This document shows positions 1 through 64,000 of a stretch of 64,000 nucleotides of DNA, piece after piece. A program made the translations under genes and the position numbers. The stretch is from a bacterium (lineage in GTDB: Bacteria > UBA8248 > JACPRG01 > G963555815). How positions within the stretch are numbered: position 1 is the first letter of the stretch; each line of letters starts with the position of its first letter. Location of the stretch: positions 928,001-992,000 of the forward strand of contig CBDHDG010000006.1 in NCBI GenBank assembly GCA_965261595.1, read 5' to 3'. A model generated the notes under the pieces. That model saw only the letters and a list, made by a program, of their open reading frames with translations. It did not search any database and was not told the DNA's origin.

Positions 1-353
1 CCTTCGGCTTCGGCTTCAGCGCCCTTGACAAGGATTGTCCGGAAGGGTCCCTCATTCATCCGCTGGGTCAGATAGATCACATGCCGCGCCGGCCCGCCGA
101 TATTGAGTCGGGCGATGACGCGGAGGATCTTGAGGGGACGTTTCTCTTGGCCGGAATGGACCATCGGTCTGCGTTCGAAAGTCGGTCGAGGGAAGAAAAT
201 CCAGAGGGTCGGACAGAATTATTCCGTCGGAGGTAGAACGCCCAACCAAGATGCCGCACGCCAATAGATTATCATCATCACGAACGTAGAAGCCACCCAG
301 CTCCCGAACGCCCTCTGATTCGCCGATTTCGGAATTTTCCGAAGCCGACCCTC

Positions 354-887
354 TCACATCGGCCGGGCGAGGCTACCGAACAGGCTCATCACGAGGCCGA
401 AGACGACGAGCTGGATAACGAACCCGATGGCGCAGACGCCGATGGCGCGGCCTGTGCTTTTGTAATCCAGGGCCTGGCGGACGGCGACGACCATGGCGAC
501 GATCATCCAGATGGAAGCCACGAAGAAGACCACGCCCCGGAGGCCCGGTATGACGCCGAGGACGCGGAGCAGACCGGGCGCGCTGGAAAAGCCCGTGGTC
601 CGCAGGAGCTCGCCCACGTCGGCCTTCGTCTGGGGCTCGGGCAGCAGGCGCGTCCCGATCCAGTACGTGATGAACGCCCAGACGTACCAGCCCAAAAGCG
701 CGGCGGCGGTCTGAAGGACGAAACCCCCGATCCCGGCCCGCATCCCCGCGCCGATCCCGGCGGCCAGACTCGCCAGCACCACGACCCCCATCGCCTGGCC
801 GAGGGTCTGCTTGTCGGCCTCGACCTCCTCATAGAGGCTCACATCGAGCTTTGACGCCCGAACCATCCGCTCCCAAAAAACTGACAT
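354..887 (-). CDS. YIP1-family multi-pass membrane protein
   Basis: ORF MSVFWERMVRASKLDVSLYEEVEAD... with ~5 hydrophobic segments; GGAGG upstream; start moved to the ATG at 887. Confidence 0.75.
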   Translation of the reverse strand: MSVFWERMVRASKLDVSLYEEVEADKQTLGQAMGVVVLASLAAGIGAGMRAGIGGFVLQTAAALLGWYVWAFITYWIGTRLLPEPQTKADVGELLRTTGFSSAPGLLRVLGVIPGLRGVVFFVASIWMIVAMVVAVRQALDYKSTGRAIGVCAIGFVIQLVVFGLVMSLFGSLARPM

Positions 888-934
888 GTCGAGATCCTTT
901 AACCTCCGTGACCAAAACGCCGCCGCCATCGAGG

Positions 935-2531
935 CTATCTTACCCCCGGCTCCGGATCAAGAACCTGTGTGGTCCCCGATGAACGCCCGGCCGCGCCGCG
1001 GTTTGACCGACTCCCCTCCGCTCCCGGGGGGCGGGTCAAGTCGACGATGATCCCGTCCCGTCCTTCCTCCAGAAACCGGTAGCGCTTCCGCAGATACCCG
1101 TCAAGCGCGGGGTTCCACCGCTTGAGCCCGGGGGGGGGACCGGTTGACGTAATACCGAACGCCCCGCTTCCGGTAGGACTCCAGCCCGGTTTCATCGATC
1201 TTCGTCCGGTGGCTCACGTACCAGCCTTTGCGGTCGGCGTAGTAGAGCAGATCGGTGTGGTGGTTGTCCTGGACCAGGAGCCGGTCCGCGGAAGAGGTCA
1301 GGGCGTCCACCCGCCGGCTGAGTCGCAGGACGGACAGGTCCGTCCTCAGTCGCTCGCCGACCTTCCAGATGGAATGGACCGGGACGAACAGGAGCAACGC
1401 GGCGACGGCCCACATGAGCGGATCGCGGCCCAGCCGGACTCCCCGCCGCCGCGCTCGCCTCGCCGCCGCGCTCGCCGCCTTTCCCGCGAAGAGACACCCC
1501 ACGGGAATGACGGGGAGCTGATAATACTCGTGGATGTAATTCCCCTTCGCGACAACGAAAAAGTAAAGCAGCACCGCCCCAAGCCACACGTGGAGGAAAT
1601 ACTCTCTCCGGCCCCGAACGGAAAGGCAGATCCCGGCCAGGAAGAGGGGAAAGGCCGCGAAGGCGAACATCTTCTCTCCCAGCCGGGTCAGAAAAATGAG
1701 CCGGTAGAACTTGGGGCGCAGCAGGTATTCGACACCGATGAGCTTGTCGTTCTGGAGCCAGAAGTTCCCTCCGCCGAGAGCCGCCCGCGCCTGCGCGCCC
1801 ATATAGGCGTACCAGAGAAGGGGCGGAACCAGGACGAGAACCAGGAAAAGCCAGAGCCGGCCGTCCCGCACGGCCCTTCCCCCGAGCTTGTCCCGCGCCA
1901 GGAAGGCCAGCGGGAACAGCAAGTATAACGCGGGCGCCTTCACCCCGACGGCCAGGCAGATCCCAAGCGCCGCGAGGGCGTAGTCCCACCCCCTTCCCCC
2001 CCCCTTTTTTTCACCGTCCAGCCACCGGCCGAAGTGGTGCAGGCCCATCACGGAGAAGAAGAGGAGCGAGGATTCGGGCATGAACGTCCGGGTGTAATAG
2101 ACGGCCATCGGCAGGACCGCGAACAGGCCGGCGGCGACCAGGGCGGCCGGCCGGTCCAGATATTTCTTTCCGAGGGCGTACAGATAGGCCAGCGTCCCCA
2201 TCGCGAAGAGCGCCGCCGCCAGCCGTCCCAGCCACTCCTTGACGCCGAGCGCTTGATAGAGGACGGCGACCAGGTAGGGAAAAATCTGAAACTCGAATTC
2301 GAAGTAGGGCGTCAGGTCGTCCAGCCGGGGGGCGAAGATGTTCATCCCGTCGCGGAGGAAATTCCGCGCCACCATGGCGGTGAGGGTCTGCCGCCAGGCG
2401 TGAAAATCCAAAAGCGGATTGAACAGCCCCCACATCCGGAAGGCAAAAGCCGCCGTGAAGATCAGCGCCAGGGCGATGAGCACATTCCGGTTGTCCGTCG
2501 CCCATCCGGAGGTCCCGGCGAAGTCCGACAA
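935..2531 (-). CDS. ArnT/GT39-like (GT-C fold) membrane glycosyltransferase, frameshift near the 3' end
   Basis: DFHAWRQTLTAMVARNF, EFQIFPY and RTFMPES motifs with many TM helices; the C-terminus continues in the 935..1195 frame after a C9 run at ~1130-1138. Confidence 0.75.
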
Positions 2532-2676
2532 CCGTGCCCCAGGGGTATGGGTTTTGGGTTGAAAGCCCAGTTTCTCTTGCCTCCCAGAGATAAGGACGTG
2601 AAGCCGGAGAAATGACCATAATGTACCACTTCGTGACTCATCCGGGAAAAAATTCGCTCCCTTTCAAGAAAACAGG

Positions 2677-2723
2677 TTGACAAATCGGAAAAGAGGGAGG
2701 ATACTTGAGTGAACGCTTACTCA
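2677..2723 (+). promoter_or_regulatory. sigma70-type promoter with overlapping palindromic TetR-type operator
   Basis: TTGACA (2677-2682), 17 nt, GATACT (2700-2705), directly followed by TGAGTGAACGCTTACTCA (2706-2723), upstream of the TetR gene. Confidence 0.6.
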
Positions 2724-2811
2724 TATACTGTGGTGGAGGCCTATACAAAGCCGGAAAGTCCCAAGAGACCAAGACAGGATCAGGAAAAGGGACCACCGCA
2801 ACGGGGAGTCT

Positions 2812-3378
2812 ATGCGAGACGGCGCCAAGACCAAATCACTCATCGAAAGGACGGCCCTGCGCCTCTTCGTCGAAAAGGGGATAAGCGAAACCACGGTCCG
2901 GGACATCGCCTCAACCGCAGGGATCGCCGAGGGGACGATGTACCGGCATTATGCCAGCAAAGAAGAGCTCGCGGGGACCCTGTTCGAGGAGAATCTGGCA
3001 GCGTACGTGCGGGAGCTGGATCGCCTGCAACAGGAACACCCAACGGTCAGGAGGAAGCTGGAAGCGATGATCCGCTTCACGTGCGCTTTTTTCGACAGCG
3101 ACCGCCACCTATATGCTTATCTCGTTCTCTATTTACACGGACAGCACAGGAGGGTGACTCCGGACATGCCGCATCCCGAGTTGTTGGTCCGCAACGTAAT
3201 CGCCGACGGGATGGAGCGGGGGGAGATTTCCGAAGGGGATCCGGACGTATCGGCGGCAATCGTGGTGGGGATCGTGAGGCAGATGGCCGTTTCCATCTTA
3301 TACGGACGGATCAAGCGCACCCTTACCAGTGTTGCGGATACCCTTGTGTCCGCAAGCTGGCGGATTCTGAACGGCTAG
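2812..3378 (+). CDS. TetR/AcrR family transcriptional regulator
   Basis: N-terminal HTH TTVRDIASTAGIAEGTMYRHYASKEEL. Confidence 0.92.
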   Translation: MRDGAKTKSLIERTALRLFVEKGISETTVRDIASTAGIAEGTMYRHYASKEELAGTLFEENLAAYVRELDRLQQEHPTVRRKLEAMIRFTCAFFDSDRHLYAYLVLYLHGQHRRVTPDMPHPELLVRNVIADGMERGEISEGDPDVSAAIVVGIVRQMAVSILYGRIKRTLTSVADTLVSASWRILNG

Positions 3379-4414
3379 TGCTTCCTTTCTGAGGAAGGCG
3401 TATTCCATTTCGAGGAGGGGTGCCGGAGTTGTAGCCGCGATTTGAGCGCAGGGTCAACCGACCCGGAGCGGAGTTCGGGGCTACACCCGAAAATCGATAC
3501 GCGAATTTATGCTGGTCCTCGCTTTGTGGGAAAAAATCATGAGTGACCGCTCATCCACCGGGTTCAAATCGGGTCCGCCCTCGATTGGGCCGGGCGTTAA
3601 TCTCCTTGTCTATTGTGTCAACAAAGTTATCAACCTGGCGACCCAAATCCGGCATACAACTCATACGATATCCATAAATCACGTTAATTCAAGTGGATAC
3701 AGATCCATCGTGTTTCGGCATCGCTCTTGCTATTGGGTCTGTCGTGACATTCATCGGGACTTCACGAAAATGGGATGTGCAACGGTGTGTGAAAGGAGTG
3801 GATACTGAGACGGGATTTTTTTTCGGGCAAATAATGAACGAATGTTCACTCACGAGGCAATCGCCTGAAACCGGGGTCCGTTCACAGCAAGGAGGGCGCG
3901 ATGAATCTCAAAAGATCAAGCAGTAGGCGCACGGGCAGTAATGAAGCCGGCTTCCATTTCTCCTTAAAAGACAGAGGGCGTAGCTCCATGAAGGAGTCTT
4001 TCATAGATGTCGCGCGCGCTTTCGCCGAAGCCGCCCGGGAATTCAAGAGTGACCTCGACTCGGTGAATAGCAAAAAGCCCTATCACGAACATAAACTGAC
4101 TCAGGACCAAGAGGATATGGTCTGATATCGGGTGGTCTCACCCGGGTCCTCAAACCGCGAAATAGTCGCTTTTGGCTTGCCTTGGCAGGCGTAAGTGAGT
4201 GACGAGAGGGAAAAATTTGGCCATGATAGCGAGCGAATATTCACTTACTTATCAAGGCAAATATCCCGCTGGGCGGCGGGCAAAGGGGGGGGATGATAGA
4301 TGACAAGCGTGTGATCGGGATCCGTCTAGGGATACGGAAACCATCGGGGATGGAATCAGGTCAACGGGAATTGGGGATGCTTGAACCAATTCTCAACCAA
4401 AAAGGGAGAGAACA

Positions 4415-5704
4415 ATGAGAGTAACGACCCGGAAAAAGAATGGTGCGAAAACCTTTTGGAAGTATCTCGGGATCCTCTTCGTCGCAGCCGGTCTGGCGGC
4501 GCCCGTCCCGAACGCCTGGGGGGACTCGTCGAAGAAGGCCGATCTGTCCCGACTCCTGGTCGTCGGCGATTCGCTCGCAGTGGGATTTCAAAACGGATCG
4601 CTCCTCGCCCGGCAACAGGTCAACGGCTTCGCCAGCCTGCTGGCCGACCAGGCGCAGGTGGCGCTTTCGCTTCCCCTCATCGCGGAGCCGGGCATCCCGA
4701 ACGTCCTGACGCTGGTGGATCTCGGTCCTCCGCCGGTGCTTGGCCGGGAGCCCGGGGTCTCGACCGGACGGACCAACCCGACGGTCCAGGCGACGAACCT
4801 GGCGGTGCCCGGGGCCACGGTGCAAGATGCGCTGACCACCCGGCCCGACTTCCTCTTCGACGACCTGACCGACCTGGTATTGGGACTTCCCGGTGTCTTC
4901 TCCGGAATCTCCCGCAGCCAGGTTGAATGGGCGGAGGCGCTTGCCCCCACCACAATCCTGATCTGGATCGGGAACAACGATGTCCTCGCCACCGCGATTC
5001 AGGCGGACGCCTCGCTCCTCACACCCGTTGCGGACTTCGAAGCGGCCTACGCGGAAGTGATGGATCGGCTGGCGGCGACGGGAGCGACGCTGGTGGTTGC
5101 GAACATTCCCGACATCTCCAGCATTCCGTTCCTGACATCGGCGGAAGAAGTCGCTGCGGTCATCGGGCTTCCGCTCGATTTCCTCGGCCCGATCCTGGGG
5201 ATCGGCCCGGGAGATCTCGTGACGCCCGACGCCTTCGAACTGATCGGCGAAATCCTCCGAGGCAGCGCGGGGCCTCTGCCCGATAACGTCGTCCTCGATG
5301 CGGACGAGGTCGCCGAGATCCGGACCGTCACCGAGGCCTTCAACGCCTTCATCGCCCGGCAGGCGGCGGCGAAGGGCGCGGCGCTGGTCGATTTCAACGC
5401 CCTGACCGACTCCATCGACGCCGACGGATTCGTCGTGGGCGGCCAGCGTCTCACACTCTCCTTCCTCGGCGGCGTGTTCTCGCTCGACGGGATCCACCCC
5501 ACGAACACGGGGCATGGACTGATCGCCAACGAGTTCATCAAGGCGTTGAACACGCGTTTCGCTGCGGGCATTCCTCCCGTGTCGATTCGGCGGATCCAAA
5601 AATCCGACCCGCTGGTTCTTCCGGGCATCGGGCATCCGCCTTCGGCCTTCGGGTCCATGGGCGCGGCGGCCGTCGCAGCCGTGCGCGCAGTCCTGGCCCG
5701 CTGA
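4415..5704 (+). CDS. Secreted SGNH/GDSL hydrolase
   Basis: Signal peptide ending AWG; blocks GDSL, GNND and DGIHP. Confidence 0.88.
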   Translation: MRVTTRKKNGAKTFWKYLGILFVAAGLAAPVPNAWGDSSKKADLSRLLVVGDSLAVGFQNGSLLARQQVNGFASLLADQAQVALSLPLIAEPGIPNVLTLVDLGPPPVLGREPGVSTGRTNPTVQATNLAVPGATVQDALTTRPDFLFDDLTDLVLGLPGVFSGISRSQVEWAEALAPTTILIWIGNNDVLATAIQADASLLTPVADFEAAYAEVMDRLAATGATLVVANIPDISSIPFLTSAEEVAAVIGLPLDFLGPILGIGPGDLVTPDAFELIGEILRGSAGPLPDNVVLDADEVAEIRTVTEAFNAFIARQAAAKGAALVDFNALTDSIDADGFVVGGQRLTLSFLGGVFSLDGIHPTNTGHGLIANEFIKALNTRFAAGIPPVSIRRIQKSDPLVLPGIGHPPSAFGSMGAAAVAAVRAVLAR

Positions 5705-5905
5705 GCCGCCCTCTGAGCGGCCTTAGCGGGAATGCGCGGTGAACCTCCCGCCCTCTTGATAAGGCCGCGGGGGAGTCGGACCGGATTGCGGGGGGGGGGC
5801 CTGAACAGCGCTGAAAGAGTCGTCTTCTCCGGGAGCGAAGAAGAGCGAATCACCGATCAAGCGGCGCCCGGACATCGGCGCAAAGCGGAAGAAAAGGAGG
5901 GGGCA

Positions 5906-7648
5906 ATGGACGCAGGTTCTCCATTCCGGTTCAAAATCGCAACCGAGCCGTGGGAATTCGCGCAGATCCACCGACTGAACTACAAGACCTTCGTAGAGGA
6001 AATTCCTCAACACGCTGCGAACCGGCTCAGGACTCGGGTCGACAAGTTCCATCATGAGAATACGTACGTCATTTGCCTCCTCGGTGATCGGGTGGTCGGC
6101 ATGGTGGCCGTTCGATCCGGGCACCCCTTCTCGCTCGACGAGAAGCTCGAAGACCTGGATTCCTACCTGCCCCCCGGCCGTTCGGTCTGCGAGCTCCGGC
6201 TCCTTTCCATCGAAAGGGATTACCGCAGGGGCGTCCTCTTCCATGGACTCCTGAGAGAGTCGGTGCTGCACTGCACCGCTCAAGGGTATGACCTGGTCGT
6301 CATCTCCGGGGCCCTGAGCCAACAGAAACTGTATGAGCGCCTCGGGTTCGTGCCGTTCGGACCCGTCGTCGGAACCCCCTCGGCGAGGTATCAACCCAGG
6401 TTCGTGACCTCGGAGAGATTTCTGGAAAAGGCCGGGAAGTTCCTCCCGGACCTCACCGGAGACTCCGCCGCTTCGAACCCCGTGAACCTGTTGCCCGGTC
6501 CGGTCGAAATTCGCCCGGAAGTCCGAAAGGCCTTCCAGGAAGCTCCAATTTCCCATCGGTCGGACATCTTCATGCGGGACTTTCACCAGACGAAGCGGCT
6601 CCTTTGCGAACCGCTCGGTTCCGGACGGGTCGAGATCTTTTCCGGTTCGGGCACGCTGGCGAACGATGTCATCGCCGGCCAACTGTCGTTGATCCCGGGG
6701 CGGGGGGGGCAAGGGTTGATCCTGAGCAACGGCGAATTCGGAGAGCGGTTGATCCTCCACGCAACGCGCTTTCGACTCCCATTCGAGACATTCCGCCTCG
6801 AATGGGGGGACACGTTCGATCGTGCACCGGCTCCGGCGTCTCCTGGACCGGGGTTCAAACATCCGGTGGTTGTGGGCCGTTCATTGCGAAACCTCGACCG
6901 GCGTCCTGAACGACATCGAGGCGTTGAAGGCGATCTGTGCGGAAAGAGACATCCGCCTCTGTATGGATTGCATCAGCTCGATCGGCACGGTCCCCATCGA
7001 CCTGGACGGCGTGTACCTCGCATCCGGGGTGAGCGAAAAGGAATCGGCGCGTTCCCGGGGTTGTCGCTGGTGTTCTATCACCACAAGGTCCTTCCGGCCC
7101 CGTCCGCGCTTCCGGGGTGTCTGGACCTCGGCCTCTACAGAGAAAGAGACGGGGTGCCGTTCACGATTTCCTCGAATCTTCTCTATGCCTTGCGCTCGGC
7201 CGTGAAGCGGCTTCACCAAAAAAGGCCTTTCGATGACCTTGCCGCACTCTCGATCCGGCTGAGGTCCGGGTTGCTCGAGGTCGGGTTTCGAATTGTCGCC
7301 CCCGAGGCGCACGCCTCCCCCGCTGTGGTCACGATCCCGTTGCCCGAATCGATAAGCTCCGAGGAGGTCGGGCGTCGGCTGGAAGAGCGCGGCTATCTCC
7401 TGCATTACAAGAGCGGCTATTTGGTCGAGCGAAACTGGATTCAAATCTGTCCAATGGGAAAATTTCCGAAGGAGGCGTTGTGTTCCCTGCTGAAGTCCCT
7501 GAGGGAGGCGGCCAACCCTGAAAATTTTCGTGATGTCACTCAGCCGTGGAGACCGCCCGAGAATTTTTTGGCTGATTTTGTGAGTGATTATTCACGCATA
7601 AATCCGCCGGAGCTTTCGGCTGATCGCGGGAAGGACCCAATTCAATGA
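5906..7648 (+). CDS. GNAT-like acyltransferase fused to class V PLP-dependent aminotransferase (two compensating frameshifts)
   Basis: N-terminal QIHRLNYKTFVEEIPQH...ELRLL; C-terminal LLPGPV, SHRS, SNGEFGERL; the conserved VHCETSTG...DCISSIG segment lies in the 6822..7205 frame between shifts at ~6828 and ~7036. Confidence 0.8.
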   Translation: MDAGSPFRFKIATEPWEFAQIHRLNYKTFVEEIPQHAANRLRTRVDKFHHENTYVICLLGDRVVGMVAVRSGHPFSLDEKLEDLDSYLPPGRSVCELRLLSIERDYRRGVLFHGLLRESVLHCTAQGYDLVVISGALSQQKLYERLGFVPFGPVVGTPSARYQPRFVTSERFLEKAGKFLPDLTGDSAASNPVNLLPGPVEIRPEVRKAFQEAPISHRSDIFMRDFHQTKRLLCEPLGSGRVEIFSGSGTLANDVIAGQLSLIPGRGGQGLILSNGEFGERLILHATRFRLPFETFRLEWGDTFDRAPAPASPGPGFKHPVVVGRSLRNLDRRPERHRGVEGDLCGKRHPPLYGLHQLDRHGPHRPGRRVPRIRGERKGIGAFPGLSLVFYHHKVLPAPSALPGCLDLGLYRERDGVPFTISSNLLYALRSAVKRLHQKRPFDDLAALSIRLRSGLLEVGFRIVAPEAHASPAVVTIPLPESISSEEVGRRLEERGYLLHYKSGYLVERNWIQICPMGKFPKEALCSLLKSLREAANPENFRDVTQPWRPPENFLADFVSDYSRINPPELSADRGKDPIQ

Positions 7649-7876
7649 GCCGCAGGCGCTCGAATCGATGCTTCGTCGTTGGGGCTGACATCCGGTTGGC
7701 CTTCTGGAGAGACTTCCGAAGGAGCAATAGGGACGGTCTGTCATGCGAAGGTCTTCCGTAGACGTCTCGCCCGCATTCGGCGAGGCCGTCCGAGAAATGA
7801 CCGATGCCCCTGACCCTCCGAATAGAGTGCAGTCCGATCGGAAGCGTGAAACCTATCCCCGTGAGGAGGAGAACTC

Positions 7877-8344
7877 ATGAAAGGTGAAAGCAAGACCCGG
7901 TTACCGTTGTTCATGGCCCTTGTCTTGGGTTTGGTCCAGGGCTGCGGGTGGGCATTTCATTACCCTCCCACACATGAGCCTCCCTTTCCGGAAATGTCGG
8001 CGCCTGGGAAAGCGTCGCCTCCCATCCCTCTGAAAGTGGCCTTCAAGGTCAGTGAGGATCTTCGGGGTCCAAGCGCAGCCATCTACACGGATTATACCGA
8101 AAAGTTTCACCGGGCCTTCGTGAATGGATTCATCTCGGCGAGACCTTTCTCCAAGGTCGTGGAATTGAAGGGAGATATCAAGATGGCCGACTACGACCTG
8201 TATCTGGAGATTGGCTTTGAGCCCGAGTATGATTTTCGAAACAAGTACTACGAGATTTCAAGCGGGTCCCTTCTCCCCGGAGCCCGCTATCAATTCGGCA
8301 CCTGGAAGTCCGCATCTTCGCAACCTCAAATCGAGAGTTCTTAA
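7877..8344 (+). CDS. Hypothetical lipoprotein, possibly truncated
   Basis: GAGGAG RBS; signal peptide with lipobox-like LVQGC. Confidence 0.5.
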   Translation: MKGESKTRLPLFMALVLGLVQGCGWAFHYPPTHEPPFPEMSAPGKASPPIPLKVAFKVSEDLRGPSAAIYTDYTEKFHRAFVNGFISARPFSKVVELKGDIKMADYDLYLEIGFEPEYDFRNKYYEISSGSLLPGARYQFGTWKSASSQPQIESS

Positions 8345-8921
8345 AGCGTTACTACTTCAAGACAAAAACCAAAGGTGTGGGCTGGGTCTGGGGGTTCTCC
8401 ACACTGCCCAGCGTGACGATGGAGGATTGGGGGTACGGGTTTGCACGGCGATTGGGATTGAGGCTATTGCAAGACCGAGGGTTCTTCGAAGGACTCGAAC
8501 AACCGTCAAAGCCCCGAAAATCGTAGGTTCCCGGCCCTTGCGAAACCGATGGCAGCCGCTGCCGGGCGCGTGCAGGATTCAGCCGACCCGCATCCCGTCT
8601 CTTGAGCAACCGTGAGCGCTTTTTCATGCAGGAGCGGGGCGCGGGGTCTTATTTGCAGGCGCCATCCAAAGAGTTTGCCGTTGGCGGCTTGTCCGCCGGC
8701 GCCTCCTCCTGTCTTCTCCCGATGGCACGGGAGGGTGACTTTCACCCACCCGCACGCTCGCACCCATTTCCGTGGCTCAAATCACCCGCTCGTTCCCCCC
8801 GTCCACCGGGACCTGCGCGGCGGTGGTCTTGGCGAAGAGCGGACCGCACATCTCCGCGGCCGGCTTCAGCAGGTGGTCCGGACGCACGGGCGCTAAAGGC
8901 CAGGCCCACCGACGCGCTCCC

Positions 8922-9857
8922 CTACGGCAAGAGCGCCTTCTCCACCGTGGCGTGAACGCCTTTGTTTCCATTCACCACCTGGGTGATGCGGAGGTCCACG
9001 GCGGCGGTGCAGAAGACGTAGGCGTCTTCCCGGCTGAGGCCGTGCTCATCGCTCAGAAAATTGATCATCTCCCGCAGGGCGGTCTTGGACGCGTTGTCCA
9101 GATCCCGGTCGAACCCCATCGTGATGTAGTGCGTCGGCGTCTCGGACCGGGGGAGGCTCAGCTTCATGTCCTTGCGGACGGTGAGGCGCACCGTCCCATC
9201 CATGCAGGTCTCGACGGCCGTCTGGTTGACCTCGCCGTCGCCCTGGACGGCGTGGCCGTCTCCGATGGAAAACCCCGCGCCCGGCTTCCAAACGGGAAGG
9301 TACACGGTGCTTCCGGCCACCAAGTCCTTGTTGTCCAGGTTCCCCCCGTGGACGTGGGGCGGGTTGCTGGGGATCTCGCCGAAACTTTCCGGCGGACAGA
9401 CGCCCAACTGGCCGAAGAACGGCTTGAGCGGAACCTTCCATCCCGAGACCACCTCGGCGGTTCTCCCCTCCAAGTCCAGGTCGATGACGCGGCAGGTGTT
9501 GTACGGGAAATCTTCCGGCAGGGCCCCGCCGAAAATCCGAATCAAATTCCATGCCCAATCGCACGCGAGTTTGATCTCCTCGACGGCGACCTCCAGGACG
9601 TCCCCCGGCTCGGCCCCTTCCACCGTGATGGGTCCCGTGAGGATGTGCGGACCGGCGCCGTGCCGGGACCGGGCGAGGATGTCGGTGAGCCCTTTCGGGA
9701 TTCTCCCGGCGTCGTCCGGCAGGAAGCCGTCTCGGCCCGAGACAGTGTGCGCGATGACCCGGTCGCCCGACTCGACGGTCAGGACGGAATCGAGCCGGTA
9801 ATCGTAGTAGCCGTAATGGACCGTTTCGGGCGTCGCGAAGAGCTCGTGGGTCTTCAT
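8922..9857 (-). CDS. Acetamidase/formamidase family protein
   Basis: HILTGPITVEGAEPGD, GGNLD and GDGHAVQGDGE motifs. Confidence 0.9.
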   Translation of the reverse strand: MKTHELFATPETVHYGYYDYRLDSVLTVESGDRVIAHTVSGRDGFLPDDAGRIPKGLTDILARSRHGAGPHILTGPITVEGAEPGDVLEVAVEEIKLACDWAWNLIRIFGGALPEDFPYNTCRVIDLDLEGRTAEVVSGWKVPLKPFFGQLGVCPPESFGEIPSNPPHVHGGNLDNKDLVAGSTVYLPVWKPGAGFSIGDGHAVQGDGEVNQTAVETCMDGTVRLTVRKDMKLSLPRSETPTHYITMGFDRDLDNASKTALREMINFLSDEHGLSREDAYVFCTAAVDLRITQVVNGNKGVHATVEKALLP

Positions 9858-9879
9858 GGGTTGGGTCTCCTGATCGTTT

Positions 9880-10063
9880 CTAGTGTAGTGTCTCCAAAAT
9901 AAATTGACACTTCACAAATTGCAGAGAAGCCGGGCAAGATGCCCGCCCTACCTGTTTTGATAACACCGGCTTTCCATCGCACGGTAGGCCGGGCATCTTG
10001 CCCGGCTGGAAAAGGACCATTCGGGTCACAATATGTAAAACCATTTACGAGACACTACACTAG
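9880..10063. mobile_element. MITE-like element with 15-bp terminal inverted repeats and an internal REP doublet
   Basis: CTAGTGTAGTGTCTC (9880-9894) / GAGACACTACACTAG (10049-10063); inverted GTAG-type REPs at 9929-9951 and 9984-10006. Confidence 0.7.
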
Positions 10064-11052
10064 GATGTAAGACCGAACAGCCGCCCGACGTTGCCGCCGA
10101 GGACCCGGGCCTCCGCCGCCGCGCCGAGGTCCGCCCGCTTCACGTCCCCGACGGGGTCGGGCGGGGTCATGTCATAGGGGTAGTCGCTCCCCAGGAAAAC
10201 GTTCTCCGCGCCCATCTCACCAACCAGATACGAAATGGCCGGGGGGTGATAGAGCAGACTGTCCCACCCGAGCCGCGAGAGGCCTTCGGCCGGCGGACTC
10301 GATAGGTGTTCGCGGACTTCCTCCGAGATGTCGTAGATGTGGCCCCAGCGCCCCTGGAGGTAGGGGACCGTCCCGCCCCCGTGGGCGAAAATCCAGCGGA
10401 TCCGCGGAAAACGCTCCAGCGTTCCGCTGAAGAGCAGATTCCCGACGGTCAAGGAGGTCTCCAGCGGAAATCCGACCCCGTTCCACAGCCGGTAGGCCCG
10501 CATCTTCTCGAAGCCCACCGGGGCGATGGGGTGGACGAACACGGGCATGCCGTGGGCGTTCAGCGTCTCATAAAGAGGATAAAAATCCTTCGCGCCCAGG
10601 TGTTCGCCTTTCACGTTGGAGGGCAGCATCACCCCGTGAAGCCCCAGCGCCCGCACCCGCTCCAGCTCCCGGGCCGCCAGGGCGGGATCCTGAAGGGGCA
10701 ACACCCCGAGGCCGATGAACTTCCCGGGGCGGGCGCGGACCAGATCGGCATAGGCTTCATTGCTTTCCCGGCAAAGCTCCCCCGCCAGGCCGGGGTCCGC
10801 GAAGAGAACGTTGGGGCGGGAGGAGTGATGGATGACCTGGACGTCCACCCCCATGGCCTCCATGTCCCGCAGCCGGACCTCGACGTCGAAGAACGGCCGA
10901 AGGGGCGGATGGAGAAGCCCCTGGAGCCGAAGCTCCCGCTCCCCCTCCCCCCCGGCGTCCCGGGTCAGCTCGACCCCGTATGCGGAACCCTCCCGCTCCA
11001 CCAGGTCGAGATACTTTTCCGGAAAGTAATGCGTATGAACGTCGATGATCAT
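10060..11052 (-). CDS. Amidohydrolase-2 family (ACMSD-like decarboxylase/hydrolase)
   Basis: IIDVHTH, VFVHP, AHGGG and LGSDYPY motifs. Confidence 0.9.
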   Translation of the reverse strand: MIIDVHTHYFPEKYLDLVEREGSAYGVELTRDAGGEGERELRLQGLLHPPLRPFFDVEVRLRDMEAMGVDVQVIHHSSRPNVLFADPGLAGELCRESNEAYADLVRARPGKFIGLGVLPLQDPALAARELERVRALGLHGVMLPSNVKGEHLGAKDFYPLYETLNAHGMPVFVHPIAPVGFEKMRAYRLWNGVGFPLETSLTVGNLLFSGTLERFPRIRWIFAHGGGTVPYLQGRWGHIYDISEEVREHLSSPPAEGLSRLGWDSLLYHPPAISYLVGEMGAENVFLGSDYPYDMTPPDPVGDVKRADLGAAAEARVLGGNVGRLFGLTS

Positions 11053-11155
11053 TCCCGCTCCCCCGATACCCGGGTGCATCCGGCCTCCATTCGATCATTG
11101 AGGTTGCCGGAAATTCCACTTACAATGCAACCCACCTGAAGAAGGAAGGCCGCCC

Positions 11156-12098
11156 ATGCCGATTCCGGGTCGAAAAAGGGAGGCGCCATCCTCCTTCCAA
11201 GCCTCCCCTCCTCCGTTTTCCTCCGGCGCCGCCGATTCCATCCCCGGACCCATCCGGGGATAAGGTCCTCGTCGGGACGGCCGGCTGGATTTACAAGGAC
11301 TGGGAGGGAACCGTCTATCCCAAACCCGCGCCCCGCGGGTTCGACCCCCTGGTGTTTCTCCTTGAATACGTGGACGCCATCGAAGTCAACAGCACCTTCT
11401 ACCGCCCCCCTTCAGCATCCTCCGCCCGAAGCTTGGCGGCGAGGGCGGCGGTCCATCCCCGGCGCCGGCTGACCGTCAAGCTCTGGCGTGGATTTTCTCA
11501 CGAAAGAAGGGGGATCACGAAACAGGACGTCACCCTGTTTCGCAAGGGGATCGAGCCTTTGCTGGAAGAGGGGCTGTTCGGCTGTCTCCTGATGCAGTTT
11601 CCGTGGTCGTTCAAGAATACGGAGGAAAACCGGGTCTGGCTGAACACCCTGTTCAAGGCGTTTGAGGGGCTGCCCCGGGCGATGGAGATTCGTCATGCGT
11701 CCTGGAACCGACCGGCGCTGCTGCGTTGGCTCGCGGACAAGGACATCGGTTTCGTGAACATCGACCAGCCGGTGATCGGACAATCCATCGGACGGACCGC
11801 GCACGCTTCCGGGCCGGTGGGGTACGTCCGGAGGCACGGCCGGAACGCCGGCGACTGGTTCCGGGAGGACGCCGGACGGGACGCCCGATACGACTACCTC
11901 TACACCCGGGAGGAGATCGAGCCCTGGCTTTCGAGCATCCGCCGAATCGCCGGGGCGGCGCCGGAAACGTATGTCATCCTCAACAATCATTTCCGCGGAC
12001 AGGCGTTGGTCAACGCCATACAGATTCGGCGTCTGCTGACGGGGGCAGCCGCGCAAAGTCCCCGCCGATTTATTGAGACATTATCCGGAGCTGGATGA
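11156..12098 (+). CDS. DUF72 family protein (start uncertain; probable frameshift before ~11260)
   Basis: VGTAGWIYKDWEG (from 11265, in frame with 11352), EVNSTFYRPP, EIRHASW and RYDYLY motifs. Confidence 0.8.
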
Positions 12099-12317
12099 AA
12101 CCTTTTGATCCGCGCGGCCCCATGCCGGCCCGGACGCCGGGGCGCCCGGCGGGAAACGGCGGCCGATTTCTCCATTTCACCACAGGTGAATTTCCTGTAG
12201 ATTCTCAAAAGGGATTGCCGCACAGGATGCACTCGGCCTCATCGATCCACGTTGGTGATTCTCACCCTTCAGGAAGGGTGGGCCTGTCCGTGAGGTGCAA
12301 CGTTATGAGGAGGCAAG

Positions 12318-12842
12318 ATGACGGATCTCTACGTCAGTTGGTCTGAGTACAACAAGAAAATCGAGGATCTCGCGCATCAGATTGGGAGCAGCGGATGGAA
12401 ATTCAATCAAATCATCTGCATCGCCAAAGGGGGGCTGAGGATTGGGGATATCTTCAGCCGTTTGTTCGACCAGCCGCTTGGAATCCTCTCGGTGGAATCC
12501 TACACGGGTGAGCACCGGACCGATCGCGGCAACATCATCTTCGCCCGCGACCTGGCCAAGACCACGCCGAACCTCGGGTCCCACGTCCTGGTGGTCGACG
12601 ACCTGGTCGACTCGGGCATCACCCTGAAAAAGAGCGTGGAGTGGCTGTCACACTTCTACGGCTTTTATGTCGAGGAAATCCGGACCGGGGTGTTGTGGTA
12701 CAAGGCTGTTTCTACGTACCGCCCGGACTACTACGTGGACCACCTGGAAGATTCACCCTGGATCCATCAGCCGTTCGAGAAGTATGAGCAGATGAGCGTG
12801 GAGGATTTCGCCCCGAAATCCCCGGCGAAAAATCCGTCGTAG
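12318..12842 (+). CDS. Type I phosphoribosyltransferase (purine salvage-like)
   Basis: IAKGG and the PRPP-binding loop VLVVDDLVDSGIT. Confidence 0.88.
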   Translation: MTDLYVSWSEYNKKIEDLAHQIGSSGWKFNQIICIAKGGLRIGDIFSRLFDQPLGILSVESYTGEHRTDRGNIIFARDLAKTTPNLGSHVLVVDDLVDSGITLKKSVEWLSHFYGFYVEEIRTGVLWYKAVSTYRPDYYVDHLEDSPWIHQPFEKYEQMSVEDFAPKSPAKNPS

Positions 12843-12915
12843 AACTTTCACCGGAAGAACGGATTCCCCGCGGTCTCCCGCCCCGGACTCGAAGCCCGGC
12901 TCACCGGCGTCCGCC

Positions 12916-13389
12916 TCAAAGTCCGGCGTACTTCCCCTCGTAAAAGAGAAGGGGCTTTCCGTCCCGCCCGCCCGCCGCGTCCTCCACCTGTCCGATGAAG
13001 ATGGCGTGATCGCCTCCCGGGAAATCGCCCACGATCCGGCACTCCAGATACCCGATGCAGCCGTCAATCCGGGGCGGGCCCAACCGGCCGGGCCGGTGGG
13101 AGACCCCCTCGAACTTGTCCTCAATCTTCGACGCGAAACGACTGGAAATCTCTTCTTGATCCTCGCTCAGGATGTTGATGACGAAATTGCGGTCCCGGCG
13201 GAAGCAGGAGTAGATTTGGGCCGTCAGGTCGACGCACACCAGAACCAGGGGGGGGTCCAGAGACACCGAAGCCAGAGAGTTCACCGTAAACCCCCGGGGG
13301 GCTCCATCGGCGTCCAGGAGGGTGAAAACGGTGACCCCCGTCGCGAACCGGCCCATGGCCCGTCTGAGATCATCGCCGCTGACCGGCAT
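12916..13389 (-). CDS. Flavin reductase-like protein
   Basis: LRRAMGRFATGVTV, SVSLDPPLVLVC and GDHAIFIG motifs. Confidence 0.92.
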   Translation of the reverse strand: MPVSGDDLRRAMGRFATGVTVFTLLDADGAPRGFTVNSLASVSLDPPLVLVCVDLTAQIYSCFRRDRNFVINILSEDQEEISSRFASKIEDKFEGVSHRPGRLGPPRIDGCIGYLECRIVGDFPGGDHAIFIGQVEDAAGGRDGKPLLFYEGKYAGL

Positions 13390-13450
13390 TGTCCGTTGTT
13401 CCCCCATTCTTTCGTTCGGCATCCGGCGGTTCTCGGAAACCCGAACCGCT

Positions 13451-13984
13451 CTATCGGGAACGGTTTTCCCCTCCCCCCAAACCCACAAAGAGCCCGTTGC
13501 CCGACTGGTACACGCCCCACGCCAGCACCCGGCCTTGCGAATCCACAAATTCCACCCGGGCCCGCTCCGGACCTGCCGGCTGGATCACCGCCACCCAAGT
13601 GCGGGCCAGGACGACGGCGTCCGCCTCTTTGATCCCGGGTTTGAGCAGGGTCCACCCCGGCCTCATGATCACCCGGACGTCGTAGGGCCCCTTTCCCTTC
13701 CGCGCGGAATCCACCCTTCCAAACGTCTTCCCCCGCAGGTTCCTGACCCGGACCTGAAAATCCCGGGCCGGATGATCGACCCGGACCGGCTCACCGAATA
13801 ACAAGCCGCATCCACCAACGGCCGTCAGGGACAACGCCGCGAGGATCCAGCTCGTCAAAATTCCGTAAACACGCCGGTTTCGTCCCCCAGTAGATCCGCC
13901 GGGTTCGCCTTTCCGAAAAACGCGGATCGGCGCGACGCCCTTCTTCCCGCCCTCCGGCGGGCCCGCCCTTTCGGTTTCTTCCAT
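13451..13984 (-). CDS. Hypothetical membrane/lipoprotein (start uncertain)
   Basis: Hydrophobic stretch ending VGGC followed by a soluble domain; GC-rich coding pattern. Confidence 0.45.
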   Translation of the reverse strand: MEETERAGPPEGGKKGVAPIRVFRKGEPGGSTGGRNRRVYGILTSWILAALSLTAVGGCGLLFGEPVRVDHPARDFQVRVRNLRGKTFGRVDSARKGKGPYDVRVIMRPGWTLLKPGIKEADAVVLARTWVAVIQPAGPERARVEFVDSQGRVLAWGVYQSGNGLFVGLGGGENRSR

Positions 13985-14472
13985 CGTTTCACCCGGAATG
14001 GGTTCACCGGTCACTGAGCCGCCTCCGGAATGTTTGACGGCCCTTGCGGCCGCCGTTCCCCGCCTCCCGCTTCCGGGCGGGGGGATTGGGGGGGCGCGCA
14101 CCGCGGAATGTTATCCCTCCCGCGCCGTGAAGTCCACCGGGCGGCCGCCTCAGTGAATCCCGATTTGCGTCGGCTGAGCGGCGCCGGCGATCGTGAGAAC
14201 AGGCGCTGTCAAACGTCTGCCCCGCGCCGTCCGGATGAAGAGAATCATTCCCCGGAACCGGCGTCACAACCGACTCCTTCGGCGCTTCGTTTTTCACGCG
14301 CGGAGAAAATTGGGGACACCCCAGGTCGTCCGCCCAAAGACCCCGGGCGGCCGACGACGAAACCGAGGATTGCCTTGCCTCCTCTGCATCTCTCACATAT
14401 ATTGGCAAGGGAAGACCACAAATTCCGATTTCCCGGGCCGATTCATCAGATCATCAGGAGGACGGCGATTTC

Positions 14473-15063
14473 ATGAGCACCCTGAAGGAACAGTTGTTTC
14501 TGGAGTTCGCTTCCGATGCGCTCTCCGGTCTCACGGACGAATTTCGCGGGAAGTTCACGTCCAAGAAGGGGGATCGGTTCAACATCCAAGGCGTCACATA
14601 CGAGTTGGGCTCGCCGTTGCTCGAAGAGAATGTCATTCGATTCGAGATCAGCTCCAAGATCCCCCAGGACGAGTTTGCCGAAAACATGACGCAGACCAAA
14701 TACTTCAACGCCGTCAAGGCGATTGTCCAGAAGGGCAAGAAAAAGCCGCAGGCCATCGACATGGAGAACATCGTCCGGGAAACCCGTGATGACTCCCGCA
14801 AAGAGCGCGATTACGTGAAGGTGACCTACCAATACAAAGAAAAAGACCTCTACAGCGATAAAGAGATCGCCAAGTCCGTTGCGGAGATTTCCAAAGGCGC
14901 TTCCAAGCTGAAATTGCCCGAGGTGCCCGGCATCCCCACACTGGGGGGCCGCGTTCTCCTGGTGGCCCTCCGGGACAACCTCCGGCGGATGGCCGGAGAG
15001 AATGTCCAGCTTCTCATCGACGCCAACAACCAGGTCCGGAAAAAAATGAAGGCGCGCAAATAG
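14473..15063 (+). CDS. Hypothetical protein, Lys-rich
   Basis: AGGAGG RBS; strong GC3 bias; no recognisable motif. Confidence 0.7.
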   Translation: MSTLKEQLFLEFASDALSGLTDEFRGKFTSKKGDRFNIQGVTYELGSPLLEENVIRFEISSKIPQDEFAENMTQTKYFNAVKAIVQKGKKKPQAIDMENIVRETRDDSRKERDYVKVTYQYKEKDLYSDKEIAKSVAEISKGASKLKLPEVPGIPTLGGRVLLVALRDNLRRMAGENVQLLIDANNQVRKKMKARK

Positions 15064-15089
15064 CGAATCCTCCCCCAGGTCCGCGGAAC

Positions 15090-16328
15090 ATGGCTCCCCC
15101 CCCCTCCCCCTCCCCCCACCCGATCCTTCTTCGGGGCGGCAAGGTTTACACCCCGGAAAGGACCTTCGTCCCCGCCGAGCTCCTTCTTCGTCAGGGGCGG
15201 ATCGAGGCCTGTGAATCCCGTCTTGCCCCGCCGCCCGGCACGCGCGTCGTCCATGTGGACGGGGGTCTCGTGGCGCCGGGATTCATCGATCTTCAGGTCA
15301 ACGGCGGCGGCGGCCGGGCCATCTTGGAAGGCACGGAGGACGCCGTCCGGGCGACGGCCCGAAGCCTGTCGGCCTCCGGGACGACGGCGTTCCTGCCCAC
15401 CCTGATCAGCGCGCCTGAGTCCGCACTGCTCGACACCTTCTCGGCCATTCGCTCGGCCGCGCGTGCCGCTCCGGACGGAGCGGATGAGCCCGCGGCCGCC
15501 TCCATCGCCGGCATCCACCTGGAAGGCCCCTTTCTCAACCCGGAGATGGCCGGCGCGCATCCTCCGGAGCACATCCGGCCGCCCGACCCCGGCTTGTTCG
15601 ACCGGCTCTCGAACTCCTGGGCCGGAGCGGATGGATCGCCCGCGGCCCCCGCCCTCATCACTTTGGCGCCCGAGCTGCCCGGCGCCCTCGACCTGTTGAA
15701 AACCGTTGTGCAAAGGGGTTGGCTAGCCGCGTTCGGCCATACGAAGGCCACGTATGAAGAAGCGGAGAGAGCGGTCCCCGCGGGCGTCCGGGTGGCCACC
15801 CACGTCTTCAACCGGATGGGGGAATTCCACCACCGGGAACCGGGGGTCCTGGGTCTGGTCCTGACGGATGCGCGGGTGACGGCCGGATTCATCGCCGACG
15901 GGATCCATGTCCACCCCGCCGCCCTCCAGGCGGCCCTTCGGCTCAAGGGGACGGGGGGGGCCTTTCTTGTGTCGGACGCCACGCCGGCCGGGGACGCCGC
16001 GCCGGATGGCGGGGAAGGGCCGGCGGGATTTCAGATGGGCGACACGCGAATCCTTCAGGAAGGCGGCCGGCTCCTCACGTCCGGCGGAAGGCTGGCGGGC
16101 GCGCTCCTCAGCATGCGGCGGGCGCTGGCCAACGTCGTCCGGCATTGCGGCTTCAGCGTCGAGGAGGCGCTTCCCTGGGTCACCGAGACCCCCGCCCGCG
16201 TTCTCGGGCTTTACGGAAAAAAGGGCGTTCTGGCGCCCGGAGCCGATGCGGACATCGTCGTTCTGGACGCCGACCTGGAAGCCCGGTGGGTCGCCGTGGG
16301 CGGCCGCGTGGCCGTGGACCGGCTTTGA
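15090..16328 (+). CDS. nagA: N-acetylglucosamine-6-phosphate deacetylase
   Basis: PGFIDLQVNG, HLEGPFL, TLAPE, GHT, THVFN, ADGIHVHP and VSDA motifs. Confidence 0.92.
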   Translation: MAPPPSPSPHPILLRGGKVYTPERTFVPAELLLRQGRIEACESRLAPPPGTRVVHVDGGLVAPGFIDLQVNGGGGRAILEGTEDAVRATARSLSASGTTAFLPTLISAPESALLDTFSAIRSAARAAPDGADEPAAASIAGIHLEGPFLNPEMAGAHPPEHIRPPDPGLFDRLSNSWAGADGSPAAPALITLAPELPGALDLLKTVVQRGWLAAFGHTKATYEEAERAVPAGVRVATHVFNRMGEFHHREPGVLGLVLTDARVTAGFIADGIHVHPAALQAALRLKGTGGAFLVSDATPAGDAAPDGGEGPAGFQMGDTRILQEGGRLLTSGGRLAGALLSMRRALANVVRHCGFSVEEALPWVTETPARVLGLYGKKGVLAPGADADIVVLDADLEARWVAVGGRVAVDRL

Positions 16329-16505
16329 GATCAGCGTCAGGCCGCGGAAGCGGGAGCGGGTTCCTCATCATATCAACCCCGCCGGGCCCAGATGAAGTTC
16401 GAAAATACGGCCCCGGTGTCTCCTATGTCTTGAACCCATACAACAGCTTGTTCGTGACGCGGATAGGCGGATAGAATTGGGGAGGGGGGAGTCTGGCCGT
16501 CCGCC

Positions 16506-18173
16506 TTGGAGCGGAGCGGCCGGAGGTCGAGATTGTCTGATCGGTATGACATCCTGTTTCAAGACGCCACCGTCTACGACGGCGCGGGCGGACCTCCCTT
16601 TCGGGGGGACGTGGCGACCCGGGGCGATGAAATCGTCTCCGTCCGGCGCACTTCCGACGGGGGGGAGGAGGAGGGGGGCGGGTCCACGCGGCCGGTTCGC
16701 ACCCTCTCCCTGAACGGCAAAGCCCTGGCGCCCGGGTTCGTTGATATCCATTCCCATTCCGACTACTCCCTTCTCATCAACCCCCTGGCCGAAAGCAAGG
16801 TCCGCCAAGGGGTGACGACCGAAGTGGGAGGGAATTGCGGGTATTCGGCCGCGCCCATCGGCGGCGAAGCAAAGGCCGAGCGCCGGAAGCTCTACCGGGA
16901 ACGGTACGGACTGGATCCCGATTTCTCCGATGTGAGGGCCTACCTCGACCGTCTGGACGATTCGGGGCTCTCGGTGAACTATGTCCACCAGGCGGGACAC
17001 AACACCATCCGGCAGTCCGTCATGGGCGGCGACAACAGGGCGCCGACGGGGGCGGAGCTTCAAAGCATGACCGCGATGGTGGAGCGGGGGATGTCCGAGG
17101 GCGCCTTCGGCCTCTCCACGGGGCTGGTGTACGCACCGGCCTGCTTCGCCTCCCCTGAAGAAACGGCCGCCCTGGCCGAAGTCGCCGCCGAACGCGCCGG
17201 GTTGTTCAGCGTCCACATGCGCAGCGAGGGGGCCGGACTCCTGGAGGCCATCGAAGAGGTGCTCAACATCGCGCGCCTGAGCGGGGTCCGTCTCCAGATC
17301 TCCCACCTCAAGACGGCGGGACAACCGAACTGGTCGAAAATCGACGACGCCATCCATCTCATCGAGCGGGCCGCAAAATCCGGAATCGACGTGGCTTGCG
17401 ACCGCTACCCATACACGGCTTCCAACACCCACCTCTCCGCCCTGCTGCCGGACTGGGCCCACGAAGGCGGAAAGACAATGACCCTGGCCCGGTTGCGCGA
17501 CGCCGCCCACCGGTCGCGGATCCGCGAGGCCTGGGGGGAAAGGAATTGGGACAACGTCGTGATCTCCCTGGTGAGCCGTCCCGAGAGCAGGCGGTTCGAG
17601 GGCCGGAGCGTCTCGGCGTGCGCGGCGCTCACCGGCCGGGAAGCGGCCGAATGGGCGATGGACCTTTTGCTCGCCGAGGATCTCTGGGTCGAGATCCTTC
17701 TGCTCAACCTCATGGATGAATCCAACCTCCGGAAGATTTTGCGAAAGCCCTACGTCTTCATCGGCTCCGACGCGGAGGCGCGGGCCCATTACGGCGTGCT
17801 GGGCGAGGGCGCTCCGCATCCGCGCGGGTTTGGAACCTTTCCGCGGGTTCTGGGAAGTCTCGTCCGGGGGGAGGGTCTGATGCCGCTCTCCGAAGCCATC
17901 GCCCGGATGACTTGGCTCCCCGCCCGCAGGGTGGGCATCTCGGACCGGGGCCGCGTCTCGCCCGGCATGAAGGCCGATCTCGTCGTCTTCGATCCGGAAC
18001 GAATCACCGACACTTCCACGTTTGAATCGCCGATCCGCTATCCGGAAGGAATCGACTTCGTGATGGTCAACGGCGAGTTGACCGTGGAAGATGGGGTCCA
18101 CCTCGGCGTCCGGGCCGGGCGCACGCTGCGCGGCGCGGATCGACTTGCGCCAAACGGGGAAGAGACGCCATGA
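16506..18173 (+). CDS. N-acyl-D-amino-acid deacylase (D-aminoacylase)
   Basis: PGFVDIHSHSD, GVTTEVGGNCG, HMRSE, SHLK and HPRGFGTFPR motifs. Confidence 0.92.
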   Translation: MERSGRRSRLSDRYDILFQDATVYDGAGGPPFRGDVATRGDEIVSVRRTSDGGEEEGGGSTRPVRTLSLNGKALAPGFVDIHSHSDYSLLINPLAESKVRQGVTTEVGGNCGYSAAPIGGEAKAERRKLYRERYGLDPDFSDVRAYLDRLDDSGLSVNYVHQAGHNTIRQSVMGGDNRAPTGAELQSMTAMVERGMSEGAFGLSTGLVYAPACFASPEETAALAEVAAERAGLFSVHMRSEGAGLLEAIEEVLNIARLSGVRLQISHLKTAGQPNWSKIDDAIHLIERAAKSGIDVACDRYPYTASNTHLSALLPDWAHEGGKTMTLARLRDAAHRSRIREAWGERNWDNVVISLVSRPESRRFEGRSVSACAALTGREAAEWAMDLLLAEDLWVEILLLNLMDESNLRKILRKPYVFIGSDAEARAHYGVLGEGAPHPRGFGTFPRVLGSLVRGEGLMPLSEAIARMTWLPARRVGISDRGRVSPGMKADLVVFDPERITDTSTFESPIRYPEGIDFVMVNGELTVEDGVHLGVRAGRTLRGADRLAPNGEETP

Positions 18174-19930
18174 CAGACACCATGCTGACGCTTCTCATCG
18201 TTTCCTTCCTGATCGGCGTGGGCATCGCCGCGGTTCTGGTTCTGGCGTTCCGGTCGAGGAGAATCCTGAAAGGCCTTCAAAGCGGCCGGGGGCCCGATCG
18301 AGAGCTGATCAATGAGGACCGCATGGAGGGGCCGATCGAGGGGATCGAGGAAACCAGGCTGCTCAGCCGCCCGGGGAAAGGGATGCCGAAACCCTTATCG
18401 GCAAAGAACAGCTTGGGGGCCGGCTCGATCAACTTCGGAACCGGGTCGAGCGAATCGCGGACCGCGGCGCCTTCCATGGAGGCGGAGACACCCGGCTCGA
18501 TCATCGCCGGGCCGGAGCCGCCCGAGCCGGATATTCAGCCATTGCATCCGACGGAAACTCATCCACCGGAGGATGAAGGCTTCTCCGAGCCTCAACTGAT
18601 CGAGACGGATCGTCCGCCTTTCGGCGACCCGGAGGGGGAAGAGGAGGAGGATCAACGCGCGCCGGCCGTTGACGCGCCGGCCGCGGTTTCCTCGGAGGCC
18701 CCTCCTTTCCAGGAGGGGAGGTTGTTGAATCAGCCTTCGGAGCTGGTGGTGAAATACAAGCTGCCCGATCTGCCGCTGCTGGAGTCCTGGCGTCCGCCGG
18801 GGTCTTCCAAATCCGAGGGTGGAGAGGAAGCCGACACCACCTCTCCCGGCATTCAACTGCCCCCGACCTTTTTGGACGAGTGGGTCGAAGTCCAAGCGGC
18901 CATCGATAAAGAAGAACGCAAGGGCGGATTGCTCCCGCCCGAAACCCATTTCCATCTGGCGCTCCTGGCGTATTTCGCTGGGGAATTCGAGTCTGCGGTG
19001 GCCTATTCCCAGTTGACCCTGGACGCGGGCGCGGCCCCCGGCGCGGTGCTGCATCTTCTCGGACTGACCTATCACTTGCAGGGTTATGAAACCGAGGCGG
19101 AGGGCAGGCTCCGCGAGGCCGCGGAGACGGTGAACGTTTCGCCGGGCGACCGGGCGATCATCCTGACCAACCTGGGGCTGGTCTCCACCTACCGGCGCGC
19201 TCCCGACGACGCGCTGGGATATTTCGGACAGGCGCTCGAAATCCACCGCCGCCGGGGAAACAAACGGGAAGAGGCCGAAACCCTCAGCCGAATAGGCCGG
19301 CTCTGCCGGGCCAAGCAGTCTCTGTACGAGGCCTCGAAGTACCACCTTGAAGCCCTGGAGGGTTGGCGCACTTTGGGGGACCGGTCCAAAGTGGCGTTGG
19401 AGCTTCGGTTGATGGCCGCCGTGTTCCGCGAAAAAGGGGACTACGCGGAAGCCCTGAAACTGAGCGAGCGGGCGCTGGCCATGAACCGGGAATCGGACGA
19501 CGTGCGCGAAGAGGCCATCAACCTCGGGAACATCGGGTTGATTTACAGCCTGGAAAAGGATTTCACGAAGGCGCTGGAGTTTTTTCGCACCGGTCTTTCC
19601 CTCCACCGACAGGTGAGAAACCCGAAGGGCGAGGCCAACAACCTGGGCAACATCGGAAACATCCTCTTTCTCCAGGGTCAGGCCGAAGAGTCGCTTCAGT
19701 CCTGCCTGGGCGCCCTGGAGATCAATCGGAAAATCGGCTACGCCTGGGGCGAAGCGGTTGACCTCGGAAACATCGGAAAGATTCAGATGCACAAAAATGA
19801 TCGGGCCGCGGCCGGGGAGAACCTGAAAGAGGCCCACCGGATATTCACCGGGCTGAACGCCACCGCGCAGGCGGAAGCCATCCAGAGCGCCCTGGACCGG
19901 ATCAACGACGGGGACGCCCGGAAACCCTAA
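18170..19930 (+). CDS. Membrane-anchored tetratricopeptide repeat protein
   Basis: N-terminal TM helix, acidic Pro-rich linker, repeated EAxNLGNIG TPR units. Confidence 0.85.
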   Translation: MTDTMLTLLIVSFLIGVGIAAVLVLAFRSRRILKGLQSGRGPDRELINEDRMEGPIEGIEETRLLSRPGKGMPKPLSAKNSLGAGSINFGTGSSESRTAAPSMEAETPGSIIAGPEPPEPDIQPLHPTETHPPEDEGFSEPQLIETDRPPFGDPEGEEEEDQRAPAVDAPAAVSSEAPPFQEGRLLNQPSELVVKYKLPDLPLLESWRPPGSSKSEGGEEADTTSPGIQLPPTFLDEWVEVQAAIDKEERKGGLLPPETHFHLALLAYFAGEFESAVAYSQLTLDAGAAPGAVLHLLGLTYHLQGYETEAEGRLREAAETVNVSPGDRAIILTNLGLVSTYRRAPDDALGYFGQALEIHRRRGNKREEAETLSRIGRLCRAKQSLYEASKYHLEALEGWRTLGDRSKVALELRLMAAVFREKGDYAEALKLSERALAMNRESDDVREEAINLGNIGLIYSLEKDFTKALEFFRTGLSLHRQVRNPKGEANNLGNIGNILFLQGQAEESLQSCLGALEINRKIGYAWGEAVDLGNIGKIQMHKNDRAAAGENLKEAHRIFTGLNATAQAEAIQSALDRINDGDARKP

Positions 19931-20487
19931 TCCATGCGAAGCCCTTTGAGAGTCCTCCCGCCGGCGATGTGGCTCCTCCTCCTGGCGCCGGGCTGGCCAA
20001 CGGCCGCCCGGGCGGATGTCACCCTCCACCAGCGCGTCACCTTCCGGTTTCTCGATGCCCGACCCCGTCCGCCCCTGAAAGTGATCTTCTACGCCAAAGG
20101 GCGGCGCGCCCGGTACGAGGTCGACGGCCGGCGGAAAAAACCAACCATCGTTCGTTTCGACAAGGGGCTGATTCTGCGTCTCGATCCGAATCGGAAGACC
20201 TACGCGAAGATCTCGATCAAGGATTTGGAAGAGGTCCTGAAGGGCGTGAGGAACATCGTCAAGGGCGTGGACGAATTCCTGGCCGGCGGAAAATCGGCCC
20301 GCCGAAAAAAGGCCTACCGCCTCGTGCCGACCGCGGAGACAGACAAGGTGCACGGGCTGGACGCGAGGGTTCACCTTCTGCGGCAGGGAAAAAAGCGTGA
20401 TTATGCCTTTGACGCAGTAAGACACAAGATATAGGTGCGATTTTGAGACACTACATGTTGTGGTTATCCAACAGGAGGGGGTCACTT

Positions 20488-20703
20488 TTAGGGACCCGTG
20501 GAACCACATATCCTCCCATTGATGATGGCTGGTGGCCCGACGTAAGAGCCCCGAATTTCGAGTGGGATGCGTTTCTTCGGCGGTTTCTTATTCCTTATCC
20601 CCATCAAGTAGAAACCCGCATAGAATAGAAGATCAATAACCCTAGAGGCTGCTTCGGAGATGAACCATTCAAAAACGTCAAATCCTTCGCATTTTGCTTC
20701 CAT
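20488..20703 (-). CDS. Passenger ORF, small hypothetical protein
   Basis: AAGGAGGA RBS upstream; hydrophobic segment followed by a basic tail. Confidence 0.4.
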   Translation of the reverse strand: MEAKCEGFDVFEWFISEAASRVIDLLFYAGFYLMGIRNKKPPKKRIPLEIRGSYVGPPAIINGRICGSTGP

Positions 20704-20796
20704 TGCCCCAGTCCTCCTTCAAGGTTGGGTGGTGATGGAACCGCAGCGCCAGGGGCGGGATCCCCTGGCGCTGCACTTGTAAATCTTATTTTCCAC

Positions 20797-21147
20797 TTAT
20801 TTGCACGAGATGAACTCGCACAACGTCTCAAAAACCTTGAATTCCCCTTCAAAACGGAAAGTCGTAGAGCCAGGGATGCTCTTCAGGTATTGGAATCCTT
20901 TTGGATGCTCACTCACCATGAAAATACGCCATTTCTCCTTTGCGTTTCGGTATCCAAGTTTATACAAAGCTACCAAATCGCGATCGTCCAACATGCGAAG
21001 TATGAGTTTTCTTCGTTCCAAATCCACATAAGCGGGGCTGTACACCGCACCTTTTCCGATAAAACAGGCCTTGTTGGATTCTCCAGCCATGACGGCGGAA
21101 GATGCGATGAGGGCAGTTGTAAGTATGCAACCGCCGATAGTACGCAT
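20797..21147 (-). CDS. Passenger ORF, small secreted hypothetical protein
   Basis: MRTIGGCILTTALIASSAVMAG signal peptide; lies inside the cassette; followed by a strong hairpin at 20743-20774. Confidence 0.55.
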   Translation of the reverse strand: MRTIGGCILTTALIASSAVMAGESNKACFIGKGAVYSPAYVDLERRKLILRMLDDRDLVALYKLGYRNAKEKWRIFMVSEHPKGFQYLKSIPGSTTFRFEGEFKVFETLCEFISCK

Positions 21148-21852
21148 GGGCAGACCCCCAGAAAATCGAGGTTGACACGGGCTTGGGGATTTGCTACAAG
21201 GAGGGTCTGTGAGGTCCTCTCTTGTAGCAACGCCCCGGGGTTCCCTCGGGGCTTCCACCCTTTGAAGTTCCATATACCACATGTAGTGGGTCGGATTCAA
21301 TTTTCGAGGGACCACCATATCTTGTGTCTTACTGCGTCAAGGGCATAATCACGGAAAAAAGGACAAGGTCCGGGCGAAGATCTGGATCACACCGGAGTCG
21401 GACGCGGGCAAAGAGATATACATCCTCCAGCGGGAGATCGCGAGGATCTCCGCCAACCTGCTGGCCCCCATAGACCCAATGCTCTTCGACGAGCTGGAGC
21501 GCATCGGCGGAACGGCCGTGCGGATCCTTCTGCTCGGAAAGATGGGGCCTTCGGGCCGGTGCGGACGGACTGGGTGGTTGAGAAGATCGATCGTCGGGAG
21601 CTGGACAAATCCCTCTTTGAAGTTCCCGAGGGCTACCGGGAGGAAAAAGACCCGGACGAGCCTAAGGCCGGGGGGCGAAGAAGGAAACCCTCCGCCGTCG
21701 AACGGCAATTAAAAACCCTGAAAAAGCTCTTCCGGTAGAGGACCCCGCGCTTCGGCCGGGCCTTGGAAATTGATGACGCGCAAAGGGGGAGGGATTGAGC
21801 GGGGGCTCAGTATCAGCCGACGAGGCTGGATTCGCCCTCGGTGAGGGACCGG

Positions 21853-23388
21853 TTATTCGGGGATGTCGTTCTTGGGCAGACCCCGGAGATGGGATTTCCA
21901 CGCCTGAATCTGCCTTTTTCGACCCAGCTTAGCGGCGATTTCCTTCCACTCTTTTAAGGTCCCCATCATGGCGTCCCGGGGGGAAAGGGTCCCGGGGACG
22001 GCCTCGAACAGGTTGCGGCTCAGGACCTCATGGTATTCGGCCGCCCCCACGAGCGGGATCTCAGGGACCATGACCTGCATCAGCCCCTTGAGGATTCCGA
22101 TCAGCTTCGGTGTATACGAAGCCTTGACCTTCGGGTGTTCGAAGTGGGTGGATCGGTGGGGCGTAAAATTCGAATTCGGCCTGGCCACCAACCCGGTGGA
22201 AACCTTGGGGGACGTAAGCCACTGGGCGAGCCAGTAGGCCGCCTCCGGATATGGGCTGTACCGGCTGATCTGCCAGAGAACGGAGCCCATGGACAACGCC
22301 CTGCGGAACGGCCCCCCCCCGACCAGTGAACCGGGCACCGTGCAGAACTTCACCTTGTTCGCAACCTTGGAGCGTCCGGGACGTTTGATGGCGTGGACCG
22401 CCGAGGCAACGGTGAGAATGGAAAACACCTTGCCCTTCAGGAAAGCGGAAACGGTCTCCTCCCGCGTCCAGGCCATGCTCGCCTCCGGCATGTATTTGCT
22501 GATCTCGACATATTCCTTCGTGGCCTCGACAGCTTCCGGGGAATCGAGCGTCGGGTTCATCTCCTCATCAAACGGGGTTTTTCCCTTGGAATAGTAGCGC
22601 TGGAGCCACCACCGCCATCCCTGGCCAAGGGATCGGACCCCCAGGGCGCCGTAATACTTGGAAGCATTCTTCTCATCGGTCGACTCACGCGTAAAAAACT
22701 CAGCCAATTGCTTCCACTGCAACCAACTATCCGGGCAGTCGGGATCCCAACCATATTTCCGCTTAAAGGTGGACCGTTCCGCGGGCAACGCCATCAAATC
22801 ACGCCGAATGACCAAAACCAGGACTTCCGTGTTGGCGAACAGGCCGTACGTCTTCGACCGGTATCGGCCCAGGCTCCGGAACGCGGGGACTTCCGCGTTC
22901 AAGTCCGGCCGGCCCACCCGAATCAAATCGTCCAACGGCAAAAGCGCCCGGCTTTCGACCCCTTCGGGTATTCCGGTCGAAGGCGCGAGAAACAGATCCA
23001 GGCGGCCGGCCTTGGAAGTTGCCTCGGCCCTCATCCGCCGAAGAACATCACGCTCGCTCACGACCAGCATGTCCTTCACAGTGATCCCGGTTTTCAGCCG
23101 GAACTCCTCGACTGCTTTCCCCAACGTCTTCGCATAGTGTTGCGGGACCACAATCGTCAGATCGACGGTCTTGACCCCCCGGCGCATCAGGGCGGCCTTT
23201 CCCCCCGAAAGGGCCCGGGCCGCCGGCGTGGCGCCCAACATCTGGCCCGCCGCCCAATCAGCGCCCAGGACCGCCCAAAGACCCAGGGCGGCCGCGAGAA
23301 TGGAACGCCTCCGCGGGGGCTGACGCCTCCGCCGGCCGCGCGGGGTCCGGGATTTTCCAGGCTGATCCATGTGATTGTCCACAAACAT
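21853..23388 (-). CDS. Extracellular solute-binding protein, sugar ABC (CUT1) type (start uncertain)
   Basis: Signal-like region, RRDL, PDSWLQW..AEFF and AAYWLAQWLTS features. Confidence 0.75.
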   Translation of the reverse strand: MFVDNHMDQPGKSRTPRGRRRRQPPRRRSILAAALGLWAVLGADWAAGQMLGATPAARALSGGKAALMRRGVKTVDLTIVVPQHYAKTLGKAVEEFRLKTGITVKDMLVVSERDVLRRMRAEATSKAGRLDLFLAPSTGIPEGVESRALLPLDDLIRVGRPDLNAEVPAFRSLGRYRSKTYGLFANTEVLVLVIRRDLMALPAERSTFKRKYGWDPDCPDSWLQWKQLAEFFTRESTDEKNASKYYGALGVRSLGQGWRWWLQRYYSKGKTPFDEEMNPTLDSPEAVEATKEYVEISKYMPEASMAWTREETVSAFLKGKVFSILTVASAVHAIKRPGRSKVANKVKFCTVPGSLVGGGPFRRALSMGSVLWQISRYSPYPEAAYWLAQWLTSPKVSTGLVARPNSNFTPHRSTHFEHPKVKASYTPKLIGILKGLMQVMVPEIPLVGAAEYHEVLSRNLFEAVPGTLSPRDAMMGTLKEWKEIAAKLGRKRQIQAWKSHLRGLPKNDIPE

Positions 23389-23576
23389 CACGCCCATTCC
23401 TTCCAACCCGCCGGCCTCGCGGCAACCACCGGCCATTGGATCATGGTAGTCTCGCAACCCGGGTGTTGTTCGCAAGTTGACCGGCGGCCGCGCCGCATGG
23501 GCGCGGCTCCGGCTCGAAGCGGAACCGTCTCCGCGGGCGTCGGGCCGGTTTCGCGTCCGGAAAGGGACCGTTTCGG

Positions 23577-23962
23577 ATGACTCGACTCATCGGCTGTTTG
23601 CTTTTCGCGATCGGGTTCTTCTGGATGAGCCCCGGCCCGCTCAGCGGGCAATCGGCCTTCCGGCTTCCGGCCGTATTGATGATCAACTTTCTCAACCGCA
23701 CACAGCAAATCGCGTATGCCATCGGTCTGAGCGACTGGGAGCGATTGCGGTCCGAAGCCGAAGGGTTGGCCGCTGAAACAGAAAGATACGCAAAAATCGT
23801 TCCATCCCGAATTCCCCTGGGAAAAGACTGAAGGATTTTCGCAAAGACGTGGACGCGCTGATCCGGGCGACGCAAAGCAGGGACAGAGAAGCCGTCGGCC
23901 GGTCGTTCGGACGAATCGAATCCGGCTGCATGACGTGCCATAAATTGTATCGGGATTTGTGA
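23577..23962 (+). CDS. Cytochrome c' / class II four-helix cytochrome c (frameshift at ~23825)
   Basis: Signal peptide; one extra A in the GGAAAAG run joins ...PLGK to RLKDFRKDVDAL...GCMTCHKLYRDL*, giving a C-terminal CxxCH. Confidence 0.75.
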
Positions 23963-24120
23963 GAACGAACGTGACTTTCAACCGGGCCCAGGTCTAATGA
24001 ACTCGGGCCTTTCCCTTCACCCTCGAATCGGGGGCGCCCCCGCGAGGGCCTTCAGACCGCCTGTTTCCGCCTCATATTGAGGGAGGCGGGGGGGGGGAAG
24101 AGGCGAGAGATGGCGGACGC

Positions 24121-24447
24121 TCATGCAGGCGTCCAGGAATACTCGAGTCGCTCGACCCGTCGGCCTTCGCTCATGGCCTCCATGATTTCGGGAACGTCGT
24201 CGGGCTGGATCCCGCAATACCACGTGCCCTCCGGATAGATGACCACCGTCACCCCCGCGCCGCACGGCCCGAGGCAGGAGACGGAGGCCATCATGACCTT
24301 ATCCCAGAGATTCCGCTTGCCGACTTCATCGGCGAATCGCATCATGCAATCCTGGGATCCCTGGGGCCCGCAGGACCCCCTGGGGTGGCCTTCCGGACGC
24401 TTGTTGTTGCAGATGAAGATGTAATGGGCCGGCCCTTTGGGTTCCAT
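24121..24447 (-). CDS. Thioredoxin-like [2Fe-2S] ferredoxin
   Basis: HYIFICNNKRPEGHPRGSC...SCLGPC..G..VVIYPEGTWY. Confidence 0.92.
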   Translation of the reverse strand: MEPKGPAHYIFICNNKRPEGHPRGSCGPQGSQDCMMRFADEVGKRNLWDKVMMASVSCLGPCGAGVTVVIYPEGTWYCGIQPDDVPEIMEAMSEGRRVERLEYSWTPA

Positions 24448-24643
24448 CCTTCAACACTCTCCTCAAAACCGCACCCGGCTTTCCGATCCCTCTACGAGGG
24501 GGCACCCTCCGCAGGGGGGGGCGTCGGGCGTGAACCTGTATGAAAGGGGGGCGGATTTCCGCCCCCCCTCCGGCGACCGGGATTAAGCTTGTCCGCGCGC
24601 CTGCGGGCATTTTCCCCGAGGCGTCGTTGCGGATGCGTTCGGG

Positions 24644-25255
24644 TTACTTCGCCGCGGCGAGGCGGGCGTTCACCTCATCCCAGTTGATGACGTTCCACCA
24701 TGCGGCGATGTAATCGGGACGGCGGTTCTGGTAATTCAGGTAGTAGGCATGCTCCCAGACATCGATGCCGAGAATGGGCGTCGCTCCCTCAGTCCGGGGG
24801 CTGGTCTGGTTGGGCATGGCCATGATCTCGACGGCGCCGCCCTTGGCCACCAGCCAGCACCAGCCGCTTCCCTTCACCCCGATGGCGCCCTTGGTGAACG
24901 CATCCTTGAAGCCGGCAAAATCGCTGAAGGCGGAATTGATGGCGTCGGCCACGGCACCCGCCGGCTCGCCGCCGCCGCCCGCCTTCATGGTCTTCCAGAA
25001 GATGTTGTGATTGTCGGTCCCGCCGCCGTTGAAATTGACACCCGCGCGGGAATCCTCGGGGACTTTGTCGATGTTGGACAGAAGGTCTTCGACCGACATG
25101 CCGGCGAGGTCTCCCCCCAGCTTCTCCAGAATCCCGTTCACGTTGTTGATATAGGTCTGGTGATGCTTGGAGTGGTGGATCTCCATCGTACGGGCGTCGA
25201 TATGGGGCTCCAGGGCGTTGTATGCATAGTCCAAATCCGGCAGTGCGTAGGCCAT
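24644..25255 (-). CDS. sodA: Superoxide dismutase, Fe/Mn family (Mn-type signatures)
   Basis: IHHSKHH, FNGGG, PNQ and DVWEHAYY motifs. Confidence 0.9.
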   Translation of the reverse strand: MAYALPDLDYAYNALEPHIDARTMEIHHSKHHQTYINNVNGILEKLGGDLAGMSVEDLLSNIDKVPEDSRAGVNFNGGGTDNHNIFWKTMKAGGGGEPAGAVADAINSAFSDFAGFKDAFTKGAIGVKGSGWCWLVAKGGAVEIMAMPNQTSPRTEGATPILGIDVWEHAYYLNYQNRRPDYIAAWWNVINWDEVNARLAAAK

Positions 25256-25605
25256 GTCTGATTCTCCCTCTTCGGAATCAAATGACGCAAGGGAAGCCGA
25301 AGCGCTTCGCGCCACGCCTCCTCTTCACATCAAAGCTCGCCGTCCCTCATAAGGATGAGGACCGGCGAATGCTCAATGAGAGTTGGTTCGCAGACCATTT
25401 TAATACGGTCCGGAGCGTTGTCAACTTGATACGCCGGGGAGAGCCGGATCAATCCGCCGGATGGATTGAAAATCAAAAAGTCCGGTGATATCCTACCTGT
25501 TATAGATGATTTAGCGATCGACGAACCGCTACCGGGGGAAACCTTGGGGACGTTGGAGAAAGCGATCCCGCTTTCAATGATGTCCCAGAGCGCAAGGAGG
25601 CATGC

Positions 25606-26727
25606 ATGAAACAGTGGAGCCGGAGAGAGATTCTCGCATTATTCGCCGAATCGATGGCCGCCATGCCGGCCGCGGCCGTCCTGTTGGGCGCGAAACCCGC
25701 TTGAGCCATCAAGCCCAAGGCGAAGATCAAGGCGGCTTTCGTCCTGGTCGGTCCGGTCGGAGACGCCGGATGGAACTACGCCCATGACCAGGGGCGTCAG
25801 TATATGGACAAGATGCTTCCCTACGTCTCGACCGCCGTCACCGAGAATGTCCCCGAGGGGGCGGAGGCCGAGCGGGTCATCACCCAATACGCCCGCAAGG
25901 GTTACAACCTCATCTTCACGACCAGCTTCGGTTACATGGACCCCACCATCAATGTCGCCAAGAAATACCCGGAAGCGGTCTTCATGCACTGCTCCGGTTT
26001 CAAGACGGCCCCGAACGTGGGAACGCATTTCGGCCGGATGTACCAGGCCAAATACCTCGCCGGGTTGATCGCCGGCCGAATGTCCAAGAGCGACACCTTC
26101 GGCTATGTGGCGCCCCACCCCATACCCGAGGTCATCCGCCACGTCAACGCGTACGTCCTGGGTGTGAGGGAGGGTCGTCCCAACGCCAAAATCCACGTCG
26201 TGTTCACCAACACCTGGTACGACCCGGCAAAGGAGCGGGAGGCGGCCGAGAGCCTGCTCGACATCGGCTCGGACATCATGTCCCACGGACAGGACTCCCC
26301 GGCCACCATCCAGGCGGCGGCCAAACGGGGCAAGTACGTCTTCGGCTACGACTCGGACATGACGAAGTTCTCCCCGAAATACCACCTGACCGCGCCCATG
26401 TGGAACTGGGGCATCATCTATGTCCAGATCGCCAAGGCGGTCCACGCCGGAACCTGGAAAAACGATCAGCTCTGGCCGGGCATGGAGAGCGGCGTCGTGA
26501 CCCTGGCACCTTTCAACAAGGCCATTCCCGCGGGTGTCCTGTCGCTGGTCAAGAAGAAGAGGGCGGCCCTTGTGTCGGGTAAAATGAAGGTGTTCCAGGG
26601 CCCCATTCAGGACCAGAGGGGCAAAATCAAAATTCCCGCCAGGCGATCCGCCACCGCTCAGGAAATGCTCAGCATGAAATACTTCGTTCGGGGCGTCGTG
26701 GGAACCCTTCCCGGGGAGAAAAAGTAA
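25606..26727 (+). CDS. BMP family ABC substrate-binding protein with an in-frame TGA at 25702-25704
   Basis: GGAGG RBS, twin-Arg-like leader SRREIL, GPVGDAGWNYAHDQG and TSFGYMD motifs; the leader is in frame with the 25804 ORF across a single TGA. Confidence 0.85.
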
Positions 26728-26896
26728 CCATCCACATTGATCGCCGGGAAAGGGGGCTTCCTGAAAGGGGCTCCGGCTGAAGAGGGCTCCGGCTGAAGAA
26801 CTTTCATGGTGCGAAAAAGGGCGGCCGGAAACGGCCGCCCTTTTCTTCGTATGCCCGGTGAGGCCGGGACGATCGACGCGGGGGCCAGCCGGTCCG

Positions 26897-28051
26897 TCAG
26901 GCCACGGTCGCCGCCGCTTCTTTCCTGAAGTGGGACATCACCCCCTCGGCGAACAACTCCAGGTTCTTTCGGGCCAGGTCGTGGGGCAGGCTCCCGAAAT
27001 GAAGGACCGCCACCAGCAGTCCCAAGCCGGATTCTTTCCGGCATTCTTCCAGTTGTTGACGCACGGTCTCCGCGCTTCCCACAAGGATCATCCGCTTCTC
27101 CAGGAGGCCGCGCGGCTCCACCCTTTTGCCCATTGTCTTCAATTTGTCCCCCAGGATTCGGGCCATCGACTTTTCCGAGACATAGCCCGGAGGAAACAGC
27201 AACTGGGGCGTCATTCTCAGGTACCTGTTGAAGAGGCAATCGATGTGGGGCTCGGCCTCTTTCCAGGCGATTTCATCGGTCTCGGCCACGTAGATGGGGA
27301 CGGCCCAGCCCAACTGCTCGGGTGAGGCCTCATAGCCGAATTTTCGGGCTTCTTCTTTGTACTCTTCATGCAGGAGCTTCACTTGGGAGAAGGGGCTGAA
27401 GATCTGGATGTAAGGGTAACGGTGCTCGGCCGCGAAAGAGATCGTCTCCGCGCTTCCCATCGAGGGCATCCAGATGGGCGGGTGCGGCTTCTGGTAGGGA
27501 CGCGGCCATGGGTTGACGTAGCGGAAGTTGTAATGCTTTCCCTCGAAGGCGAAGGGGCCCGGCTCGGTCCAGGCGCGCAGGATCAGGTCGAGGGCCTCAT
27601 AGAACCGGTCCCGCGATGTGGTGGGGTCCATGCTGAATGAAGTGAACTCGGACCCGATGCCGCGCACGACGCCCGACACAATCCGCCCCTTGGTGATCAC
27701 GTCCAGCATCGCCACTTCTTCCGCCACCCGCAGGGGGTGGTCCCGCAGGTTGATGGCGTTGCCGAGGATGGCGATCTTCGACCGGGAGGTCCGTCTGGCC
27801 AGCGCCGCCGCGATGACGTTCGGCGAAGGCATCAATCCATAACAGGTCTGGTGATGCTCGTTGACGCAAATGGCGTCGAAGCCCAGCTCGTCGGCCCGCT
27901 CCAGGATGTCGAGGTACTCGTTGTACAACTCGTGCCCGAGCTCGGGGTCGTAGTAGGTGTTGGGTATGGTCGCCCACGACGTCCCGAGCTTTTCGACGTA
28001 ATCTTCGGGCATATGGATGTAGGGCATCAGGTGGAAGTAGCTGAACAGCAT
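26897..28051 (-). CDS. LLM-class (luciferase-like) flavin-dependent oxidoreductase
   Basis: NEHHQT, PLRVAEEVAMLD and PRPYQKPHPPIW motifs. Confidence 0.92.
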   Translation of the reverse strand: MLFSYFHLMPYIHMPEDYVEKLGTSWATIPNTYYDPELGHELYNEYLDILERADELGFDAICVNEHHQTCYGLMPSPNVIAAALARRTSRSKIAILGNAINLRDHPLRVAEEVAMLDVITKGRIVSGVVRGIGSEFTSFSMDPTTSRDRFYEALDLILRAWTEPGPFAFEGKHYNFRYVNPWPRPYQKPHPPIWMPSMGSAETISFAAEHRYPYIQIFSPFSQVKLLHEEYKEEARKFGYEASPEQLGWAVPIYVAETDEIAWKEAEPHIDCLFNRYLRMTPQLLFPPGYVSEKSMARILGDKLKTMGKRVEPRGLLEKRMILVGSAETVRQQLEECRKESGLGLLVAVLHFGSLPHDLARKNLELFAEGVMSHFRKEAAATVA

Positions 28052-28243
28052 TTCGCGAACCCCCCTTATCGCGCGGTGAATGGCGCCGCCATATATTCGG
28101 CGCGTCCAGGAAAAGCCAAACTCCGGTGCGGACTTGCCTCAAGACGCTCGGACCGTCCCGGCTTCCTTTAGACAAATCGCGGCCGGGGCGGACCCCACCG
28201 ACGCGGGTCCCCCCCCCGGCCCTACGGGTCCCCTCCCCCGGCC

Positions 28244-28975
28244 CTATCGGGCGTCGGGATTCCCCCCGGTTCCGCGCCCCCTCTTCAGGAAGCGGGACTT
28301 CCTCTTGAAGCGGATTTCCGTCTCGCCCAGGTCGTTACCGATCCGCAAGATGAAGGGGATCGGCGCGTGGCGGTCGAACCCACCTAGCTGGAGCCCCCTG
28401 GCCCTGATCCGGAACCTCCCGTTCCGGCGGATTTTCACCCGGGTGACGCCGCCGACATTTCCCTTATAGCGAAAGCCTTTGGCCGCCCCATCTTCCCCCG
28501 CGATCACCTCGCGAAATCTGACAAAGGACCCGGCGGGAATCGTCTCGCTAAATCCTCCGAACGTTACGGTCACGTCTTCATGGAGGGGGTCGATCCCGTC
28601 GCTTCCCTCGCCCAGAGAGAAACTCCCCTTGAGGCGGAACCGGTCTCGGTAAGCCTTTTCGCTCACCTTGAGACGGACCTTCCGGACCTTGAACGCGGTG
28701 AAACGCACAACCGGACCCTCCGGCCGAACCGCCGGCCCGGGGAGGCGCTCGTCCCTGAGACCGGGCCGCTCTCCCGACCCGGCGGCCAAACAGGCCTCGC
28801 TCTCCTCCGGGGTGATCCGCGCTTGTCGGCCGCCCCCCCCCGGGGCGGCTCCTGTCAGTCGAATCCGGGCCCGGGTCCGCCAATCGCCTCGACTCCAACA
28901 GGAGAAGTCCAACTGAACCTCCGGCTCATAAAAGCATGCCGGAGCCCACCCGCGCAATTCTTCCACACCACTCAT
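28244..28975 (-). CDS. Hypothetical protein, possibly a remnant of a secreted-protein C-terminal domain
   Basis: Only the second half (LKGSFSLGEGSDGIDP...TIPAGSF...LRIGNDLG) looks like a folded beta domain. Confidence 0.35.
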   Translation of the reverse strand: MSGVEELRGWAPACFYEPEVQLDFSCWSRGDWRTRARIRLTGAAPGGGGRQARITPEESEACLAAGSGERPGLRDERLPGPAVRPEGPVVRFTAFKVRKVRLKVSEKAYRDRFRLKGSFSLGEGSDGIDPLHEDVTVTFGGFSETIPAGSFVRFREVIAGEDGAAKGFRYKGNVGGVTRVKIRRNGRFRIRARGLQLGGFDRHAPIPFILRIGNDLGETEIRFKRKSRFLKRGRGTGGNPDAR

Positions 28976-29000
28976 CGCCGCTCAAGCGACCCGCCGGCGG

Positions 29001-29792
29001 CTACGACCAAGGCGTCACCGGCTTGGGCGCCCGCTCTCCGTCTACATCAATCACGTCCATATGCTCATCGAAAAAACAGAGCAGGTCCTTGATTTTCGGA
29101 CATTCCGCGATGGGATCGGGATAGCTCCAGACGATGTCCGCCCGAACCGCGCCGCCCGCCCGGACCGACCAGTAGCGCGCGGTCCCTTTATAAGGACAGC
29201 GCGTCGATGTCCGGGTCGGATCGAGCAGCTCCATCCGGACATCTTCCATCGGGATGTAATAACGAACCGGAAGTCCGGTCTCCAACACAAGAGAAGGCCG
29301 GCGGGTTTCGGCGACAACCTCCCCCCCGACCATCACCCGGACGTGGCGGGCGCTCTTCAGGACATCCACCCGTTTGTACGGATCGCGGGCGTGGACGAAA
29401 ACCTCTTCCTCCTCCTCGGTCCAGGCGTCCATCGCGTTCCATTCGAACGCCAGACAGCCCCGGATGTCCGCGCCCTCATCGGAGGGATTCAGATAACTCC
29501 AAACCGCGTTCTCGGCCGTCCGGCCGCCCGCTTTGAGCGTCCACCTGGCGGCGTCGCCGAGCTTCGGGTGATGCGCGCCGGGGCCGCTTTCCTCCATCCA
29601 GTCCGTTCGGACGTCTTCTTTCGGAAAGAAGTAGATCGGCACGCGCTTCGCCTCGCGAAGCAACATGACGCCCTTGCTGTCCACGACGGTCTCCCCGCCG
29701 AATTCAACCCGCACGCGCCGGGGGCTCGGCTCGATATGGATCCATGGGCCGTCATCCTCCCGAACGCCCGGGGCGCCCGTCCTTCCATCCAC
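29001..29792 (-). CDS. Tandem DUF427 domain protein
   Basis: RRVRV..GGE.V.DS and ETGLPVRYYIP...CPYKGTARYW repeats. Confidence 0.88.
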   Translation of the reverse strand: MDGRTGAPGVREDDGPWIHIEPSPRRVRVEFGGETVVDSKGVMLLREAKRVPIYFFPKEDVRTDWMEESGPGAHHPKLGDAARWTLKAGGRTAENAVWSYLNPSDEGADIRGCLAFEWNAMDAWTEEEEEVFVHARDPYKRVDVLKSARHVRVMVGGEVVAETRRPSLVLETGLPVRYYIPMEDVRMELLDPTRTSTRCPYKGTARYWSVRAGGAVRADIVWSYPDPIAECPKIKDLLCFFDEHMDVIDVDGERAPKPVTPWS

Positions 29793-29989
29793 CGATCTTC
29801 TCCCCTCGCCGTCCGAATCGCTCTCAAAAGACTAACATGCCCCAACATCCGCCGGGGCGCGCAAGAAACGTCGCGGAACGGAAGACTCTCCCCGCCGGTC
29901 GCGGTCCTCCCCAGGTGGTCATCCCCGGCGGCCCGGCCTATAATCTCCGCGTTCCGAGCGCGCCTGACATCCTTTTCAAGGGAGATGAG

Positions 29990-31177
29990 ATGGGACCGTT
30001 GGAGGGCATTCGCGTCCTCGACCTCTCGCAGGTCGTTGTGGGGCCATATTGCACCATGCTTTTGGGCGATCTGGGGGCCGAGGTCATCAAGGTCGAGCGG
30101 ACCGGCCGGGGGGACGACACCCGGTCGTGGGGGCCTCCCTTTCTGGAAGGCGAAAGCGCCTACTTCCTCAGTCTCAACCGCAACAAGAAAAGCGTCACGC
30201 TGAACCTCAAAGACCCGAAAGGGCTGAGTGTCCTCCTGGACCTCGCGGCGAAGAGCGACATATTCATCCAGAACTTCAAGCCTGGAACCATCGACCGGCT
30301 GGGCGCGGGATACGGGGCGGTCTCCGGTGTCAACCCGAAGGTCCTCTACTGCTCGATCTCCGCCTACGGCTCGACGGGGCCTTACAAGGACTACGCCGGG
30401 TACGACGTGATCGTCTCGGCCATCGGCGGGATGATGAGCATCACGGGCGAACCGGACGGACCCCCGACGAAGGTGGGCGTGGCCATCACGGACGTGGCGA
30501 CGGGGATGCTGGCGCACGGGTCGATCCTGGCGGCGCTCTACGCCCGCGAGCGCACGGGCAAAGGGCAGCACATCGAGCTCTCGCTCCTGGAGACCCAGGT
30601 GGCCGTCCTCATCAACCAGGCGAGCAACTACCTGGTGGCCGGGGTGGTCCCGCAACGCTGGGGGACCCGCCATCCCTCGATTGTCCCTTACCGGGCCTTC
30701 CAGGCGAAAGACAATTACGTCGTCATCGGCGCGGGAAACGACAGCCTTTATCAGCGGTTCTGCGGGGCCGTCGGACATCCGGAATGGGCCGAAGACCCGC
30801 GCTTTGCGGCCAACCCGGACCGCGTCCAAAACCGGGACGTCCTGGAGGGCATGATCCAGGAGGTTATTCAGACGCGCACAGCGGATGAATGGTTCAAGAC
30901 CATCTCGGACGCGGGGGTGCCTTGCGGGCCCGTGAACACCATCGACAAGGCCCTCCGGGATCCCCAGGTCCTCCACCGGAACATGGTGGAGGAGATCGAT
31001 CACCCGACCGCCGGACGGATCAAGCTGACGGGGATTCCCGTGAAGATGTCCGGCACCCCCGCCGAGATCCGCCTTCCGCCCCCGACGCTCGGCCAGCACA
31101 CCGATGAGGTCCTGCGGGACGTTCTGGGCTACGATGAAGGCCGCATCGGGACACTGCGCTCCGCGGGGACCATCTGA
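29990..31177 (+). CDS. CaiB/BaiF (family III) CoA transferase
   Basis: PLEGIRVLDLS, LGAEVIKVE, NRNKKS and PPTLGQHT motifs. Confidence 0.93.
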   Translation: MGPLEGIRVLDLSQVVVGPYCTMLLGDLGAEVIKVERTGRGDDTRSWGPPFLEGESAYFLSLNRNKKSVTLNLKDPKGLSVLLDLAAKSDIFIQNFKPGTIDRLGAGYGAVSGVNPKVLYCSISAYGSTGPYKDYAGYDVIVSAIGGMMSITGEPDGPPTKVGVAITDVATGMLAHGSILAALYARERTGKGQHIELSLLETQVAVLINQASNYLVAGVVPQRWGTRHPSIVPYRAFQAKDNYVVIGAGNDSLYQRFCGAVGHPEWAEDPRFAANPDRVQNRDVLEGMIQEVIQTRTADEWFKTISDAGVPCGPVNTIDKALRDPQVLHRNMVEEIDHPTAGRIKLTGIPVKMSGTPAEIRLPPPTLGQHTDEVLRDVLGYDEGRIGTLRSAGTI

Positions 31178-31200
31178 CGCGAAATTCCCTCCAAGAGGAG

Positions 31201-31608
31201 ATGGTTCAAATGGTCCACAAAGAAGTCATCGCCCCCTCGGGTCTCGGGGAGCCCATCGGGCCGTTCGTGCGGGGGATCCGCGCGGGCGGTGTCGCGGTGA
31301 TCTCGGGGACGAGCGCGCTCTCCCACGTCAAAGGCCCGTTCGAATCGCGCGAGATGCCCGGCGATTTCGAATCCCAGGCCCGCCTGACATTCAAAAATCT
31401 GGAGGTCGCCCTTCAAGCGGCCGGCCTGGGCTGGGAGGACGTGATCAAGATGATGGTGATCGTCAAGCGGCGGGAGGACTACGCGCGGATGAACGCCATC
31501 CGGAAAGAGCTCTTCGAGGACATCCCGATGGCGAGCACGACTTTCGTCGCGGAGCTCATCAGGGAGGACATGCTCATCGAGGTGGATGTCTGGGCGGTCG
31601 CGCCGTAA
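31201..31608 (+). CDS. RidA/YjgF family protein
   Basis: ISGT, QARLTFKNL, PMAST and LIEVD motifs. Confidence 0.85.
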   Translation: MVQMVHKEVIAPSGLGEPIGPFVRGIRAGGVAVISGTSALSHVKGPFESREMPGDFESQARLTFKNLEVALQAAGLGWEDVIKMMVIVKRREDYARMNAIRKELFEDIPMASTTFVAELIREDMLIEVDVWAVAP

Positions 31609-31879
31609 GGCCTAAAACCTTGGGGGGACATTTTGAAAATTGTCCCCCCAATCCCCCCCTCAAAAACTTTCGTTGGAAATCTTCGAGTTGGTACAAGGAC
31701 CAGCCCCTCCGAGACTTTAGCGCGTCATGTGCGCAGGGGTCGTCTCCTCGGAGTTGGACTTTCTGCACTCGCCTACCGACTCGTTAACTTATCGGAGGAC
31801 CATGCGCCGGGGAGGTTGTGAAAAGCACGATCACCTCCACCCGCAACTTGGCCGGCGCGCAAGCGCCCCCGCGTGAAAT

Positions 31880-33061
31880 TCAGTTCAGCGTCTTCCAGTG
31901 GCCGTTGATCACCTTCAGGATATAGGACTTCTTTTCCGCGTCCTGGTGACCGCCGATGGTGACGATGCCCGTCGGTCCGCGGAACCCCTTCACCTTCGCC
32001 AGGCCGTCGCGGATTTTATTCCGGTCGGAGGCCAGGTTTTTCGGGTTGTTGGACACACCCGAGGATTCAATCACCTTCGCCAGGATGAGCAGATTCTCAT
32101 ACGCCTGGGCGGCGGTGAAGTGGGGGTCCACATCGCCCGACTCCTTCTTGTACTCTTTGTAGAAATGCTTGAACTCGGGCGTCGTGCTGTCGAAGGCCAG
32201 GGTCGAGGTGGAATACGTTCCTTCCGTGGCCTTCTGGCCGATCTTGATGTACTGGGCCTGGGAGACGTCGATGCCGCCGTACAGGGCCGACTTCAGCCCT
32301 TGTTTGCGGACCTCCCGGGCGATCTTCCCGGCGTCCCCATAGGTCGAGGACATGACAATGCCGTCGGGGTTCTTGGCGCGGATACGGGTCACCTCTCCGC
32401 TAAAATCCACGCTGTTGGATTGATGCGCGATCTTATCGACCACCTTCACGCCGAGTCTTTTCAGGATCGCGGGCACGATCCTCGATCCGGTGATCTTCAA
32501 GACGGTGATTCGGTTGTCGTACAGGATAGCGGCGGATTTGATGTTGTTGTCTTTCACCCAACGGCTGATACTGAGATTCATCGCCACCGGCGGGAAGATG
32601 GAATTGCGGAATCCCCACGGCTTGAGCTTCCCGCGCAGAGGCGGCGACGCCGAAGAAGCGGAGAACATCACGGTTTTCAACTCGTTGGCGATGGGCGATA
32701 CGGCCTTGACCTGGTTGCTCAGGAAGGGTCCGATGATGGCCAAAACCTTGTCCTTCTTGGCCAGCTTCCTGAACCCCGCGATGGCCTGATCGTTTTTCAT
32801 GTGGGTGTCGAAGAAGATCAGCTCGACGGGAAGACCGCCGATGCCGCCTTTCTTTTTCAGATCTCGCATGGCGACGGCGAGGGCTTCTTTTTGATGCTGT
32901 CCGTTATGCTTCAGCGGACCGGTCAACAACGTCAGGACGCCGATCTTGACGGTCTTGCCCTCCAGGGCCGCGCCGGTTCCGGGAATCGCGGCCATCGCCA
33001 GGGCGGCCAGAACCGCCGCCGCCATGCTGATCCATTTCCCTTTGAGTCCGCTTTTCATCAT
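31880..33061 (-). CDS. Branched-chain amino acid ABC transporter substrate-binding protein
   Basis: Signal peptide, KIGVLTLLTG, GGIGGLPVELIFFD; divergent from the liv genes. Confidence 0.9.
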   Translation of the reverse strand: MMKSGLKGKWISMAAAVLAALAMAAIPGTGAALEGKTVKIGVLTLLTGPLKHNGQHQKEALAVAMRDLKKKGGIGGLPVELIFFDTHMKNDQAIAGFRKLAKKDKVLAIIGPFLSNQVKAVSPIANELKTVMFSASSASPPLRGKLKPWGFRNSIFPPVAMNLSISRWVKDNNIKSAAILYDNRITVLKITGSRIVPAILKRLGVKVVDKIAHQSNSVDFSGEVTRIRAKNPDGIVMSSTYGDAGKIAREVRKQGLKSALYGGIDVSQAQYIKIGQKATEGTYSTSTLAFDSTTPEFKHFYKEYKKESGDVDPHFTAAQAYENLLILAKVIESSGVSNNPKNLASDRNKIRDGLAKVKGFRGPTGIVTIGGHQDAEKKSYILKVINGHWKTLN

Positions 33062-33213
33062 TCTCCCCCTCTTTTTTTCCGGTTGGACGAGAAGGTGTGG
33101 TGCACACCGCTCTGAAGACCGGAGTTGATTACCCGATTCACCTCGTATATCGTGATAATTCCGATGTGTCAATTATACCCTATTTAACTTTTTGAGTATT
33201 ACAACAGTTACGT

Positions 33214-33978
33214 ATGGAAATCCTCGAAGTTCGAAACCTCACCAAGCATTTCGGGCGGGTGGTCGGCCTTGAAGGCGTTGACCTCAGCGTTCCGGAGGGG
33301 GGCGTCTATTCGGTCATCGGCCCGAACGGCGCCGGCAAGACCACGCTGTTCAATTGCATCACCGGCGTCTATCCGCCCAGCGGGGGACAGATCGCCCTCA
33401 ACGGGCAAAACCTGAACGGCATGAAGGCCCACAAGCGCACCGCCCTCGGGCTCTGCCGGACGTTTCAGAACATCCGCCTCTTCGGACGCATGACGGTGCT
33501 GGAAAACGTCCTGATCGGCCGTCATTGCCGGACCCGGAGCGGCGTCACGCGCGCTGCTTTCCGCATGCCGTTCCGTCCCCTGGACGAAGAGGTCGACAAC
33601 AAAAGGCGGGCCGGAGAGCTCCTGGGCCTGATGGGTCTGGAAGACCGGGCGGACGTTCCGGCCGAAGAACTGGCCTACGGCGAGCAAAGGCGGCTCGAGA
33701 TCGCGAGGGCCCTGGCGACGGAGCCCCGCGTCCTTCTCCTGGACGAGCCCACCGCCGGGATGAATCCCCGGGAAACCCGGGAAATGACGGAGACCATCTC
33801 GGGCCTCAAGAAGTGGGTCCCGACCATCCTGCTCATCGAGCATGACATGAAGGTCGTGATGGGGATCTCCGACCGGGTGACCGTGTTGAACTTCGGAATC
33901 AAGATCGCTGAGGGGACGCCCGCCGAGATCCAGGCGGACCCCCAGGTGATCGAAGCCTACCTCGGCCGTGAGGATTAA
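33214..33978 (+). CDS. livG: HAAT ABC transporter ATP-binding protein (LivG-like)
   Basis: GPNGAGKTT, LAYGEQRRLEIARAL and LLLDEP motifs. Confidence 0.9.
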   Translation: MEILEVRNLTKHFGRVVGLEGVDLSVPEGGVYSVIGPNGAGKTTLFNCITGVYPPSGGQIALNGQNLNGMKAHKRTALGLCRTFQNIRLFGRMTVLENVLIGRHCRTRSGVTRAAFRMPFRPLDEEVDNKRRAGELLGLMGLEDRADVPAEELAYGEQRRLEIARALATEPRVLLLDEPTAGMNPRETREMTETISGLKKWVPTILLIEHDMKVVMGISDRVTVLNFGIKIAEGTPAEIQADPQVIEAYLGRED

Positions 33979-34701
33979 GTGAACGGGAACCAGGACATCC
34001 TGACCGTTGCCGACCTGTCGGCGTCCTACGGGCGGATTGAGGCCCTGCGCGGCGTGAGCCTCCGGATTCGGGAGGGGGAGATCGTCACCCTCATCGGCGC
34101 GAACGGGGCCGGAAAGAGCACCCTGCTGCGCACCATCTCCGGAATCCTGAAACCCAAGAGCGGGATGATTCGCTTCCAGGGGGAGCCGCTCGCGCCGCTG
34201 GCCCCCGAGAAGATCGTCCAACGGGGGATCATCCAGGTGCAGGAGGGACGGGGCATCCTGGGCTCCATGACCGTGCTCGAGAACCTGGAATTGGGGGCCT
34301 ATATCCGAAGCGACAAAGGTGAGATCGAGAAAGATCTGAACGATGTCTTCATCCGATTTCCCATCCTGGAAGAGCGAAAATGCCAGTTGGGGTCGAGCCT
34401 CAGCGGCGGGGAGCAGCAGATGCTCGCCATCGCCCGGGGGCTGATGGGCCGGCCTAGGCTCCTGATGATGGACGAGCCCTCCCTGGGGCTGGCCCCCAAG
34501 CTGGTCAACGAGGTCTTCGCCATCGTCAAGGGTCTGAAGAAGGAGGGAAAGACCATCCTGTTGGTGGAGCAGAACGCCCGCAAGGCCCTCCAATGCGCCG
34601 ATCGGGGGTACGTGATGGAGACCGGCGAGATCGTCATGGAAGGGTCCGCGGCGGACCTCCTCGACCACGAGCGCGTCAAAGAAGCATACCTGGGCGGCTG
34701 A
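33979..34701 (+). CDS. livF: HAAT ABC transporter ATP-binding protein (LivF-like)
   Basis: GANGAGKST, LSGGEQQMLAIAR and DEPSLGLAP motifs. Confidence 0.9.
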   Translation: MNGNQDILTVADLSASYGRIEALRGVSLRIREGEIVTLIGANGAGKSTLLRTISGILKPKSGMIRFQGEPLAPLAPEKIVQRGIIQVQEGRGILGSMTVLENLELGAYIRSDKGEIEKDLNDVFIRFPILEERKCQLGSSLSGGEQQMLAIARGLMGRPRLLMMDEPSLGLAPKLVNEVFAIVKGLKKEGKTILLVEQNARKALQCADRGYVMETGEIVMEGSAADLLDHERVKEAYLGG

Positions 34702-34707
34702 ATTCCG

Positions 34708-35586
34708 ATGATCTTATTCATCCAACAACTGGTCAACGGTCTCATGCTGGGGTCGACGTATTCCCTGGTGGCCATCGGTTACACCCTCATCCTCGGCACG
34801 CTGAACCTCCTCCACTTCGCCCATGGCGAGGTGTTCATGATGGGGGCCTTCTTCGGCCTTCTCATGGTCCTTTTCTGGAATGTGAACTTCTACGTCGCGA
34901 TCCTGGGCGGGATGCTCGGCGCCGCGCTCGTCGGGATCCTGGTCGAGGCGCTCGCCATCCGGCCCATCAAGAAGGGGCACCACCTGGCCCCCCTCATCTC
35001 GACCATCGGCGTGACGATCATCCTCCAGGAGGCGGCCCACTATTTCTCAGGCGGCGAGCCCCTCAGCTTTCCCGAAACCGTGACGGTCACCAACTTCGAC
35101 CTGGGCGGCATCCGGATCAACAGCGTCCAGATCACCATCTTCGTCATCTCGATCCTGCTGATGTTCGTCCTTCACCTCTTTGTCAAGAATACGAAGATGG
35201 GCAAGGCCATGCGCGCCACGGCGGAGAGCCCGACGACGGCGACGCTGCTCGGCATCAGCGTCAACCAGGTCACCATCGCCACCTTCTTCATCGCCTCCGC
35301 GCTGGCCGGGGCGTCGGGCGTCCTGGTGGGGCTGAGCTATAACGCCGTAACGCCGGGCATGGGGGTGCCCATGGCCATCAAGGGCTTCGCCATCATGCTC
35401 CTCGGCGGGTTGGGCAACATCTACGGGGCGATGATCGGCGGCCTCATCGTGGGCGGGGTCGAGATCCTGAGCGTGGGGTACCTGGCCCCCTCTTACCGGG
35501 ACGCCTTCACCTTCGGGTTGATGATCCTGATCCTCATCTTCAGGCCCTCGGGGATCCTGGGGGTCAGCCTGAGCAAGCGGGCGTAG
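34708..35586 (+). CDS. livH: HAAT ABC transporter permease (LivH-like)
   Basis: QQLVNGL..GS.YSLVAIG, FAHG and GKAMRA motifs. Confidence 0.9.
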   Translation: MILFIQQLVNGLMLGSTYSLVAIGYTLILGTLNLLHFAHGEVFMMGAFFGLLMVLFWNVNFYVAILGGMLGAALVGILVEALAIRPIKKGHHLAPLISTIGVTIILQEAAHYFSGGEPLSFPETVTVTNFDLGGIRINSVQITIFVISILLMFVLHLFVKNTKMGKAMRATAESPTTATLLGISVNQVTIATFFIASALAGASGVLVGLSYNAVTPGMGVPMAIKGFAIMLLGGLGNIYGAMIGGLIVGGVEILSVGYLAPSYRDAFTFGLMILILIFRPSGILGVSLSKRA

Positions 35587-35588
35587 CG

Positions 35589-36446
35589 ATGCTGAACCTC
35601 GATTGGGCGACTGTCTTTTTGTCCATGGGCATTCACATCATCATGGCCCTCTCCTTTTACCTGGCCTACTCCTGCGGGCTGATCTCCCTCGCCCAGGCGG
35701 GCTTCATGGCCATCGGGGCGTACCTCGCTTCCTGGATGACGGTGAACGAAGGGTGGGAGTTTTACAGCGCGTGTCTTATGGGGGGAGGGGCCGCCGCGGT
35801 CGTGGGGACCCTCGCGGCGCTTCCGGCTTTGCGAATCCGCGGGATCTACCTCCTCCTCCTGACCTTGGGGATCAACGAGATCATCATCGTCTTCTTCTAC
35901 AACTTCGAGCCCACAGGCGGCGCGGAGGGCTTTTACGGGATGAAGGGCTACACGCAGAACTGGAACGTGTGGCTGGTGGTGGCCGTCTTGCTCTTCTTCT
36001 TCGACCGGCTGGAGCGCTCGCGCGTGGGCCGGGCGTTCGAGGCCGTCCACGCCGATGAGGAAGCGGCCGATCTCATGGGCGTCCACCTGACCACAACAAA
36101 GATCCAGGCCTTCGCCCTCTCGGCCTTTATCGCCGGCATCGGCGGCGCGTTCTGGGCCCACTTCACCCGGGCCATGGAGCCGGTCAATTTCAACGTGTTC
36201 GTCTCCATCGAGTTCATCATCTTCGTCTTCGTGGGCGGGATGCGGACCTATTGGGGGGCGGTCGCGGGAACGGCGCTGCTGACGCTTCTGGATGAAGTGG
36301 TGCTGCGGAACATCACCATCGCGGGGGTCGAGCTGCGGGGCATGGCTTTTGGGGCGATCCTCGTCCTGATGATGATCTTCCGCCCCGAGGGTCTCCTGAA
36401 CCGCGACCCGTTCCGTTTCCTCCGAAGGCGCCGGGCGGCGGCCTGA
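35589..36446 (+). CDS. livM: HAAT ABC transporter permease (LivM-like)
   Basis: SLAQAGFMAIGAY, TGG..G and FRPEGL motifs. Confidence 0.88.
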   Translation: MLNLDWATVFLSMGIHIIMALSFYLAYSCGLISLAQAGFMAIGAYLASWMTVNEGWEFYSACLMGGGAAAVVGTLAALPALRIRGIYLLLLTLGINEIIIVFFYNFEPTGGAEGFYGMKGYTQNWNVWLVVAVLLFFFDRLERSRVGRAFEAVHADEEAADLMGVHLTTTKIQAFALSAFIAGIGGAFWAHFTRAMEPVNFNVFVSIEFIIFVFVGGMRTYWGAVAGTALLTLLDEVVLRNITIAGVELRGMAFGAILVLMMIFRPEGLLNRDPFRFLRRRRAAA

Positions 36447-36652
36447 AAATGAGTTTCACGATGGGTCGCCCTTTTGCGGGAGCGGCCTAGAATACGCGGC
36501 CCGGTTGGGCGCGTCCCCCGGAGGCCTTCTCCTATATCTGGATATTTCACAAGTAAGGACGGTTCAGCGGTTTTCATTCGATAAATTCTTTAAAGATCAA
36601 CCGATGGGCCAAGAGATAAAATTCGAGGGGAGTGGAACACCCTGTCCTTGGC

Positions 36653-36733
36653 GGGCGGGCACGGAGCCCCGCCCCTACATTTCAGATTCTCTACCATCGA
36701 ATCCGGTGTAAGGGCGGGGCTCTGTACCCGCCT
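36653..36733. repeat. Inverted REP doublet (REPIN-like) between convergent genes
   Basis: GGGCGGGCACGGAGCCCCGCCCCTAC and GTAAGGGCGGGGCTCTGTACCCGCC in opposite orientation. Confidence 0.6.
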
Positions 36734-36805
36734 CGATCCGTTACCCAACAATCCAATGACTGATCCTACACGGGCCTGTAACGGAATCGTTATGAGATAT
36801 CCAGG

Positions 36806-37120
36806 TTAATCATTCGGGGAAGGCTTTCTTTCTTCTTCGATGACCTCGTAGCACCGCTCTCCCCTCCGCCCCGAACCTTTTCCGGGAAGGGACCGGACCA
36901 AAACGACGAGCCGCCGGTTCCAGGTGTCGATCCCGACGCGGTCCCCCTCGTGAATCAGCCTACCCGATTTGGCGGGATGTCCGTTGACGGTTACGGCCCC
37001 GGCCGCGCAGAAGCTTTGGGCCAGAGAACGGCGCTTGAGGATTCCGGCTTTTTTGAGAAAGACATCCAGGCGGATGCCCGGGGGTTCCGGGCTCCGGGCT
37101 CCCTCACGGGGAGACGTCAC
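36806..37120 (-). CDS. S4-domain RNA-binding protein (Hsp15/YabO-like)
   Basis: RLDVFLKKAGILKRRSLAQ...VTVNG..AKSG..I..GD; GTG start overlaps the surA stop. Confidence 0.85.
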   Translation of the reverse strand: MTSPREGARSPEPPGIRLDVFLKKAGILKRRSLAQSFCAAGAVTVNGHPAKSGRLIHEGDRVGIDTWNRRLVVLVRSLPGKGSGRRGERCYEVIEEERKPSPND

Positions 37121-38112
37121 ATGGTGACCTCGATGTACGCCTTTTTCTTCAAATCTTCCATCCACCGGCGCATTCGGGCCGCGACCTTATCCTGAAAGAT
37201 CCGGTTGCGGATCTTCTTTTCCACCTCATTGAGCGGGGGGGGGGTTCGGGGAAGCCGCCTGACCAGCTTGATGATGTGGAACCCGGCCCGCGTCCGCACC
37301 ACGTCGGACACCTCTCCCTCCTTGATGGCGAACAGCACCCGCTCGAAGTTCGGAAGCACTTCGCCCCTGCGGATGATTCCCAAATCGCCGCCCTTCGCGG
37401 CCGACGGGTCCTGGGAATTCTTTTTGGCCATATCGGAAAAACCGGCGCCCCCGCGGATCCTGCGCAACACCCGTTCGGCGGCCGATCGGTTCGCTCGCTC
37501 GATGTCCGGGGCGGCGTTGATGGGGGTCAGGATCAAGATGTGGCTGGCGCGGAGCCGCTCGGGAGGCAGAAACTCGGACCGGTGGCTCTTGTAATAGGTT
37601 TCGATTTCCCGCGGCGCGACGCTGACCCGGGACCGGACCTCGATGTTCATGACCTTTCGGAGCAGGATCTCCTCGCCGACGCGCTCCCGGTATTCCGGAA
37701 TCGTCATCCCCTCCCGCTTCAGGAGCACCTCGAGTTCGCTGTCGGAGATGTTGTTCCGCTTCTTCACGTCGTCCAGCGCCCGATCGACTTCGGAGTCGGA
37801 GAAGGAAAGGTCCATCGCCTTGGCGCGGTTGACCCGGAGACGGCGTGTAATGAGAAGATCAAGGTATTTCCGCTGCACCCGCTCAATTTCCTGTTTCAAC
37901 CGGCGGCCGTTGTAACGCTGTTGGAGTTGCGCGAACTCGCCCCTGCCCGCCTCCTGGACCTGGCTCAGCGTGATGATGTCCTTGTTGACGACGGCGACAA
38001 TCCGGTCAATCACGACCGCCCGGGCGGAAGGGGCGCAAAGTCCCCCCGCCACCGCAAAGACCATCAAGCTCCCGAATCCCAAAACCCGCAAAACGGGCGC
38101 CAGACCGATCAT
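37117..38112 (-). CDS. surA: SurA-like parvulin peptidyl-prolyl isomerase
   Basis: IDRIVAVVN..IIT, ASHIL, SQDPSAAKGGDLG and GFHII motifs. Confidence 0.85.
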   Translation of the reverse strand: MIGLAPVLRVLGFGSLMVFAVAGGLCAPSARAVVIDRIVAVVNKDIITLSQVQEAGRGEFAQLQQRYNGRRLKQEIERVQRKYLDLLITRRLRVNRAKAMDLSFSDSEVDRALDDVKKRNNISDSELEVLLKREGMTIPEYRERVGEEILLRKVMNIEVRSRVSVAPREIETYYKSHRSEFLPPERLRASHILILTPINAAPDIERANRSAAERVLRRIRGGAGFSDMAKKNSQDPSAAKGGDLGIIRRGEVLPNFERVLFAIKEGEVSDVVRTRAGFHIIKLVRRLPRTPPPLNEVEKKIRNRIFQDKVAARMRRWMEDLKKKAYIEVTM

Positions 38113-38194
38113 TTCAGCGGTCCTCCCGAGTCCGACCCGGCAGTCGAAGGGATCCCTTGCATGAAAGACGCTCCTTCCGACGGCATTCCATAAT

Positions 38195-41100
38195 TCAATC
38201 CGAAATATCCTCTTCCGGTTGATCGGAGATGGTAGCGCAGGCTTCCAGCGCGATCAACACCCTTTCCAGCATCTCCCGGCGTTCCGACTCCTCCGGCGGC
38301 GCGGGAACCCGGAATGTCCTCGGGTCGAGGAACTTCAGGCCCGGGGTGGCCAGGAATTCCGGCGTCAGCTGATAGGGCCGATCCTCCGGATGGAAGGTGG
38401 CCCATCCATCCGAGACGGTGAGCTTTTCCACGCCGGCCCGGGTGGCGAGGATGCGCAACCGGGCGGTCCCGAACAGGGATTCGGCCTCGGGGGGCATGGC
38501 GCCGAATCGATCGGCCAGGGCGCTCCGGAGCGCTTCGAGCTCGCCGGTGGTCTGCGTATCGGCGATTTCGCGGTAAAGCTCCAGGCGCTGATTCTGTCCC
38601 GGCACATAGTCTTCCGGGAAGGAAGGCCGCACACCCAAGGACAACTCGGGCTCGATTCGCCGGACGGCCCGCTCTCCCTTCACCCCCTCGACCGCTTCTT
38701 CGAGCAGCCGGCAGTAGAGATCGAATCCGACGGCCGCGATGTGGCCCGACTGCTCGGCCCCGATGATGTTGCCCGCTCCCCGGATCTCGAGGTCTCGGGC
38801 GGCCAGACGGAAGCCGGCGCCCAGCTCGCTCAGCTCTTCCAACGCCTTCAGTCTGCTCCGGGCCGTCGGGGTGAGGCTCCGCCCCACCTGCACCAGAAAG
38901 TACGCGAACGCCTGCCGATCCGACCGCCCGACGCGCCCCCGGAGCTGGTAGAGCTGGGCGAGGCCGTACATCTCGGCTCGGTTGACGATGATGGTGTTGG
39001 CATTGGAGATGTCCAGGCCGTTCTCGATGATCGTCGTGCAGAGCAGGACATCGAACTTTCGATTCAGGAATCCCACCATGGCCCCGTGAAGCTGCTTTTC
39101 CCGCATCTGGCCGTGGGCGACCGCCAAGCGCAGCCCCGGGACCAAACGGTGGAGATATTGGGCCGTGGCGTCGATGGTTTCCACGCGGGGATGAACGAAG
39201 AACACCTGCCCCCCCCGCTCCCGCTCCCGGGTCAGGGCCTCCCGGATGACGCGGTCCTCGAACGGACAAACGTAGGTGCGAACGGCCAGCCGGTCGGGGG
39301 GCGGGGTGTCGATGACGCTCAGGTCCCGGATTCCCATCAGGCTCATCTGGAAGGTCCGGGGGATGGGCGTCGCCGTCAGCGTCAACAGATCCACGGTCGC
39401 CCGGAGACCCTTGAGCTTCTCCTTGTGGGCCACGCCGAAGCGCTGCTCTTCATCCACGACGATCAGGCCCAGCTCCCGGAACTTGACGTCGGACTGGAGC
39501 ATCCGGTGCGTCCCGATGAGGATATCCACCTCCCCGGCGGCCAGGCGCTTGAGAACGTCTTTTTGCTCGGCGCGGCTCCGAAACCGGGTCAGGCATTCGA
39601 TAGACATCGGGTAATCGGCCAAACGCTCCTGAAAGGTGACCCGGTGCTGCTCGGCCAGGACGGTCGTCGGCGCCAGGACGCAAACCTGCTTTTTGTCCAT
39701 CACGGCCTTGAAGGCCGCCCGGATGGCCACTTCCGTCTTTCCGTACCCTACGTCTCCGCAGATCAGCCGATCCATCGGACGCGATTTCTCCATGTCCGCG
39801 ATCACATCCTGAATGGCCTGGACCTGACCCGGGGTCTCCTCGAACGGAAAGGAAGCCGCGAACTCCCGGGTCCAGTGATCGTCGGGAGAGAACGTGAACC
39901 CCTCGGCGACCTGACGCCGCGCCGCCAGCTTCATGAGCCCCTGCGCCATGGCCAGGACAGCGGCCCGGGTCTTTTTCTTCGTCTTGGCCCACGCCGCCCC
40001 CCCCAACCGATCAATCCTCGGGGTTCCCTGGCCGGCGCCCATGTATTTTTCAACGAGGTTCAGGTTCTCCATGGGGACGAAGAGCTTGTCTCCGCCCTGG
40101 TACTCGATCACCAGGAACTCCTGCCCTACCCCGGCCAGGCCGATCCGGTCCACGCCCTGATAGATGCCGATTCCGTAATCCCGATGGACGACGTAGTCTC
40201 CCGCCTGGATCTCGTGGAAGGCCGCCTCGAAAGCCTTTCTTCGGGGAGGCGGGGCCGCCCTCCGGCGCACGGGCGTGTAAAAGATCTCTTCTTCCCGAAT
40301 CGCGACGCAATCCAGGTCCTCGCTCTGGAAGCTCTCGGAAAGCCGGCCGACCAGGAGGACCGCATCCGGCTCTTCGGATTCGGAAAAAAACCAGCCGCCG
40401 ACGTCGGGGCCCTCCAGGATGGAGGCCCCCAGCTCGAACTCCCGCAGAATCTGCTGGAGCCTCAGGGCCTGCGTTCGGTGGACGGCCACGATCGCCACCC
40501 GCAGTCCTTTGTCCAGCCAAATCTTCAGTTGGCGCACAAACACCGGAACCCGGCCCTGAAAGGCGCCGGGGCGTCCCGTATTGAGATGGAGGTGCGGTTC
40601 GCCGTCCTGACCTTCGCCCGCTCCCAAGCCGAGGGAGGGAAGGTCGATCACGGGAGAGTCCGGCGCGGCCCGCGCCGTCAGGGCGTCGAGCACCGCTCCC
40701 GGCGGGAGGGAGAAATCCTCAAGGGGAAACGGGACCCCCGCGCGGCCGGCGTCCACGGCCTCCAAGAGCCTTTCCCAATGCGCTTCATCCGCCTCCGGCA
40801 TGGCGTCCGGCTCGGACAGGGCAACCAGGGCGTCGGGCGGCAAGGCCTCCACGGCGGCGATCAGGTCGTCCCGAAGCAGGGGCGCCAGGGTTTCAAACCC
40901 CGGGAAGTGGCCATCCTCCAACAACCGGTCGGCCAGAAGCTCAAACCGGTCCCGTTCACCCGGTTCCCCGGATTCGGCCCAATCCCGCAGCCTCCCGGCC
41001 GCGCGCGTTCGGGCTTCTTCATCGAGGATAACCTCCCGGGCGGGCATGATTTGGACCCGCTCCAGCCGCTCGACCGATCGCTGATCTCCGACCTGGAAGC

Positions 41101-41731
41101 GGCGCAGGGAGAAAACACCGTCCTCGTCGAACTCGATCCGGACGGGAAACTCCGACTGGGGCGAAAATACGTCCACCAGCGATCCGCGAACCGCGTATTC
41201 CCCCTCATCCTCCACCACCGGACTTCGGTGATAACCCGCGCGCAAGAGGTCTTCCAACAGCTCGTCCCGATCCAGGGGATCGCCCCGCTCCAGGTCGATC
41301 GCGGCTGAGAGAATCGCCTGGGGGGGGATCAGCTTTTGCGCCAAGGCGGAAAGCGAGGTCACCGTCAGGAAGGGCTCTCCCTCCGACCAGGCCGAAAGGG
41401 CGGTGAGCCGCGCGCCGACTGTTTTTGGGCTGGGGGAGAGCGGCTCGAGCGGCGCCAGATCCCAGGGGGGGAAGATGAGGACGGGGGGTCCGGCGGGGTC
41501 CTGGAAAAAACAGAGATCCTCATAAAGACGGAGGGCGGCGTCCCCGGTCGGGGTCACGGCCACGATGCCGCACCCGGCGCCGGCCCGGCGCCTCTCGCGC
41601 AGAAGGGACGTCAGGTAAAGCGCGCGCGCCGCGTCGGTCGTGCCGCTGACGCACAGTCGGGAGACGCCGGAAGGAAACCGGGTCCATTCGGACAGACGGG
41701 ACGTCCGGGAGGGTTCGGCCGGGGCCTTCAT
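38195..41731 (-). CDS. mfd: Transcription-repair coupling factor
   Basis: VRGSLVDVF, VVHRDYGIG, GDVGYGKTEVA, DEEQRFG and QLRGRVGR motifs; start moved to the ATG at 41731. Confidence 0.96.
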   Translation of the reverse strand: MKAPAEPSRTSRLSEWTRFPSGVSRLCVSGTTDAARALYLTSLLRERRRAGAGCGIVAVTPTGDAALRLYEDLCFFQDPAGPPVLIFPPWDLAPLEPLSPSPKTVGARLTALSAWSEGEPFLTVTSLSALAQKLIPPQAILSAAIDLERGDPLDRDELLEDLLRAGYHRSPVVEDEGEYAVRGSLVDVFSPQSEFPVRIEFDEDGVFSLRRFQVGDQRSVERLERVQIMPAREVILDEEARTRAAGRLRDWAESGEPGERDRFELLADRLLEDGHFPGFETLAPLLRDDLIAAVEALPPDALVALSEPDAMPEADEAHWERLLEAVDAGRAGVPFPLEDFSLPPGAVLDALTARAAPDSPVIDLPSLGLGAGEGQDGEPHLHLNTGRPGAFQGRVPVFVRQLKIWLDKGLRVAIVAVHRTQALRLQQILREFELGASILEGPDVGGWFFSESEEPDAVLLVGRLSESFQSEDLDCVAIREEEIFYTPVRRRAAPPPRRKAFEAAFHEIQAGDYVVHRDYGIGIYQGVDRIGLAGVGQEFLVIEYQGGDKLFVPMENLNLVEKYMGAGQGTPRIDRLGGAAWAKTKKKTRAAVLAMAQGLMKLAARRQVAEGFTFSPDDHWTREFAASFPFEETPGQVQAIQDVIADMEKSRPMDRLICGDVGYGKTEVAIRAAFKAVMDKKQVCVLAPTTVLAEQHRVTFQERLADYPMSIECLTRFRSRAEQKDVLKRLAAGEVDILIGTHRMLQSDVKFRELGLIVVDEEQRFGVAHKEKLKGLRATVDLLTLTATPIPRTFQMSLMGIRDLSVIDTPPPDRLAVRTYVCPFEDRVIREALTRERERGGQVFFVHPRVETIDATAQYLHRLVPGLRLAVAHGQMREKQLHGAMVGFLNRKFDVLLCTTIIENGLDISNANTIIVNRAEMYGLAQLYQLRGRVGRSDRQAFAYFLVQVGRSLTPTARSRLKALEELSELGAGFRLAARDLEIRGAGNIIGAEQSGHIAAVGFDLYCRLLEEAVEGVKGERAVRRIEPELSLGVRPSFPEDYVPGQNQRLELYREIADTQTTGELEALRSALADRFGAMPPEAESLFGTARLRILATRAGVEKLTVSDGWATFHPEDRPYQLTPEFLATPGLKFLDPRTFRVPAPPEESERREMLERVLIALEACATISDQPEEDISD

Positions 41732-42612
41732 CCTTTCCCCCCTTCGTCCAGGAGGGCCGCTTCCATCACCTTTCGAACCTTTTCGACCGGAAGCTCCGCA
41801 CCGGTCCAGATCCGGAAGTTTTCCGCCCCCTGAAAAACGAGCATCCCGAGGCCGCCCACCGTTTTTGCTCCCCGGCCGGCGGCGGCCCGAAGAAATGGCG
41901 TCTCCAGGGGCCGATAGACAATGTCCACCACCACTTGGCCGGGGCGCAGACAGCCCGGGTCGAGGGGCGGCGGCCCTTCGGCCTCCCCGTCCCGCCGGAT
42001 CAAACCGAGGGAGGTGCATTGGATGACGGCGTCCGCCATCGTCGCGGCGCTCTCCGCTTCTCCGCCCCTCAGCGGAACGGCCCGGACGTCGACGGAATCG
42101 AACGTCTTTCGGATCCACCCGGCCAGGGTCCGCGCCCGGGACAGGGTGCGGTTGGCAATGATCAGCGCGCGCGCCCCTTGGGCGGCCAGCTCCGAGGCGA
42201 TCCCCCGGGCCGCGCCCCCCGCCCCCAGGAGGAGGAAACGCCCTCCGCGGGGATCCAGGTCCGCCTCCTCCCGTAAAGAGCGGACGAAACCGGCGCCGTC
42301 GGTGTTGTGGCCGACGAGTCGATCACCCTCCCGAAAGACCAGGTTCACCGCGCCGATGCGCCGGGCGGCCTCGGTCAGCTCGTCCAGGTGGCCGATGACC
42401 GCTTCCTTGTGGGGGATGGTGAGTGCGACTCCGTGGATTCCCAGCGCGCGAATCCCGAGGAAGGCATCGCCCAAACGCTCGGGGGGAACCTCGAAAGCCA
42501 AAAATCGGTAGGGAAGGCTCAATTCCGCCAGCGCCGTATCGAACATCAACGGCGAAAGGGAATGCCCCAAAGGAAAACCCATCACCCCCAGGGCGCGCTC
42601 CACGGATGGCAT
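41728..42612 (-). CDS. aroE: Shikimate dehydrogenase
   Basis: HSLSP, TIPHK, GHNTDG, GAGGAA, DIVY.P and GLGML..QG motifs. Confidence 0.94.
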   Translation of the reverse strand: MPSVERALGVMGFPLGHSLSPLMFDTALAELSLPYRFLAFEVPPERLGDAFLGIRALGIHGVALTIPHKEAVIGHLDELTEAARRIGAVNLVFREGDRLVGHNTDGAGFVRSLREEADLDPRGGRFLLLGAGGAARGIASELAAQGARALIIANRTLSRARTLAGWIRKTFDSVDVRAVPLRGGEAESAATMADAVIQCTSLGLIRRDGEAEGPPPLDPGCLRPGQVVVDIVYRPLETPFLRAAAGRGAKTVGGLGMLVFQGAENFRIWTGAELPVEKVRKVMEAALLDEGGKG

Positions 42613-42623
42613 CGGTGAGAAGG

Positions 42624-44024
42624 CTACGGCAGGTCGTTCTTGCTGATCAAAAAATCCCGGACGAGATTGCTCTCTGTCTTGGGAAGTGGAACGGACGATC
42701 CGTTGAGCTCGACGACGGTGCTGGTGGCGTTCCCTATCGTCAGAACAAACGTCTTGTTCCCGCTCCAGCGCCGGCTCTCCCCTTCCAGCAGGAAGATCTC
42801 ATCCCGCTGATTTCCGTCCACAATCACGCGCAGCCAGGTGTCCCCCTTGGCCGTGATGTTCAGAACCAGAGGCGACTGCCAGGAGGATGGGGCGGTTTTT
42901 TTCTTGAGGGTGACTTTCACCTCGGCGTTGTCCACAACCTTTTCGGTTACGGCCTCGCCCGCCGAGGCCGCTCGCGCGTCCGGAGGGGGCGGGGAACCGG
43001 ACTTCGGGATCGTCTCCGCCACCGCGGGCGTCGGCCGGCTGTCCCCCTCGGCCGCGGAGGAAGACGGAAGGATCCCGTTCTTCTTCTCGGCCTGGACTTC
43101 GGGGGTCTTCGGGTTCCGGTCCGCTTTTGGCTTGTTGACCTTCACGGCGGTTTTGGCTTCGGAGACCTTCGGAATTCGGTCCGTCTTCGGCCGGTTGATC
43201 TTCGCGGCGGCTCTGGCTTCGGAGGCCTTCGGCCCGGCCGGGTTCACCACCTTCGGAGCGGCCGGACGGCGCGCCTTTCGGGGGACGGCGCCCACGGCCT
43301 TCTCCGCCGGGGGCTTTTCCCCCTGATCCGGCCCGAGCTTCCACCCTTCGACGTAGAAATAATATCCCACGCCCAGCACCAGAAGGAAGAACGCCGCGGC
43401 GGGGATCCGTGTGCGCAAAGCACGCCGGGACTCCGTGAGCCGGGCGCTCCATTCCGGGAAGATAAAATCGGCCTCTTCCTCAGCTTGCTGGGCGGGGGGA
43501 TGGAACCGGGAGAGAAGGTCATCCGCACTGAGACCGATTTCCGCCGCCAGTATTTTCAGGAACCCCCGGACGATGGGCGTATGCGGGACGTCTTCATATC
43601 GGTCCTCTTCGAGCGCCGATATGATCCGCCCTTTGATCTTGGTGGTGGAAGCCAACTGATCGATGGTGATTCCCGCCGCTTCCCGATGTCGCCGCAGGTA
43701 TTCGCCCAGCGGTTCAGGGGCGGGTGAATCGGCTTCCTCCGTGGAGGGGGGGAGGGGGACATCCTCATCCGGCGCTTTTTCCGTCTGTGAATCCGGGAAA
43801 GACGCGTCCCCCACCGGAGTGAACAGCTCTCCGGGAAACTCATCGTCCAACTTCCCCGAATCCTCATCGGAGACTTCAAGACCCGTCAAACCAGGCTGAA
43901 TCCTATCCGAATAAGCCCCGCTCGAAACATCGGCCGAGGTCTCCCGCGGGGTCTCTTCCGGCGATTGGCCGTTCTGAGCGCCCGTGTCGGATTGAGAATT
44001 CAGATGCTCATCCATGTCACTCAT
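42624..44024 (-). CDS. rodZ: RodZ-like protein (HTH, TM helix, DUF4115 domain)
   Basis: LGEYLRRHRE...TKIK..ALEE HTH, TM helix, C-terminal TWLRVIVDG...IGNA..LNG. Confidence 0.8.
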   Translation of the reverse strand: MSDMDEHLNSQSDTGAQNGQSPEETPRETSADVSSGAYSDRIQPGLTGLEVSDEDSGKLDDEFPGELFTPVGDASFPDSQTEKAPDEDVPLPPSTEEADSPAPEPLGEYLRRHREAAGITIDQLASTTKIKGRIISALEEDRYEDVPHTPIVRGFLKILAAEIGLSADDLLSRFHPPAQQAEEEADFIFPEWSARLTESRRALRTRIPAAAFFLLVLGVGYYFYVEGWKLGPDQGEKPPAEKAVGAVPRKARRPAAPKVVNPAGPKASEARAAAKINRPKTDRIPKVSEAKTAVKVNKPKADRNPKTPEVQAEKKNGILPSSSAAEGDSRPTPAVAETIPKSGSPPPPDARAASAGEAVTEKVVDNAEVKVTLKKKTAPSSWQSPLVLNITAKGDTWLRVIVDGNQRDEIFLLEGESRRWSGNKTFVLTIGNATSTVVELNGSSVPLPKTESNLVRDFLISKNDLP

Positions 44025-44273
44025 CCATCCACCTTCCCATTCGCCCGAAAGGAGACTGGCCCCCCCTACGGGCAAGCAGATCCCCTGATAAGTCGCGCCA
44101 CCCTTTTCTACAACGAAAAATGTACTACACTTGCAAAAGGAATGTCCAATAAACTAATCACTTAACTCTATATGACGCCTCCGGCCCCACACTTCAATCC
44201 TTCCGGAAAATTCAACGTAATTTTTACATATTGAATATTCGGGACCGTGAATGGCGGACCATCTAAAATTCCA

Positions 44274-44305
44274 TTGACTCCGTACCCGACTCCGGGGATT
44301 ATCTT
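44274..44305 (+). promoter_or_regulatory. MerR-type promoter/operator with a long spacer
   Basis: TTGACT (44274-44279), 20-nt spacer CCGTACCCGACTCCGGGGAT with imperfect dyad CCGTAC..CTCCGG, TATCTT (44300-44305); begins like the Tn501/Tn21 PmerT TTGACTCCGTAC. Confidence 0.82.
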
Positions 44306-44366
44306 GACGATCAGCCTTTGACCACGCCGATCGGCGACACGCCTTCTCCCCTAGGAGCTGAGGATA

Positions 44367-44612
44367 ATGGAACAGAAAGAGGTTACCCTATACACATCGA
44401 GCTTGTGAGCGTCTTGCAGAGGCGTGAAAGAGTTTCTTTCACATCACAGCATTCCCTACCAGGAGCACTTGATCGACCAAGACCAGGAAGCGATGAACAC
44501 CTTGGTTGAGAAAACCGGACGCAAAGCCACTCCCGTGCTTCTCATTGGCGAGGAAACCGTGGTGGGCTTTGACCGTCGAAAAATCTCGGACCTTTTGGAG
44601 ATTGGTCGATGA
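44367..44612 (+). CDS. Glutaredoxin/NrdH-like selenoprotein (U-A-S-C; Sec at TGA 44406-44408)
   Basis: GAGG RBS then ATG; MEQKEVTLYTSSL-U-ASC-RGVKEFL...KTGRKATPVLLIGEETVVGFD; SECIS-like hairpin at 44424-44442. Confidence 0.85.
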
Positions 44613-44968
44613 ACGCTTCAGAGCGAAGGCTCCGCTGCCCTGGCTGCGAAATGGACATTCCAGTCCCGTGGGACGCCAAGAACGGCGACGTTACTGAGTG
44701 TGAGAACTGCGCGGGTGTTCTGTTTCGCCTCTCCGAACAGGACGGCGGGGACATCCTGCGGCTCGTGCTGCTTGTCTCGTGTCCTTTCTGCGAGGAGACA
44801 ATCCCGGTGGACGATAACACGCCCGAGGGGACCGTCATTCGTCACGGGGGGGCGGAATTTTCGCTGACGAAGGAGTTCGGCGCTTTCTCGCTGGAGCTCG
44901 CCGGCGGCCAAAGACCCGGCCTGGTTCCGGCAGCGGACGCGGACAAAGCGCGAGGGACGGCAGGTTGA
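44609..44968 (+). CDS. Tandem zinc-ribbon protein (LysW-like fold)
   Basis: CPGC...CENC then CPFC...; ATGA overlap with the glutaredoxin gene. Confidence 0.65.
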   Translation: MNASERRLRCPGCEMDIPVPWDAKNGDVTECENCAGVLFRLSEQDGGDILRLVLLVSCPFCEETIPVDDNTPEGTVIRHGGAEFSLTKEFGAFSLELAGGQRPGLVPAADADKARGTAG

Positions 44969-45267
44969 AGCCGCAAAGATCAATCACGGGAAAAATCATG
45001 CTGGGCGCGGCCTTCTTTCTGTGCCCCTGCCACCTGCCCATCTACCTGGCCCTGTTGGGCGGAACGGCCGCGGGCGCGCTGCTCTCCGAGAACGCGTACA
45101 CCGCCGGGGCCGTCCTGGCCCTCGCGTTCCTCGCGGCGCTCGTTCTGGGGTTGCGCATGCCGGGGAAGAACATTTCCAAGGCCGGGGCCGCCTCGGAGCG
45201 GGACCCATCCGATACCGGAGGGCAACCTCTCCGGCACGGTCGAATCCGGCGGGCGCCCCTTGGATGA
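44965..45267 (+). CDS. merE: MerE-like mercury transporter
   Basis: CPCHLPI...GGTAAGALLSE signature. Confidence 0.82.
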   Translation: MKPQRSITGKIMLGAAFFLCPCHLPIYLALLGGTAAGALLSENAYTAGAVLALAFLAALVLGLRMPGKNISKAGAASERDPSDTGGQPLRHGRIRRAPLG

Positions 45268-45279
45268 GGGAGAATCGCG

Positions 45280-45618
45280 TTGCGCTTGAAAGAGGTATTT
45301 CCCGGAGCGGCCGGCGTCCTGACTTCCTTGGGGGCCTCCATCTGCTGCCTCCTCCCGCTCGCGGTGATTTACCTGGGACTCGGAACGGGATCCTTCATGG
45401 CAACGACCATGAAGTACCGCCCCATCGTATTTCCATTGGGGGTGATCGGCCTCGGCGCCGGTTACTTCCTTTACTTCCGGGAGCGAAAACGCTGTCGACG
45501 CGTGGCGTGCAGAATGGCGGGCTCCAAAATCAACCTGGCCTTGCTGGCGGCGGCGACGATCATCATGGCGGGTGTCGTGTGGGCCGATTTCTTCTCGGGC
45601 GTCCTGGCCATGATGTGA
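45280..45618 (+). CDS. merT: MerT-like mercuric transporter
   Basis: ASICCLLPL in TM1, YRP, cytoplasmic C....C pair, three TM helices. Confidence 0.85.
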   Translation: MRLKEVFPGAAGVLTSLGASICCLLPLAVIYLGLGTGSFMATTMKYRPIVFPLGVIGLGAGYFLYFRERKRCRRVACRMAGSKINLALLAAATIIMAGVVWADFFSGVLAMM

Positions 45619-45635
45619 CGCAAAAGGGGGAAGCG

Positions 45636-45968
45636 ATGTCAGGCGTGCATCGTCCGTGGAATGGGTTGAAATGTGTGGTTCTGGCGGCCGTCTTCGCCAT
45701 GGCGCTCGGCGGGTGCGAAGGAGACCCGGTTCCATCGGCCGAAGCCGGGGAGCGGGTGACTCTGAGGGTTTCGGGGATGACGTGAGGCGCCTGAGCGGTC
45801 ACCGCGAAACCAGCCTTGGAAAGGCTGGATGGAGTGAGAAAAGCCCGGGTGAGCCTCTCGAAGGGAGAGGCGTACGTCACGTATGACCCAAGCCGGGTCA
45901 CGGTGGCGCAGATGATTGCGGCCATCAACCGCCTGGGGTTCAAAGGCGGCATGAAAGAAGGATCGTAG
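45636..45968 (+). CDS. merP: MerP-like periplasmic HMA protein with two putative selenocysteines (GMT-U-G-A-U)
   Basis: Lipoprotein-like leader ending LGGC; VTLRVSGMT-TGA(45783)-GGC-GCC-TGA(45792)-AVTAKPALERLDGVRKARVSLSKGEAYVTYDPSRVTVAQMIAAINRLGF; hairpin at 45810-45828. Confidence 0.85.
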
Positions 45969-46073
45969 GCGGGCCTCGATGGGTCCGCGGAGAGGATTTC
46001 CGCTGATCGGATACGGCCGATGGTCCGGGTGGTCTCCTTCGGCCGGGATACGTTGAGTGGGGGCATGGACAAT

Positions 46074-46301
46074 ATGGAAGATAGAAAGCTGCTTCGCACG
46101 GGAGGCGCGGGGACGGTTGTTGCCGCGATTTGCTGTTTCACGCCGGCCCTCGTCCTGCTGTTCGGGGTGATGGGTCTATCGGCCTGGGTCGGTTGGCTGG
46201 ATTACGTCCTTTGGCCCGCGCTTGTGATATTTGCCGGAATGACGGTCTATGCCCTTATCCGGCTGAGGAAGAAACCATCCGTCCACCGCAAAGGGACCTG
46301 A
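46074..46301 (+). CDS. merF: MerF-like mercury transporter
   Basis: KLLRTG..GTVVAAICCFTP.LV.L...GLSA..GWLDYVL.PAL signature. Confidence 0.9.
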   Translation: MEDRKLLRTGGAGTVVAAICCFTPALVLLFGVMGLSAWVGWLDYVLWPALVIFAGMTVYALIRLRKKPSVHRKGT

Positions 46302-46802
46302 TTCAAAGAAAGGCCGAATAATGAGGTTTTGGTCTTTTCTTCTTTCCATCAAGACACATCTCCCTTCGCCAAGACCAAAACTTTCCTCGCGAGCCGATCA
46401 AACCAATAGTTGAGGGGTCCAAGATGGCTGAGTCCTTGCGTTCCAAAGAGGGTTCCTTGACATTGATTGCCTTGATCGCGGGAGGGGTCTTGCCACTCCT
46501 GATCGTTTTTGGCTCCGCCCGTCTACTGCCCATGCCGACCCTTTTCTGGGCTGTCGGCGTCCCGGCGGAAATCGTTCTTTTTGGGGTTCTGCTCTACGCT
46601 CGTTCGGCCGGACCGGAGCGCTTGTATCGGAGGCTTTGGGTGGGGTGATCGGCGGCGTATTGCTCACCTTGTCATTGGATGCCGTCCGAACCGCAGGGGT
46701 CAACATCGGTTACCTTCCGGATTCCGTGTCGATGTTCGGGCGCTTGGAGTTGACCCGGTTTGGTGGACACCTGATGATTTGGGGGTAAAGGAGGTGTTCA
46801 CG

Positions 46803-47117
46803 ATGCCACAGACTCACCCACGCTATCCAATGGAGTTCCGCTGCCAGATGGTAGAGTTGGTCCGGGCGGGACGCACGCCCGAGGCGCTGGCGCACGAGTT
46901 CGAGCCCTCGGCGCAGACGATCCGCACCTGGGCCCATCAAGCCGACGTTGACGAGGGGCGTCGCAAAGACGGGCTCACGAGCGATGAGCGGGAGGAGTTG
47001 CGCCGACTTCGCCGCGAGAACCGACAGCTCCGCCAGGAGCGGGAGATCTTAGCAAAAGCCGCGGCCTGGTTTGCTCGGGAGACCGATTCGATCCCGTCCG
47101 GATCTACGGGTTCGTGA
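46803..47117 (+). CDS. IS3 transposase OrfA
   Basis: HTH followed by ELRRLRRENRQLRQEREILAKAAAWF. Confidence 0.9.
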   Translation: MPQTHPRYPMEFRCQMVELVRAGRTPEALAHEFEPSAQTIRTWAHQADVDEGRRKDGLTSDEREELRRLRRENRQLRQEREILAKAAAWFARETDSIPSGSTGS

Positions 47118-47965
47118 GGGCGAACCAGGCCATGTATCGGACCGCCACCATGTGCCGGGTGCTGGGCGTCTCCTCCAGCGGCTACTACGCGTGGCGCAGG
47201 CGCGCGCCGTGTGCCCGCTCGTGTGCCGATCGGGCGCTCACCAAACGCATTCAGGCGATCCACGAGCGTTCTCGGGGGACTTACGGCGTGCCGCGCGTCC
47301 ATGCCGAGTTGGAGGCTGAGGGAGTGCGTGTGGGCCGCAAGCGCGTCGCCAGGCTGATGCGTGGGGCGGGACTTGCGGGCGTCAGTCGGCGCAAGGGAGC
47401 GCGCACGACGCAGCGCCGGCAGGAGGCGCGGCCGGCCCCTGATCTGGTGGACCGCAACTTCACGGCCGAGGCCCCCGACCGGCTGTGGGTGGCCGACATC
47501 ACCTACGTTCCGACATGGGCGGGGTTTTTGTATCTGGCCGTGGCGCTCGATGCGTTCAGCCGGCGCATCGTGGGGTGGTCGATGGCCACACACCTGCGGG
47601 CCGAGTTGGTGCTCGACGCGCTCGACATGGCGCTGTACAAGCGCCGTCCCCGGGCCGTCATCCACCACTCCGACCAGGGCAGCACGCAGTACACCTCGGT
47701 CGCCTTTGGGCAGCGCTGCCGGCAGGCGGGCGTGCGTCCCTCCATGGGTTCGGTCGGGGACTGCTACGACAACGCGCTGTGTGAGAGCTTTTTCGCCACG
47801 CTGGAGTGCGAGCTCCTCGCTCGCCACAGTTTCCGCACCCGGGCCGAGGCGCGCATGGAGGTGTTCGGGTTCATCGAGGGCTTCTACAACCCGCATCGTC
47901 GGCACTCCTCCATCGACAACCTGTCACCCGTTAACTACGAAAGGAGACAACAACGCACACCCTGA
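47114..47965 (+). CDS. IS3 transposase OrfB (DDE)
   Basis: WVADITY, HHSDQGS and DNALCESFF motifs. Confidence 0.93.
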   Translation: MRANQAMYRTATMCRVLGVSSSGYYAWRRRAPCARSCADRALTKRIQAIHERSRGTYGVPRVHAELEAEGVRVGRKRVARLMRGAGLAGVSRRKGARTTQRRQEARPAPDLVDRNFTAEAPDRLWVADITYVPTWAGFLYLAVALDAFSRRIVGWSMATHLRAELVLDALDMALYKRRPRAVIHHSDQGSTQYTSVAFGQRCRQAGVRPSMGSVGDCYDNALCESFFATLECELLARHSFRTRAEARMEVFGFIEGFYNPHRRHSSIDNLSPVNYERRQQRTP

Positions 47966-48289
47966 AAACCCAAGTGCTTAACTCTCCACGAAACCGGGGT
48001 AAGTCCATTGCGTTTGGAGTGGTCTATTCAATCCTTTTTGGAAAGACCCGATGGTGGGGCGCCGTGCTTTATAGCGTCTTCTTTGTAGAGCTTGGCATGA
48101 TGACCCTTCCACCGATGGCGAAAATGATGGGACCTTTCGGCGTCAACAAGTTCGGCACAATTTGGAACGGGATGTTCATAACCACATTGCTCGCTCACGC
48201 CGCGATGGGGGTTGTGCTCGGTGTTGTGATTCAGAAGTGGGGAAAGCACCCCGGTTTGTTTTTCTCAAGTAGAAGCATAGGCGCGTAGT

Positions 48290-48538
48290 GTGGTGCTATC
48301 GGAACTTCATATCGAGGGCATGACGTGACCCAAGTGCGTCAAACGGGTCCGTGAGTCCCTGAAAAAATCCCCGGGAGTTCAGGACGTCCAAGTTTCTTTG
48401 GAGACGGGACGGGCCGTTATTTGGATGAAAAAAGGAAGCCTACCCACAGAGGACCTCCTCGAACAGGTGGTGGAAGCGGCCAAAGGCGCCTTCCATTCCT
48501 ACGTCGCCCGCTGGGTTAAACCCCCCTCTTCGAATTAA
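48290..48538 (+). CDS. Stand-alone HMA (CopZ/NmerA-like) selenoprotein (GMT-U-P-K-C; TGA 48326-48328)
   Basis: Absent from the ORF track; MVLSELHIEGMT-U-PKC-VKRVRESLKKSPGVQDVQVSLETGRAVI...; SECIS hairpin weak. Confidence 0.8.
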
Positions 48539-48687
48539 GCCGCATCCGCTGATTCGGAGAGTCATCAGCACCAAATCCCGAACCCTTTTCGGACTCCACG
48601 CAGATGAGACAATCAGAGAGACCCCGGCTGTCATCCAATGCTCCTCGAAGCCGATCTGGATTTTGAGGGAAGCGTTTGGAGAGCGAC

Positions 48688-50044
48688 ATGGCTTTAAAGT
48701 CATACGACCTCATCGTCATCGGAACGGGGTCTGCGGCCTCTGCGGCAGCATCCGAATGCCGCACCGCCGGGTGGACCGTGGCGGTTATCGATTCCCGTCC
48801 TTACGGGGGGACATGCGCCCTGCGCGGCTGCGACCCCAAGAAGGTGCTCGTCGCCGCGGCCGAGGCCCTCCACTGGGGGCATCGCTTGAGGGGCCGCGGG
48901 GTTCGTCCCGGCGATGCGCGGATCGACTGGCCCGAGTTGATGGACTTCAAGCGCACGTTCACCGAATCCGTGGCGCAGAGCCACGAGCGGTGGTTCGCCG
49001 AAGTCGGGATCGACGGATACCACGGGCGGGCGAAGTTTATCGGCCCCGTCTCTGTTCAAGTCGGCGGCGACGATCTGGAGGCCAAACACGTCTTCATCGC
49101 CTCCGGCGCCATGCCGGCCAGGCTCGGGATCCCGGGAGAAGGGCATCTGATCGCGAGCGAAGACTTCCTTGAGCTGGACGAGCTGCCGGAGCGTATCGTT
49201 TTCGTGGGGGGCGGCTACATCTCCATGGAGTTCGCGACCGTTTCCGTCTGCGCCGGAGCTGAGGTCACCGTCCTTCACCGGGGTCCGCGACTCCTGCGTG
49301 GATTCGATCCCGGCTCGGCGGACTTGGTCGCGGAGGCGGCTCGCGGGAGCGGCATCGACCTGAAGTTGGAGACTCGGGTCGAAAGCATAACAAAGACTGC
49401 CGGCGGCTTTGTCGTTGAGGCATCCTCACCCGCGGGATCGCAAACGGTTGAAGCCGACTTGGTGGTGCACGGCGCCGGTCGGGTGGCTGAGATTGAGGAT
49501 CTCGACCTGGGAGCGGCCGGCGTGGAGCGGGGGAAGCGGGGAGTATTGGTGAACGAGTATCTGCAAAGCACCTCGAATCCGGCGGTCTATGCAGCGGGAG
49601 ACGCGGCGCGAAACGGAAGGACAGCCTCTCACGCCCGTGGCAGGGGTCGAAGGAGGGGTTGTGGCAGCAAATCTATTAAATGGGAACAAAGTTAAGCCTG
49701 ATTACACCGGAACGGCAACAGTGGCATTCACATTGCCGCCGATTGCCGCGGTGGGACTGAGAGAAGATGAAGCCAGGAAGAAGGGGCTCAAGTTTCAGGT
49801 GAATTTCCAGGACACGTCTGGATGGTATTCGACACGGCGCATGGGCGAGAAATACTCGGCATCCAAGGTGTTGGTCGAGGAAGACACGGGGCGGCTGCTC
49901 GGTGCGCACCTCCTCGGGCCGTCTGCGGATGAGCTGATCAACCTCTTTGCGCTTGCCATCCGCCACGGTCTCACCGCCGAGGGTCTAAAGGAGGTGATCT
50001 TCGCGTATCCGACGCACGCGTCTGACGTGGGTTATATGGTCTGA
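48688..50044 (+). CDS. Pyridine nucleotide-disulfide oxidoreductase, glutathione-reductase-like (frameshift at ~49608)
   Basis: GTGSAA, GGTCALRGCDPKK, GGGYI and YAAGD motifs, then LTPVA...YPTHASD in the 49589 frame; lacks the NmerA domain and the C-terminal Cys-Cys of MerA. Confidence 0.85.
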
Positions 50045-50100
50045 AGAGCACGCCCTTTGTCCAATTTCGTGATGAGAAAGGGTCATTTGGGAGATGTCAA

Positions 50101-50717
50101 ATGGAAACCTCAAAATTGCCTCAGCTCAGAGAGCATTTCAATCAGGCATGCGATTCCGTGAGGGTTCTTACAATCCTCTCTCCTACCTAACCCGTATGTC
50201 ACTACGGGCATGGAGTTGTCCGGAAGCTCTTCGAGGAGATTGACGCGAATGCGCTCAAGGGTTTTTCAATATGGCTTCCCATCATGGACGGGGACAACGC
50301 CGATGCCGCGAGGGCCGAATCAGAGAATTTCCCGGATGAACGGGTAGAGCACAGTTGGGATTCCGAAGGACAATTTGGCCGGCTCTTTGCGAAGTTTCTC
50401 AATTTGAAAGGTGTCGCGTGGGATGTTCACTTGCTCTACGCGCCGGGTGTCACCTGGGGTGTGGATGAGCCGCCCAAACCTGCATTCTGGATGCACCAAC
50501 TTCCTCCAGTAACGGGAGCCGATGGGAAACTTCTTTGAACCCAGGTAGATTTTCACACGAGCTGATGAATCTCCTTGGAAGAGAGGATCCGCATATGGCT
50601 TGGGATATGGCCTTTATGTTGCACGTTGGCGGTATTGGCGGGGTCATGAGGGAGAGGGCTCAGTCTTCACTGGAAGAGGTCCTCAAGGCCGTCGATCCTA
50701 CGAAGGAAGGACCGTGA
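50101..50717 (+). CDS. Thioredoxin-fold protein with TAA at the first position of an SPT-x-PV-C motif (plus a frameshift at ~50536)
   Basis: METSKLPQLREHFNQACDSVRVLTILSPT-TAA(50188)-PVCHYG...IWLPIM.GD...WD...AWDVHLLYAPG..W...FWMHQL in a single frame; hairpin at 50205-50222. Confidence 0.65.
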
Positions 50718-50721
50718 ATCG

Positions 50722-51150
50722 ATGAAGAATTGCCCGGAGGTTCCTATGGAATCCTTGACGATCGAAAAGGTCGCCCGCGGGGCGGGTGTGAACGTCGAGA
50801 CGGTTCGCTACTACGAGCGCAGGGGGCTGATCGAGCGGCCAACCAGCCGGCGGGGGGCTTACCGGGTCTATCCGTCCGAGACCGTCGGCCGCATCCTGAG
50901 CATCAAGCGCGCCCAGCGGCTCGGGTTCTCCCTGGATGAGATCAAAGAGCTGTTGGCCATGCGATCGGACGCCCGGGCCCGGTGCGGCGACGTGCGCGTC
51001 CAGGCCGAGCGGAAGATGGCCGAGATTGAGGAGAAGATCAAGGCCCTGCGGGCCGTGAAGAAATCGCTCGGCAAGCTCGCCGACGCCTGCCGGAGGGAGC
51101 TGCCTGTGACGGAGTGCCCGATTCTGAAAAACCTGAGCGGGGTTTCCTGA
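50722..51150 (+). CDS. merR: Hg(II)-responsive MerR-type regulator
   Basis: VNVETVRYYERRGL HTH; three Cys (ARCGD, DAC...ECPI) spaced like MerR C82/C117/C126. Confidence 0.88.
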   Translation: MKNCPEVPMESLTIEKVARGAGVNVETVRYYERRGLIERPTSRRGAYRVYPSETVGRILSIKRAQRLGFSLDEIKELLAMRSDARARCGDVRVQAERKMAEIEEKIKALRAVKKSLGKLADACRRELPVTECPILKNLSGVS

Positions 51151-51237
51151 AGGTGAGGTGAATCGCTCCCGCCCTCAGGACCCCGTCGCGTCTCCGGCCC
51201 CCCGGCGGCCCGGCCCCCCGGTCGCCCCGCCGCCGAG

Positions 51238-51456
51238 TCAGGATTCTTCACCTTTGGGCAGGAACTGAATCGTCAGAATTTCTCTGTCTTGGCCCGAAAA
51301 TGGGCCGTATCTGTCCACGTAGGGCCTGAGGGGGAAAAAGATGGATTTCCGGCCTTCACATCGGGGTTTCGAGTCGGCAGAATGACCATCCCGGCACGGG
51401 ATCACCTTGATATGGGCCACGAGGGTCCTGATCCAGCGATTTGCCTGTGCCTTCAT
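51238..51456 (-). CDS. Small hypothetical protein (72 aa) downstream of the riboswitch
   Basis: AAAGGAGG RBS; MKAQANRWIRTLVAHIKVIPC... Confidence 0.55.
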   Translation of the reverse strand: MKAQANRWIRTLVAHIKVIPCRDGHSADSKPRCEGRKSIFFPLRPYVDRYGPFSGQDREILTIQFLPKGEES

Positions 51457-51514
51457 TGGGTCCTTCCTCCTTTGCACTCCGGTGGTCGGAGAGGAAGTCC
51501 GCCCCTCTCCTCAT

Positions 51515-51610
51515 TCTTCGGCGGGCCGGCTGTCTGGGGGGGAGATGATTTCAGACCCAGACCCGTGCCTTTGCGTCCCGGCCTCTCGACCGGTTTGCCC
51601 TTATCGAAAC
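51515..51610 (-). ncRNA. Cyclic di-GMP-I (GEMM) riboswitch
   Basis: Minus strand TTCGATAAGGGCAAACCGGTCGAGAGGCCGGGACGCAAAGGCACGGGTCTGG...CCAGACAGCCGGCCCGCCGAA matches the GEMM pattern GGCAAACC-GNRA-GGGACGCAAAG...GCCGAA. Confidence 0.85.
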
Positions 51611-51781
51611 AAGGGTCACTCAATTCCGCAGGTGCGAATCCTTTCGAGGAATCACGAAAATAATCTATCCATACGATACTTATCGGCGGGAAGGGCGACG
51701 GGCTTTAGCCCGAAATTCCAATCCAAGGAAGGGGCGAACCCTATTTCACCATTTCGGCGATCACGCGGATCGGGTCCGCCT

Positions 51782-53821
51782 TCAACGCTTCCGCGAACCT
51801 TCGCCGAACAGCCGGCCGGCGGCCTCGGCCAGGCCTTCCACCTCGTCCACGACGGGCCAGGGAGGGAGCCCTTCCAGGAAAATCCGGCCGTAGGGCCGCG
51901 TGTGAAGCCTGGAGTCCAGGACGGCGAGGAGGCCCCGATCCTCCCGGCTTCGAATCAGACGCCCCAGCCCCTGTTTCAAGGCGAGAACGGCCCGGGGAAC
52001 CTGGTAGGTCAGGAAGGCGTTCTCCCCCTCGGCGCCGATAGCCTCAGAGCGGGCCTCGACCAGCGGGTCCCCCGGACTGGGGAAGGGGAGTTTATCGATA
52101 ATGACGCAGCTCAGGGCGTCCCCTTGAACGTCCACGCCCTGCCAGAAGCTGGCCGTCGCGAAGAGGACCGAGGTCCGATCCCGCCGGAACTCGTCCAGAA
52201 GACGGGCCCGGGGGGCCTCGCCCTGGATCAGCACCCGGTGCGGAATCCGGTCCTTCAGCCGCCCGTGAACCGTTCTTAAATTCCGGTAGCTGGTGAAGAG
52301 CACGAAGGCCCGGCCCTCGCAAATCTCCAGGAGCAATTCGATGTGGGGGCAGATGGCGTCGATCCATTCCCGGGTGTTGGGCCGGGCGGAAATCCGGGGA
52401 ACAAACAGGGCCGCCTGGCGTGCGTGATCGAAGGGGGAAGGCAGGAGAATCTCGCCCGCTCCGTCCAGCCCGAGACGCTCCCGGATGAAGCGAAACGAGT
52501 CCCCGGAGCTCAGGGTGGCCGAGGTCAGGACCACCCCCTGTACGCGCTCGAACAACTCCTCCCGCAACACCCCGCTCACGTCGATGGGCGACGCCGTCAC
52601 GGCCACGCCCCGCCCCCGGGTCTGAACCCAGGAGATGTACGCGCTGTCTTCCATCCTGAGGATGAATTCGATCTCGCCCGCGATCTCCTGGGCGCGCCGG
52701 GAGACGGTCTTCAGGCCCTCGCTCCGGGCGCTGTCCGCCGCGCGCGCGAGCGCTTTCAGTCCGGCCGTCAAAGCGTTCGCGGCCTCCGACAGGACCCGCG
52801 TCACATCCTCCGGGCGGAGACGGCGGCGCTCGCCGGAATCCTCCCGGGGCCGCTTTTCTTCCGTGCTCCCCTTCCTTCCGCCGGGACGGTCTTTTCCGGC
52901 CTCCCGAAAGAGCGGCCCCGTCCCCGGCAGGGCGGAGAAAAACGCGTCGGAGGATTTCGCCACCCCGGCCAGGGTGTTCGTGATGTCGTCTTCCCCTTTC
53001 CCGGTCGCCGCCCGCAGGGTGTCGCGCGCGAGGTCTTCGATGCGGCCCCGGCTGACGGTGGTCCCGAAGTAGTCCGTGGCGACGTCCTCCAGGCTGTGCG
53101 CCTCGTCGAAAATGACGGCGGCGTAAGTGGGCAGAATGCCGCCCGAAAATCCGTCGCCGCCGTGCAGCCGGAGGTTGAGGTCCGAGAAGAACAGGTGGTG
53201 GTTAACGACGACCACGTCCGAGGCGGCCGCCCGTTGCCGGGCCCGCTGGATGAACGGCTCCCCGAACTCGGCGCAAAAGCCCGGATTGCACGCCTCGGCG
53301 GAGCAGCAGAGGTCCCGCCAGACGGTGTAGTCCTCGGGCACGCCCTCCGCTTCCGCGATGTCCCCGGTCGCCGTCTTCCCGGCCCAGTCCCGGACCTTGT
53401 CAAAAAGCGCGGCATCCTCGCGGGAGCGGAGCGCCGGCTCCTCGAGGAATTCCCGGTAGCGCCGGGGACAGAGGTAGTTGTGCCGTCCCTTGAGGACGCA
53501 GACCCGGAAGGTGTGGCCGAGGGCCTTCTCGAGTATTCGGAGGTCTTTGTGAAGGATCTGGTCCTGAAGGTTTCGGGTCCCGGTGGAGATGACAACGCGG
53601 CGGCCCAACAGGACGGCGGGTCCGAGATAGGCCAGCGTCTTGCCCGTTCCGGTCCCTGCTTCGACCAGGAGCTTTCCGCCGTCTTGAAGGACGTCGGCCA
53701 CCGCCGCGGCCATTTCGACCTGGGAGGGGCGGTGCTCGTACTCCGGCAGGGACTTGGCGAGGCGGCCCCCGGGTCCGAACAGCTCTTCGGCCAGGCGCTC
53801 GCCGTGTGTGGGTTCAGTCAT
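51782..53821 (-). CDS. DinG/YoaA-family ATP-dependent DNA helicase
   Basis: EAGTGTGKTLAY, KGRHNYLC, VNHHL, DEAH, TSATL and QGLGRLIR motifs. Confidence 0.93.
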   Translation of the reverse strand: MTEPTHGERLAEELFGPGGRLAKSLPEYEHRPSQVEMAAAVADVLQDGGKLLVEAGTGTGKTLAYLGPAVLLGRRVVISTGTRNLQDQILHKDLRILEKALGHTFRVCVLKGRHNYLCPRRYREFLEEPALRSREDAALFDKVRDWAGKTATGDIAEAEGVPEDYTVWRDLCCSAEACNPGFCAEFGEPFIQRARQRAAASDVVVVNHHLFFSDLNLRLHGGDGFSGGILPTYAAVIFDEAHSLEDVATDYFGTTVSRGRIEDLARDTLRAATGKGEDDITNTLAGVAKSSDAFFSALPGTGPLFREAGKDRPGGRKGSTEEKRPREDSGERRRLRPEDVTRVLSEAANALTAGLKALARAADSARSEGLKTVSRRAQEIAGEIEFILRMEDSAYISWVQTRGRGVAVTASPIDVSGVLREELFERVQGVVLTSATLSSGDSFRFIRERLGLDGAGEILLPSPFDHARQAALFVPRISARPNTREWIDAICPHIELLLEICEGRAFVLFTSYRNLRTVHGRLKDRIPHRVLIQGEAPRARLLDEFRRDRTSVLFATASFWQGVDVQGDALSCVIIDKLPFPSPGDPLVEARSEAIGAEGENAFLTYQVPRAVLALKQGLGRLIRSREDRGLLAVLDSRLHTRPYGRIFLEGLPPWPVVDEVEGLAEAAGRLFGEGSRKR

Positions 53822-54266
53822 CGCCCCGAGGTCGTGAGGCGGACGGGCTTTCTTCCGGCCGGGTCTCCGGCTTCAGGAAGACGGCCGTGGGCGCGTTTCG
53901 CCGCGTTGCTCCTTTGCATTTCGCCGCCGCCGTCGCGGGGCGGGAATCTCAACCGCTGAAAATGGGAATGACGCCGTTTGCTCACTGGATTCCGCACGCT
54001 CCGCCGAACTGAATCCTTGCCCGGCCGGCTTGTTGATCGCCGCCTCGGGAGCGACCGCCGACCGGGCCGCCCGAGGCCGACCTGAGGCTCAAAAGGATAC
54101 CCGCAATCATCGGCAAAAGCACGGAGGCGAAGCCGGGCGGAGGGATGGAAACTTCTACACCGATGCCGCATCAAGCTCGCGACAGGAGCCCGCAAAGGAA
54201 ATCGAGAGGGGGTTGATTTGGAAATCCGTAGCGAGGACAGCCACCTTGGGGATTTTCAGCGCCGGG

Positions 54267-54422
54267 CTAATCCGTGTCTCGGAGATAACTTCACAAACTC
54301 CGAACTTCCTCAAAGAAGGGTGCCACTGGCGGCTTGCCCGCCAGTGCTTCATTTTTTGGGAAATCCAAAGGGCATCCTGGCACCTGCTACTTATTGAAAG
54401 CATTTCTGAGACCCGACACTAG
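54267..54422. mobile_element. Degenerate MITE related to the 9880-10063 element
   Basis: Right end GAGACCCGACACTAG, left end CTAATCCGTGTCTC, internal palindrome CACTGGCGG-CTTGC-CCGCCAGTG. Confidence 0.45.
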
Positions 54423-55557
54423 GAGTTTTGAATGGTCTCGACAGCCCAATTGAATGTTTCGAGAAATTGATCAAGACGGTTCTCGTCCCTCAGCACAGAT
54501 AATATGATGGAAGGACGTTTGGTAATTCGGTTCTCTGGAATATCTACACCCGGAGTCTGATTTAGCCGGTCCCGTAGACTCAGCCGGTTGGATTCTATGC
54601 TGAATGGTTTCTTTTCTTTCATTATCTGAAATTGAACCTCGATGGTCCCATAAGTCCACACAGAAATTAAAGAATGGGTTATTCCTTTATGATGCAGTAA
54701 TAGAAAAAATGACCCCGATCGGTTTCCTTTTCCCCACCATATTTGAAGGTTCTTGTCTATTGCCCAGTTCAAAATTCTTCTTGTAACCTGCGCATCCTGT
54801 TCACCCTTTCTATTGAGAAGTTCATCAAAGAAGGGTTTTTCATCCCATTGTTTTTCAGCTCGGGTTCTACCAGACCTCCTTTGCTGTGCCTCGGCGGTCT
54901 GCCCCATAACTCGGGGACCAGGGTTTTTAATCCTTCGCTTATGTATTGCCGAATCTCAACAGCCAAGACCTCTGCCGGGTCCATTTGAGAATTCAAGAAT
55001 TCCACTATGCGACGAAGCTCCCCCGGAATTTCATCAGCGACGAAGACTAGGCGCACCCTGCCCGCCTGTAGGTTGGTTTTTACGGTTTGCCAAAACATCT
55101 GGAGATCCCCATCTGTGCCTAAAAACTCCTTCAGAATTCCGTCCGGATTATAGCCATGTGTTTCGCACCTTGTTTCGAACTTTGCTTGAATCGTTTCGAC
55201 AGGCCAATAGACAACGGCATTAGCTGCGTAGTCGAGCATTTGACCAATGACTTCCCGTCGAATCCGTGTATCGGAGCTTCGCTTGACCTCTACCAAGGTA
55301 GGAATTGCATCTTGATCGAGAAACAAATGATCGACGGACCAGCGCTCTCTCCCTTCTTCCTCCGATGCCAAGCCGGCTTCACGCGAAACCAACAACCATT
55401 TTCTGGGCTCATCGCTGTCAATTTGGTCACCCGCCAAAAGGTCAGGATATTTCTCAAGGAGTTCCTGAAGCAATTCCTCCGAATCGTAAGGCTGCTCCTT
55501 CATCTCAACAAGTCGACCATCATCCTGGATCAAGAAAATTCCCCCGCCCATGCCCAT
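54419..55557 (-). CDS. PD-(D/E)XK nuclease-like protein (NucS-like N-terminus), frameshift at ~54915
   Basis: EELLQELL...VDHLFLD...LVEVKR...GQMLDYA; one extra C joins LVP to RVMGQTAEAQ; lower GC. Confidence 0.7.
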
Positions 55558-55585
55558 GCCCTTCCCATTGGGACTAACACGAAAA

Positions 55586-57220
55586 CTAATGCCGGAAATG
55601 CCGCATCCCGGTCAGGACCATGGCGACGCCCGCCTCGTCGGCGGCCGCAATCACCTCCTGGTCCCGCTTCGATCCCCCCGGCTGCACGATGGCCGCGACC
55701 CCCGCCTCGGCCGCGGCGTCCACGCCGTCGCGGAAGGGGAAGAAGGCGTCCGAGGCCAGGACCGACCCCGGAAGCGCTTCGCCGCGACCCGCCTCGCGCG
55801 CCTTCCACACCGCAAGCTTGACCGAATCCACCCGGCTCATCTGCCCCGCCCCGACACCGAGGGTCACCATCCCGCCTTCCAGACCCGCCGGGCCCGCAAT
55901 CAGGATGGCGTTGGATTTGACGTGCTTCACCACCCGCCAGGCGAACGCCAGCAGCTCGAACTCCAGAACCGTGGGCTTGCGCTTCGTCGGGATCTCGCAG
56001 GATCCCAGGTTGAACCGGAACCGGTCCGCCTGCTGGACGAGCACCCCGCCGGGGACGGACCGGATGTCGAGCTCCGGCTCTCCCGCCGCGCCGGAGGCCA
56101 ACGCGGGCCATCTCAGGACGCGCAGGTCCTTTTTCTTTTTCAGCGTTCCCAGGGCCTCGTCCGCAAAATCCGGCGCGGCGAGGACTTCCAGGAATCGGCC
56201 GGCAAGGATTTCCGCCGACTCCCCGTCGAGGGGCCGGTTCAAGACGACGATGCCCCCGAAGGCGGACATCCTGTCCGCGTCGAAGGCCGCCGCGAGCGTT
56301 TCGGCCGGGCGCGCCCCTTCTCCTTCTCCCTCCCCCCCCCCTCCCCCCCCGGCGGCGACGCCGCACGGGTTGCTGTGCTTGACGACCACCGCGGCGGTCT
56401 CGGTGAACTCCAGGGCCATCGCCGCGGCCGCGCCCAGGTCCAGAAGGTTGTTGTACGAGAGCTCCTTGCCCTGGAGCTTCTCCGCGTCGAGAACCGAGAA
56501 ACCGGCCGGCAGGGCCGAGCGGTAGAGGGCGGCCCGCTGGTGAGGGTTCTCACCGTAGCGCAGGTCCAGGACCCGATCGAGACCGAGGGGCAGAAACGGG
56601 GGGAGGTCGGCCTCGGCGTCCCCATTCGACTCCCGGACTTGCCCGACGGATTGAAGGTGCTGGCTGATGGCCCCGTCGTACCCGGCCGTGTGGAGGAAGA
56701 CCTTGACCGCCAGCCGCCGCCGGACGTCATCGGGCACGTCCTCCATCAGGTCGAGGTATTTCAGGATCTCCGGATAGTCGCCGGGGTCGGACAGGACGAC
56801 GACCCGCTGGAAGTTCTTGGCCGCCGCCCGCAGGAGGGAGACGCCGCCGATGTCGATGTTCTCCAGGGCGTCCTCGAGCGTCACGTCCGGCGCGGCGACG
56901 GTCTCTCGAAAGGGGTACAGGTTCACGGCCACCAGGTCGATGACCGGCACGTCCGATCCGGGCGCTTCGGGCTCGGCCGACCGCCGGTGGAGGATGCCGC
57001 CGAAGATCCGCGGGTGGAGGGTCTTGACCCTTCCGCCGAGAATCTCCCCCTGGCCGGTGTATTCGGAAACGGACGTGACCCGGACGCCGATTTCTTCCAG
57101 GAGCCGGGCGGTCCCGCCGGTCGAGAGGATCTCGACGTCCCGCGCGGACAGGGCCTCCGCCAACTCACGGACGCCGGATTTGTCGTAGACGCTGATGAGG
57201 GCGCGGCGAATGGCGGGCAT
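55586..57220 (-). CDS. purH: Bifunctional AICAR transformylase / IMP cyclohydrolase
   Basis: RALISVYDK, GRVKTLHP, RYGENPHQ, KHSNPCG, SDAFFPF and RHFRH motifs. Confidence 0.97.
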   Translation of the reverse strand: MPAIRRALISVYDKSGVRELAEALSARDVEILSTGGTARLLEEIGVRVTSVSEYTGQGEILGGRVKTLHPRIFGGILHRRSAEPEAPGSDVPVIDLVAVNLYPFRETVAAPDVTLEDALENIDIGGVSLLRAAAKNFQRVVVLSDPGDYPEILKYLDLMEDVPDDVRRRLAVKVFLHTAGYDGAISQHLQSVGQVRESNGDAEADLPPFLPLGLDRVLDLRYGENPHQRAALYRSALPAGFSVLDAEKLQGKELSYNNLLDLGAAAAMALEFTETAAVVVKHSNPCGVAAGGGGGGEGEGEGARPAETLAAAFDADRMSAFGGIVVLNRPLDGESAEILAGRFLEVLAAPDFADEALGTLKKKKDLRVLRWPALASGAAGEPELDIRSVPGGVLVQQADRFRFNLGSCEIPTKRKPTVLEFELLAFAWRVVKHVKSNAILIAGPAGLEGGMVTLGVGAGQMSRVDSVKLAVWKAREAGRGEALPGSVLASDAFFPFRDGVDAAAEAGVAAIVQPGGSKRDQEVIAAADEAGVAMVLTGMRHFRH

Positions 57221-57377
57221 TTCGGCTCTCTAAGGTGTATGGCTTCCGAGAAACGGGACTCGGCGGGACAACGCCGGGAAGGGGGTCTCCGACCCTAGGG
57301 GGTCCTCCGACTCTATGAGTCCTCCGATCCCAATGGCCCGGCCTGCCGGAAATCCCGGGTCCGCGTCTGGCGCCGCT

Positions 57378-58163
57378 TCACTTCCCTTTGAACTCGGGCG
57401 GCCGCTTCTCCAGGAACGCCCGGACGCCTTCCTTGAAATCCTCGCTCTGGAACCCCCGGATGCGGAGGGCGTGGATGGCCCGCTCCGCTTCTGCCGAAGC
57501 GCCTTCCAGGGAGGTCTGGACGGCGCGCTTGGCCCCCTGGACGGTCAGGGGGGCGTTGCGGGCGACCTTCTCCGCCAAGTCGTTCGTGAACTCCGACAGC
57601 TCGGAGGCCGGAAGGACGTGATTCACCAGACCGACGCGCAGGGCCTCCGGCGCTTCCACCGGCCGGCCCGTCATGAGGAGATCCTTGGCCGTCGCCGCCC
57701 CGACCAGATGGACCAGCCGCCGGGTGCTGGGGAGGCTATAGACGACCCCCAGTTTTCCGGCGGGAACGCCCATCCTGAGCGTATCGGCCGCTATCCGGAG
57801 GTCGCACGCGGTGGCAAGGCCGCAGCCTCCCCCCATGGCGAACCCGTAAATCATGGCGATCACCGGCTTGGACGCGGCCTCGACGCCGCTGAGGGCCCCC
57901 TCGTAGGCGGCGCTGTGGTCCATCGCCCCTTCCGGGGTGGACATGGTGGCCTCGAACTCGCTGATGTCGGCCCCGGAGGCGAAGGCCTTCTCGCCCGCCC
58001 CGCGCACAACGATCACCCGGACCTCCGGGTCTTCATCCAGGGCCTTCATCCGGTCCGGCAGGTCCCGCCACATGGACAGAGAGATCGCGTTGCGGACGCC
58101 GGGGCGGTTGATAGTCAATGTCGCGACCGGTCCGTCGCGTGAAACCAGGAAGTCGTCGCTCAT
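57378..58163 (-). CDS. Enoyl-CoA hydratase/isomerase family protein
   Basis: AFASGADI, AMGGGCGLATACDLR and EGVRAFLEKR motifs. Confidence 0.92.
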   Translation of the reverse strand: MSDDFLVSRDGPVATLTINRPGVRNAISLSMWRDLPDRMKALDEDPEVRVIVVRGAGEKAFASGADISEFEATMSTPEGAMDHSAAYEGALSGVEAASKPVIAMIYGFAMGGGCGLATACDLRIAADTLRMGVPAGKLGVVYSLPSTRRLVHLVGAATAKDLLMTGRPVEAPEALRVGLVNHVLPASELSEFTNDLAEKVARNAPLTVQGAKRAVQTSLEGASAEAERAIHALRIRGFQSEDFKEGVRAFLEKRPPEFKGK

Positions 58164-58219
58164 CCGCTTGTCATTTCCTGAATCGGCGGCTCGGGCATGG
58201 GAGATGAACGAAGCGCCGC

Positions 58220-59044
58220 TCATTCCTTGAGCTGGTCGTAGAACACCCCCACGCTGATCTTTTGCATGCGCGCGGCGTGCTCGGCGAACCACTTCGGGAC
58301 CTCGAAGCCGTCGGGGTATGGGACTTCTTCCATAACCTCCTCCCGGCTCTTGCCCCCGGCGATGGCGTCCCGCACCCGGAATCGGATGCCCATCAAAATG
58401 TCCCGGGCGTTCAAGGCGAAGCTCGCGTCGCAGACGGGGCCGTGTCCCGGAACGATCACATGGGGGTGGATCTCCTTGTAGATGCGGTTCAGCGTGTCGT
58501 GCCAGCCGTGGATGACCCCCTCGTGGCACATCGGCGGCCACTGATTGACCACGTTGTCCCCGGAGAAGAGGACGTGCGCCTCCGGCAGCCAGACCATGGT
58601 GTGATTGCGGGTGTGGCCGTCGGCGCTGAGGAGCTCGATCCGGCGTCCGCCGACCCGAAGGGTGAACCGGTCGGTGAAGGTAAGGGACGGTGCCCGCATC
58701 GTGAAGCCGGAAAAATCCATTTCGCACTCGGCCCCGACCCGGGGGATGAATTCGCTCAGGTGATCCGGGTAGCGGGCGAACTCGTCTTTGAGGGACGCGT
58801 GGCAGATCATCTCGGCTTCGGAGAAAAACCCGTGCCCGCCGATGTGATCGGGGTGCCCGTGGGTGGGAATGAAATACCGGGGCGTCCCCTGGGAGCGGAC
58901 GAACGCTCCCCAATCCCGGGCTTCGGCCGGGATGAAGGGCGCATCCACCAGAACCACACCGTCGTCGGTGACGATGCATCCGACGTTGGCCAATTCATAA
59001 TCGGTTTGGGTGAATACGCCGGGCGCCACTTCCTCGGGGGGCAT
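58220..59044 (-). CDS. MBL-fold metallo-hydrolase (cyclase-like)
   Basis: THGHPDH, GHT, SGD and PGHG motifs. Confidence 0.9.
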   Translation of the reverse strand: MPPEEVAPGVFTQTDYELANVGCIVTDDGVVLVDAPFIPAEARDWGAFVRSQGTPRYFIPTHGHPDHIGGHGFFSEAEMICHASLKDEFARYPDHLSEFIPRVGAECEMDFSGFTMRAPSLTFTDRFTLRVGGRRIELLSADGHTRNHTMVWLPEAHVLFSGDNVVNQWPPMCHEGVIHGWHDTLNRIYKEIHPHVIVPGHGPVCDASFALNARDILMGIRFRVRDAIAGGKSREEVMEEVPYPDGFEVPKWFAEHAARMQKISVGVFYDQLKE

Positions 59045-59118
59045 GGGTGCTTCCTTTCCAGTTGAAGATTCCGGATATGACCGAACCCGCCGTACCGATT
59101 CGCCGATGACGGTCGGAC

Positions 59119-60006
59119 TCATTCGCCCTTGTTGACGAGCGGTTTTCTCTTCTTCTTGGGCTTCTCTTCCTTGGGGGGCCGGTTCAGGACGTCGTAAATC
59201 CGCCCGATGCTCTTGCCTCCCAGGACCTGGTAAAAGTCGGGGGCTTTCTTCACGATGGGGTCCCACTTGAGAACGTAGTCCTTCATCTCCTGCGCCTGCT
59301 CCTTCGTCTTCCCGCCGTCGACGGCCTTCTGGACCATCGCGACCAGATCCTGGATGTCTTTGCGCAAGACGGCCAACACCGACTTGTCGGAGACCTCGCC
59401 GTGACCGGGGCAGATCACGTTGATGTCCATCCCCTCGATGAAGTCCAGCGTTTCGAGCCACGCGGCGGCCACGCCGGAGTGGAGGAGAGGCGGCCAGTCT
59501 TCCACAACGTTGTCGCCCGGCAGAAAAGCCCGGGCGTCCTCCACGTAGACCATCGCCTGATTCTCGGTGTGGCCGACCCGGTGGATGAGCTGAATCTCTC
59601 GGCCGCCGAGATACAGGGTCATTCGGTCGTTGAAGAGGATGTCCGGCTTGCGGAACTCGAACCCCTCCGCCCGGGCGACACCGTCCGGGTCCGTGGGCTT
59701 GACCCGCTCGAGCCATCCCTCGGGGGTCTCCCCCACCGTCTCGTGGAACCGCTCCAGCGTCCCCTCGTGGGCGACGAACCGGGCGTCCCGGAAGAACCAG
59801 TTCCCCATGATGTGGTCGGCGTGGTGCTCGGTGTTCACCTGGTATCGGATCGGCCCGATCTTTTCCACCTGGGCCCGCCAGTCGAGGGCGTCGGAGGGAT
59901 TTTGCGGGTTGTCCACCAGAACGAGGCCGTCGTCCGTTTTCACGCAGGAGACGTTGCACCCGTAATACTTGATTTCGGAAAAGACCCCGTCGGCGATCTC
60001 TTGCAT
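59119..60006 (-). CDS. MBL-fold metallo-hydrolase (cyclase-like), paralog of the neighbouring gene
   Basis: TEHHADH, GHT, PGD and PGHG motifs. Confidence 0.9.
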   Translation of the reverse strand: MQEIADGVFSEIKYYGCNVSCVKTDDGLVLVDNPQNPSDALDWRAQVEKIGPIRYQVNTEHHADHIMGNWFFRDARFVAHEGTLERFHETVGETPEGWLERVKPTDPDGVARAEGFEFRKPDILFNDRMTLYLGGREIQLIHRVGHTENQAMVYVEDARAFLPGDNVVEDWPPLLHSGVAAAWLETLDFIEGMDINVICPGHGEVSDKSVLAVLRKDIQDLVAMVQKAVDGGKTKEQAQEMKDYVLKWDPIVKKAPDFYQVLGGKSIGRIYDVLNRPPKEEKPKKKRKPLVNKGE

Positions 60007-60188
60007 GTTGTTCCTCCCTGTCGTCCGAGTCGGGCCGCAAGGCGGGTCCGCGCAATGGGCGGGCGCCAAGGAGAGCGATCCGTCAAGGATATCCACGTCC
60101 GCTCAAGGCTTCCGCCCCGCCGGAATCCTCCCAAACGCCCGGATTTTCTCACACGCACATTCCGATGGAAAGGGGTCGCCGGCGGGCG

Positions 60189-60770
60189 TCAGGGGAGCGG
60201 AAGGCGCTCCAAGTAAACCAGGTCAGGGACGGGGGGCTTGTCGCTTTCCAGGAGGATCGCGGCCACCAGGACGCACCGCCCGCCGGCGCGCTCGATCAGC
60301 GCATGGGCGGCGATGAGGGTGCCCCCGGTGGAAACCACGTCATCCACCAAAAGGACGTTCTTGCCGCGAATCCGCTCCACGTCCGGCCCGTCCAGGACGA
60401 GACGCTGCTCGCCCGTGGTGGTGATGCTGGTGTACCGGACCGAGAGGGGGTTCTGCATGTATTCCTTGGAGCCCTTGCGCAGGACAATGTAGCGTTTGTG
60501 CCCCGCGCGCAAGGCCAGGGCCTGAAGCAGGGCGATGCTCTTGGCCTCGGTCCCGACGATGAGGTCGAAAGATAGATCCCGTTTCCTGATCTCCCGGCCG
60601 ATGGCCGCGTACAGAAGATCCGCGCAGACCTCGTTGAGCTCGGTGTCCCCCAGCATAACGAACGAGGCGATGCGCTTCCCCGATGGGAAGGTCACGATCG
60701 GCAGGTCGCGGGAGATCTTTCCGCCAATGGTGAGGGGGTAAGTGTCATGGGTGCGGGGGGCGTGAGCCAT
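60189..60770 (-). CDS. Adenine phosphoribosyltransferase-like type I PRTase
   Basis: TEAKSI, SITT and LLVDDVVSTGGT motifs. Confidence 0.85.
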   Translation of the reverse strand: MAHAPRTHDTYPLTIGGKISRDLPIVTFPSGKRIASFVMLGDTELNEVCADLLYAAIGREIRKRDLSFDLIVGTEAKSIALLQALALRAGHKRYIVLRKGSKEYMQNPLSVRYTSITTTGEQRLVLDGPDVERIRGKNVLLVDDVVSTGGTLIAAHALIERAGGRCVLVAAILLESDKPPVPDLVYLERLPLP

Positions 60771-61204
60771 CTTCCAAGATCCCGTATGCGTTCGTCGGTT
60801 CTTCCCGCTATCGAGGAGCCCGGCCGCTTTGAGGTTTATCGATGCGGGTTCAGGGATTTCCTCTCCGCCCACATCAATCAAACACGCGGCGCGGCACGGG
60901 GGCATAACCCTCGCGGGACTCTCCGCACAGATTACGGACTTCCTCGATTTTTCCTTATCATGGCCATCATGCAGGGACATGTCCCCAAACGTCAAATGGT
61001 TCCGATGCGTTCAATCCATGCGTCTTTTCTCTCGGGCAAGGGTCGGCAAAACGCCGCCGGCCGAATTCAGGCGACAGGAGGGAGCGTTTCGTAGTAGAAT
61101 CCCGCTCGACCCTCAGCGCAGACGGAACACCCAATGCGGCGCCCCGGGTGGCGCGCCGTCCGGGAATTTGCGGAATCGGCCCGGAAAGCCTTCAGGAGGA
61201 TGGA

Positions 61205-63160
61205 ATGGATCTATCAGGAATCGATACCGTCTTGAAGGAGGGGCGGACGTTTGAGCCGCCCAAGGGATTCGCTGAAAACGCCCATATCAAATCCATCGAG
61301 GAATACCGAAAGCTCCATGACGAGGCCGTCAACTCCCCCGAGACGTTCTGGGGCCGATACGCGGAAGAGCTTCACTGGTTCAAGAAGTGGGACAAGGTTC
61401 TGGAATGGGAAGAGCCTTTTGCGAAGTGGTTCGTCGGGGGGCAAACCAACATTTCCTACAACTGCCTGGACCGGCACCTGGACACCCACCGCCGGGACAA
61501 GCCCGCCCTCATCTGGGAGGGCGAGCCGGGCGACAGCCGCACCCTCACCTACGCCGAGCTTCACAAAGAGGTCTGCAAATTCGCCAACGCCCTCAAGGGG
61601 TTGGGCATCGGGAAGGGCGACCGCGTCTGCATCTACATGCCCCAGACGCCGGAATCCGCCATCGCCATGCTGGCCTGCGCCCGCATCGGCGCGCCCCACA
61701 CCGTCGTCTTCGCCGGCTTCAGCGCCCCCTCTCTGCGAGACCGCATCAACGACGCCGAGGCCAAGGCCGTCCTCACGGCGGACGCCGGCTGGCGGCGCGG
61801 AAAAGAGGTGCCCCTGAAGGCGAACACCGACAACGCGGTCAAGGACTGCCCCTGCGTGGAGCACGTCGTCGTCCTCAAGCGCGTCGGGAACGACATCGAT
61901 TTTCAACCGGGCCGGGACCACTGGTACCACGACCTGATGGAATCCGCCTCGGAATACTGCCCCGCCGAGCCGCTCGACTCCGAGCATCCCCTCTACATCC
62001 TCTACACCAGCGGGACGACCGGAAAGCCCAAGGGCATCCTCCACACCACGGGCGGCTACATGGTGGGGACGTACCTCACGTGCAAGTGGGTCTTCGACCT
62101 CAAGGACGAGGACGTTTACTGGTGCACGGCGGACATCGGCTGGGTGACCGGGCACAGCTACATCGTGTACGGCCCCCTCGCCAACGGCGCGACGAGCGTC
62201 ATGTACGAGGGCGCGCCCAACCACCCGGACCCGGGCCGGTTCTGGGCCATCGTCGAGAAATTCAAGGTCAACACCTTCTACACCGCCCCCACGGCCATCC
62301 GCGCCTTCATCAAATGGGGCGACGAGTGGCCGGGCAAGCACGACCTCTCAAGCCTGCGCCTCCTGGGAACGGTGGGCGAGCCCATCAACCCGGAGGTCTG
62401 GATCTGGTACCGCAAGACCATCGGCGCCGACCGCTGTCCCATCGTGGACACTTGGTGGCAGACCGAAACCGGGATGATCCTGATCACGCCCCTTCCGGGC
62501 GCGACGACCACAAAGCCCGGCTCGGCCACCCTGCCCTTCCCGGGCGTCGTGCCGGACATCGTGACGAAGGGCGGGAAATCGGTGGGGCCGGAGGGGGGCG
62601 GGCTCCTGGTCCTCAAGCGGCCCTGGCCCGCGATGCTGCGCACCATTTACGGCGACCCGGAGCGCTACAAGGAAACGTACTGGTCGGACATCCCCGGCGC
62701 CTACTTCACGGGGGACGGCGCCCGGCGCGACAAAGACGGATATTTCTGGATCATGGGCCGGGTGGACGATGTCATCAACATCTCCGGCCACCGCCTGGGC
62801 ACGATGGAGGTAGAAAGCGCCCTGGTCTCGCACCCCGACGTCGCCGAAGCCGCCGTCGTCGGCATCCCGCACGAGCTGAAGGGGCAGGGCATCGCCGGCT
62901 TCATCACCCTTCAGGGCAGCAAAGAACAGTCGAAAGAGTTGGAAGCGCGGCTCCGCGAGCATGTGGTCCAGGAAATCGGCGCCATCGCCCGACCGGACCA
63001 ACTCCGTTTCACCGACGCCCTTCCCAAGACCCGGAGCGGGAAGATCATGCGGCGGCTTTTGCGCGACATCGCCTCCGGAAAACCGGAGCTTGGGGACACG
63101 ACGACCCTGGAAGACATCTCTGTCCTTCAATCCCTTCGGGGGTACGAGGACGAGGGATAG
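61205..63160 (+). CDS. acs: Acetyl-CoA synthetase
   Basis: [20 protein letters not shown] and [11 protein letters not shown] motifs. Confidence 0.96.
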
Positions 63161-63175
63161 TCGGCGGGCCGGGGT

Positions 63176-63559
63176 TCAGGCCCGCTCCAGGGTGACGGGC
63201 GCTCCGTCGGGGACGCGGGTGAAGCGGGCGGCGTCTCCCTCGACAAATCCGATGGGGTTCACGTCGCTTGCGGCGCGGGGCGCGTTGCCCCCGCCGGCGG
63301 GCGTCGGTCCGAAGAAGATGCAAAACGCCGAGCCGGGGGGCCAGTAGGCGATCTCCCCCACGGCCATTTCGACCCGGGCGTCTGCTTCGGCGGGGCATTC
63401 AACGGGGATGGAGAAGTAGATCTCCTCCCCCCAGCGGTTGGCGGTCCCTTGGATGGGCAGGGCGTCCCAGATTCGATCGGCCGTGGGACCATCGTTCAGG
63501 CCGGCCCGCGCTTCCACGTCGCCCGCCAGGATGCGGATTCGCCGCCCGGTTTCGGTCAT
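63176..63559 (-). CDS. Cyclophilin-like fold protein (DUF369-like)
   Basis: WGEEIYF and GEIAYWPPGSAFCIFFGPTP motifs. Confidence 0.85.
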   Translation of the reverse strand: MTETGRRIRILAGDVEARAGLNDGPTADRIWDALPIQGTANRWGEEIYFSIPVECPAEADARVEMAVGEIAYWPPGSAFCIFFGPTPAGGGNAPRAASDVNPIGFVEGDAARFTRVPDGAPVTLERA

Positions 63560-63697
63560 GTCGGCGCGCTCCTCACACCGTTGCGCCGATCATCCGGACC
63601 GGCGCGCGGGAAAAGGCGGTTGACAACGACGGTTCCGCCGATAACATAAACGGCGAATTTCCGCGGGTTCAGGACAAAACAGGCGATCACGAATCCT

Positions 63698-64000
63698 ATG
63701 GTATCGTCCTCCTCATCGACGAGCAAGACAGAGGTGTCCTATGCGGAGGCCCTGGAGCATCTTCAGGGCGATCTGAACGCGGTGGAGGAGGCCCTCACCA
63801 CCCACCTGAATTCCGACGTGCCGTTGATCCCCTCTATCGGCCACTACCTGGCCCGCGGGGGCGGTAAGCGCATCCGCCCCACCCTGGTGCTGCTGTCCTC
63901 CAAGCTGTGCGGTTACGAGGGGGACCGGTGCATCACCAATTCCTGTCTGGTTGAATTCATCCATACGGCGACGCTGTTGCACGACGACGTCGTGGACGCT
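63698..64000 (+). CDS. Polyprenyl diphosphate synthase (IspB-like), truncated by the window end
   Basis: GGKRIRP and EFIHTATLLHDDVVD motifs. Confidence 0.9.
   Translation, partial: MVSSSSSTSKTEVSYAEALEHLQGDLNAVEEALTTHLNSDVPLIPSIGHYLARGGGKRIRPTLVLLSSKLCGYEGDRCITNSCLVEFIHTATLLHDDVVDA

Follow-up and report, generated by a model that had tools for sequence, protein, structure and literature searches.

Does a cluster of mer-type genes whose reading frames are interrupted by stop codons represent a mercury operon in which metal-binding cysteines are written as selenocysteine (Sec), and is the copy at hand still intact? The cluster is located at 44274–51150 on the + strand of the window, i.e., the whole 64-kb stretch of DNA that was analyzed. 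ORF calling and searches against Pfam and NCBIfam revealed a single, tightly packed, co-oriented cluster, in which the starts and stops of neighboring genes overlap or almost abut. It is quite likely a mer-type mercury operon with UGA-encoded Sec in a MerP-like protein (UxxU), an HMA protein (UxxC) and a glutaredoxin-like protein (UxxC), present here as a decaying copy.

Gene families and promoter

The gene order is grx, Zn-ribbon, merE-like, merT-like, merP-like, merF, two small membrane genes, HMA, flavin reductase, Trx-fold gene and merR. The order and the families are as given by the first-pass annotation, and its description of a MerR-linked, co-oriented mer-type cluster is supported. The features are as follows.

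44274..44305, + strand: Pmer-like promoter/operator (TTGACT, 19-bp spacer with the partial dyad CCGTAC..CTCCGG, TTATCT)
44367..44612, + strand: grx, glutaredoxin-like gene of the YruB/NrdH type (PF00462, 48.1 bits)
44424..44442, + strand: SECIS-like hairpin of grx (perfect 8-bp stem, loop GUU, 15 nt past the UGA)
44609..44968, + strand: Cys-rich Zn-ribbon protein, LysW-like ribbon (PF21344, 32.3 bits)
44965..45267, + strand: MerE-like membrane protein with a CPC motif (PF05052, 35.1 bits, cut-off 22.8)
45280..45618, + strand: MerT-like membrane protein (PF02411, 23.5 bits, under the cut-off of 32.9)
45636..45968, + strand: MerP-like HMA protein (NF041115, 98.1 bits, cut-off 95)
45810..45828, + strand: SECIS-like hairpin of the merP-like gene (perfect 8-bp stem, loop GGA)
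46020..46301, + strand: MerF transporter with a CC pair (NF033565, 93.4 bits, cut-off 50)
46424..46648, + strand: 74-aa membrane ORF (ORF call; its stop overlaps the next start, GTGA)
46636..46750, + strand: DUF6789-like membrane gene, 5' part (in frame with the 3' part when 1254 nt are set aside)
46751..48001, + strand: IS3-family insertion sequence, 1251 bp (HTH_Tnp_1, HTH_21 and rve domains)
48002..48288, + strand: DUF6789-like membrane gene, 3' part (PF20587, weak, 17.5–18.4 bits, below 27.1)
48290..48538, + strand: cytoplasmic HMA protein, CopZ/NmerA-like (PF00403, 50.2 bits)
48688..50044, + strand: short MerA-type flavin reductase of the GbsMerA family, a pyridine-nucleotide disulfide reductase (one extra base at ~49607–49610)
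50101..50717, + strand: thioredoxin-fold gene of an unnamed family, SPT-[C/stop]-xx-C (22 homologues aligned)
50722..51150, + strand: merR (TIGR02051, 128.8 bits, the best match, below the cut-off of 150.85)

MerF also matched PF11431 (71.4 bits). The MerT-like protein carries a CC pair in its first helix, with weak matches to the NCBIfam MerT/MerTP models, and the MerE-like protein scored 41.7 bits against NF010310, below 80. The grx product (TIGR02196, 73.6 bits) and the Zn-ribbon protein (NF041070, 47.8 bits), whose gene start overlaps the grx stop (ATGA), were likewise under the respective cut-offs of 88.55 and 75. The 74-aa membrane ORF, which is missing from the first-pass annotation, had no family match in the profile search.

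The merR product retains the three Hg-ligand cysteines C88, C123 and C132, aligned with those of MerR structures 5CRL and 4UA1. The Pmer-like site matched the promoter upstream of merT at a plasmid locus (L004) at 23 of 32 ungapped positions and was the unique best match on both strands of the window (runner-up 19/32), in support of the earlier claim of a mer-type promoter before the cluster; the promoter consensus scan additionally gave TTGACT-17-GATTAT. Like the Tn501/Tn21-type mer operon (merR-merT-merP-(merC/F/E)-merA), the cluster thus combines a MerR with three Hg cysteines, a Pmer-like promoter with a 19-bp spacer and a transport set of MerP-like, MerT-like, MerF and MerE-like proteins. 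It differs in that merR is last and co-oriented rather than divergent, MerA is of the short type and lacks both NmerA and the CC pair at the C-terminus, TGA stands for four ligand cysteines, and additional genes encode Grx, Zn-ribbon, Trx-like and membrane proteins.

Several scores leave some room for a cluster that handles Cu, Ag, Au, Cd or selenium/thiol redox stress instead of Hg, with a reductase acting on disulfides, selenide or other metals: the MerR, MerT-like and NCBIfam MerE scores are under their cut-offs, and the HMA proteins score on CopZ models as well as or above MerP. Such a role is nevertheless distinctly unlikely, as MerF is above its equivalog cut-off and MerE above that of Pfam, the best MerR model is the Hg MerR, CueR is without the first of the three Hg cysteines, and the promoter matches a plasmid Pmer. 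The cluster is probably a chromosomal mer-type mercury detoxification operon acquired horizontally.

In-frame stop codons and selenocysteine

Four in-frame TGA codons, in grx (44406), the merP-like gene (45783 and 45792) and the HMA gene (48326), and one TAA (50188) interrupt the cluster. All five fall on CxxC cysteine columns of solved or database homologues, and the reading frames remain open past each of them, as had been claimed. In grx, the TGA at 44406–44408 (SSL-U-AS-C) matches the leading Cys of CPHC in an alignment with Grx 7C10. The TGAs at 45783–45785 and 45792–45794 of the merP-like gene (GMT-U-GA-U) align with GMTCxxC of MerP 1AFI and of ATP7B domains, and that at 48326–48328 of the HMA gene (GMT-U-PK-C) with the same motif; the HMA protein also aligns with NmerA 2KT2 (E 6e-7) and scored 59 bits against NF047957, under the cut-off of 85. 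The fifth stop aligns with SPTCxxC, present in 12/12 full-length Trx-like homologues (39–70% identity); ten N-truncated homologues are the nearest to the window gene (65–90% identity). A structure model of a Trx-like homologue (pLDDT 84.8) gave Foldseek matches to thiol:disulfide oxidoreductases, e.g., DsbE, ResA and TlpA.

Of the five stops proposed to encode Sec, the four TGA codons in grx, the merP-like gene and the HMA gene are best read in this way, whereas the TAA cannot encode Sec and is a nonsense lesion, probably of a former TGA. In the ancestor, a fourth (new) Trx-fold protein probably also used UGA-encoded Sec. A global reassignment of TGA is not indicated because genes outside the cluster end in TGA more often than in any other stop (19/33 Pfam-supported genes).

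Two of the three TGA genes contain a perfect 8-bp hairpin with a G-first 3-nt loop exactly 15 nt past the UGA. Of all 1789 TGA sites of the window, 13 have such a hairpin and three of these belong to the cluster, by criteria that were fixed only after the hairpins of the cluster had been seen. The hairpin of the merP-like gene follows the second UGA by 15 nt and the first by 24 nt, and its 68-nt region folded with z = -2.24 (5/200 shuffles folded as well). A single SECIS would have to serve both UGAs, 9 nt apart, which the spacing rules of E. coli would not predict. The grx region overall folded no better than shuffles (z = -1.16, 30/200 shuffles), and the HMA gene had no convincing SECIS hairpin (none of at least 6 bp; fold z = -0.93).

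The TGAs could alternatively be plain nonsense mutations in a dead relic that never used selenocysteine. The cluster demonstrably gathers lesions, selA, selB, selD and tRNA-Sec were absent from the 64-kb window, to which this search applies, and 24/24 MerP-like homologues of near length retrieved have Cys, none Sec; no homologues of the HMA protein were retrieved in the homologue search, so any evidence for Sec in close relatives is indirect. Even so, this explanation is very improbable. All four TGAs lie on two-residue ligand positions, and the remainder of these genes is free of them; TGC/TGT to TGA is a single change, but it is very unlikely that chance would remove the whole Cys pair of one CxxC and the leading Cys of each of two more. 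Further, the hairpins have identical spacing, the curated description of NF041115 is that of a UxxU (seleno)protein family, and a second genome retains the same stop. The database fragment from that genome (P0134) is 98% identical (one substitution) to the MerP-like N-terminus and ends at GMT, just before the first TGA, which bears out the expectation that gene callers fragment the cluster.

With the four TGAs read as Sec, the MerP-like protein, which has a signal peptide and an LGGC lipobox-like site, is a predicted periplasmic UxxU lipoprotein. Its gene has an alternative GTG start at 45615, overlapping the merT-like stop.

The reductase and the lesions of this copy

The first-pass annotation had taken the cluster to be without MerA and hence to serve capture or sequestration. 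This does not stand, as the reductase is the nearest relative of GbsMerA (closest PDB entry 8K40; E 6.9e-130 for the 80%-identical intact orthologue). It shares CALRGCD and YPTxAS with 8K40, and keeps the residues named in the available portion of the GbsMerA paper, CxxxxC-Asp and Tyr...Ser, the latter pair replacing His...Glu in both proteins. According to that portion (PMC10587081), GbsMerA reduces Hg(II), Y437F abolishes the activity, and neither NmerA nor a C-terminal CC pair is present; both are also lacking here. On sequence grounds, the reductase is of the short MerA type, closest to GbsMerA. Two further points favor the other-metal role considered above: GbsMerA reportedly acts on Ag and Mn too (PMC10587081, in part), and the reductase family occurs at L002 and L003 with no mer neighbors. 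The same neighborhood was absent around related reductases at all three loci found.

The copy had been treated as intact, but an IS, two frameshifts and the TAA interrupt it. The IS3-family element (orfA 46803–47117; orfB 47114–47965 in the -1 frame) has imperfect terminal inverted repeats by end alignment and an AGT target duplication (46748–50 and 48002–04); IS and duplication make up the 1254 nt set aside in the DUF6789-like gene. The 3' part of that gene covers PF20587 profile positions 69–140 of 144, and the 5' part alone had no family match. Frame 1 of the reductase runs to 49608 and the protein resumes at 49610 in the next frame (+1 frameshift), the two pieces being 80% (residues 1–307) and 78% (308–451) identical to the intact L001 orthologue. 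The Trx-like gene has, beyond its TAA at 50188–50190, a 1-nt deletion at ~50534–50537 (-1 frameshift), its C-terminal part being ORF 50535–50717. Neither frameshift was mentioned in the first-pass annotation.

The frameshifts could be assembly errors. An intact and active operon, with both frameshifts and possibly the TAA (for TGA) due to assembly or sequencing and only the IS real, would fit with the -1 shift sitting in a short T run, with close Trx-like relatives and the L001 reductase reading straight through the lesion points, and with merR and every proximal gene being intact. This is rather unlikely, as the +1 shift of the reductase is outside any homopolymer, no domain was split over two ORFs among 33 Pfam-hit ORFs outside the cluster (by inspection only), and the distal 4.4 kb holds the IS as well as all three independent point lesions. 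In view of the IS-split DUF6789-like gene, the reductase frameshift, and the TAA and frameshift of the Trx-like gene, this copy is best described as an operon in decay: its distal half has lost its integrity, while grx to merF and merR still appear functional.

Proposed mercury pathway and known systems

In the proposed pathway, MerR would sense Hg(II) and open the Pmer-like promoter. Hg(II) would be bound by the MerP-like protein outside the inner membrane and handed inward by the MerT-like, MerE-like and MerF proteins. The Sec-HMA protein could then take up Hg(II), replacing the absent NmerA domain and perhaps also the absent C-terminal Cys pair, and deliver it to the short GbsMerA-type reductase for conversion to Hg(0). 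Sec-Grx and the Trx-like protein may hold selenol/thiol sites reduced or remove Hg from them. The order of transfer and the roles of the Grx, Trx-like and Zn-ribbon proteins and of the membrane ORFs are inferences. A precedent for a link between glutaredoxin and a MerA-like Hg reductase is the Synechocystis enzyme under glutaredoxin 1 control (Marteyn 2013, cited in PMC8261052), which, as far as it is described there, belongs to a different lineage and involves no operon and no Sec.

The GbsMerA operon of Gelidibacter salicanalis (ArsR - MerT/P - GbsMerA; 8K40/8K41; PMC10587081) has a reductase of the same family. As presented in the accessible part of that source, its regulator is ArsR instead of MerR; the cluster here encodes MerP and the transporters in individual genes, has a Sec-HMA gene of its own immediately before that of the reductase, includes selenoproteins and carries a frameshift in the reductase gene.

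The novelty of the single Sec proteins had been overstated. In the survey material available, entries already exist for Sec-Grx and for Sec forms of MerP, MerT and HMA-ATPase, Sec-MerP is in the GOS table, and NF041115, curated as 'metal-binding (seleno)protein', UxxU, with 2 Sec, appears under the names 'putative mercuric reductase, UxxU' and 'Mercuric transport protein MerP'. In this material, the reports concern single genes, whereas the MerP-like protein here, which passes the NF041115 cut-off and has UxxU, is part of an operon. No published description of the whole architecture was found in the literature, and the writing of several mercury-binding cysteines of one mer cluster as Sec codons is an unusual design. 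Another multi-selenoprotein operon, known from Clostridioides difficile and further anaerobes, is the selenocysteine-assisted organometallic (SAO) system (bioRxiv 10.1101/2022.07.06.499078), which likewise has Sec at presumed heavy-metal ligand positions and a Trx-like UxxC protein. Its protein families are unrelated, with a MerB-like lyase and an ABC transporter but, in the part of the preprint available, without MerR, MerF, MerP or a MerA-type reductase, and the role suggested by its authors lies in metabolism, not in resistance.

Gene organization and in-frame stop codons

The mer-type cluster lies between rodZ (42624–44075, minus strand) and a DinG-type helicase gene (51782–53821, minus strand), and its genes are all co-oriented on the plus strand. 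Gene boundaries are tight: many start codons overlap the stop of the gene before or follow it within a few nucleotides, as observed for the overlaps ATGA at 44609, TTGA at 44965 and GTGA at 45615 and 46645, and for the gaps of 1 nt (48288/48290) and 4 nt (50717/50722). Family assignment with Pfam and NCBIfam gave, for the first half of the cluster, a glutaredoxin (grx), a LysW-type Zn-ribbon protein, MerE-like, MerT-like and MerP-like HMA proteins and MerF, and for the second half, a 74-aa membrane ORF, a DUF6789-like protein (weak match), an HMA protein, a pyridine-nucleotide disulfide reductase, a gene of no family (the Trx-like gene) and MerR. MerF passed its equivalog cut-off (93.4 bits vs. 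50), the MerE-like protein passed the Pfam threshold (35.1 vs. 22.8) and fell below that of NCBIfam (41.7 vs. 80), and the MerT-like protein remained below its cut-off (23.5 vs. 32.9 bits). A Cys pair was found in each of these three proteins.

Five stop codons fall in frame within these genes, namely, TGA at 44406 in grx (SSL-U-AS-C), at 45783 and 45792 in the merP-like gene (GMT-U-GA-U) and at 48326 in the HMA gene (GMT-U-PK-C), and TAA at 50188 in the Trx-like gene (SPT-stop-PV-C). The first-pass annotation had placed them on the cysteine positions of CxxC motifs, and alignment with homologues confirmed this for all five. The stops of the merP-like and HMA genes align to GMTCxxC in HMA domains of solved structure, among them MerP (1AFI) and NmerA (2KT2); the grx TGA aligns to CPHC in the glutaredoxin 7C10; and the TAA column is the first Cys of SPTCxxC in all 12 full-length homologues, which are 39–70% identical to the window protein. 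An in-frame UGA at the homologue Cys column is therefore a feature of grx, the merP-like gene (two codons) and the HMA gene, and not of the Trx-like gene. The TAA, which the first-pass annotation listed together with the four TGAs, is to our knowledge not readable as Sec by known machinery and is read here as a nonsense lesion. Global reassignment of TGA was considered and rejected since TGA is the stop codon of most cluster genes and, outside the cluster, of 19 of the 33 Pfam-supported genes, showing that the organism does not read TGA as sense generally.

As a candidate SECIS element, the grx and merP-like genes each carry a perfect 8-bp stem with a 3-nt loop starting with G (GUU and GGA, respectively). 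The stems begin exactly 15 nt after the grx UGA and after the second UGA of the merP-like gene, in which the two UGAs are 9 nt apart and one hairpin would have to serve both. Perfect stems of at least 8 bp starting 8–24 nt downstream of a TGA, criteria chosen after the hairpins had been seen, were counted on both strands of the window and occurred at 13 of 1789 TGA trinucleotides, and in eight of these the first two loop nucleotides include G. The grx and merP-like sites of the cluster account for three of the 13, and the remaining 10 lie outside CxxC contexts. The folding z-score of the MerP-like region stood out (−2.24), and those of the grx (−1.16) and HMA (−0.93) regions did not. In the HMA gene, the hairpin scan gave no stem reaching 6 bp at the expected place after the UGA; inspection by eye showed an interrupted 4–5 bp stem starting ∼15–16 nt after it. 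No Rfam family matched the cluster at the gathering threshold, and at E-values up to 10, just Guanidine-I and DicF appeared, both at chance level. The genes selA, selB and selD, tRNA-Sec and any other tRNA were absent from the 64-kb window.

The MerP-like protein, with the motif GMT-U-GA-U, scored 98.1 bits against NF041115 (UxxU_metal_bind), above the curated cut-off of 95; this family is curated under the name "metal-binding (seleno)protein." In the representative search with this protein, multi-HMA proteins dominated, and the sole informative match was P0134, a database fragment 98% identical to its N-terminus that ends exactly at GMT; its one substitution indicates that it comes from another genome. 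The first-pass annotation had proposed to check whether homologues carry Cys or TGA at the stop columns, and the outcome for the MerP-like protein was divided: all 24 near-length homologues retrieved are Cys-Cys, whereas P0134 stops at the same codon. NF041115 was the best model in 25 of 26 rows of the Cys-type homologues. Searches with the MerP-like protein by tblastn against plasmids returned ordinary MerP/HMA matches only, all below 60% identity (4336 records; 29.5–45.3% among the 25 matches listed), and the homologue search with the HMA protein retrieved none. In most of the Cys-type MerP-like relatives in alignment A2 (P0174–P0195), a lipobox-like site at the N-terminus leads straight into a further C-D-L-C motif (...ICDLC...); in the window protein the sequence is LGGC-EGD, and this second pair is missing.

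The single putative Sec proteins of the cluster are of known kinds. In the available portion of a 2026 review, the NF041115 family is described as carrying two Sec, and Sec-Grx (UxxC), a putative mercuric transport protein and a UxxC cation ATPase are also listed. Among the selenoproteins in the GOS survey table is "Mercuric transport protein MerP," and a 2022 review contains the entry "putative mercuric reductase, UxxU."

Short mercuric reductase and thioredoxin-like gene

One extra base that follows the ...AAGDAA codons (∼49607–49610) breaks the reductase gene in two. Its pieces correspond to residues 1–307 and 308–451 of the intact orthologue on L001, a 2-kb MAG contig, with 80 and 78% identity and no residue lost. 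The canonical MerA model TIGR02053/NF010311 was not reached (197.3 and 90.2 bits for the pieces vs. a cut-off of 454.45). The protein has the FAD fold at its very start and ...YPTHASDVGYMV, without Cys, at its end, and it differs from canonical MerA in lacking a fused N-terminal NmerA domain and the C-terminal Cys-Cys pair. A search of the PDB with the L001 orthologue gave 8K40/8K41, the short mercuric reductase GbsMerA, at E 6.9e-130, followed by classical MerA at 2e-67, and the C-terminal piece of the window reductase matched 8K40 at E 2.1e-35. The motifs CALRGCD and YPTHAS both align with 8K40.

GbsMerA of Gelidibacter salicanalis is described, in the available portion of its report, as an enzyme that reduces Hg(II) and protects E. 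coli, in which NmerA and the C-terminal Cys pair are absent, Tyr437/Ser442 replaces the His/Glu pair, Asp47 directly follows CxxxxC and the substitution Y437F abolishes activity; Hg(II) reductase activity is reported there for GbsMerA itself only (PMC10587081). The window reductase shares with it CxxxxC-Asp and Tyr...Ser in place of His...Glu, and it likewise lacks NmerA and the C-terminal CC. From these sequence features, the gene is assigned as a frameshifted member of the GbsMerA-type short mercuric reductases, a type of MerA that is already known. The first-pass annotation had described the operon as one without canonical MerA, which is literally true as regards TIGR02053, NmerA and the CC pair, but a MerA of the short type is encoded.

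Three loci were recovered in the genome-contig search with the reductase query, none with the neighborhood of the cluster. L001 contains the intact, 80%-identical reductase, and the 232 nt upstream of it held no HMA-like reading. A Cys-rich ORF with several CxxC motifs and the look of a metal-binding domain follows the reductase there (1678–2025, plus strand); it is not the Trx-like gene. Members of the short-MerA-type family, with the C-terminus ...[FY]PT..S....V, were also observed in an archaeal MAG (L002, 5312–6658) and in a Krumholzibacteriia MAG (L003, 9857–11377). No mer genes were found near either, and the family is thus not restricted to mercury operons.

The Trx-like gene, with no Pfam or NCBIfam match, belongs to a small unnamed family with 22 matches in a 5.8-billion-protein collection. 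The closest members (n = 10, 65–90% identical) are all N-truncated predictions starting after the TAA column, and two of the 10 begin one residue ahead of the second Cys. Such truncation is expected if the sub-clade has an in-frame stop at the first Cys, most simply TGA (Sec). Moreover, TGA to TAA is one transition, whereas TGY to TAA requires two changes. These observations suggest that TAA 50188 was once a Sec codon and became a nonsense lesion. A second lesion is present farther on: homologues read ...GADGKLLLNPGRFSHELMNLLG..., and the window changes frame at ∼50534–50537, where one base is missing in or beside a T run, so that the C-terminal 60 residues fall in the ORF 50535–50717. The AlphaFold model of the homologue P0004 (pLDDT 84.8, pTM 0.82) predicted a thioredoxin-like fold whose first helix opens with the CxxC motif. 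The best PDB matches in Foldseek, all low-scoring (E 5e-4 at best, TM 0.4–0.69), were thiol:disulfide oxidoreductases of the DsbE, ResA, TlpA and DipZ type. The Atlas neighbors of a Trx-like homologue are unnamed clusters, mostly acidobacterial, of 159–192 aa.

Probable decay of the cluster and a possible selenolate relay

The DUF6789-like gene is interrupted by an insertion sequence:

∼46751–48001, plus strand: IS3-family element, with orfA (HTH_Tnp_1) and orfB (HTH_21 and rve, in the −1 frame)

The element has imperfect terminal repeats, as determined by end alignment, and is bordered by an AGT duplication (46748–50 and 48002–04); with 1254 nt set aside, the DUF6789-like gene reads in frame across its two parts. 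An alternative boundary at 46763–48007 with a TTG duplication was weaker after end alignment, and an 11-nt direct repeat flanking the element was taken as chance since its copies are in different frames. The four lesions, i.e., the insertion, both frameshifts (+1 and −1) and the TAA, are all located at or downstream of the element, while the proximal genes with the hairpins, and merR, look intact. The simplest history would be that an intact, working Sec-rich mer operon received the insertion, which would have exerted a polar effect, and that the distal genes then decayed neutrally. It is possible that the two frameshifts are errors of assembly; inspection by eye of the 33 Pfam-hit ORFs outside the cluster showed no domain split across ORFs. 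Owing to the damage, the copy in the window is valuable as a pointer to the family rather than as an experimental system.

Mercury and selenium are linked in toxicology by the very tight Hg–Se bond, and the textbook bacterial mercury system employs cysteine pairs only. The Sec-HMA gene is placed ∼150 nt upstream of the reductase gene, and its product matches NmerA models and the NmerA structure 2KT2. The separate Sec-HMA protein is the obvious candidate to supply the Hg delivery that is missing from the short MerA. The earlier interpretation of a selenium-based mercury pathway induced by MerR was partly supported. It may be, though we hold this to be rather doubtful, that intact relatives carry out a selenium-dependent Hg detoxification in which a selenolate relay feeds the short MerA and selenium supply sets resistance. 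In such a relay, a UxxU lipoprotein in the periplasm would hand Hg(II), selenolate to selenolate, to an HMA chaperone (UxxC) in the cytoplasm, and the Sec-glutaredoxin and the new Sec/Cys thioredoxin-fold family would service the relay. Hg(II) would then be delivered to a short MerA devoid of NmerA and the C-terminal Cys pair, both of which the free Sec-HMA would replace. Sec would accelerate Hg ligand exchange, and the selenium supply would set the Hg resistance of bacteria that are possibly acidobacterial and of soil or sediment.

A mer operon that combines a short MerA with as many as four proteins using Sec as Hg ligand would offer a genetic test of Sec as a metal ligand, separating affinity from exchange rate. 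It would also test how the short MerA receives its substrate and whether selenium availability limits environmental microbial Hg(II) reduction. As gene callers fragment such operons, surveys of mer genes undercount them. The literature searched contained no MerR-linked mer operon joining Sec-Grx, a UxxU MerP, Sec-HMA, a short MerA and the Trx-fold family, though the supplements of surveys may list such loci, and nothing close to the cluster was found in the plasmid collection by blastn or tblastn. The selenoprotein operon of C. difficile (SAO), as far as the available portion of its description goes, is also a multi-selenoprotein heavy-metal operon but is unrelated to the cluster.

Genomic surroundings and regulatory region

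The G+C content per kb of the cluster (44001–51000) is 0.55–0.65, lower than that of the flanking housekeeping genes (0.62–0.68). This fits acquisition by transfer and hints that the cluster is an old horizontal acquisition. No integrase was present near the cluster, between rodZ and the DinG-type helicase gene, and blastn of 44274–46790 against the plasmid collection gave just one 113-nt match in merF. A c-di-GMP-I-GGC riboswitch aptamer (70 bits vs. a gathering threshold of 59) was detected at 51516–51608 on the minus strand, just downstream of merR. The sole ORF after it, encoding 79 aa (51238–51477, minus strand), is convergent with merR, and the aptamer has no obvious regulated gene.

The best model for MerR was TIGR02051 (Hg MerR) with 128.8 bits, below the cut-off of 150.85; the CueR model gave 102.8. 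In alignment with the MerR structures 5CRL and 4UA1, residues C88, C123 and C132 of the window MerR coincide with their three cysteines. The Pmer-like site at 44274, TTGACTCCGTAC...TTATCT, showed 23 of 32 ungapped matches to the promoter upstream of merT in a mer locus on a P. aeruginosa plasmid (L004). The two share the −35 box, the left half of the operator and the spacing of 19 bp. The 44274 site is the unique best one in the window, the runner-up having 19 matches; the right half of the operator dyad is degenerate, with four of seven pairs kept. It is likely, judging from these alignments, that the cluster is under MerR control via the 44274 promoter. A direct repeat of GACTCCG, with two copies 12 nt apart, occupies the promoter spacer (44276–44294), where canonical operators hold the dyad. 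A 14-nt inverted repeat (44202–44244, 86% complementary, arms 15 nt apart) precedes the −35 box by ∼30 nt; it lies between the divergent rodZ and grx genes and could be a site for another regulator.

Follow-up and report, generated by a model that had tools for sequence, protein, structure and literature searches.

Predicted selenocysteine residues in a putative MerR-controlled mer-type gene cluster that appears to be decaying

In this study, a 64,000-nucleotide stretch of bacterial DNA (the window) was analysed, and a gene cluster at 44274-51150 was characterized. Gene calls and family profiles bore out the order and the shared strand given in the initial annotation: grx, zinc ribbon, merE, merT, merP, merF, membrane protein, HMA protein, reductase, thioredoxin-fold protein and merR. 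The cluster is preceded by a MerR-type promoter/operator (44274..44305, + strand) composed of TTGACT, a 20-nt spacer with the dyad CCGTAC-N4-CTCCGG, and TATCTT; a reading of the same promoter with a 17-nt spacer is also possible. The right arm of the dyad is imperfect in the window's genus, and the arm found here is also present in a plasmid mer promoter (L218). The operator lies before grx in merR-bearing relatives as well, in most cases with a perfect CCGTAC-N4-GTACGG dyad; it was missing before grx in 15/15 loci of the merR-less genus g7; this tracking of merR by the operator was counted in favour of a MerR-controlled mer operon. The regulator is encoded by the last gene of the cluster (50746..51150, +). 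Its Cys80, Cys115 and Cys124 align to the cysteines of its best structure matches (MerR structures 5CRL and 4UA1) and are kept in 11/11 orthologues. The best profile match is TIGR02051 (128.8 bits, under the cut-off of 150.85), and the protein, which has the third Cys and the C-X8-C spacing, is a closer match to Hg MerR than to CueR, ZntR or CadR. This Hg-type three-Cys MerR and the long-spacer dyad operator agree with the MerR control and mer-type promoter proposed earlier. Contigs of the RNA run X17, which comes from a strain about 3% different, cover 44335-46613 and 50484-50650 and none of 43600-44147; contigs cannot show transcription, and the uncovered parts prove nothing.

The first gene (44367..44612, +; Pfam Glutaredoxin) encodes a predicted NrdH/YruB-like Sec-glutaredoxin of the UxxC type, with an in-frame TGA at 44406 (U-A-S-C) and a SECIS-like stem-loop (44424-44442, +) 3' of it. 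The following gene (44609..44968, +; PF21344) encodes a tandem LysW-like zinc-ribbon protein that is all-Cys in the window but CxxU in many relatives; among 25 full-length homologues, 17 have TGA in place of Cys13, Cys34 or both, and a search of plasmids for this protein gave no match. A MerE-family transporter with a CPC motif (44965..45267, +) scores above the cut-off of PF05052, and a MerT-like transporter with a CC pair and a second Cys pair (45280..45618, +) shows weak MerT matches below cut-off. The MerP-like exported HMA protein (45636..45968, +) contains two in-frame TGA codons, at 45783 and 45792 (U-G-A-U), followed by a SECIS-like stem-loop (45810-45828, +), and has a lipobox-like LGGC (read by eye). 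With U read as C, it passes the cut-off of NCBIfam NF041115 (98.1 bits against 95), the UxxU metal-binding (seleno)protein family, and the UxxU motif is present. The part of the review consulted on this family tabulates it among predicted selenoproteins without function or operon context, whereas the window MerP sits in a mer cluster. The next gene is merF (46065..46301, +; PF11431), which is above the cut-off of NF033565; MerR, MerT and MerE are below their NCBIfam cut-offs.

The distal half of the cluster is damaged. The membrane protein gene (46424..48288, +; DUF6789-like according to an Atlas lead, 224 aa when intact) is a pseudogene, and its orthologue in G003 is intact and 82% identical. 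It is interrupted by an IS3-family element (about 46745-48007, +; orfA/orfB, TG...CA inverted repeats), of which about 35 near-full copies exist in the genome. The earlier description of this gene as IS-broken holds for this strain, but the gene also carries a -1 frameshift near 46642, found in runs X1, X3 and X7 too, and the element is missing in X7, where 78 other letters occupy the place. The small HMA/CopZ-like protein (48290..48538, +; PF00403) has a TGA at the first Cys position (48326, U-P-K-C), also present in X1, X3 and X7. A search for its close homologues found none, and the hairpin test gave p=0.57 (z=+0.41); on the sequence, Sec and a nonsense mutation would explain this codon equally well. 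The ResA/TlpA-like thioredoxin-fold gene (50101..50717, +; about 205 aa, SPT-U-xx-C) reads TAA at 50188 (*-P-V-C) in the window and TGA in X3, X7 and L176; since X3 and X7 read TGA, the change from TGA to TAA is specific to this strain. An extra T is present at 50533 in all four runs compared; the break at 50535 therefore stems from an error of the assembly, and the gene spans 50101-50717. The modelled protein (pLDDT 89) matches ResA/DsbE, and no family was found for it in Pfam or NCBIfam. The idea that all frameshifts are long-read homopolymer errors was rejected, as only the break near 50535 is one.

The five in-frame stops (four TGA, one TAA) on CxxC cysteine positions noted earlier were reproduced, and the Sec genes whose presence was to be confirmed (selA, selB, selD and selC, for tRNA-Sec) were all found in the genome. 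At the four TGA sites, the contigs of X1, X3 and X7 (three runs from three studies, X1 possibly being the source sample) show no other letter, and these codons are therefore not miscalled TGC or TGT. The TGA is present in 28/28 grx orthologues, and both TGAs in 14 of 15 merP homologues examined, a set partly chosen for TGA; CxxC homologues occur elsewhere. In the thioredoxin-fold family, 13 of 20 homologue rows have TGA and the other 7 have Cys. Same-column TGA is conserved across the class and in Acidobacteriota. The grx hairpin is 96.9% paired over 20 distinct rows (one compensatory pair) and that of merP 95% paired (compensatory changes in 5 of 8 pairs); for both, the pairing or covariation score was reached by 0 of 500 shuffles and slid controls were lower, the structure used in these conservation tests being derived from the window sequence. 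In single-sequence tests merP passed (p=0.01, 0.025), whereas grx gave a weak result (p=0.08) and so did Trx (p=0.19); for this reason the case for Sec rests on conservation. A fixed-register SECIS test of the zinc ribbon, which has two loop registers, was not significant. The earlier assumption that UGA with a SECIS encodes Sec suits grx, merP and the thioredoxin-fold family; for the HMA codon, neither orthologues nor a hairpin gave support. Several metal-binding or redox cysteines of the mer-type cluster are replaced by predicted Sec. Sec is habitually used at CxxC sites throughout the genome, so a special Hg-selenium pathway does not follow from its occurrence alone. A separate genome-collection search for MerP used Cys-coded patterns and yielded Cys forms alone (of 80 hits, 76 parsed as CxxC and 4 did not parse); hence it carries no information on TGA frequency. 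A MerA homologue at L078 with TGA at the first redox Cys was not counted as a Sec-MerA, being frameshifted and without a hairpin.

The reductase gene (48688..50044, +) is a pseudogene with a +1 frameshift near 49609 that the window shares with X1, X3 and X7; its intact orthologue (58-60%) lies in the cluster of G008. The initial annotation had called it GR-like, but it is not a generic glutathione reductase: the N-terminal part matches PDB 8K40 best (E 2.7e-76), and CxxxxC-D, GGGYI, YPTxxS and the gate Tyr are kept, as in the GbsMerA/MerK type. Gor was rejected by YPTHAS in place of HPTxxE and by the score of the intact orthologue (323 versus 480 bits); a gshB search of this genome gave no match. 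According to the accessible part of the report on GbsMerA of Gelidibacter salicanalis (operon arsR-merT/P-GbsmerA; PDB 8K40/8K41), the enzyme oxidises NADPH with HgCl2, raises Hg tolerance in E. coli and also acts with Ag, its activity being read out there as NADPH oxidation, not Hg(0) release (PMC10587081). MerK is described, in the excerpt available, as a mer-linked glutathione-reductase-like protein (PMC11227200), and MerK and GbsMerA appear to form one family. The window reductase shares with them the lack of NmerA and of the C-terminal CC, an Asp following CxxxxC and the Tyr/Ser pair, and in the window as in the GbsMerA operon the gene adjoins mer transport genes; the window differs in the frameshift, in MerR instead of ArsR and in its selenoproteins. 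On plasmids, named mer genes were nearby in 6 of 8 loci of this family viewed, and in 5 of the 8 it stood beside canonical merA, as an accessory would. In Acidobacteriota it follows merT/merP-like genes in five loci, two of them with Sec-grx and Sec-Trx. Since the type is mer-linked and its members are reported Hg(II) reducers, the operon design probably included a reductase originally. The absence of canonical MerA claimed earlier was confirmed genome-wide: neither canonical MerA nor MerB was found, the best TIGR02053 score being 324 bits against a cut-off of 454 (302 for the intact reductase orthologue), and no flavoprotein read in the genome ends in CC.

This MerR occurs in 13 of 51 class genomes, all of which keep Sec-grx, the zinc ribbon and merE. 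An intact GbsMerA/MerK-type reductase is present in only one of the 13 and canonical MerA in none, with 23 candidates scored per genome and many genomes fragmented; eleven have neither. The full operon is intact in G008. G024 and G044 have merT, merP and merE, apparently whole, and no reductase, and the single-contig genome G014 combines a perfect operator with neither reductase type. In reductase-free G001, L176, G016, G040, G049 and genus g7, merT, merP or merF were repeatedly lost or broken, and in g7 grx persists, with or without the zinc ribbon, in the absence of MerR and operator. The MerT CC site is a tandem TGA-TGA in four genomes, and some clusters of relatives hold CopZ-type genes. 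In G045, the same MerT and UxxU MerP pair is found behind canonical merA, this MerT, encoded directly behind merA, being 52% identical to that of the window over 91 residues.

The cluster is probably, by a modest preference, a Sec-substituted mer-type Hg(II) operon under MerR control that belongs to a lineage rich in selenoproteins and is decaying here. The anatomy of the sequence, the Sec machinery, the conservation of codons and hairpins, the family assignments and the breaks are observations; we infer the metal identity, each hand-off step and expression as follows. Hg-bound MerR would activate the long-spacer promoter, and exported UxxU MerP would capture Hg(II), which MerT, MerE and MerF would then receive on their Cys pairs. 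Within the cell, the Sec-glutaredoxin, zinc-ribbon, HMA and Sec-thioredoxin-fold proteins may take Hg or strip it from protein thiols, and the pathway would end with the GbsMerA/MerK-type NADPH flavoenzyme, which would reduce Hg(II) and/or the oxidised thiols and selenols. With its reductase and membrane genes dead, this species would retain the sensing, binding and uptake arm; this strain has additionally lost the Trx-fold Sec codon and gained the IS. With canonical mer operons (Tn501/Tn21 merR-merTP(C/F)AD(E) and the Gram-positive merR-first type) the cluster shares a three-Cys MerR, the TTGACT-CCGTAC dyad promoter and the uptake genes MerT/MerP/MerE/MerF; unlike them, it has no canonical MerA/MerB, a co-oriented merR in last place, Sec in MerP, Grx and the Trx-fold protein, and additional grx, zinc-ribbon, membrane and Trx genes. 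The G045 pair, the intact G008 operon and the repeated loss or breakage of uptake genes in reductase-free relatives speak for the mer-operon reading, whereas the sub-cut-off NCBIfam scores of MerR, MerT and MerE and a second operator-like site before a P1B ATPase weigh against it. As 11 of the 13 genomes have neither reductase type although G024 and G044 keep merT, merP and merE, the enzyme may have been an optional addition and not an ancestral component.

A selenium sink independent of any reductase, in which the core (MerR, Sec-Grx, CxxU zinc ribbon and MerE, plus UxxU MerP and Sec-bearing MerT) holds Hg-selenolate on small proteins or passes it to the selenide/thiol pool, with the reductase optional, is the strongest of the alternatives, yet we regard it as rather unlikely. 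Mercury binds selenium more strongly than sulphur, the core trio is universal among the 13 genomes, most of which, including G014, are reductase-free, and relatives place Sec in further metal sites (zinc ribbon and MerT). However, uptake genes are repeatedly lost or broken where the reductase is missing, Sec replaces Cys genome-wide, and the bounds of the MerA scan apply; the grx and zinc ribbon kept by g7 without MerR mean that this pair need not concern Hg. We hold similarly tentative the broader proposal of a class-wide MerR-induced Hg defence lacking mercuric reductase, with a two-Sec MerP, Cys- or Sec-Sec-gated transporters, Hg-selenolate on Sec-Grx and CxxU zinc ribbon and at least two uncatalogued selenoprotein families. 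The earlier claim of Se-based Hg capture, transfer or sequestration was not supported as stated, given the reductase in the design and the genome-wide Sec habit; sequestration may still occur, since in most relatives the core persists though a reductase is missing.

A split system, in which the operon provides capture and the Sec-glutaredoxin while Hg(II) is reduced by a MerA-like flavoenzyme of the PRK06370 family encoded elsewhere in the genome, seems improbable. This genome has a PRK06370.1-3 gene (C7:11328) whose sole seen break is in a 12-G run, the family is present in close relatives (the G003 copy being co-oriented with a merB-like gene), and a glutaredoxin-dependent MerA-like enzyme reported, second-hand, in Synechocystis offers a precedent. 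However, the C7 gene has no C-terminal CC, and no operator was found upstream of PRK06370 genes in the six stretches holding one. A further weakness is that the C7 gene is only presumed to be the orthologue of the Synechocystis enzyme. In G044, a merB-like gene beside the PRK06370 reductase is convergent and apparently unrelated.

Equally doubtful is a role of the cluster in handling a different soft metal (Cu(I), Ag(I), Au(I) or Cd), with MerR also driving efflux by a P1B ATPase. An operator-like dyad with a 20-nt spacer does precede a P1B ATPase of the CPC type whose HMA domain carries UxxC (C7:774089), this MerR is the genome's only match of its kind, and the CopZ-type genes of relatives and the Ag activity of GbsMerA would fit; against this stand the Hg-type cysteines of MerR, the adjoining of the same MerT/MerP pair to canonical merA in G045, and a strict-pattern search of 25 further loci, most of them HMA-ATPases, that did not detect such an operator. 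MerE and MerF, which we take to be mer-specific families, were also counted against it. Finally, it is very improbable that the stops are simply nonsense mutations in an operon that no longer functions: real frameshifts, an IS and a TAA do occur in the same cluster and the HMA codon would suit this reading, but for grx, merP and the Trx family it is refuted by conserved TGA columns, covarying hairpins (grx, merP) and the full Sec machinery.

The favoured reading, a Sec-substituted mer-type operon, would place predicted Sec in a MerR-controlled mer setting. In the portion available to us of a 2022 survey by the NCBI selenoprotein curators, no selenoprotein in mercury resistance was known to the authors, and selenium dependence was considered a strange design for it (bioRxiv 2022.07.06.499078). 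Its SAO system and Sec-HgcAB, as presented in that portion, likewise have several selenoproteins per locus and mercury-related homologues, but the genes differ and the window cluster has MerR and mer transporters. As predicted earlier, standard annotation does truncate these proteins, and surveys of mer genes therefore miss them. The relatives form a natural series, from canonical MerA (G045) through the GbsMerA type (G008) and no reductase (G014, G024, G044) to grx and zinc ribbon only (g7), which makes it testable whether, in the relay from MerP to MerT, Se-for-S replacement helps or traps Hg, and how cells that carry mer uptake genes manage when MerA is lacking. As the window copy is damaged, G008 or G044 would be the better experimental model.

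Re-reading of the sequence bore out the initial annotation of a co-oriented gene order with in-frame stops (four TGA and one TAA) on CxxC positions. The cluster comprises 11 genes on the + strand, with genes for a RodZ-like protein and a helicase of the DinG type on either side. These are: (i) grx (44367-44612; TGA at 44406), (ii) a zinc ribbon gene (44609-44968), (iii) merE (44965-45267), (iv) merT (45280-45618), (v) merP (45636-45968; TGA at 45783 and 45792), (vi) merF (46065-46301), (vii) a membrane gene (46424-48288) interrupted by an IS3 element and carrying a -1 frameshift near 46642, (viii) an HMA gene (48290-48538; TGA at 48326), (ix) a reductase gene (48688-50044) with a +1 frameshift near 49609, (x) a gene for a Trx-fold protein (50101-50717; TAA at 50188) and (xi) merR (50746-51150), the last gene of the cluster. 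The cluster is a real feature, a mer operon variant with known and apparently uncatalogued selenoproteins, whose copy in the window is damaged. No published description of a mer operon containing selenocysteine (Sec) was found in a search of mostly open-access literature; single selenoproteins may already be present in database annotations such as BSepDB.

The window was compared with contigs from 4 of 24 listed sequencing runs, including X1, X3 and X7 (three studies; X1 is possibly the source), the listed differences covering all differences in the spanning contigs. At the four TGAs no other letter was seen in X1, X3 and X7, and thus neither TGC nor TGT. Both frameshifts, in the membrane gene and in the reductase gene, are present in these three runs and are therefore real. 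Position 50188 reads TGA in X3, X7 and the close metagenomic relative L176, and the TAA of the window is therefore considered to mark a Sec codon lost at the level of the strain. One extra T at 50533, found in 4/4 runs compared, joins the Trx-fold frame to the following 60 codons, and the resulting length agrees with that of 205-aa homologues. The IS3 element, of which the genome holds about 35 near-full copies, is absent from X7; in the same strain, an in-frame insertion of 21 nt that resembles a duplication lies close to the end of merF (window position 46274).

The reductase had been described as glutathione reductase (GR)-like. It is indeed a GR-like flavoprotein, but not a generic one, since its closest match is PDB 8K40, i.e. 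GbsMerA, a reported non-canonical mercuric reductase. According to PMC10587081, GbsMerA lacks NmerA and the C-terminal CC, oxidizes NADPH fastest with HgCl2 and raises the Hg tolerance of E. coli; the residues named there for GbsMerA are kept in the cluster reductase. Mer-linked glutathione-reductase-like genes have been named MerK (PMC11227200). Eight of 121 plasmid records carrying the reductase family were examined: canonical merA lies nearby in five, and the other three show merB and merT without merA, a metal island in which no mer gene is named, and nothing nearby, respectively. Five Acidobacteriota loci place the reductase family behind merT/merP-like genes, two of them with Sec-grx and Sec-Trx. 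Among 201 sampled Acidobacteriota genomes, 7 reductase loci were found in 6 genomes (3 beside merT/P, 1 beside a Sec-Trx gene and 3 without such a neighbour), and only 1 of 5 tested Acidobacteriota genomes with the family encodes canonical MerA. Kinship with 8K40/GbsMerA and the mer-linked neighbourhoods therefore identify the gene as a mer-associated candidate Hg reductase, dead in the window's species judging from its sequence. Canonical MerA and MerB were not found in the genome, in agreement with the lack of the former noted for the operon. MerB/SaoL-like genes with 1-2 in-frame TGAs at Cys-like positions, scoring below family cut-offs, occur in two relatives (L248:4760-5455 in G044 and L250:14083-14841 in G014), and a Planctomycetales MAG with selA encodes a canonical-type MerA in which TGA stands for the first redox Cys (L078:4955; frameshifted, with no clear hairpin).

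In a survey of 56 genomes, 51 of them class members, MerR exceeded the threshold of 120 bits in 13/51 class genomes, and Sec-grx, the zinc ribbon and merE were present in all 13. The GbsMerA type was found in 2/56 genomes, intact in the full cluster of G008 and broken in the window genome, and canonical MerA (23 candidates scored per genome) in 1/56, namely G045, which is without this MerR. Uptake genes have been eroded repeatedly in class relatives. In G001, of the same genus, merT through Trx is cleanly deleted at the same chromosomal site (L136:7886-8040), from merT codon 26 to the Trx-fold end; merT/merP are missing in L176, merT is broken in G016 and G040, and merF in G049. In genus g7, grx remains alone or with the zinc ribbon.

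Mercury prefers selenolate, and its import without reduction is harmful. The reading we favour, which we rate slightly better than even, is a Sec-substituted mer relay that would end in a GbsMerA/MerK-type reductase and would be in decay in the window copy. Reductase-free selenium sequestration is rather unlikely: G024 and G044 (both fragmented assemblies) keep merT, merP, merE and merR with no reductase match in cluster or genome, as it would predict, but the repeated erosion of uptake genes argues against it. Less probable still is an unlinked PRK06370-family reductase partnering Sec-Grx. A membrane-fused flavoprotein of that family is encoded elsewhere in the window genome (G000:C7:11328-12697, L173), its frame broken in a 12-G run, probably by an assembly error.

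The predicted control of a mercury operon by MerR agrees with the regulator and its promoter. In profile searches, MerR matched the Hg-type model TIGR02051 best (128.8 bits, below cut-off; CueR, 102.8). All three Cys align with those of structures 5CRL and 4UA1, with C-X8-C spacing, and are kept in 11/11 orthologues. The promoter (TTGACT-N20-TATCTT) contains a mer-type dyad and is present upstream of grx in 11 loci of merR-bearing genomes or contigs; it was not found before grx in G022, and the G015 locus is cut off at that region. It is absent from 15/15 loci of genus g7, in whose 23 genomes no such MerR was found. The imperfect right arm of the window operator is shared with a plasmid mer promoter. 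In the class relative G045, canonical merA is followed by a MerT that has 52% identity with the cluster's MerT across 91 residues, and by a UxxU MerP. On the strength of the MerR match and Cys site, the promoter and the G045 arrangement, the metal is most likely Hg. MerE and MerF are mer-specific. Another soft metal with ATPase efflux is improbable; a second operator-like site ahead of a P1B ATPase (C7:774089) would suit it, but the better score of the Hg-type model over CueR speaks against it. This ATPase (site and gene, G000:C7:774089-776600) is of the CPC type, with TGA at the first Cys of its C-terminal HMA domain.

The genome encodes Sec machinery, with selA, selB, selC and selD all found (adjacent selA and selB, a TGA-containing selD and tRNA-Sec). 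In a sample of 37 relatives' stretches, picked from search matches and partly because TGA had been seen, grx orthologues have TGA in 28/28 cases and MerP homologues the double TGA in 14/15. Both genes carry an 8-bp stem with a 3-nt loop starting with G, at +27 from the UGA (in merP, the second). The grx hairpin is paired in 96.9% of cells, with one compensatory pair, synonymous positions included, and was seen again in two Acidobacteriota loci; that of merP is 95% paired, with compensatory changes in 5/8 pairs. MerP scores above the NF041115 cut-off. The Trx-fold family, which resembles ResA/DsbE in fold and has no Pfam or NCBIfam match, shows 13 TGA and 7 Cys among 20 homologue rows. The proposal of Sec at the stops is thus supported for grx, merP and the Trx-fold family, but unproven for the HMA TGA at 48326, for which neither a close homologue nor a hairpin was found. 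That the stops as a whole are plain pseudogene stops is very hard to believe, given the conserved TGAs of grx and MerP and the compensatory hairpin pairs. A crude whole-genome scan gave 35 candidate TGA sites, about 25 of which resemble redox or metal motifs by eye, and Sec is therefore a habit of the lineage; UBA8248, in which the class can probably be placed, is listed among the most selenoprotein-rich groups in PMC13326102, and NCBI labels a protein from one relative as Candidatus Tectomicrobia.

In 17/25 homologues of the zinc ribbon, TGA occupies one CxxC knuckle or both; the window copy is all-Cys and retains the downstream hairpin sequence. This tandem zinc ribbon is a CxxU selenoprotein candidate in relatives (e.g. 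L176:7003, L147:8597 and 8660), and was not seen in the 119-family table of PMC13188914. In four relatives, a MerT-like gene carries two consecutive TGA codons where the Cys-Cys metal site is expected (L139:9010 in G014, L158:7105 in G043, L144:8817 in G016 and L155:1805 in G040), and a CU form occurs in G022 (L241:7086); a stem-loop follows in each. Two Sec residues side by side, if true, would be an unusual feature for a transporter. At least two of these genes have their own mer-type operator. In family-f2 loci, e.g. L140:9495-10148 (G008), MerT is apparently joined in one protein with an HMA domain of the form U-x-x-x-U, whose spacing is not that of UxxU.

Follow-up and report, generated by a model that had tools for sequence, protein, structure and literature searches.

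Bacterial SECIS elements are described by a consensus (Zhang and Gladyshev 2005, via PMC13188914) which consists of a stem of 4-16 bp, a loop of 3-9 nt with a G in its first two positions, a spacing of 16-37 nt and a folding energy of -7.5 kcal/mol or lower. Among the proteins whose UGA codons are read in this way, the curated NCBIfam family NF041115, "UxxU metal-binding (seleno)protein", and the glutaredoxin selenoproteins are the closest to the genes considered here. The idea that one SECIS may serve two UGAs is already in print: a single downstream SECIS has been suggested for both UGAs of the UXXU-type Group 4 [NiFeSe] hydrogenases (PMC13582414, 2026).

The DNA analysed here, referred to as the window, is a stretch of 64 kb with a GC content of 62%, and SECIS-like folds are common in such sequence. 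A mer-like operon occupies positions 44367-51150 on the + strand; in the window's clade such an operon includes grx, zinc-ribbon, merT-like and merP genes. No selA, selB or selD product, no tRNA(Sec), no fdhA or selD gene and no tRNA gene of any sort is encoded within the 64-kb window, nor were tRNA genes found in the 30 loci scanned.

The grx and merP hairpins

The proximal part of the operon contains the following features:

44367..44612, + strand, glutaredoxin-like selenoprotein gene (grx), motif S-L-U-A-S-C (translation, Pfam PF00462)
44406..44408, + strand, grx Sec codon (UGA), aligned with the redox motif's first Cys
44424..44442, + strand, probable grx SECIS hairpin, 8-bp stem, loop GUU (minimum-energy fold, conservation)
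45636..45968, + strand, MerP-like lipoprotein gene (merP), HMA domain, motif G-M-T-U-G-A-U (translation, NF041115, Pfam HMA)
45783..45785, + strand, first merP Sec codon, UGA1 (TGA kept in relatives)
45792..45794, + strand, second merP Sec codon, UGA2 (TGA kept in relatives)
45795..45805, + strand, small stem GCGG-UCA-CCGC, proposed helper, judged to be no conserved element
45810..45828, + strand, probable merP SECIS hairpin, 8-bp stem, loop GGA (fold, covariation)

All coordinates and sequences in an earlier note on this DNA were rechecked and are correct. The geometry that it described as shared by the two genes holds, with a 3-nt loop that starts 23 nt past the UGA and has G first, and it recurs in all four syntenic operons. 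In grx, the TGA (44406-08) is followed by 15 nt and then by GTGAAAGA-GTT-TCTTTCAC; in merP, CCAGCCTT-GGA-AAGGCTGG lies 15 nt past the second TGA, which places its loop 32 and 23 nt after UGA1 and UGA2, respectively. Both hairpins are retained in the RNAfold minimum-energy fold. Perfect hairpins with an 8-bp stem and a 3-nt loop occur five times in the 64 kb (mean of 2.2 in dinucleotide shuffles), and two of the five, those of grx and merP, begin exactly 15 nt past a recoded TGA. Folding energy by itself does not discriminate SECIS sites in the window: a SECIS-like filter requiring perfect stems and -7.5 kcal/mol is passed by 9.8% of its 1788 TGA triplets, and a bulge-tolerant filter by 51% of 250 sampled triplets (median -7.6 kcal/mol).

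The grx product matches Pfam PF00462 with 48 bits (cut-off 22.9), and the genuine stop of the gene is TGA 44610-12, which shares nucleotides with the ATG of the gene that follows. Like the glutaredoxin selenoproteins (PF00462, UxxC) listed in PMC13188914, it combines a UxxC motif, a Glutaredoxin domain and a downstream hairpin. It differs from them in being YruB/NrdH-like, with the YruB family as its best NCBIfam match yet a score under every NCBIfam cut-off, including those of the Uxx-star selenoprotein models, and in its fixed association with merT and merP in one operon. A TGA at the identical codon and the same hairpin are present in all four syntenic grx homologues (L030, L074, L049 and L027). 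Across five grx sequences 95% of hairpin cells are paired, the core GAGTTTCTTTC is nucleotide-invariant, and the rare codons TTT (26% of the window's Phe codons) and CTT (11.6% of its Leu codons) are retained in 5/5 genes from GC-rich genomes. The hairpin has an energy of -11.3 kcal/mol with its lower stem; the stem alone, at -7.1 kcal/mol, falls slightly short of the -7.5 threshold.

The merP product belongs to NF041115 (98.1 bits, curated cut-off 95; Pfam HMA 54 bits), and like other members it carries the GMT-U-x-x-U motif. A pattern scan over 185,579 species genomes gave at least 117 matches; 116 of the 117 listed lie in HMA reading frames that carry TGA at the UGA1 as well as the UGA2 position. 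NF041115 is matched at E<=1e-5 by 116/116 scanned sequences, namely the window and 115 loci among the matches listed, a set from which L060 (a chance match) and L108 (short flank) were left out. UGA1 is retained in at least 116 HMA genes from several phyla.

Conservation of the merP hairpin was scored with a structure derived from the window's own sequence, in a clade set of our choosing that comprises the window and the 21 closest UxxU HMA genes among the matches listed. In these 22 sequences 84.7% of 176 cells are paired, and two-sided changes affect 4 pairs (10 cells). The covariation score is reached by 0/500 shuffles, and slid controls are at most 59% paired. Synonymous changes follow the pairing partner: Leu UUG/CUG is matched by Arg AGG or Gly GGG, and Ala GCU or GCG by GAG or GCG. 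All 22 sequences have G as the first loop base, which is the third position of a Leu codon, and RNAalifold predicts this hairpin (45810-45828) as the only one in the clade. A possible lower stem extends it to 45799-45837, with an energy of -16.3 kcal/mol. Covariation, whose absence the earlier note would have counted against its reading, is present for merP and not significant for grx, where five sequences yield one compensatory pair, equalled by 91/500 shuffles.

Given the published geometry and the position shared with relatives, to which merP adds covariation, both hairpins are very probably bacterial SECIS elements. Each is intragenic and starts 15 nt past a UGA, so that with the UGA in the A site the stem would lie just outside the mRNA entry channel. 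The G-first 3-nt loop would then be bound by SelB, through its C-terminal domain and in complex with Sec-tRNA(Sec), and SelB would deliver selenocysteine instead of termination. As in the bacterial SECIS model (Zhang and Gladyshev 2005, as summarised by PMC13188914), the hairpins are in-frame and just 3' of the UGA, with 3-nt G[G/U]N loops, 8-bp upper stems and distances of 23 (and 32) nt within range. The merP hairpin departs from that model in being preceded by two UGAs 9 nt apart. Both window stems are perfect. The E. coli fdhF SECIS, by contrast, has an internal loop or bulged U, of which neither stem shows evidence.

One hairpin and two UGA codons in merP

The earlier note suggested that the merP hairpin may decode both UGAs, and on comparative grounds we consider it probable that this single element serves the two UGAs of GMT-U-G-A-U in turn. 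After the first Sec insertion the ribosome would advance 9 nt. The stem would still be intact, at a distance that has shrunk to 15 nt, and could be used again by another SelB complex. The two spacings, 32 and 23 nt, both lie within the published 16-37 nt range, and RNAalifold found no second conserved hairpin in the window's merP clade (22 sequences). The note's other suggestion, that GCGG-UCA-CCGC may help the first UGA, is not sustained. This stem is paired in 51.1% of cells, close to the 44.8% of shuffles, has no loop G, lies 13 nt from UGA1 and is missing from the RNAalifold consensus of the merP clade.

The window's clade differs from the other NF041115 members retrieved in having a lipoprotein signal, a mer-like operon and one SECIS hairpin, whereas most members listed, many from MAGs labelled Acidobacteriota, have two hairpins. 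In most other clades these are arranged in tandem, about 21 nt from UGA1 (HP1) and about 32 nt from UGA2 (HP2). Fixed-register scoring of 117 sequences among the matches listed found the middle hairpin only in 19, HP1 with HP2 in 59, HP2 only in 29, HP1 only in 2 and none in 8; the middle hairpin together with HP2 was found in 0/117. HP2 of the tandem type is 41 nt from UGA1 and HP1 is 12 nt from UGA2. Each is thus outside the range for the other UGA, and the second hairpin is present exactly where one cannot cover both. HP1 often has no loop G (AAACAA, for example) and is an ambiguous candidate for a second SECIS.

Alternatively, the merP hairpin might drive UGA2 only, with UGA1 decoded by near-cognate read-through (Trp/Cys) or by a SECIS-dependent, Cys-inserting tRNA (tRNA-ReC, selC*), giving a CxxU or WxxU protein instead of UxxU. 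The 23 nt at UGA2 equals the spacing at the operon's own grx site and in each of the four syntenic operons, which suggests that 23 nt is a preferred distance. In E. coli fdhF, the distance from the UGA to the minimal hairpin is reportedly strict, which would argue against one hairpin acting at both 23 and 32 nt. PMC13582414 gives tRNA-ReC-like genes in ~56% of UXXU-hydrogenase genomes as against ~2.3% of other Sec-type genomes, and states that either hydrogenase UGA may be decoded as Cys. We nevertheless regard decoding of UGA2 alone as unlikely. The conservation of UGA1 across phyla would be hard to explain if it were merely leaky, 32 nt falls within the published range (PMC13188914), and HP2 serves UGA2 at this same 32 nt in the tandem type. 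Decoding by tRNA-ReC would, moreover, employ the same hairpin anyway.

Coding constraint and the distal half of the operon

The hairpins might also be by-products of conserved peptides (K-E-F-L-S in grx, A-L-E-R/G-L of HMA helix 1 in merP) with no decoding role. Both do overlie conserved peptide segments, and coding constraint contributes to the conservation of the merP hairpin, which covers the A-L-E-G/R-L peptide. The flexible filter is passed by half of the background sites at this GC content, and Cys-type relatives are able to form SECIS-like folds too (PMC13582414). This reading is nonetheless very improbable: the third positions of codons are either fixed or change together with the base they pair with, GC-rich genomes retain the rare grx codons TTT and CTT, and the loop G is invariant. 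In addition, the perfect-stem filter at UGA2 is passed by 87% of the 116 Sec-type genes among the matches listed, and by one of nine HMA genes of the Cys type at the same loci.

Downstream of merP the operon contains:

46803..47965, + strand, IS3-family element, HTH_Tnp_1 and rve in two frames (profile matches)
48290..48538, + strand, second HMA gene, motif G-M-T-U-P-K-C, in-frame TGA 48326-28 (translation, Pfam HMA 50 bits)
48676..50044, + strand, pyridine-nucleotide disulfide oxidoreductase gene, MerA/glutathione-reductase-like (Pfam/NCBIfam family assignment)
50101..50538, + strand, thioredoxin-fold gene, in-frame TAA 50188-90 (translation, alignments, structure model)
50205..50222, + strand, hairpin CGGGCA-UGGAGU-UGUCCG after the TAA, indistinguishable from background

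The IS3 element lies between merF and the second HMA gene, where it interrupts a membrane-protein gene, and near 49609-49612 a +1 frameshift disrupts the oxidoreductase gene (tblastn with the L025 homologue as query). At the second HMA gene, only a weak stem lies near the TGA, as the earlier note had observed. Depending on the filter, the best SECIS-like hairpin has an energy of +1.7 or -2.5 kcal/mol, the latter still worse than the background median of -7.6, and is not credible as a SECIS. Homologue searches found no Sec-type relatives of this gene. Its TGA is either a Sec codon with an unusual or unrecognised signal or one more lesion in the section of the operon that follows the IS3 insertion; its location exactly on the motif's first Cys favours Sec over a random lesion.

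The TAA of the thioredoxin-fold gene coincides with the first Cys/Sec in the motif S-P-T-[C/U]-x-x-C. CxxC occupies the aligned site in 135 of the best 150 family representatives, and the structure model (pLDDT 88) matches Trx-like structures. Homologues have TGA (4/7) or Cys (3/7) at the TAA position; one of the latter, L009, has a TGA instead at the second motif position. The sequence and position given earlier for the hairpin after the TAA are correct, and a SECIS role for it is unsupported. It has six pairs, one of them G-U, its -7.6 kcal/mol equals the background median (250 TGA sites), a competing hairpin (50191-50208) is preferred in the minimum-energy fold, and in the four Sec-type relatives the hairpin is another one, located at offset 20. 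Because four of seven relatives have TGA and the IS3 insertion and +1 frameshift are nearby, we infer that the TAA is most likely a lesion, in which G-to-A mutation altered an original TGA, or else a sequencing error.

Natural recoding of UAG/UAA to Sec is on record (Mukai et al. 2016, as cited by PMC10778597), and the TAA might itself be a Sec codon, decoded by an additional tRNA(Sec) whose anticodon is UUA and guided by the hairpin at 50205-50222. The codon does coincide exactly with the motif position at which the family has Sec or Cys, and the hairpin formally agrees with the model (loop UGGAGU with G second, 20 nt, -7.6 kcal/mol). The idea is nevertheless extremely improbable, given the background-level, out-competed hairpin, the TGA and different hairpin of the Sec-type relatives, the damage in adjacent genes and the single G-to-A transition that suffices to derive TAA from TGA; moreover, with TGA in three other genes of the operon, the cell would need two Sec tRNAs. 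A decay of the whole operon, in which the grx and merP stops too would be lesions like the IS3 insertion, frameshift and TAA of the distal half, is contradicted by the TGAs at the same codons in 4/4 syntenic grx and at least 116 HMA genes elsewhere, by the conserved hairpins downstream and by the curated selenoprotein family model that the merP product passes, and is extremely improbable for these two genes; of the in-frame TGAs, only that of the second HMA gene may be a lesion.

We therefore favour, with a probability of roughly 0.65, an account in which the operon has two SECIS elements, the merP one serving both UGAs, and the two distal sites have no supported SECIS. By analogy with the UXXU [NiFeSe] hydrogenases, whose two UGAs are likewise separated by two codons (PMC13582414), the merP hairpin may extend such shared use to another protein family, the evidence being in silico in both cases. 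The merP family differs from the hydrogenases in also showing the tandem-hairpin alternative.

Reading frames of the mer-like operon

The mer-like operon occupies 44367-51150 on the + strand and carries four genes whose reading frames are interrupted by stop codons. Its features are listed below in operon order, with U standing for putative selenocysteine (Sec).

44367-44612, +: glutaredoxin-like gene (grx), first in the operon; interrupted by a TGA at 44406-08, in S-L-U-A-S-C
after grx, +: LysW-like zinc-ribbon gene
after the zinc-ribbon gene, +: MerE-like membrane gene and MerT-like membrane gene
45636-45968, +: MerP-like HMA lipoprotein gene (merP); interrupted by TGAs at 45783-85 (UGA1) and 45792-94 (UGA2), in G-M-T-U-G-A-U
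after merP, +: merF
46424-46788 and 47974-48288, +: the two flanks of the IS3 element, which splits a gene for a small membrane protein weakly similar to DUF6789
46803-47965, +: IS3-family element with HTH_Tnp_1 and rve in two frames, between merF and the second HMA gene
48290-48538, +: second HMA gene; interrupted by a TGA at 48326-28, in G-M-T-U-P-K-C
48676-50044, +: MerA/glutathione-reductase-like oxidoreductase gene, frameshifted
50101-50538, +: thioredoxin-fold gene (Trx-like); interrupted by a TAA at 50188-90, in S-P-T-x-P-V-C
50722-51150, +: merR, last in the operon

The interruption site coincides with a redox or metal-binding Cys position in all four frames, and annotation under the standard code leaves all four genes split or truncated. 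The oxidoreductase gene additionally contains a +1 frameshift at about 49609-49612, where CGAA stands beside a short A run in place of one codon in the homologue at L025 (55% identical); a genuine lesion and a fault of assembly are both possible. A repeat search of the IS3 element found neither terminal inverted repeats nor a target duplication.

The true TGA stop of grx and the start ATG of the zinc-ribbon gene share bases in the sequence ATGA (44609-44612), an overlap which suggests that the two genes are translationally coupled. The zinc-ribbon gene adjoins grx in four of four syntenic loci. Just past merR, on the - strand, lies a c-di-GMP-I-GGC riboswitch aptamer (51516-51608; Rfam RF03167, 70 bits against a gathering threshold of 59). 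Rfam at gathering thresholds gave nothing beyond this riboswitch, and at E<=10 over 44300-50400 it returned two chance-level matches, neither of them to a SECIS family. None of selA, selB, selC, and selD is present within the 64-kb window, and a tRNA scan of 30 related loci returned no tRNA(Sec).

Hairpins downstream of the grx and merP UGA codons

The MerP-like protein, in which UxxU replaces the CxxC of the HMA motif, matches NCBIfam NF041115 (UxxU_metal_bind, metal-binding (seleno)protein) with 98.1 bits against a cut-off of 95, and with 94.6 bits when trimmed to 64 residues. A 2026 review catalogues this family, with its UxxU motif and two Sec residues, as well as glutaredoxin selenoproteins with UxxC (PMC13188914), and the GOS survey includes two sequences of a Sec-containing "mercuric transport protein MerP" (PMC2398784). 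Scanning other genomes for V/I-x-G-M-T-TGA-x-x-TGA, with G-V 12 codons on, gave at least 117 matches (loci given L-numbers here), where about nine would be expected by chance on our own estimate. Among the matches listed, 116 of 117 are HMA reading frames and one, L060, is a chance match. A re-scan with NF041115 at E<=1e-5, which left out L060 and a locus with a short flank (L108), matched all 116 sequences (the window and 115 loci). The record titles of the listed matches name Acidobacteriota, Planctomycetota, Rokuibacteriota, Methylomirabilales, Desulfobacterota-type, and other MAGs. Full flanks are available for 80 of the 117 listed loci, and the census and synteny counts are lower bounds.

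In the bacterial SECIS model set out in the review, the loop has 3-9 nt and the stem 4-16 bp, the UGA is 16-37 nt away, the energy is at most -7.5 kcal/mol, and a G is among the first two loop nucleotides, in most cases as GG or GU (PMC13188914). The grx hairpin (44424-44442; loop GUU, 8 bp, 23 nt from the UGA) lies within the loop, stem, and spacing limits of this model, its 8-bp stem reaching -7.1 kcal/mol alone and -11.3 kcal/mol with a lower stem, against the limit of -7.5. The merP hairpin (45810-45828; loop GGA, 8 bp, 23 nt from UGA2 and 32 nt from UGA1) also agrees with the model, at -11.3 kcal/mol or, with a lower stem, -16.3 kcal/mol, both below the limit. The coordinates and sequences from which the earlier note had drawn attention to these structures all proved correct on re-checking, and the minimum-energy structure from RNAfold contains both hairpins.

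Thermodynamics alone proves little in sequence of 62% GC. Of the 1788 TGA triplets in the window, 9.8% pass a perfect-stem SECIS filter at -7.5 kcal/mol, a bulge-allowing filter passes 51% of 250 sampled TGA triplets (background median -7.6), and approximately 40% of background sites get to -10 kcal/mol. On this flexible scale the merP hairpin scores -16.3, the grx hairpin -11.3, the hairpin after the Trx-like TAA -7.6, and the second HMA site -2.5. Energy-based SECIS filters are near-uninformative in GC-rich genomes, about half of background sites passing. Perfect hairpins with an 8-bp stem and a 3-nt loop are rare: the 64 kb hold five, where dinucleotide shuffles average 2.2, and two of the five begin exactly 15 nt past a recoded TGA.

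The gene order grx, zinc ribbon, merT-like, merP is common to four of the collected loci (L030, L074, L049, and L027). The grx UGA occupies the first redox Cys position, a TGA is found at the same codon in all four syntenic homologues, and each of these has a loop-GUU hairpin at the same offset. Over the window and these four homologues, five sequences only, pairing holds in 95% of cells and a single pair is compensatory, being U-A in the window and C-G in the others, a result equalled by 91 of 500 shuffles. Nucleotide conservation and rare codons support the structure, and are a stronger argument than covariation in this case: the hairpin core, GAGTTTCTTTC, is invariant at the nucleotide level although the proteins are just 38-44% identical, and its codons include TTT, which makes up 26% of the Phe codons of the window, and CTT, which makes up 11.6% of the Leu codons.

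For merP, the window was compared with 21 loci hand-picked, and so not chosen blind, for a similar protein (G-M-T-U-G/A/M-x-U ... A-L-E-G-L-x-G-V); the 22 sequences align gap-free. The helix of the window (alignment columns 28-35 with 39-46) pairs in 84.7% of 176 cells, and both sides change in four pairs (10 cells). Its covariation score is reached by none of 500 shuffles, and sliding the partner by 1-3 columns lowers pairing to 28-59%. Without a supplied structure, RNAalifold arrives at this hairpin as its sole prediction for the 66 nt that follow UGA1. The covarying changes touch synonymous sites, with Leu UUG accompanying Arg AGG in the window and Leu CUG accompanying Gly GGG in others, and Ala GCU or GCG matched by GAG or GCG. 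All 22 sequences have G as the first loop base, which is the third position of a Leu codon. The perfect-stem filter for UGA2 passes 87% of 116 Sec-type genes, against just one of nine Cys-type HMA genes from the same loci. The covariation in homologues, whose absence the earlier note had named as a refutation, is present at the merP hairpin. With the geometry of the model, positions retained in relatives, and for merP this covariation, the identification of the grx and merP hairpins as SECIS elements of known selenoprotein families is well supported by comparative sequence data, and their use by SelB is predicted.

A further stem, GCGG-TCA-CCGC (45795-45805), had been suggested as an aid to the first merP UGA. 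It pairs in 51.1% of cells in the 22 sequences against 44.8% in shuffles and is missing from the consensus fold, and we reject it as a conserved element, its pairing being near shuffle level. Separately, some close relatives of the MerP-like gene of the window (L097, L074, and L049, the latter two labelled Rokuibacteriota) contain a 6-bp hairpin, UGAGGG...CCCUCA, at offsets 0-18 from the first TGA, with UGA1 in the stem and UGA2 in the loop. The window is without that hairpin.

The second HMA gene and the Trx-like gene

The TGA of the second HMA gene takes the place of the first motif Cys, the position that holds Sec in known UxxC HMA selenoproteins. No SECIS-like hairpin is found 16-37 nt past this UGA, the best candidates having energies of +1.7 (perfect stems) and -2.5 kcal/mol (bulges allowed) against the background median of -7.6. 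The weak stem that had been pointed out here is not supported as a SECIS. A word-index search found no relatives of the protein, and a regex search of all collected loci found no other UxxC or CxxU HMA genes.

The Trx-like protein has no significant match to a Pfam or NCBIfam family. An eight-sequence profile finds 2524 representatives at E<=0.001, and CxxC follows an S-P-T-like turn in 135 of the best 150 of these. The predicted structure (pLDDT 88) resembles thioredoxin folds of the TlpA/ResA/DsbE type, with a TM of about 0.5. Seven homologues are encoded in six of the UxxU HMA loci:

L017, 7312-7671 and 7943-8344: two Trx-like homologues
L020, 14329-14709: Trx-like homologue
L056, 8662-9042: Trx-like homologue
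L075, 2334-2714: Trx-like homologue
L009, 9131-9523: Trx-like homologue
L064, 6635-7036: Trx-like homologue

Four of the seven have a TGA at the position of the TAA in the window, two have CxxC, and one (L009) has CxxU. This S-P-T-[C/U]-x-x-C thioredoxin-fold family may be an uncatalogued Sec/Cys family. The TGA-bearing members adjoin UxxU HMA genes.

Three of the four Sec-type homologues fold into a hairpin whose 3-nt loop begins with G and lies at offset 20, 17 nt past the UGA; in the fourth, L075, the same stem can be read by eye and is not predicted by the fold. The copy in the window is closest to a Cys form (39% identity) and is without the Sec-type hairpin. The hairpin that follows its TAA is a different one, with the loop at offset 23-28, and the proposal that it is SECIS-like is not supported, on two counts: its energy of -7.6 kcal/mol is the background median, and it is not shared with the Sec-type homologues. 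A single G-to-A transition converts TGA to TAA. Taken with the IS3 insertion and the +1 frameshift in the oxidoreductase gene, the TAA is most simply read as a sign that the distal part of the operon is decaying or contains sequence errors. Recoding of UAA to Sec is reported to occur in nature (Mukai et al. 2016, as cited in PMC10778597), and the TAA does stand at the Sec/Cys position; it is nevertheless unlikely that this codon is itself read as Sec.

One hairpin or two for the double UGA

The usual description of bacterial SECIS elements assigns one hairpin to each UGA, at a constrained distance. The single merP hairpin lies 32 nt from UGA1 and 23 nt from UGA2, and both distances are within the published range. 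In other clades, most UxxU HMA genes have tandem hairpins, HP1 and HP2, at offsets 18-54 after the first HMA TGA (examples being L001, L020, L056, and L033). The HP1 loop starts approximately 21 nt past UGA1 and the HP2 loop (GUC, UGGAU, or CGGGY) approximately 32 nt past UGA2, and this tandem type is the commonest pattern in those clades among the matches listed. RNAalifold on 95 mixed sequences of the other clades gave four pairs at -0.58 kcal/mol, because the hairpin registers differ. When scored with an explicit two-helix structure on 95 sequences, HP1 pairs in 81.7% and HP2 in 90.8% of cells, and the covariation score is reached by none of 500 shuffles. HP1 is often without the loop G.

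Fixed-register hairpin classes in 117 sequences, window included; the middle hairpin is the single merP-type hairpin of the window's clade
Middle hairpin only: 19 of 117
HP1 and HP2: 59 of 117
HP2 only: 29 of 117, several such lineages having HP1 in a shifted register
HP1 only: 2 of 117
Neither: 8 of 117

The middle hairpin and HP2 occur together in none of the 117 sequences. HP2 is 32 nt from UGA2 and, at 41 nt from UGA1, out of range of that codon; HP1 is 21 nt from UGA1 and, at 12 nt, too close to UGA2, where it would be inside the ribosome. For UXXU hydrogenases, one downstream SECIS for both UGAs has been raised as a possibility, and tRNA-ReC, which inserts Cys at a SECIS-marked UGA, is enriched in the genomes that encode them (PMC13582414). 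In a literature search of limited coverage, no paper turned up that describes tandem bacterial SECIS hairpins at UxxU motifs. Comparative anatomy supports the idea, put forward in the earlier note and proposed previously in that other family, that one merP hairpin may decode both UGAs, and makes it plausible rather than proven.

We propose, with a probability of roughly one half, that the NF041115 family has two mutually exclusive decoding modes: a central hairpin (32/23 nt) or a tandem pair (~21/~32 nt), one per codon. In the clade of the window, the position of the central hairpin would keep both codons within the spacing permitted by SelB. How closely spaced double-Sec motifs are decoded was raised in print just recently (PMC13582414), and the operon offers a compact test case, in which one and the same SelB has to serve both a 23-nt site (grx) and a site at 23 and 32 nt (merP), and sister clades meet the same double-UGA problem with two hairpins. 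If the two modes are real, one bacterial SECIS would be able to direct delivery by SelB twice in succession, at UGAs three codons apart, and the NF041115 family would constitute a natural experiment mapping the spacing tolerance of SelB.

Follow-up and report, generated by a model that had tools for sequence, protein, structure and literature searches.

The window analysed here, a 64,000-nucleotide stretch of bacterial DNA, carries a small gene (45636..45968 on the forward strand) that very probably encodes an exported, MerP-like HMA-domain protein with selenocysteine (Sec, U) at both metal ligands. Its two UGA codons would be recoded by the standard bacterial route with the help of one hairpin, and the protein would pass a soft metal on to Mer-type transporters; a probability of about 0.86 is given to this reading as a whole. 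Judged from its sequence and that of its relatives, the gene is almost certainly a true selenoprotein gene in which both TGA codons specify Sec. The central proposal of the initial annotation, a UxxU site in a MerP-like protein with Sec at both TGAs, is thus strongly supported by the Sec machinery of the genome, the conservation of the TGA pair, a covarying hairpin and the match to a family model. The UxxU HMA family, its motif and its selenoprotein status are already curated (NF041115).

The gene and its reading frame

When TGA is read as U, 45636..45968 (+) is a single frame of 110 codons, running from the ATG at 45636 to a TAG stop at 45966-45968. It is separated by 17 nt from the preceding MerT-like gene, and a Shine-Dalgarno-like GGGGGA, as read from the sequence at 45626..45631 (+), lies 4 nt 5' of the ATG. 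The letters at 45777-45797 are ATG ACG TGA GGC GCC TGA GCG. The first in-frame TGA (45783-45785, +; U50), which is kept as TGA in 16 genes of relatives, and the second (45792-45794, +; U53) fall exactly on the first and second Cys positions of the motif GMTCxxC, as had been proposed, and the translation around them reads ...RVTLRVSGMT-U-GA-U-AVTAKPALERLDGV...

The protein begins with a hydrophobic leader, MSGVHRPWNGLKCVVLAAVFAMALGG-C, which ends in a lipobox-like LGGC. The putative signal peptide, delimited from the translation and the structural model, covers 45636..45716 (+), with Cys27 encoded at 45714-45716; the model has a helix at residues 13-21 and low pLDDT over residues 1-34. N-terminal hydrophobic leaders are also found in relatives. 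The LGG-C ending agrees with the lipoprotein-type leader described in the initial annotation, and the leader is probably a lipoprotein signal.

HMA domain and family assignment

The HMA domain (residues 42-103; 45759..45944, +) has a beta-alpha-beta-beta-alpha-beta arrangement and was recognized by Pfam, by the structural model and by Foldseek. With U read as C, the Pfam HMA profile (PF00403) gives 54.1 bits against a gathering threshold of 24.8 (E 2.1e-14) and is matched over its whole length (1-62 of 62), so the domain runs through and past both TGAs, which confirms the earlier description of a complete in-frame domain around them. The best NCBIfam match, again with U as C, is NF041115 'UxxU_metal_bind' (98.1 bits against a cut-off of 95, E 2.3e-28), which aligns residues 39-106 with profile positions 4-71 of 74; a six-frame search in which stops were left unread still gives 84.8 bits for the gene. 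Among the relatives described below, the proteins of genomes G003 and G045 score 99.3 and 94.6 bits on this model, and those with a UxxxU loop score 58.7-75.8 bits and reach no curated cut-off, MerT-HMA fusions included. The MerP model TIGR02052 gives 60.6 bits, below its equivalog cut-off of 92.55, and the NCBIfam CopZ models give a similar 51-62 bits, all below their cut-offs.

A structure was predicted with AlphaFold2 from a family alignment of 14 rows. Strands are predicted at residues 39-46, 67-73, 78-83 and 103-106 and helices at 51-62 and 90-99, and pLDDT is about 88-94 over the domain. In this model, the beta1-alpha1 loop would end with U50, and the first helical turn would contain U53. 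Foldseek searches with the model return HMA domains only, including oxidised MerP (1osd_A) and reduced MerP (1afi). The superposition on 1osd_A has a TM score of 0.95 (on target), an rmsd of 1.1 and 36-40% identity, and a phmmer search of the PDB agrees with the HMA assignment (1afi, E 2.3e-12).

Conservation of the TGA pair

The UxxU protein was searched against 61 genomes with stops read through. TGA occupies both ligand positions in 16 small HMA genes from 15 of these genomes, which belong to nine genera and four families. Four genomes have the UxxU spacing, namely the source of the window (G000, GMT*GA*), G003 (GMT*GG*), G045 (GMV*PS*) and G025 (GLF*VG*), and eleven have a UxxxU loop that is one residue longer (GMT*PSS*P, GMS*PFT*P, GMF*PFG*P); a UxxC form is found in G056. 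Within the genomes searched, HMA homologues with UxxU, UxxxU, UxxC and CxxC states occur. The G003 protein and the UxxU protein are 64% identical over the full length, before as well as after the TGAs. With the UxxU query, only CxxC matches of the copper-ATPase/CopZ type are obtained in the 23 genomes of genus g7, and G001 (95% complete), which is of the same genus as the source genome, gives no match. A family search over 51 genomes of the phylum added no U..U gene to those of the 61-genome search. All 80 loci kept from other phyla are CxxC, with at most 57% identity over the domain, in a search whose pattern required Cys codons and is uninformative on Sec forms outside the phylum. Apparent TGA rows in G027, G043, G040 (C129) and G024 (C239) proved on translation to be CxxC genes with upstream stops, and were dropped. 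Orthologues with TGA, further homologues with Cys and a protein conserved past the TGA, the combination by which a selenoprotein is recognized, are all found here.

The stretch 45280-46301 is present in runs of ten studies, and four runs were compared over 44300-46400. One of these (X2) has an identical sequence and may be its source. A contig from another study (X6) differs at five letters and has a 21-nt insertion in merF, and it keeps both TGAs. A contig of 1189 nt from an RNA library (X15; 45110-46298, 41 differences) has no change at the TGAs among the 38 of the 41 differences that are listed, the other three being unplaced; cover by X15 is interrupted at about 44730-44870 and 45040-45110, X17 extends over 45370-45647 only, and conclusions are confined to the parts with cover. 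Contigs from RNA libraries are taken as evidence of presence only, and not of transcription, strand or level.

These data bear on the idea that the gene is dead or mis-assembled, its TGAs being nonsense mutations or sequencing errors, or that a 49-residue peptide is its sole product. Probable indel problems do occur elsewhere, in pyr-redox genes whose reading is split between two frames (49600-49630 and C7:11328-12697), although these are frame shifts and not substitutions. Standard gene calling would also end the gene at 45783, at codon 50, and genes of this kind are easily missed in annotations of mer-like loci for that reason. Against this stand the TGA pair in 16 genes, 15 genomes and nine genera, the full HMA domain conserved past the stops, the covarying hairpin described below and the presence of both TGAs in the independent X6 assembly. 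This explanation is effectively refuted, with next to no probability left to it, and the argument of the initial annotation that two chance nonsense mutations at these very codons are implausible is borne out by the recurrence of the pair in 15 of 61 genomes and in the X6 contig.

Selenocysteine decoding

The genome from which the window is taken (7 contigs, 6.17 Mb, 96.7% complete) encodes the machinery for Sec insertion. A tRNA-Sec is detected by Rfam (RF01852, 72.1 bits) and by ARAGORN (tRNA-SeC, anticodon tca, 97 nt), and matches were obtained for selA (469 bits), for the SelB wing domain (75 bits) and for selD (330 bits), the last of which itself carries one in-frame TGA. Two further Rfam tRNA-Sec matches above the cut-off, at C7:923157 and C4:730794, are a tRNA-Ser and a tRNA-Leu. 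TGA also serves as an ordinary stop in the cluster, in the Grx-like (44610-44612), MerE-like (45265-45267), MerT-like (45616-45618) and merF (46299-46301) genes, and a global reassignment of TGA is ruled out because it ends these four neighbouring genes.

One or both UGAs might instead be read as Cys, or as a mixture of Cys and Sec, by a SECIS-dependent tRNA of the tRNA-ReC/selC* type, giving a CxxC or a UxxC/CxxU product. Such tRNAs are described as commoner in genomes with UXXU motifs in the accessible text of a 2026 hydrogenase paper (PMC13582414), and ARAGORN reports in this genome five tRNAs of unusual length whose anticodons are not those of Ser or Leu. None of these has a tca or gca anticodon, however, and the whole-genome ARAGORN search returns a single tca tRNA, the 97-nt tRNA-SeC, and one ordinary 74-nt tRNA-Cys (gca). 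Seven of the 14 other Rfam tRNA-Sec matches, those for which loci are given, are Ser, Leu, Tyr or Ile(tat) genes. Decoding as Cys is accordingly considered highly improbable, and Sec at both positions is the reading retained below.

A candidate SECIS element

A SECIS-like hairpin, CCAGCCUU-GGA-AAGGCUGG, with a stem of 8 bp and the loop GGA, lies at 45810..45828 (+) and was identified by covariation in 17 sequences. Positions 45810-45817 pair with 45821-45828, and the stem begins 24 nt past the first TGA and 15 nt past the second. A hairpin is found at the same spot 3' of the TGAs in each two-TGA gene that was folded. The alignment, which is gap-free in 17 sequences over 63 nt counted from the codon of the second ligand, pairs columns 19-26 with columns 30-37; 128 of the 136 cells (94.1%) can pair, and five of the eight pairs are altered on both sides. 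The covariation score is 0.602 against a shuffle mean of 0.308 (0 of 500 shuffles reach 0.602), pairing falls to 38-67% when the partner is slid by 1-3 columns, and RNAalifold predicts the same helix. In the X6 contig, the only changes within the hairpin are 45811 C>T and 45812 A>G, which turn C-G and A-U into U-G and G-U and keep the pairing.

The compensatory changes are partly non-synonymous, as in GCC UUG GAA AGG CUG (ALERL) compared with GUU CUG GAA GAA CUC (VLEEL), with ALEGL found as well, and conservation of the protein alone therefore does not account for the helix. As a control, the same columns were examined in 47 distinct CxxC HMA segments, which form one to six of the eight pairs (mode 2) and never seven or eight; one, two, three, four, five and six pairs are formed by 2, 19, 14, 9, 2 and 1 segments, respectively. 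The case for the hairpin is comparative and is not built on folding energies, which give a z of -3.85 for an 84-nt segment and of only -1.2 for the 65 nt that start at the first TGA. A second candidate, a proximal hairpin just past the second TGA (GCGG-UCA-CCGC; GACC-N6-GGUC in UxxxU forms), is unsupported in the 17 sequences: one register is 54.4% paired with covariation equal to that of shuffles, and the other is 75% paired with no pair altered on both sides.

Searches for bacterial SECIS elements accept an apical loop at a distance of roughly 16-37 nt from the UGA, with a G near the start of the loop, and this range suits both UGA codons. The features by which a bacterial SECIS is judged, a stem-loop close downstream, a G in the apical loop and conservation in orthologues, are all present at 45810-45828. 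The decoding of two close UGAs by one hairpin is raised only as a possibility in the accessible text of the hydrogenase paper (PMC13582414).

Genomic context

The gene lies in a cluster that starts at a promoter-like site (44274-44302) and consists, in order, of a Sec-glutaredoxin-like (Sec-Grx-like) gene, a LysW-like gene, a MerE-like gene, a MerT-like gene, the UxxU HMA gene, merF and a small ORF; an IS3-type element comes next, and then genes for a membrane protein, a UxxC HMA protein and an oxidoreductase. The glutaredoxin-like gene (44368..44612, +), assigned by NCBIfam, has an in-frame TGA at 44406-44408 (TSSL-U-AS-C), which is followed on its 3' side by a hairpin of its own, GUGAAAGA-GUU-UCUUUCAC; it scores 73.5 bits on TIGR02196, below the cut-off of 88.55, and 42.8 bits on the Uxx-star family. 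Its TGA stop is overlapped by the ATG of a LysW-like double zinc-ribbon protein recognized by profile matches (44609..44968, +), and a MerE-like membrane protein with a CPC motif follows (44965..45267, +; PF05052 35.1 bits against 22.8, NCBIfam 41.7 against 80). The UxxU gene had been placed directly after merT. The adjacent gene (45280..45618, +) is indeed MerT-like, its membrane-protein product having a CC pair in the motif SICCLLP and its stop being TGA, but it stays below both family cut-offs (23.5 bits on Pfam MerT, where the gathering threshold is 32.9, and 25.1 against 150 on NCBIfam). Downstream lies the gene for a MerF transporter with a CC pair (46020..46301, +; PF11431 71.4 bits, NF033565 93.4 bits against 50).

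An IS3-type element now lies between merF and the last two genes. The first of these, recognized by translation and profiles, is a second small HMA gene (48290..48538, +) with one in-frame TGA at 48326-48328 (GMT-U-PK-C). The other, assigned by profiles, encodes a pyridine nucleotide-disulfide oxidoreductase of the glutathione-reductase/MerA-like type (48676..50044, +) that has no C-terminal Cys pair and is read in two frames, with the change near 49600-49630. Read in this way, a single metal-handling cluster of the organism accounts for three selenoproteins. No MerR was found among the cluster genes scanned, the best MerA match in the genome stays below the TIGR02053 cut-off (324 against 454), and HgcA has no match. 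For this genome, the assignment to mercury is accordingly weak.

Among the relatives, the G045 orthologue lies between an ArsR-type regulator and a MerT-like gene, the latter being preceded by a pyr-redox gene that ends in ...KMSCCVE, which we take to be the Cys-pair tail typical of MerA. MerR, MerE, MerF or MerB genes adjoin relatives in five genomes (G040, G024, G016, G044 and G046), and in four genomes of g5 the relative is found among housekeeping genes, with no mer genes.

Proposed function

The gene product is proposed to be an exported, probably lipid-anchored MerP-like protein with a single HMA domain, in which both ligands of the GMTCxxC motif would be Sec. Both UGAs would be recoded by tRNA-Sec, SelA and SelD, with SelB acting on an mRNA hairpin, and the signal is most likely the single hairpin at 45810-45828, which would be close enough to act on both codons. 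In the mature protein, two selenolates, one on the beta1-alpha1 loop and one in the first turn of helix alpha1, would bind a soft metal ion in the periplasm, most likely Hg(II). From there the metal would go to the Cys pairs of the MerT-, MerE- and MerF-like membrane proteins encoded alongside. We infer Sec insertion at both codons, the use of one hairpin for both, export, the metal and the hand-off.

Mer-type genes lie next to both the gene and several relatives, and the most likely role is therefore that of a trap for soft metals in the periplasm, from which Mer-type transporters are supplied. The same gene context makes Hg(II) the best guess for the metal, at about even odds, with a copper or redox role as the main alternatives. 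A linear Se-Hg-Se site, as envisaged in the initial annotation, may be formed by the two selenolates, and it would bring with it the problem of how so tightly held a metal is handed off.

A two-Sec HMA protein might also have a partner other than mercury, acting as a periplasmic chaperone for Cu(I), Ag(I) or Cd(II), or as a redox diselenide/selenol protein that works with the Sec-glutaredoxin and the glutathione-reductase-like enzyme. The CopZ models, at 61.8 and 54.6 bits compared with 60.6 for MerP, are consistent with such a role, as are the lack of HgcA and of a MerA above the cut-off in the source genome, the closeness of the locus oxidoreductase to glutathione reductase, its C-terminal Cys pair being absent, the Redoxin/AhpC neighbours of relatives in G025 and G046, the thioredoxin-like neighbours in G056 and the housekeeping context in the four g5 genomes. 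The gene is flanked, however, by three Mer-type transporters (the MerE-like protein and MerF above their Pfam cut-offs, the MerT-like protein below), the G045 orthologue adjoins a MerA-like gene with a CC tail, MerR, MerB, MerE or MerF genes adjoin relatives in five genomes, and the copper ATPases and CopZ-like partners encoded in the same genomes keep CxxC. A partner other than mercury is, on balance, rather unlikely, and the soft-metal trap with Hg(II) as best guess is preferred.

A broader proposal concerns the cluster as a whole, which could be a selenium-dependent system for the uptake and handling of soft metals (mercury), composed of the Sec-glutaredoxin, the UxxU and UxxC HMA proteins and the MerE-, MerT- and MerF-like proteins. 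The exported UxxU protein would capture Hg(II) as linear Se-Hg-Se under conditions (of concentration, or in sulfidic settings) in which a thiol MerP would fail, and one SECIS would serve both Sec codons, whose UGAs are 9 nt apart in the UxxU gene and 12 nt apart in its UxxxU relatives. This proposal is tentative and its probability is low. If true, it would provide a natural counter-example to a remark on the lack of a selenoprotein in mercury resistance (Haft & Gwadz 2022) and a natural setting in which to test the SECIS spacing rule.

Comparison with known systems

The idea that UxxU is a novelty known only from SelL was not upheld, the present family being NF041115 and appearing in review tables with UxxU and two Sec. 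A table in a 2022 review lists 'Putative mercuric reductase, PRK13748, UxxU' (PMC9312934) and one in a 2026 review includes the UxxU family with two Sec (PMC13188914); in their accessible parts, both credit the family to Zhang & Gladyshev 2007 (PMC1976440). The accessible main text of that paper has only 'Putative mercuric transport protein', with neither 'mercuric reductase' nor 'MerP', and 'Mercuric transport protein MerP' is named among the selenoprotein families in a table of the GOS paper (PMC2398784). In its accessible part, the catalogue of Haft & Gwadz 2022 (bioRxiv 10.1101/2022.07.06.499078) holds no mercury-resistance selenoprotein, apart from a small MerT-related set. The literature searched yielded neither an experimental study of a MerP/HMA protein with Sec nor a use of 'UxxxU' in biology.

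The members of NF041115 have the same single HMA domain with UGA at both ligands, and they match the UxxU protein in motif, spacing and size, with no structural difference; the evidence for that family is purely computational. With MerP (TIGR02052; 1afi, 1osd), the UxxU protein shares the build of a single HMA domain, predicted from its sequence to be exported, with a MerT-type gene before it and with the same fold and ligand positions. Unlike MerP, the UxxU protein would have Sec at both ligands, has a lipobox-type leader and scores below the MerP cut-off, and no merR was found among the cluster genes scanned, in a genome with no merA above the cut-off. CopZ/Atx1 proteins and the N-terminal HMA domains of P-type ATPases share the fold and a GMxCxxC-type loop and score similarly on their models, whereas these proteins are cytoplasmic with Cys ligands, and the CopA and CopZ of the same genomes keep CxxC and are without the hairpin. 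The family NF045683 ('MerT/CopZ fusion-like heavy metal transport selenoprotein') and the MerT-family selenoproteins mentioned by Haft & Gwadz 2022 likewise place selenium in a Mer-type uptake component, but the UxxU protein is unfused and scores only 40.3 bits on NF045683, whose cut-off is 375. Some of the relatives are MerT-HMA fusions that carry two TGAs; with 41.6 bits on NF045683 (L040), or short of E 1e-10 (L038 and L042), they are not members of it either.

SelL is a eukaryotic UxxU selenoprotein whose two Sec residues are three positions apart. SelL-type proteins carry the motif within a thioredoxin/peroxiredoxin-like fold, whereas the fold here is HMA/ferredoxin-like and motif spacing alone is common to the two. 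The same spacing, with the UGAs 5' of one predicted SECIS, is found in bacterial Prx-like UxxC/UxxU proteins, in FmdB-family UxxU proteins and in UXXU group 4 [NiFeSe] hydrogenases (PMC13582414). These other UxxU proteins differ in that the motif belongs to a thioredoxin-fold redox protein, a zinc ribbon or the Ni site of a hydrogenase, with folds and roles unrelated to those of the HMA domain.

Genes upstream and downstream of the UxxU gene

The window cluster begins with a glutaredoxin-like UxxC gene (TSSL-U-AS-C; 44368-44612, + strand; TGA at 44406-44408), in which an 8-bp hairpin, GUGAAAGA-GUU-UCUUUCAC, starts 15 nt 3' of the TGA. The stop codon of this gene overlaps the ATG of the following gene (ATGA). 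Between the glutaredoxin-like gene and the MerE-like gene lies a LysW-like zinc-ribbon gene (44609-44968, + strand), encoding a 119-residue protein with two zinc-ribbon halves and four CxxC pairs.

Further downstream, merF is separated from the second half of the cluster by an IS3-type element (about 46760-47990), the transposase of which is encoded in two frames (46509-47117 and 47114-47965). The element has 42 matches in this genome, and the presence of about 40 near-identical copies over its seven contigs suggests that it expanded recently. Its insertion may have interrupted a gene for a DUF6789-like membrane protein, the two candidate pieces of which (46424-46648 and 47974-48288) give only a weak Pfam match.

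A second small HMA gene (48290-48538, + strand; TGA at 48326-48328) carries the motif GMT-U-PK-C. It has no signal peptide and is located immediately 5' of the pyridine nucleotide-disulfide oxidoreductase gene; its top NCBIfam matches are CopZ-type, all below the cut-off, and a single-sequence fold of this gene gave no clear hairpin (z -0.57). The oxidoreductase gene itself (48676-50044) changes frame at 49600-49630, from '...YAAGDAARNG' to 'QPLTPVAG...', and the MerA model matches another such gene of the same genome (contig C7, 11328-12697) in two pieces. Both splits may be assembly indel errors or true frameshifts.

tRNAs and selD

ARAGORN identified five unusually long tRNAs (89-95 nt) in the window's own genome, with anticodons ttt, ttc, tat, cgg and ctc, none of them Ser or Leu (C4:822511-822599, C5:360254-360345, C6:63141-63235, C6:889829-889918 and C7:131504-131594). 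They are possibly allo-tRNA-like genes; the one with anticodon tat also matches the tRNA-Sec model of Rfam, at 39 bits. The selD gene (C5:89297-90265, - strand) contains one in-frame TGA, a feature common to many Sec-using bacteria.

Related operons and UxxxU proteins

In the related genome G045 (locus L017), a pyridine nucleotide-disulfide oxidoreductase gene (2254-3279, - strand), the product of which ends in ...KMSCCVE with a MerA-type Cys pair, lies immediately 5' of the genes for the MerT-like and UxxU HMA proteins, and a regulator of the ArsR family is encoded 3' of them. Together these genes form a compact operon of the mer type that includes a Sec 'MerP'.

HMA genes of 11 related genomes (L028, L035, L036, L039, L044, L024, L037, L038, L040, L041 and L042) encode a U-x-x-x-U loop (e.g. 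GMT-U-PSS-U-P), and several have an N-terminal MerT-like domain fused on. The gene from G046 has an extra, second HMA-like domain and adjoins MerE and MerB. These proteins score 58.7-75.8 bits on NF041115 (UxxU_metal_bind; cut-off 95 bits), none of the 11 reaching any NCBIfam cut-off, and no use of 'UxxxU' as a biological term was found in the literature searched. Relative to the canonical CxxC spacing, the UxxxU loop is longer by one residue.
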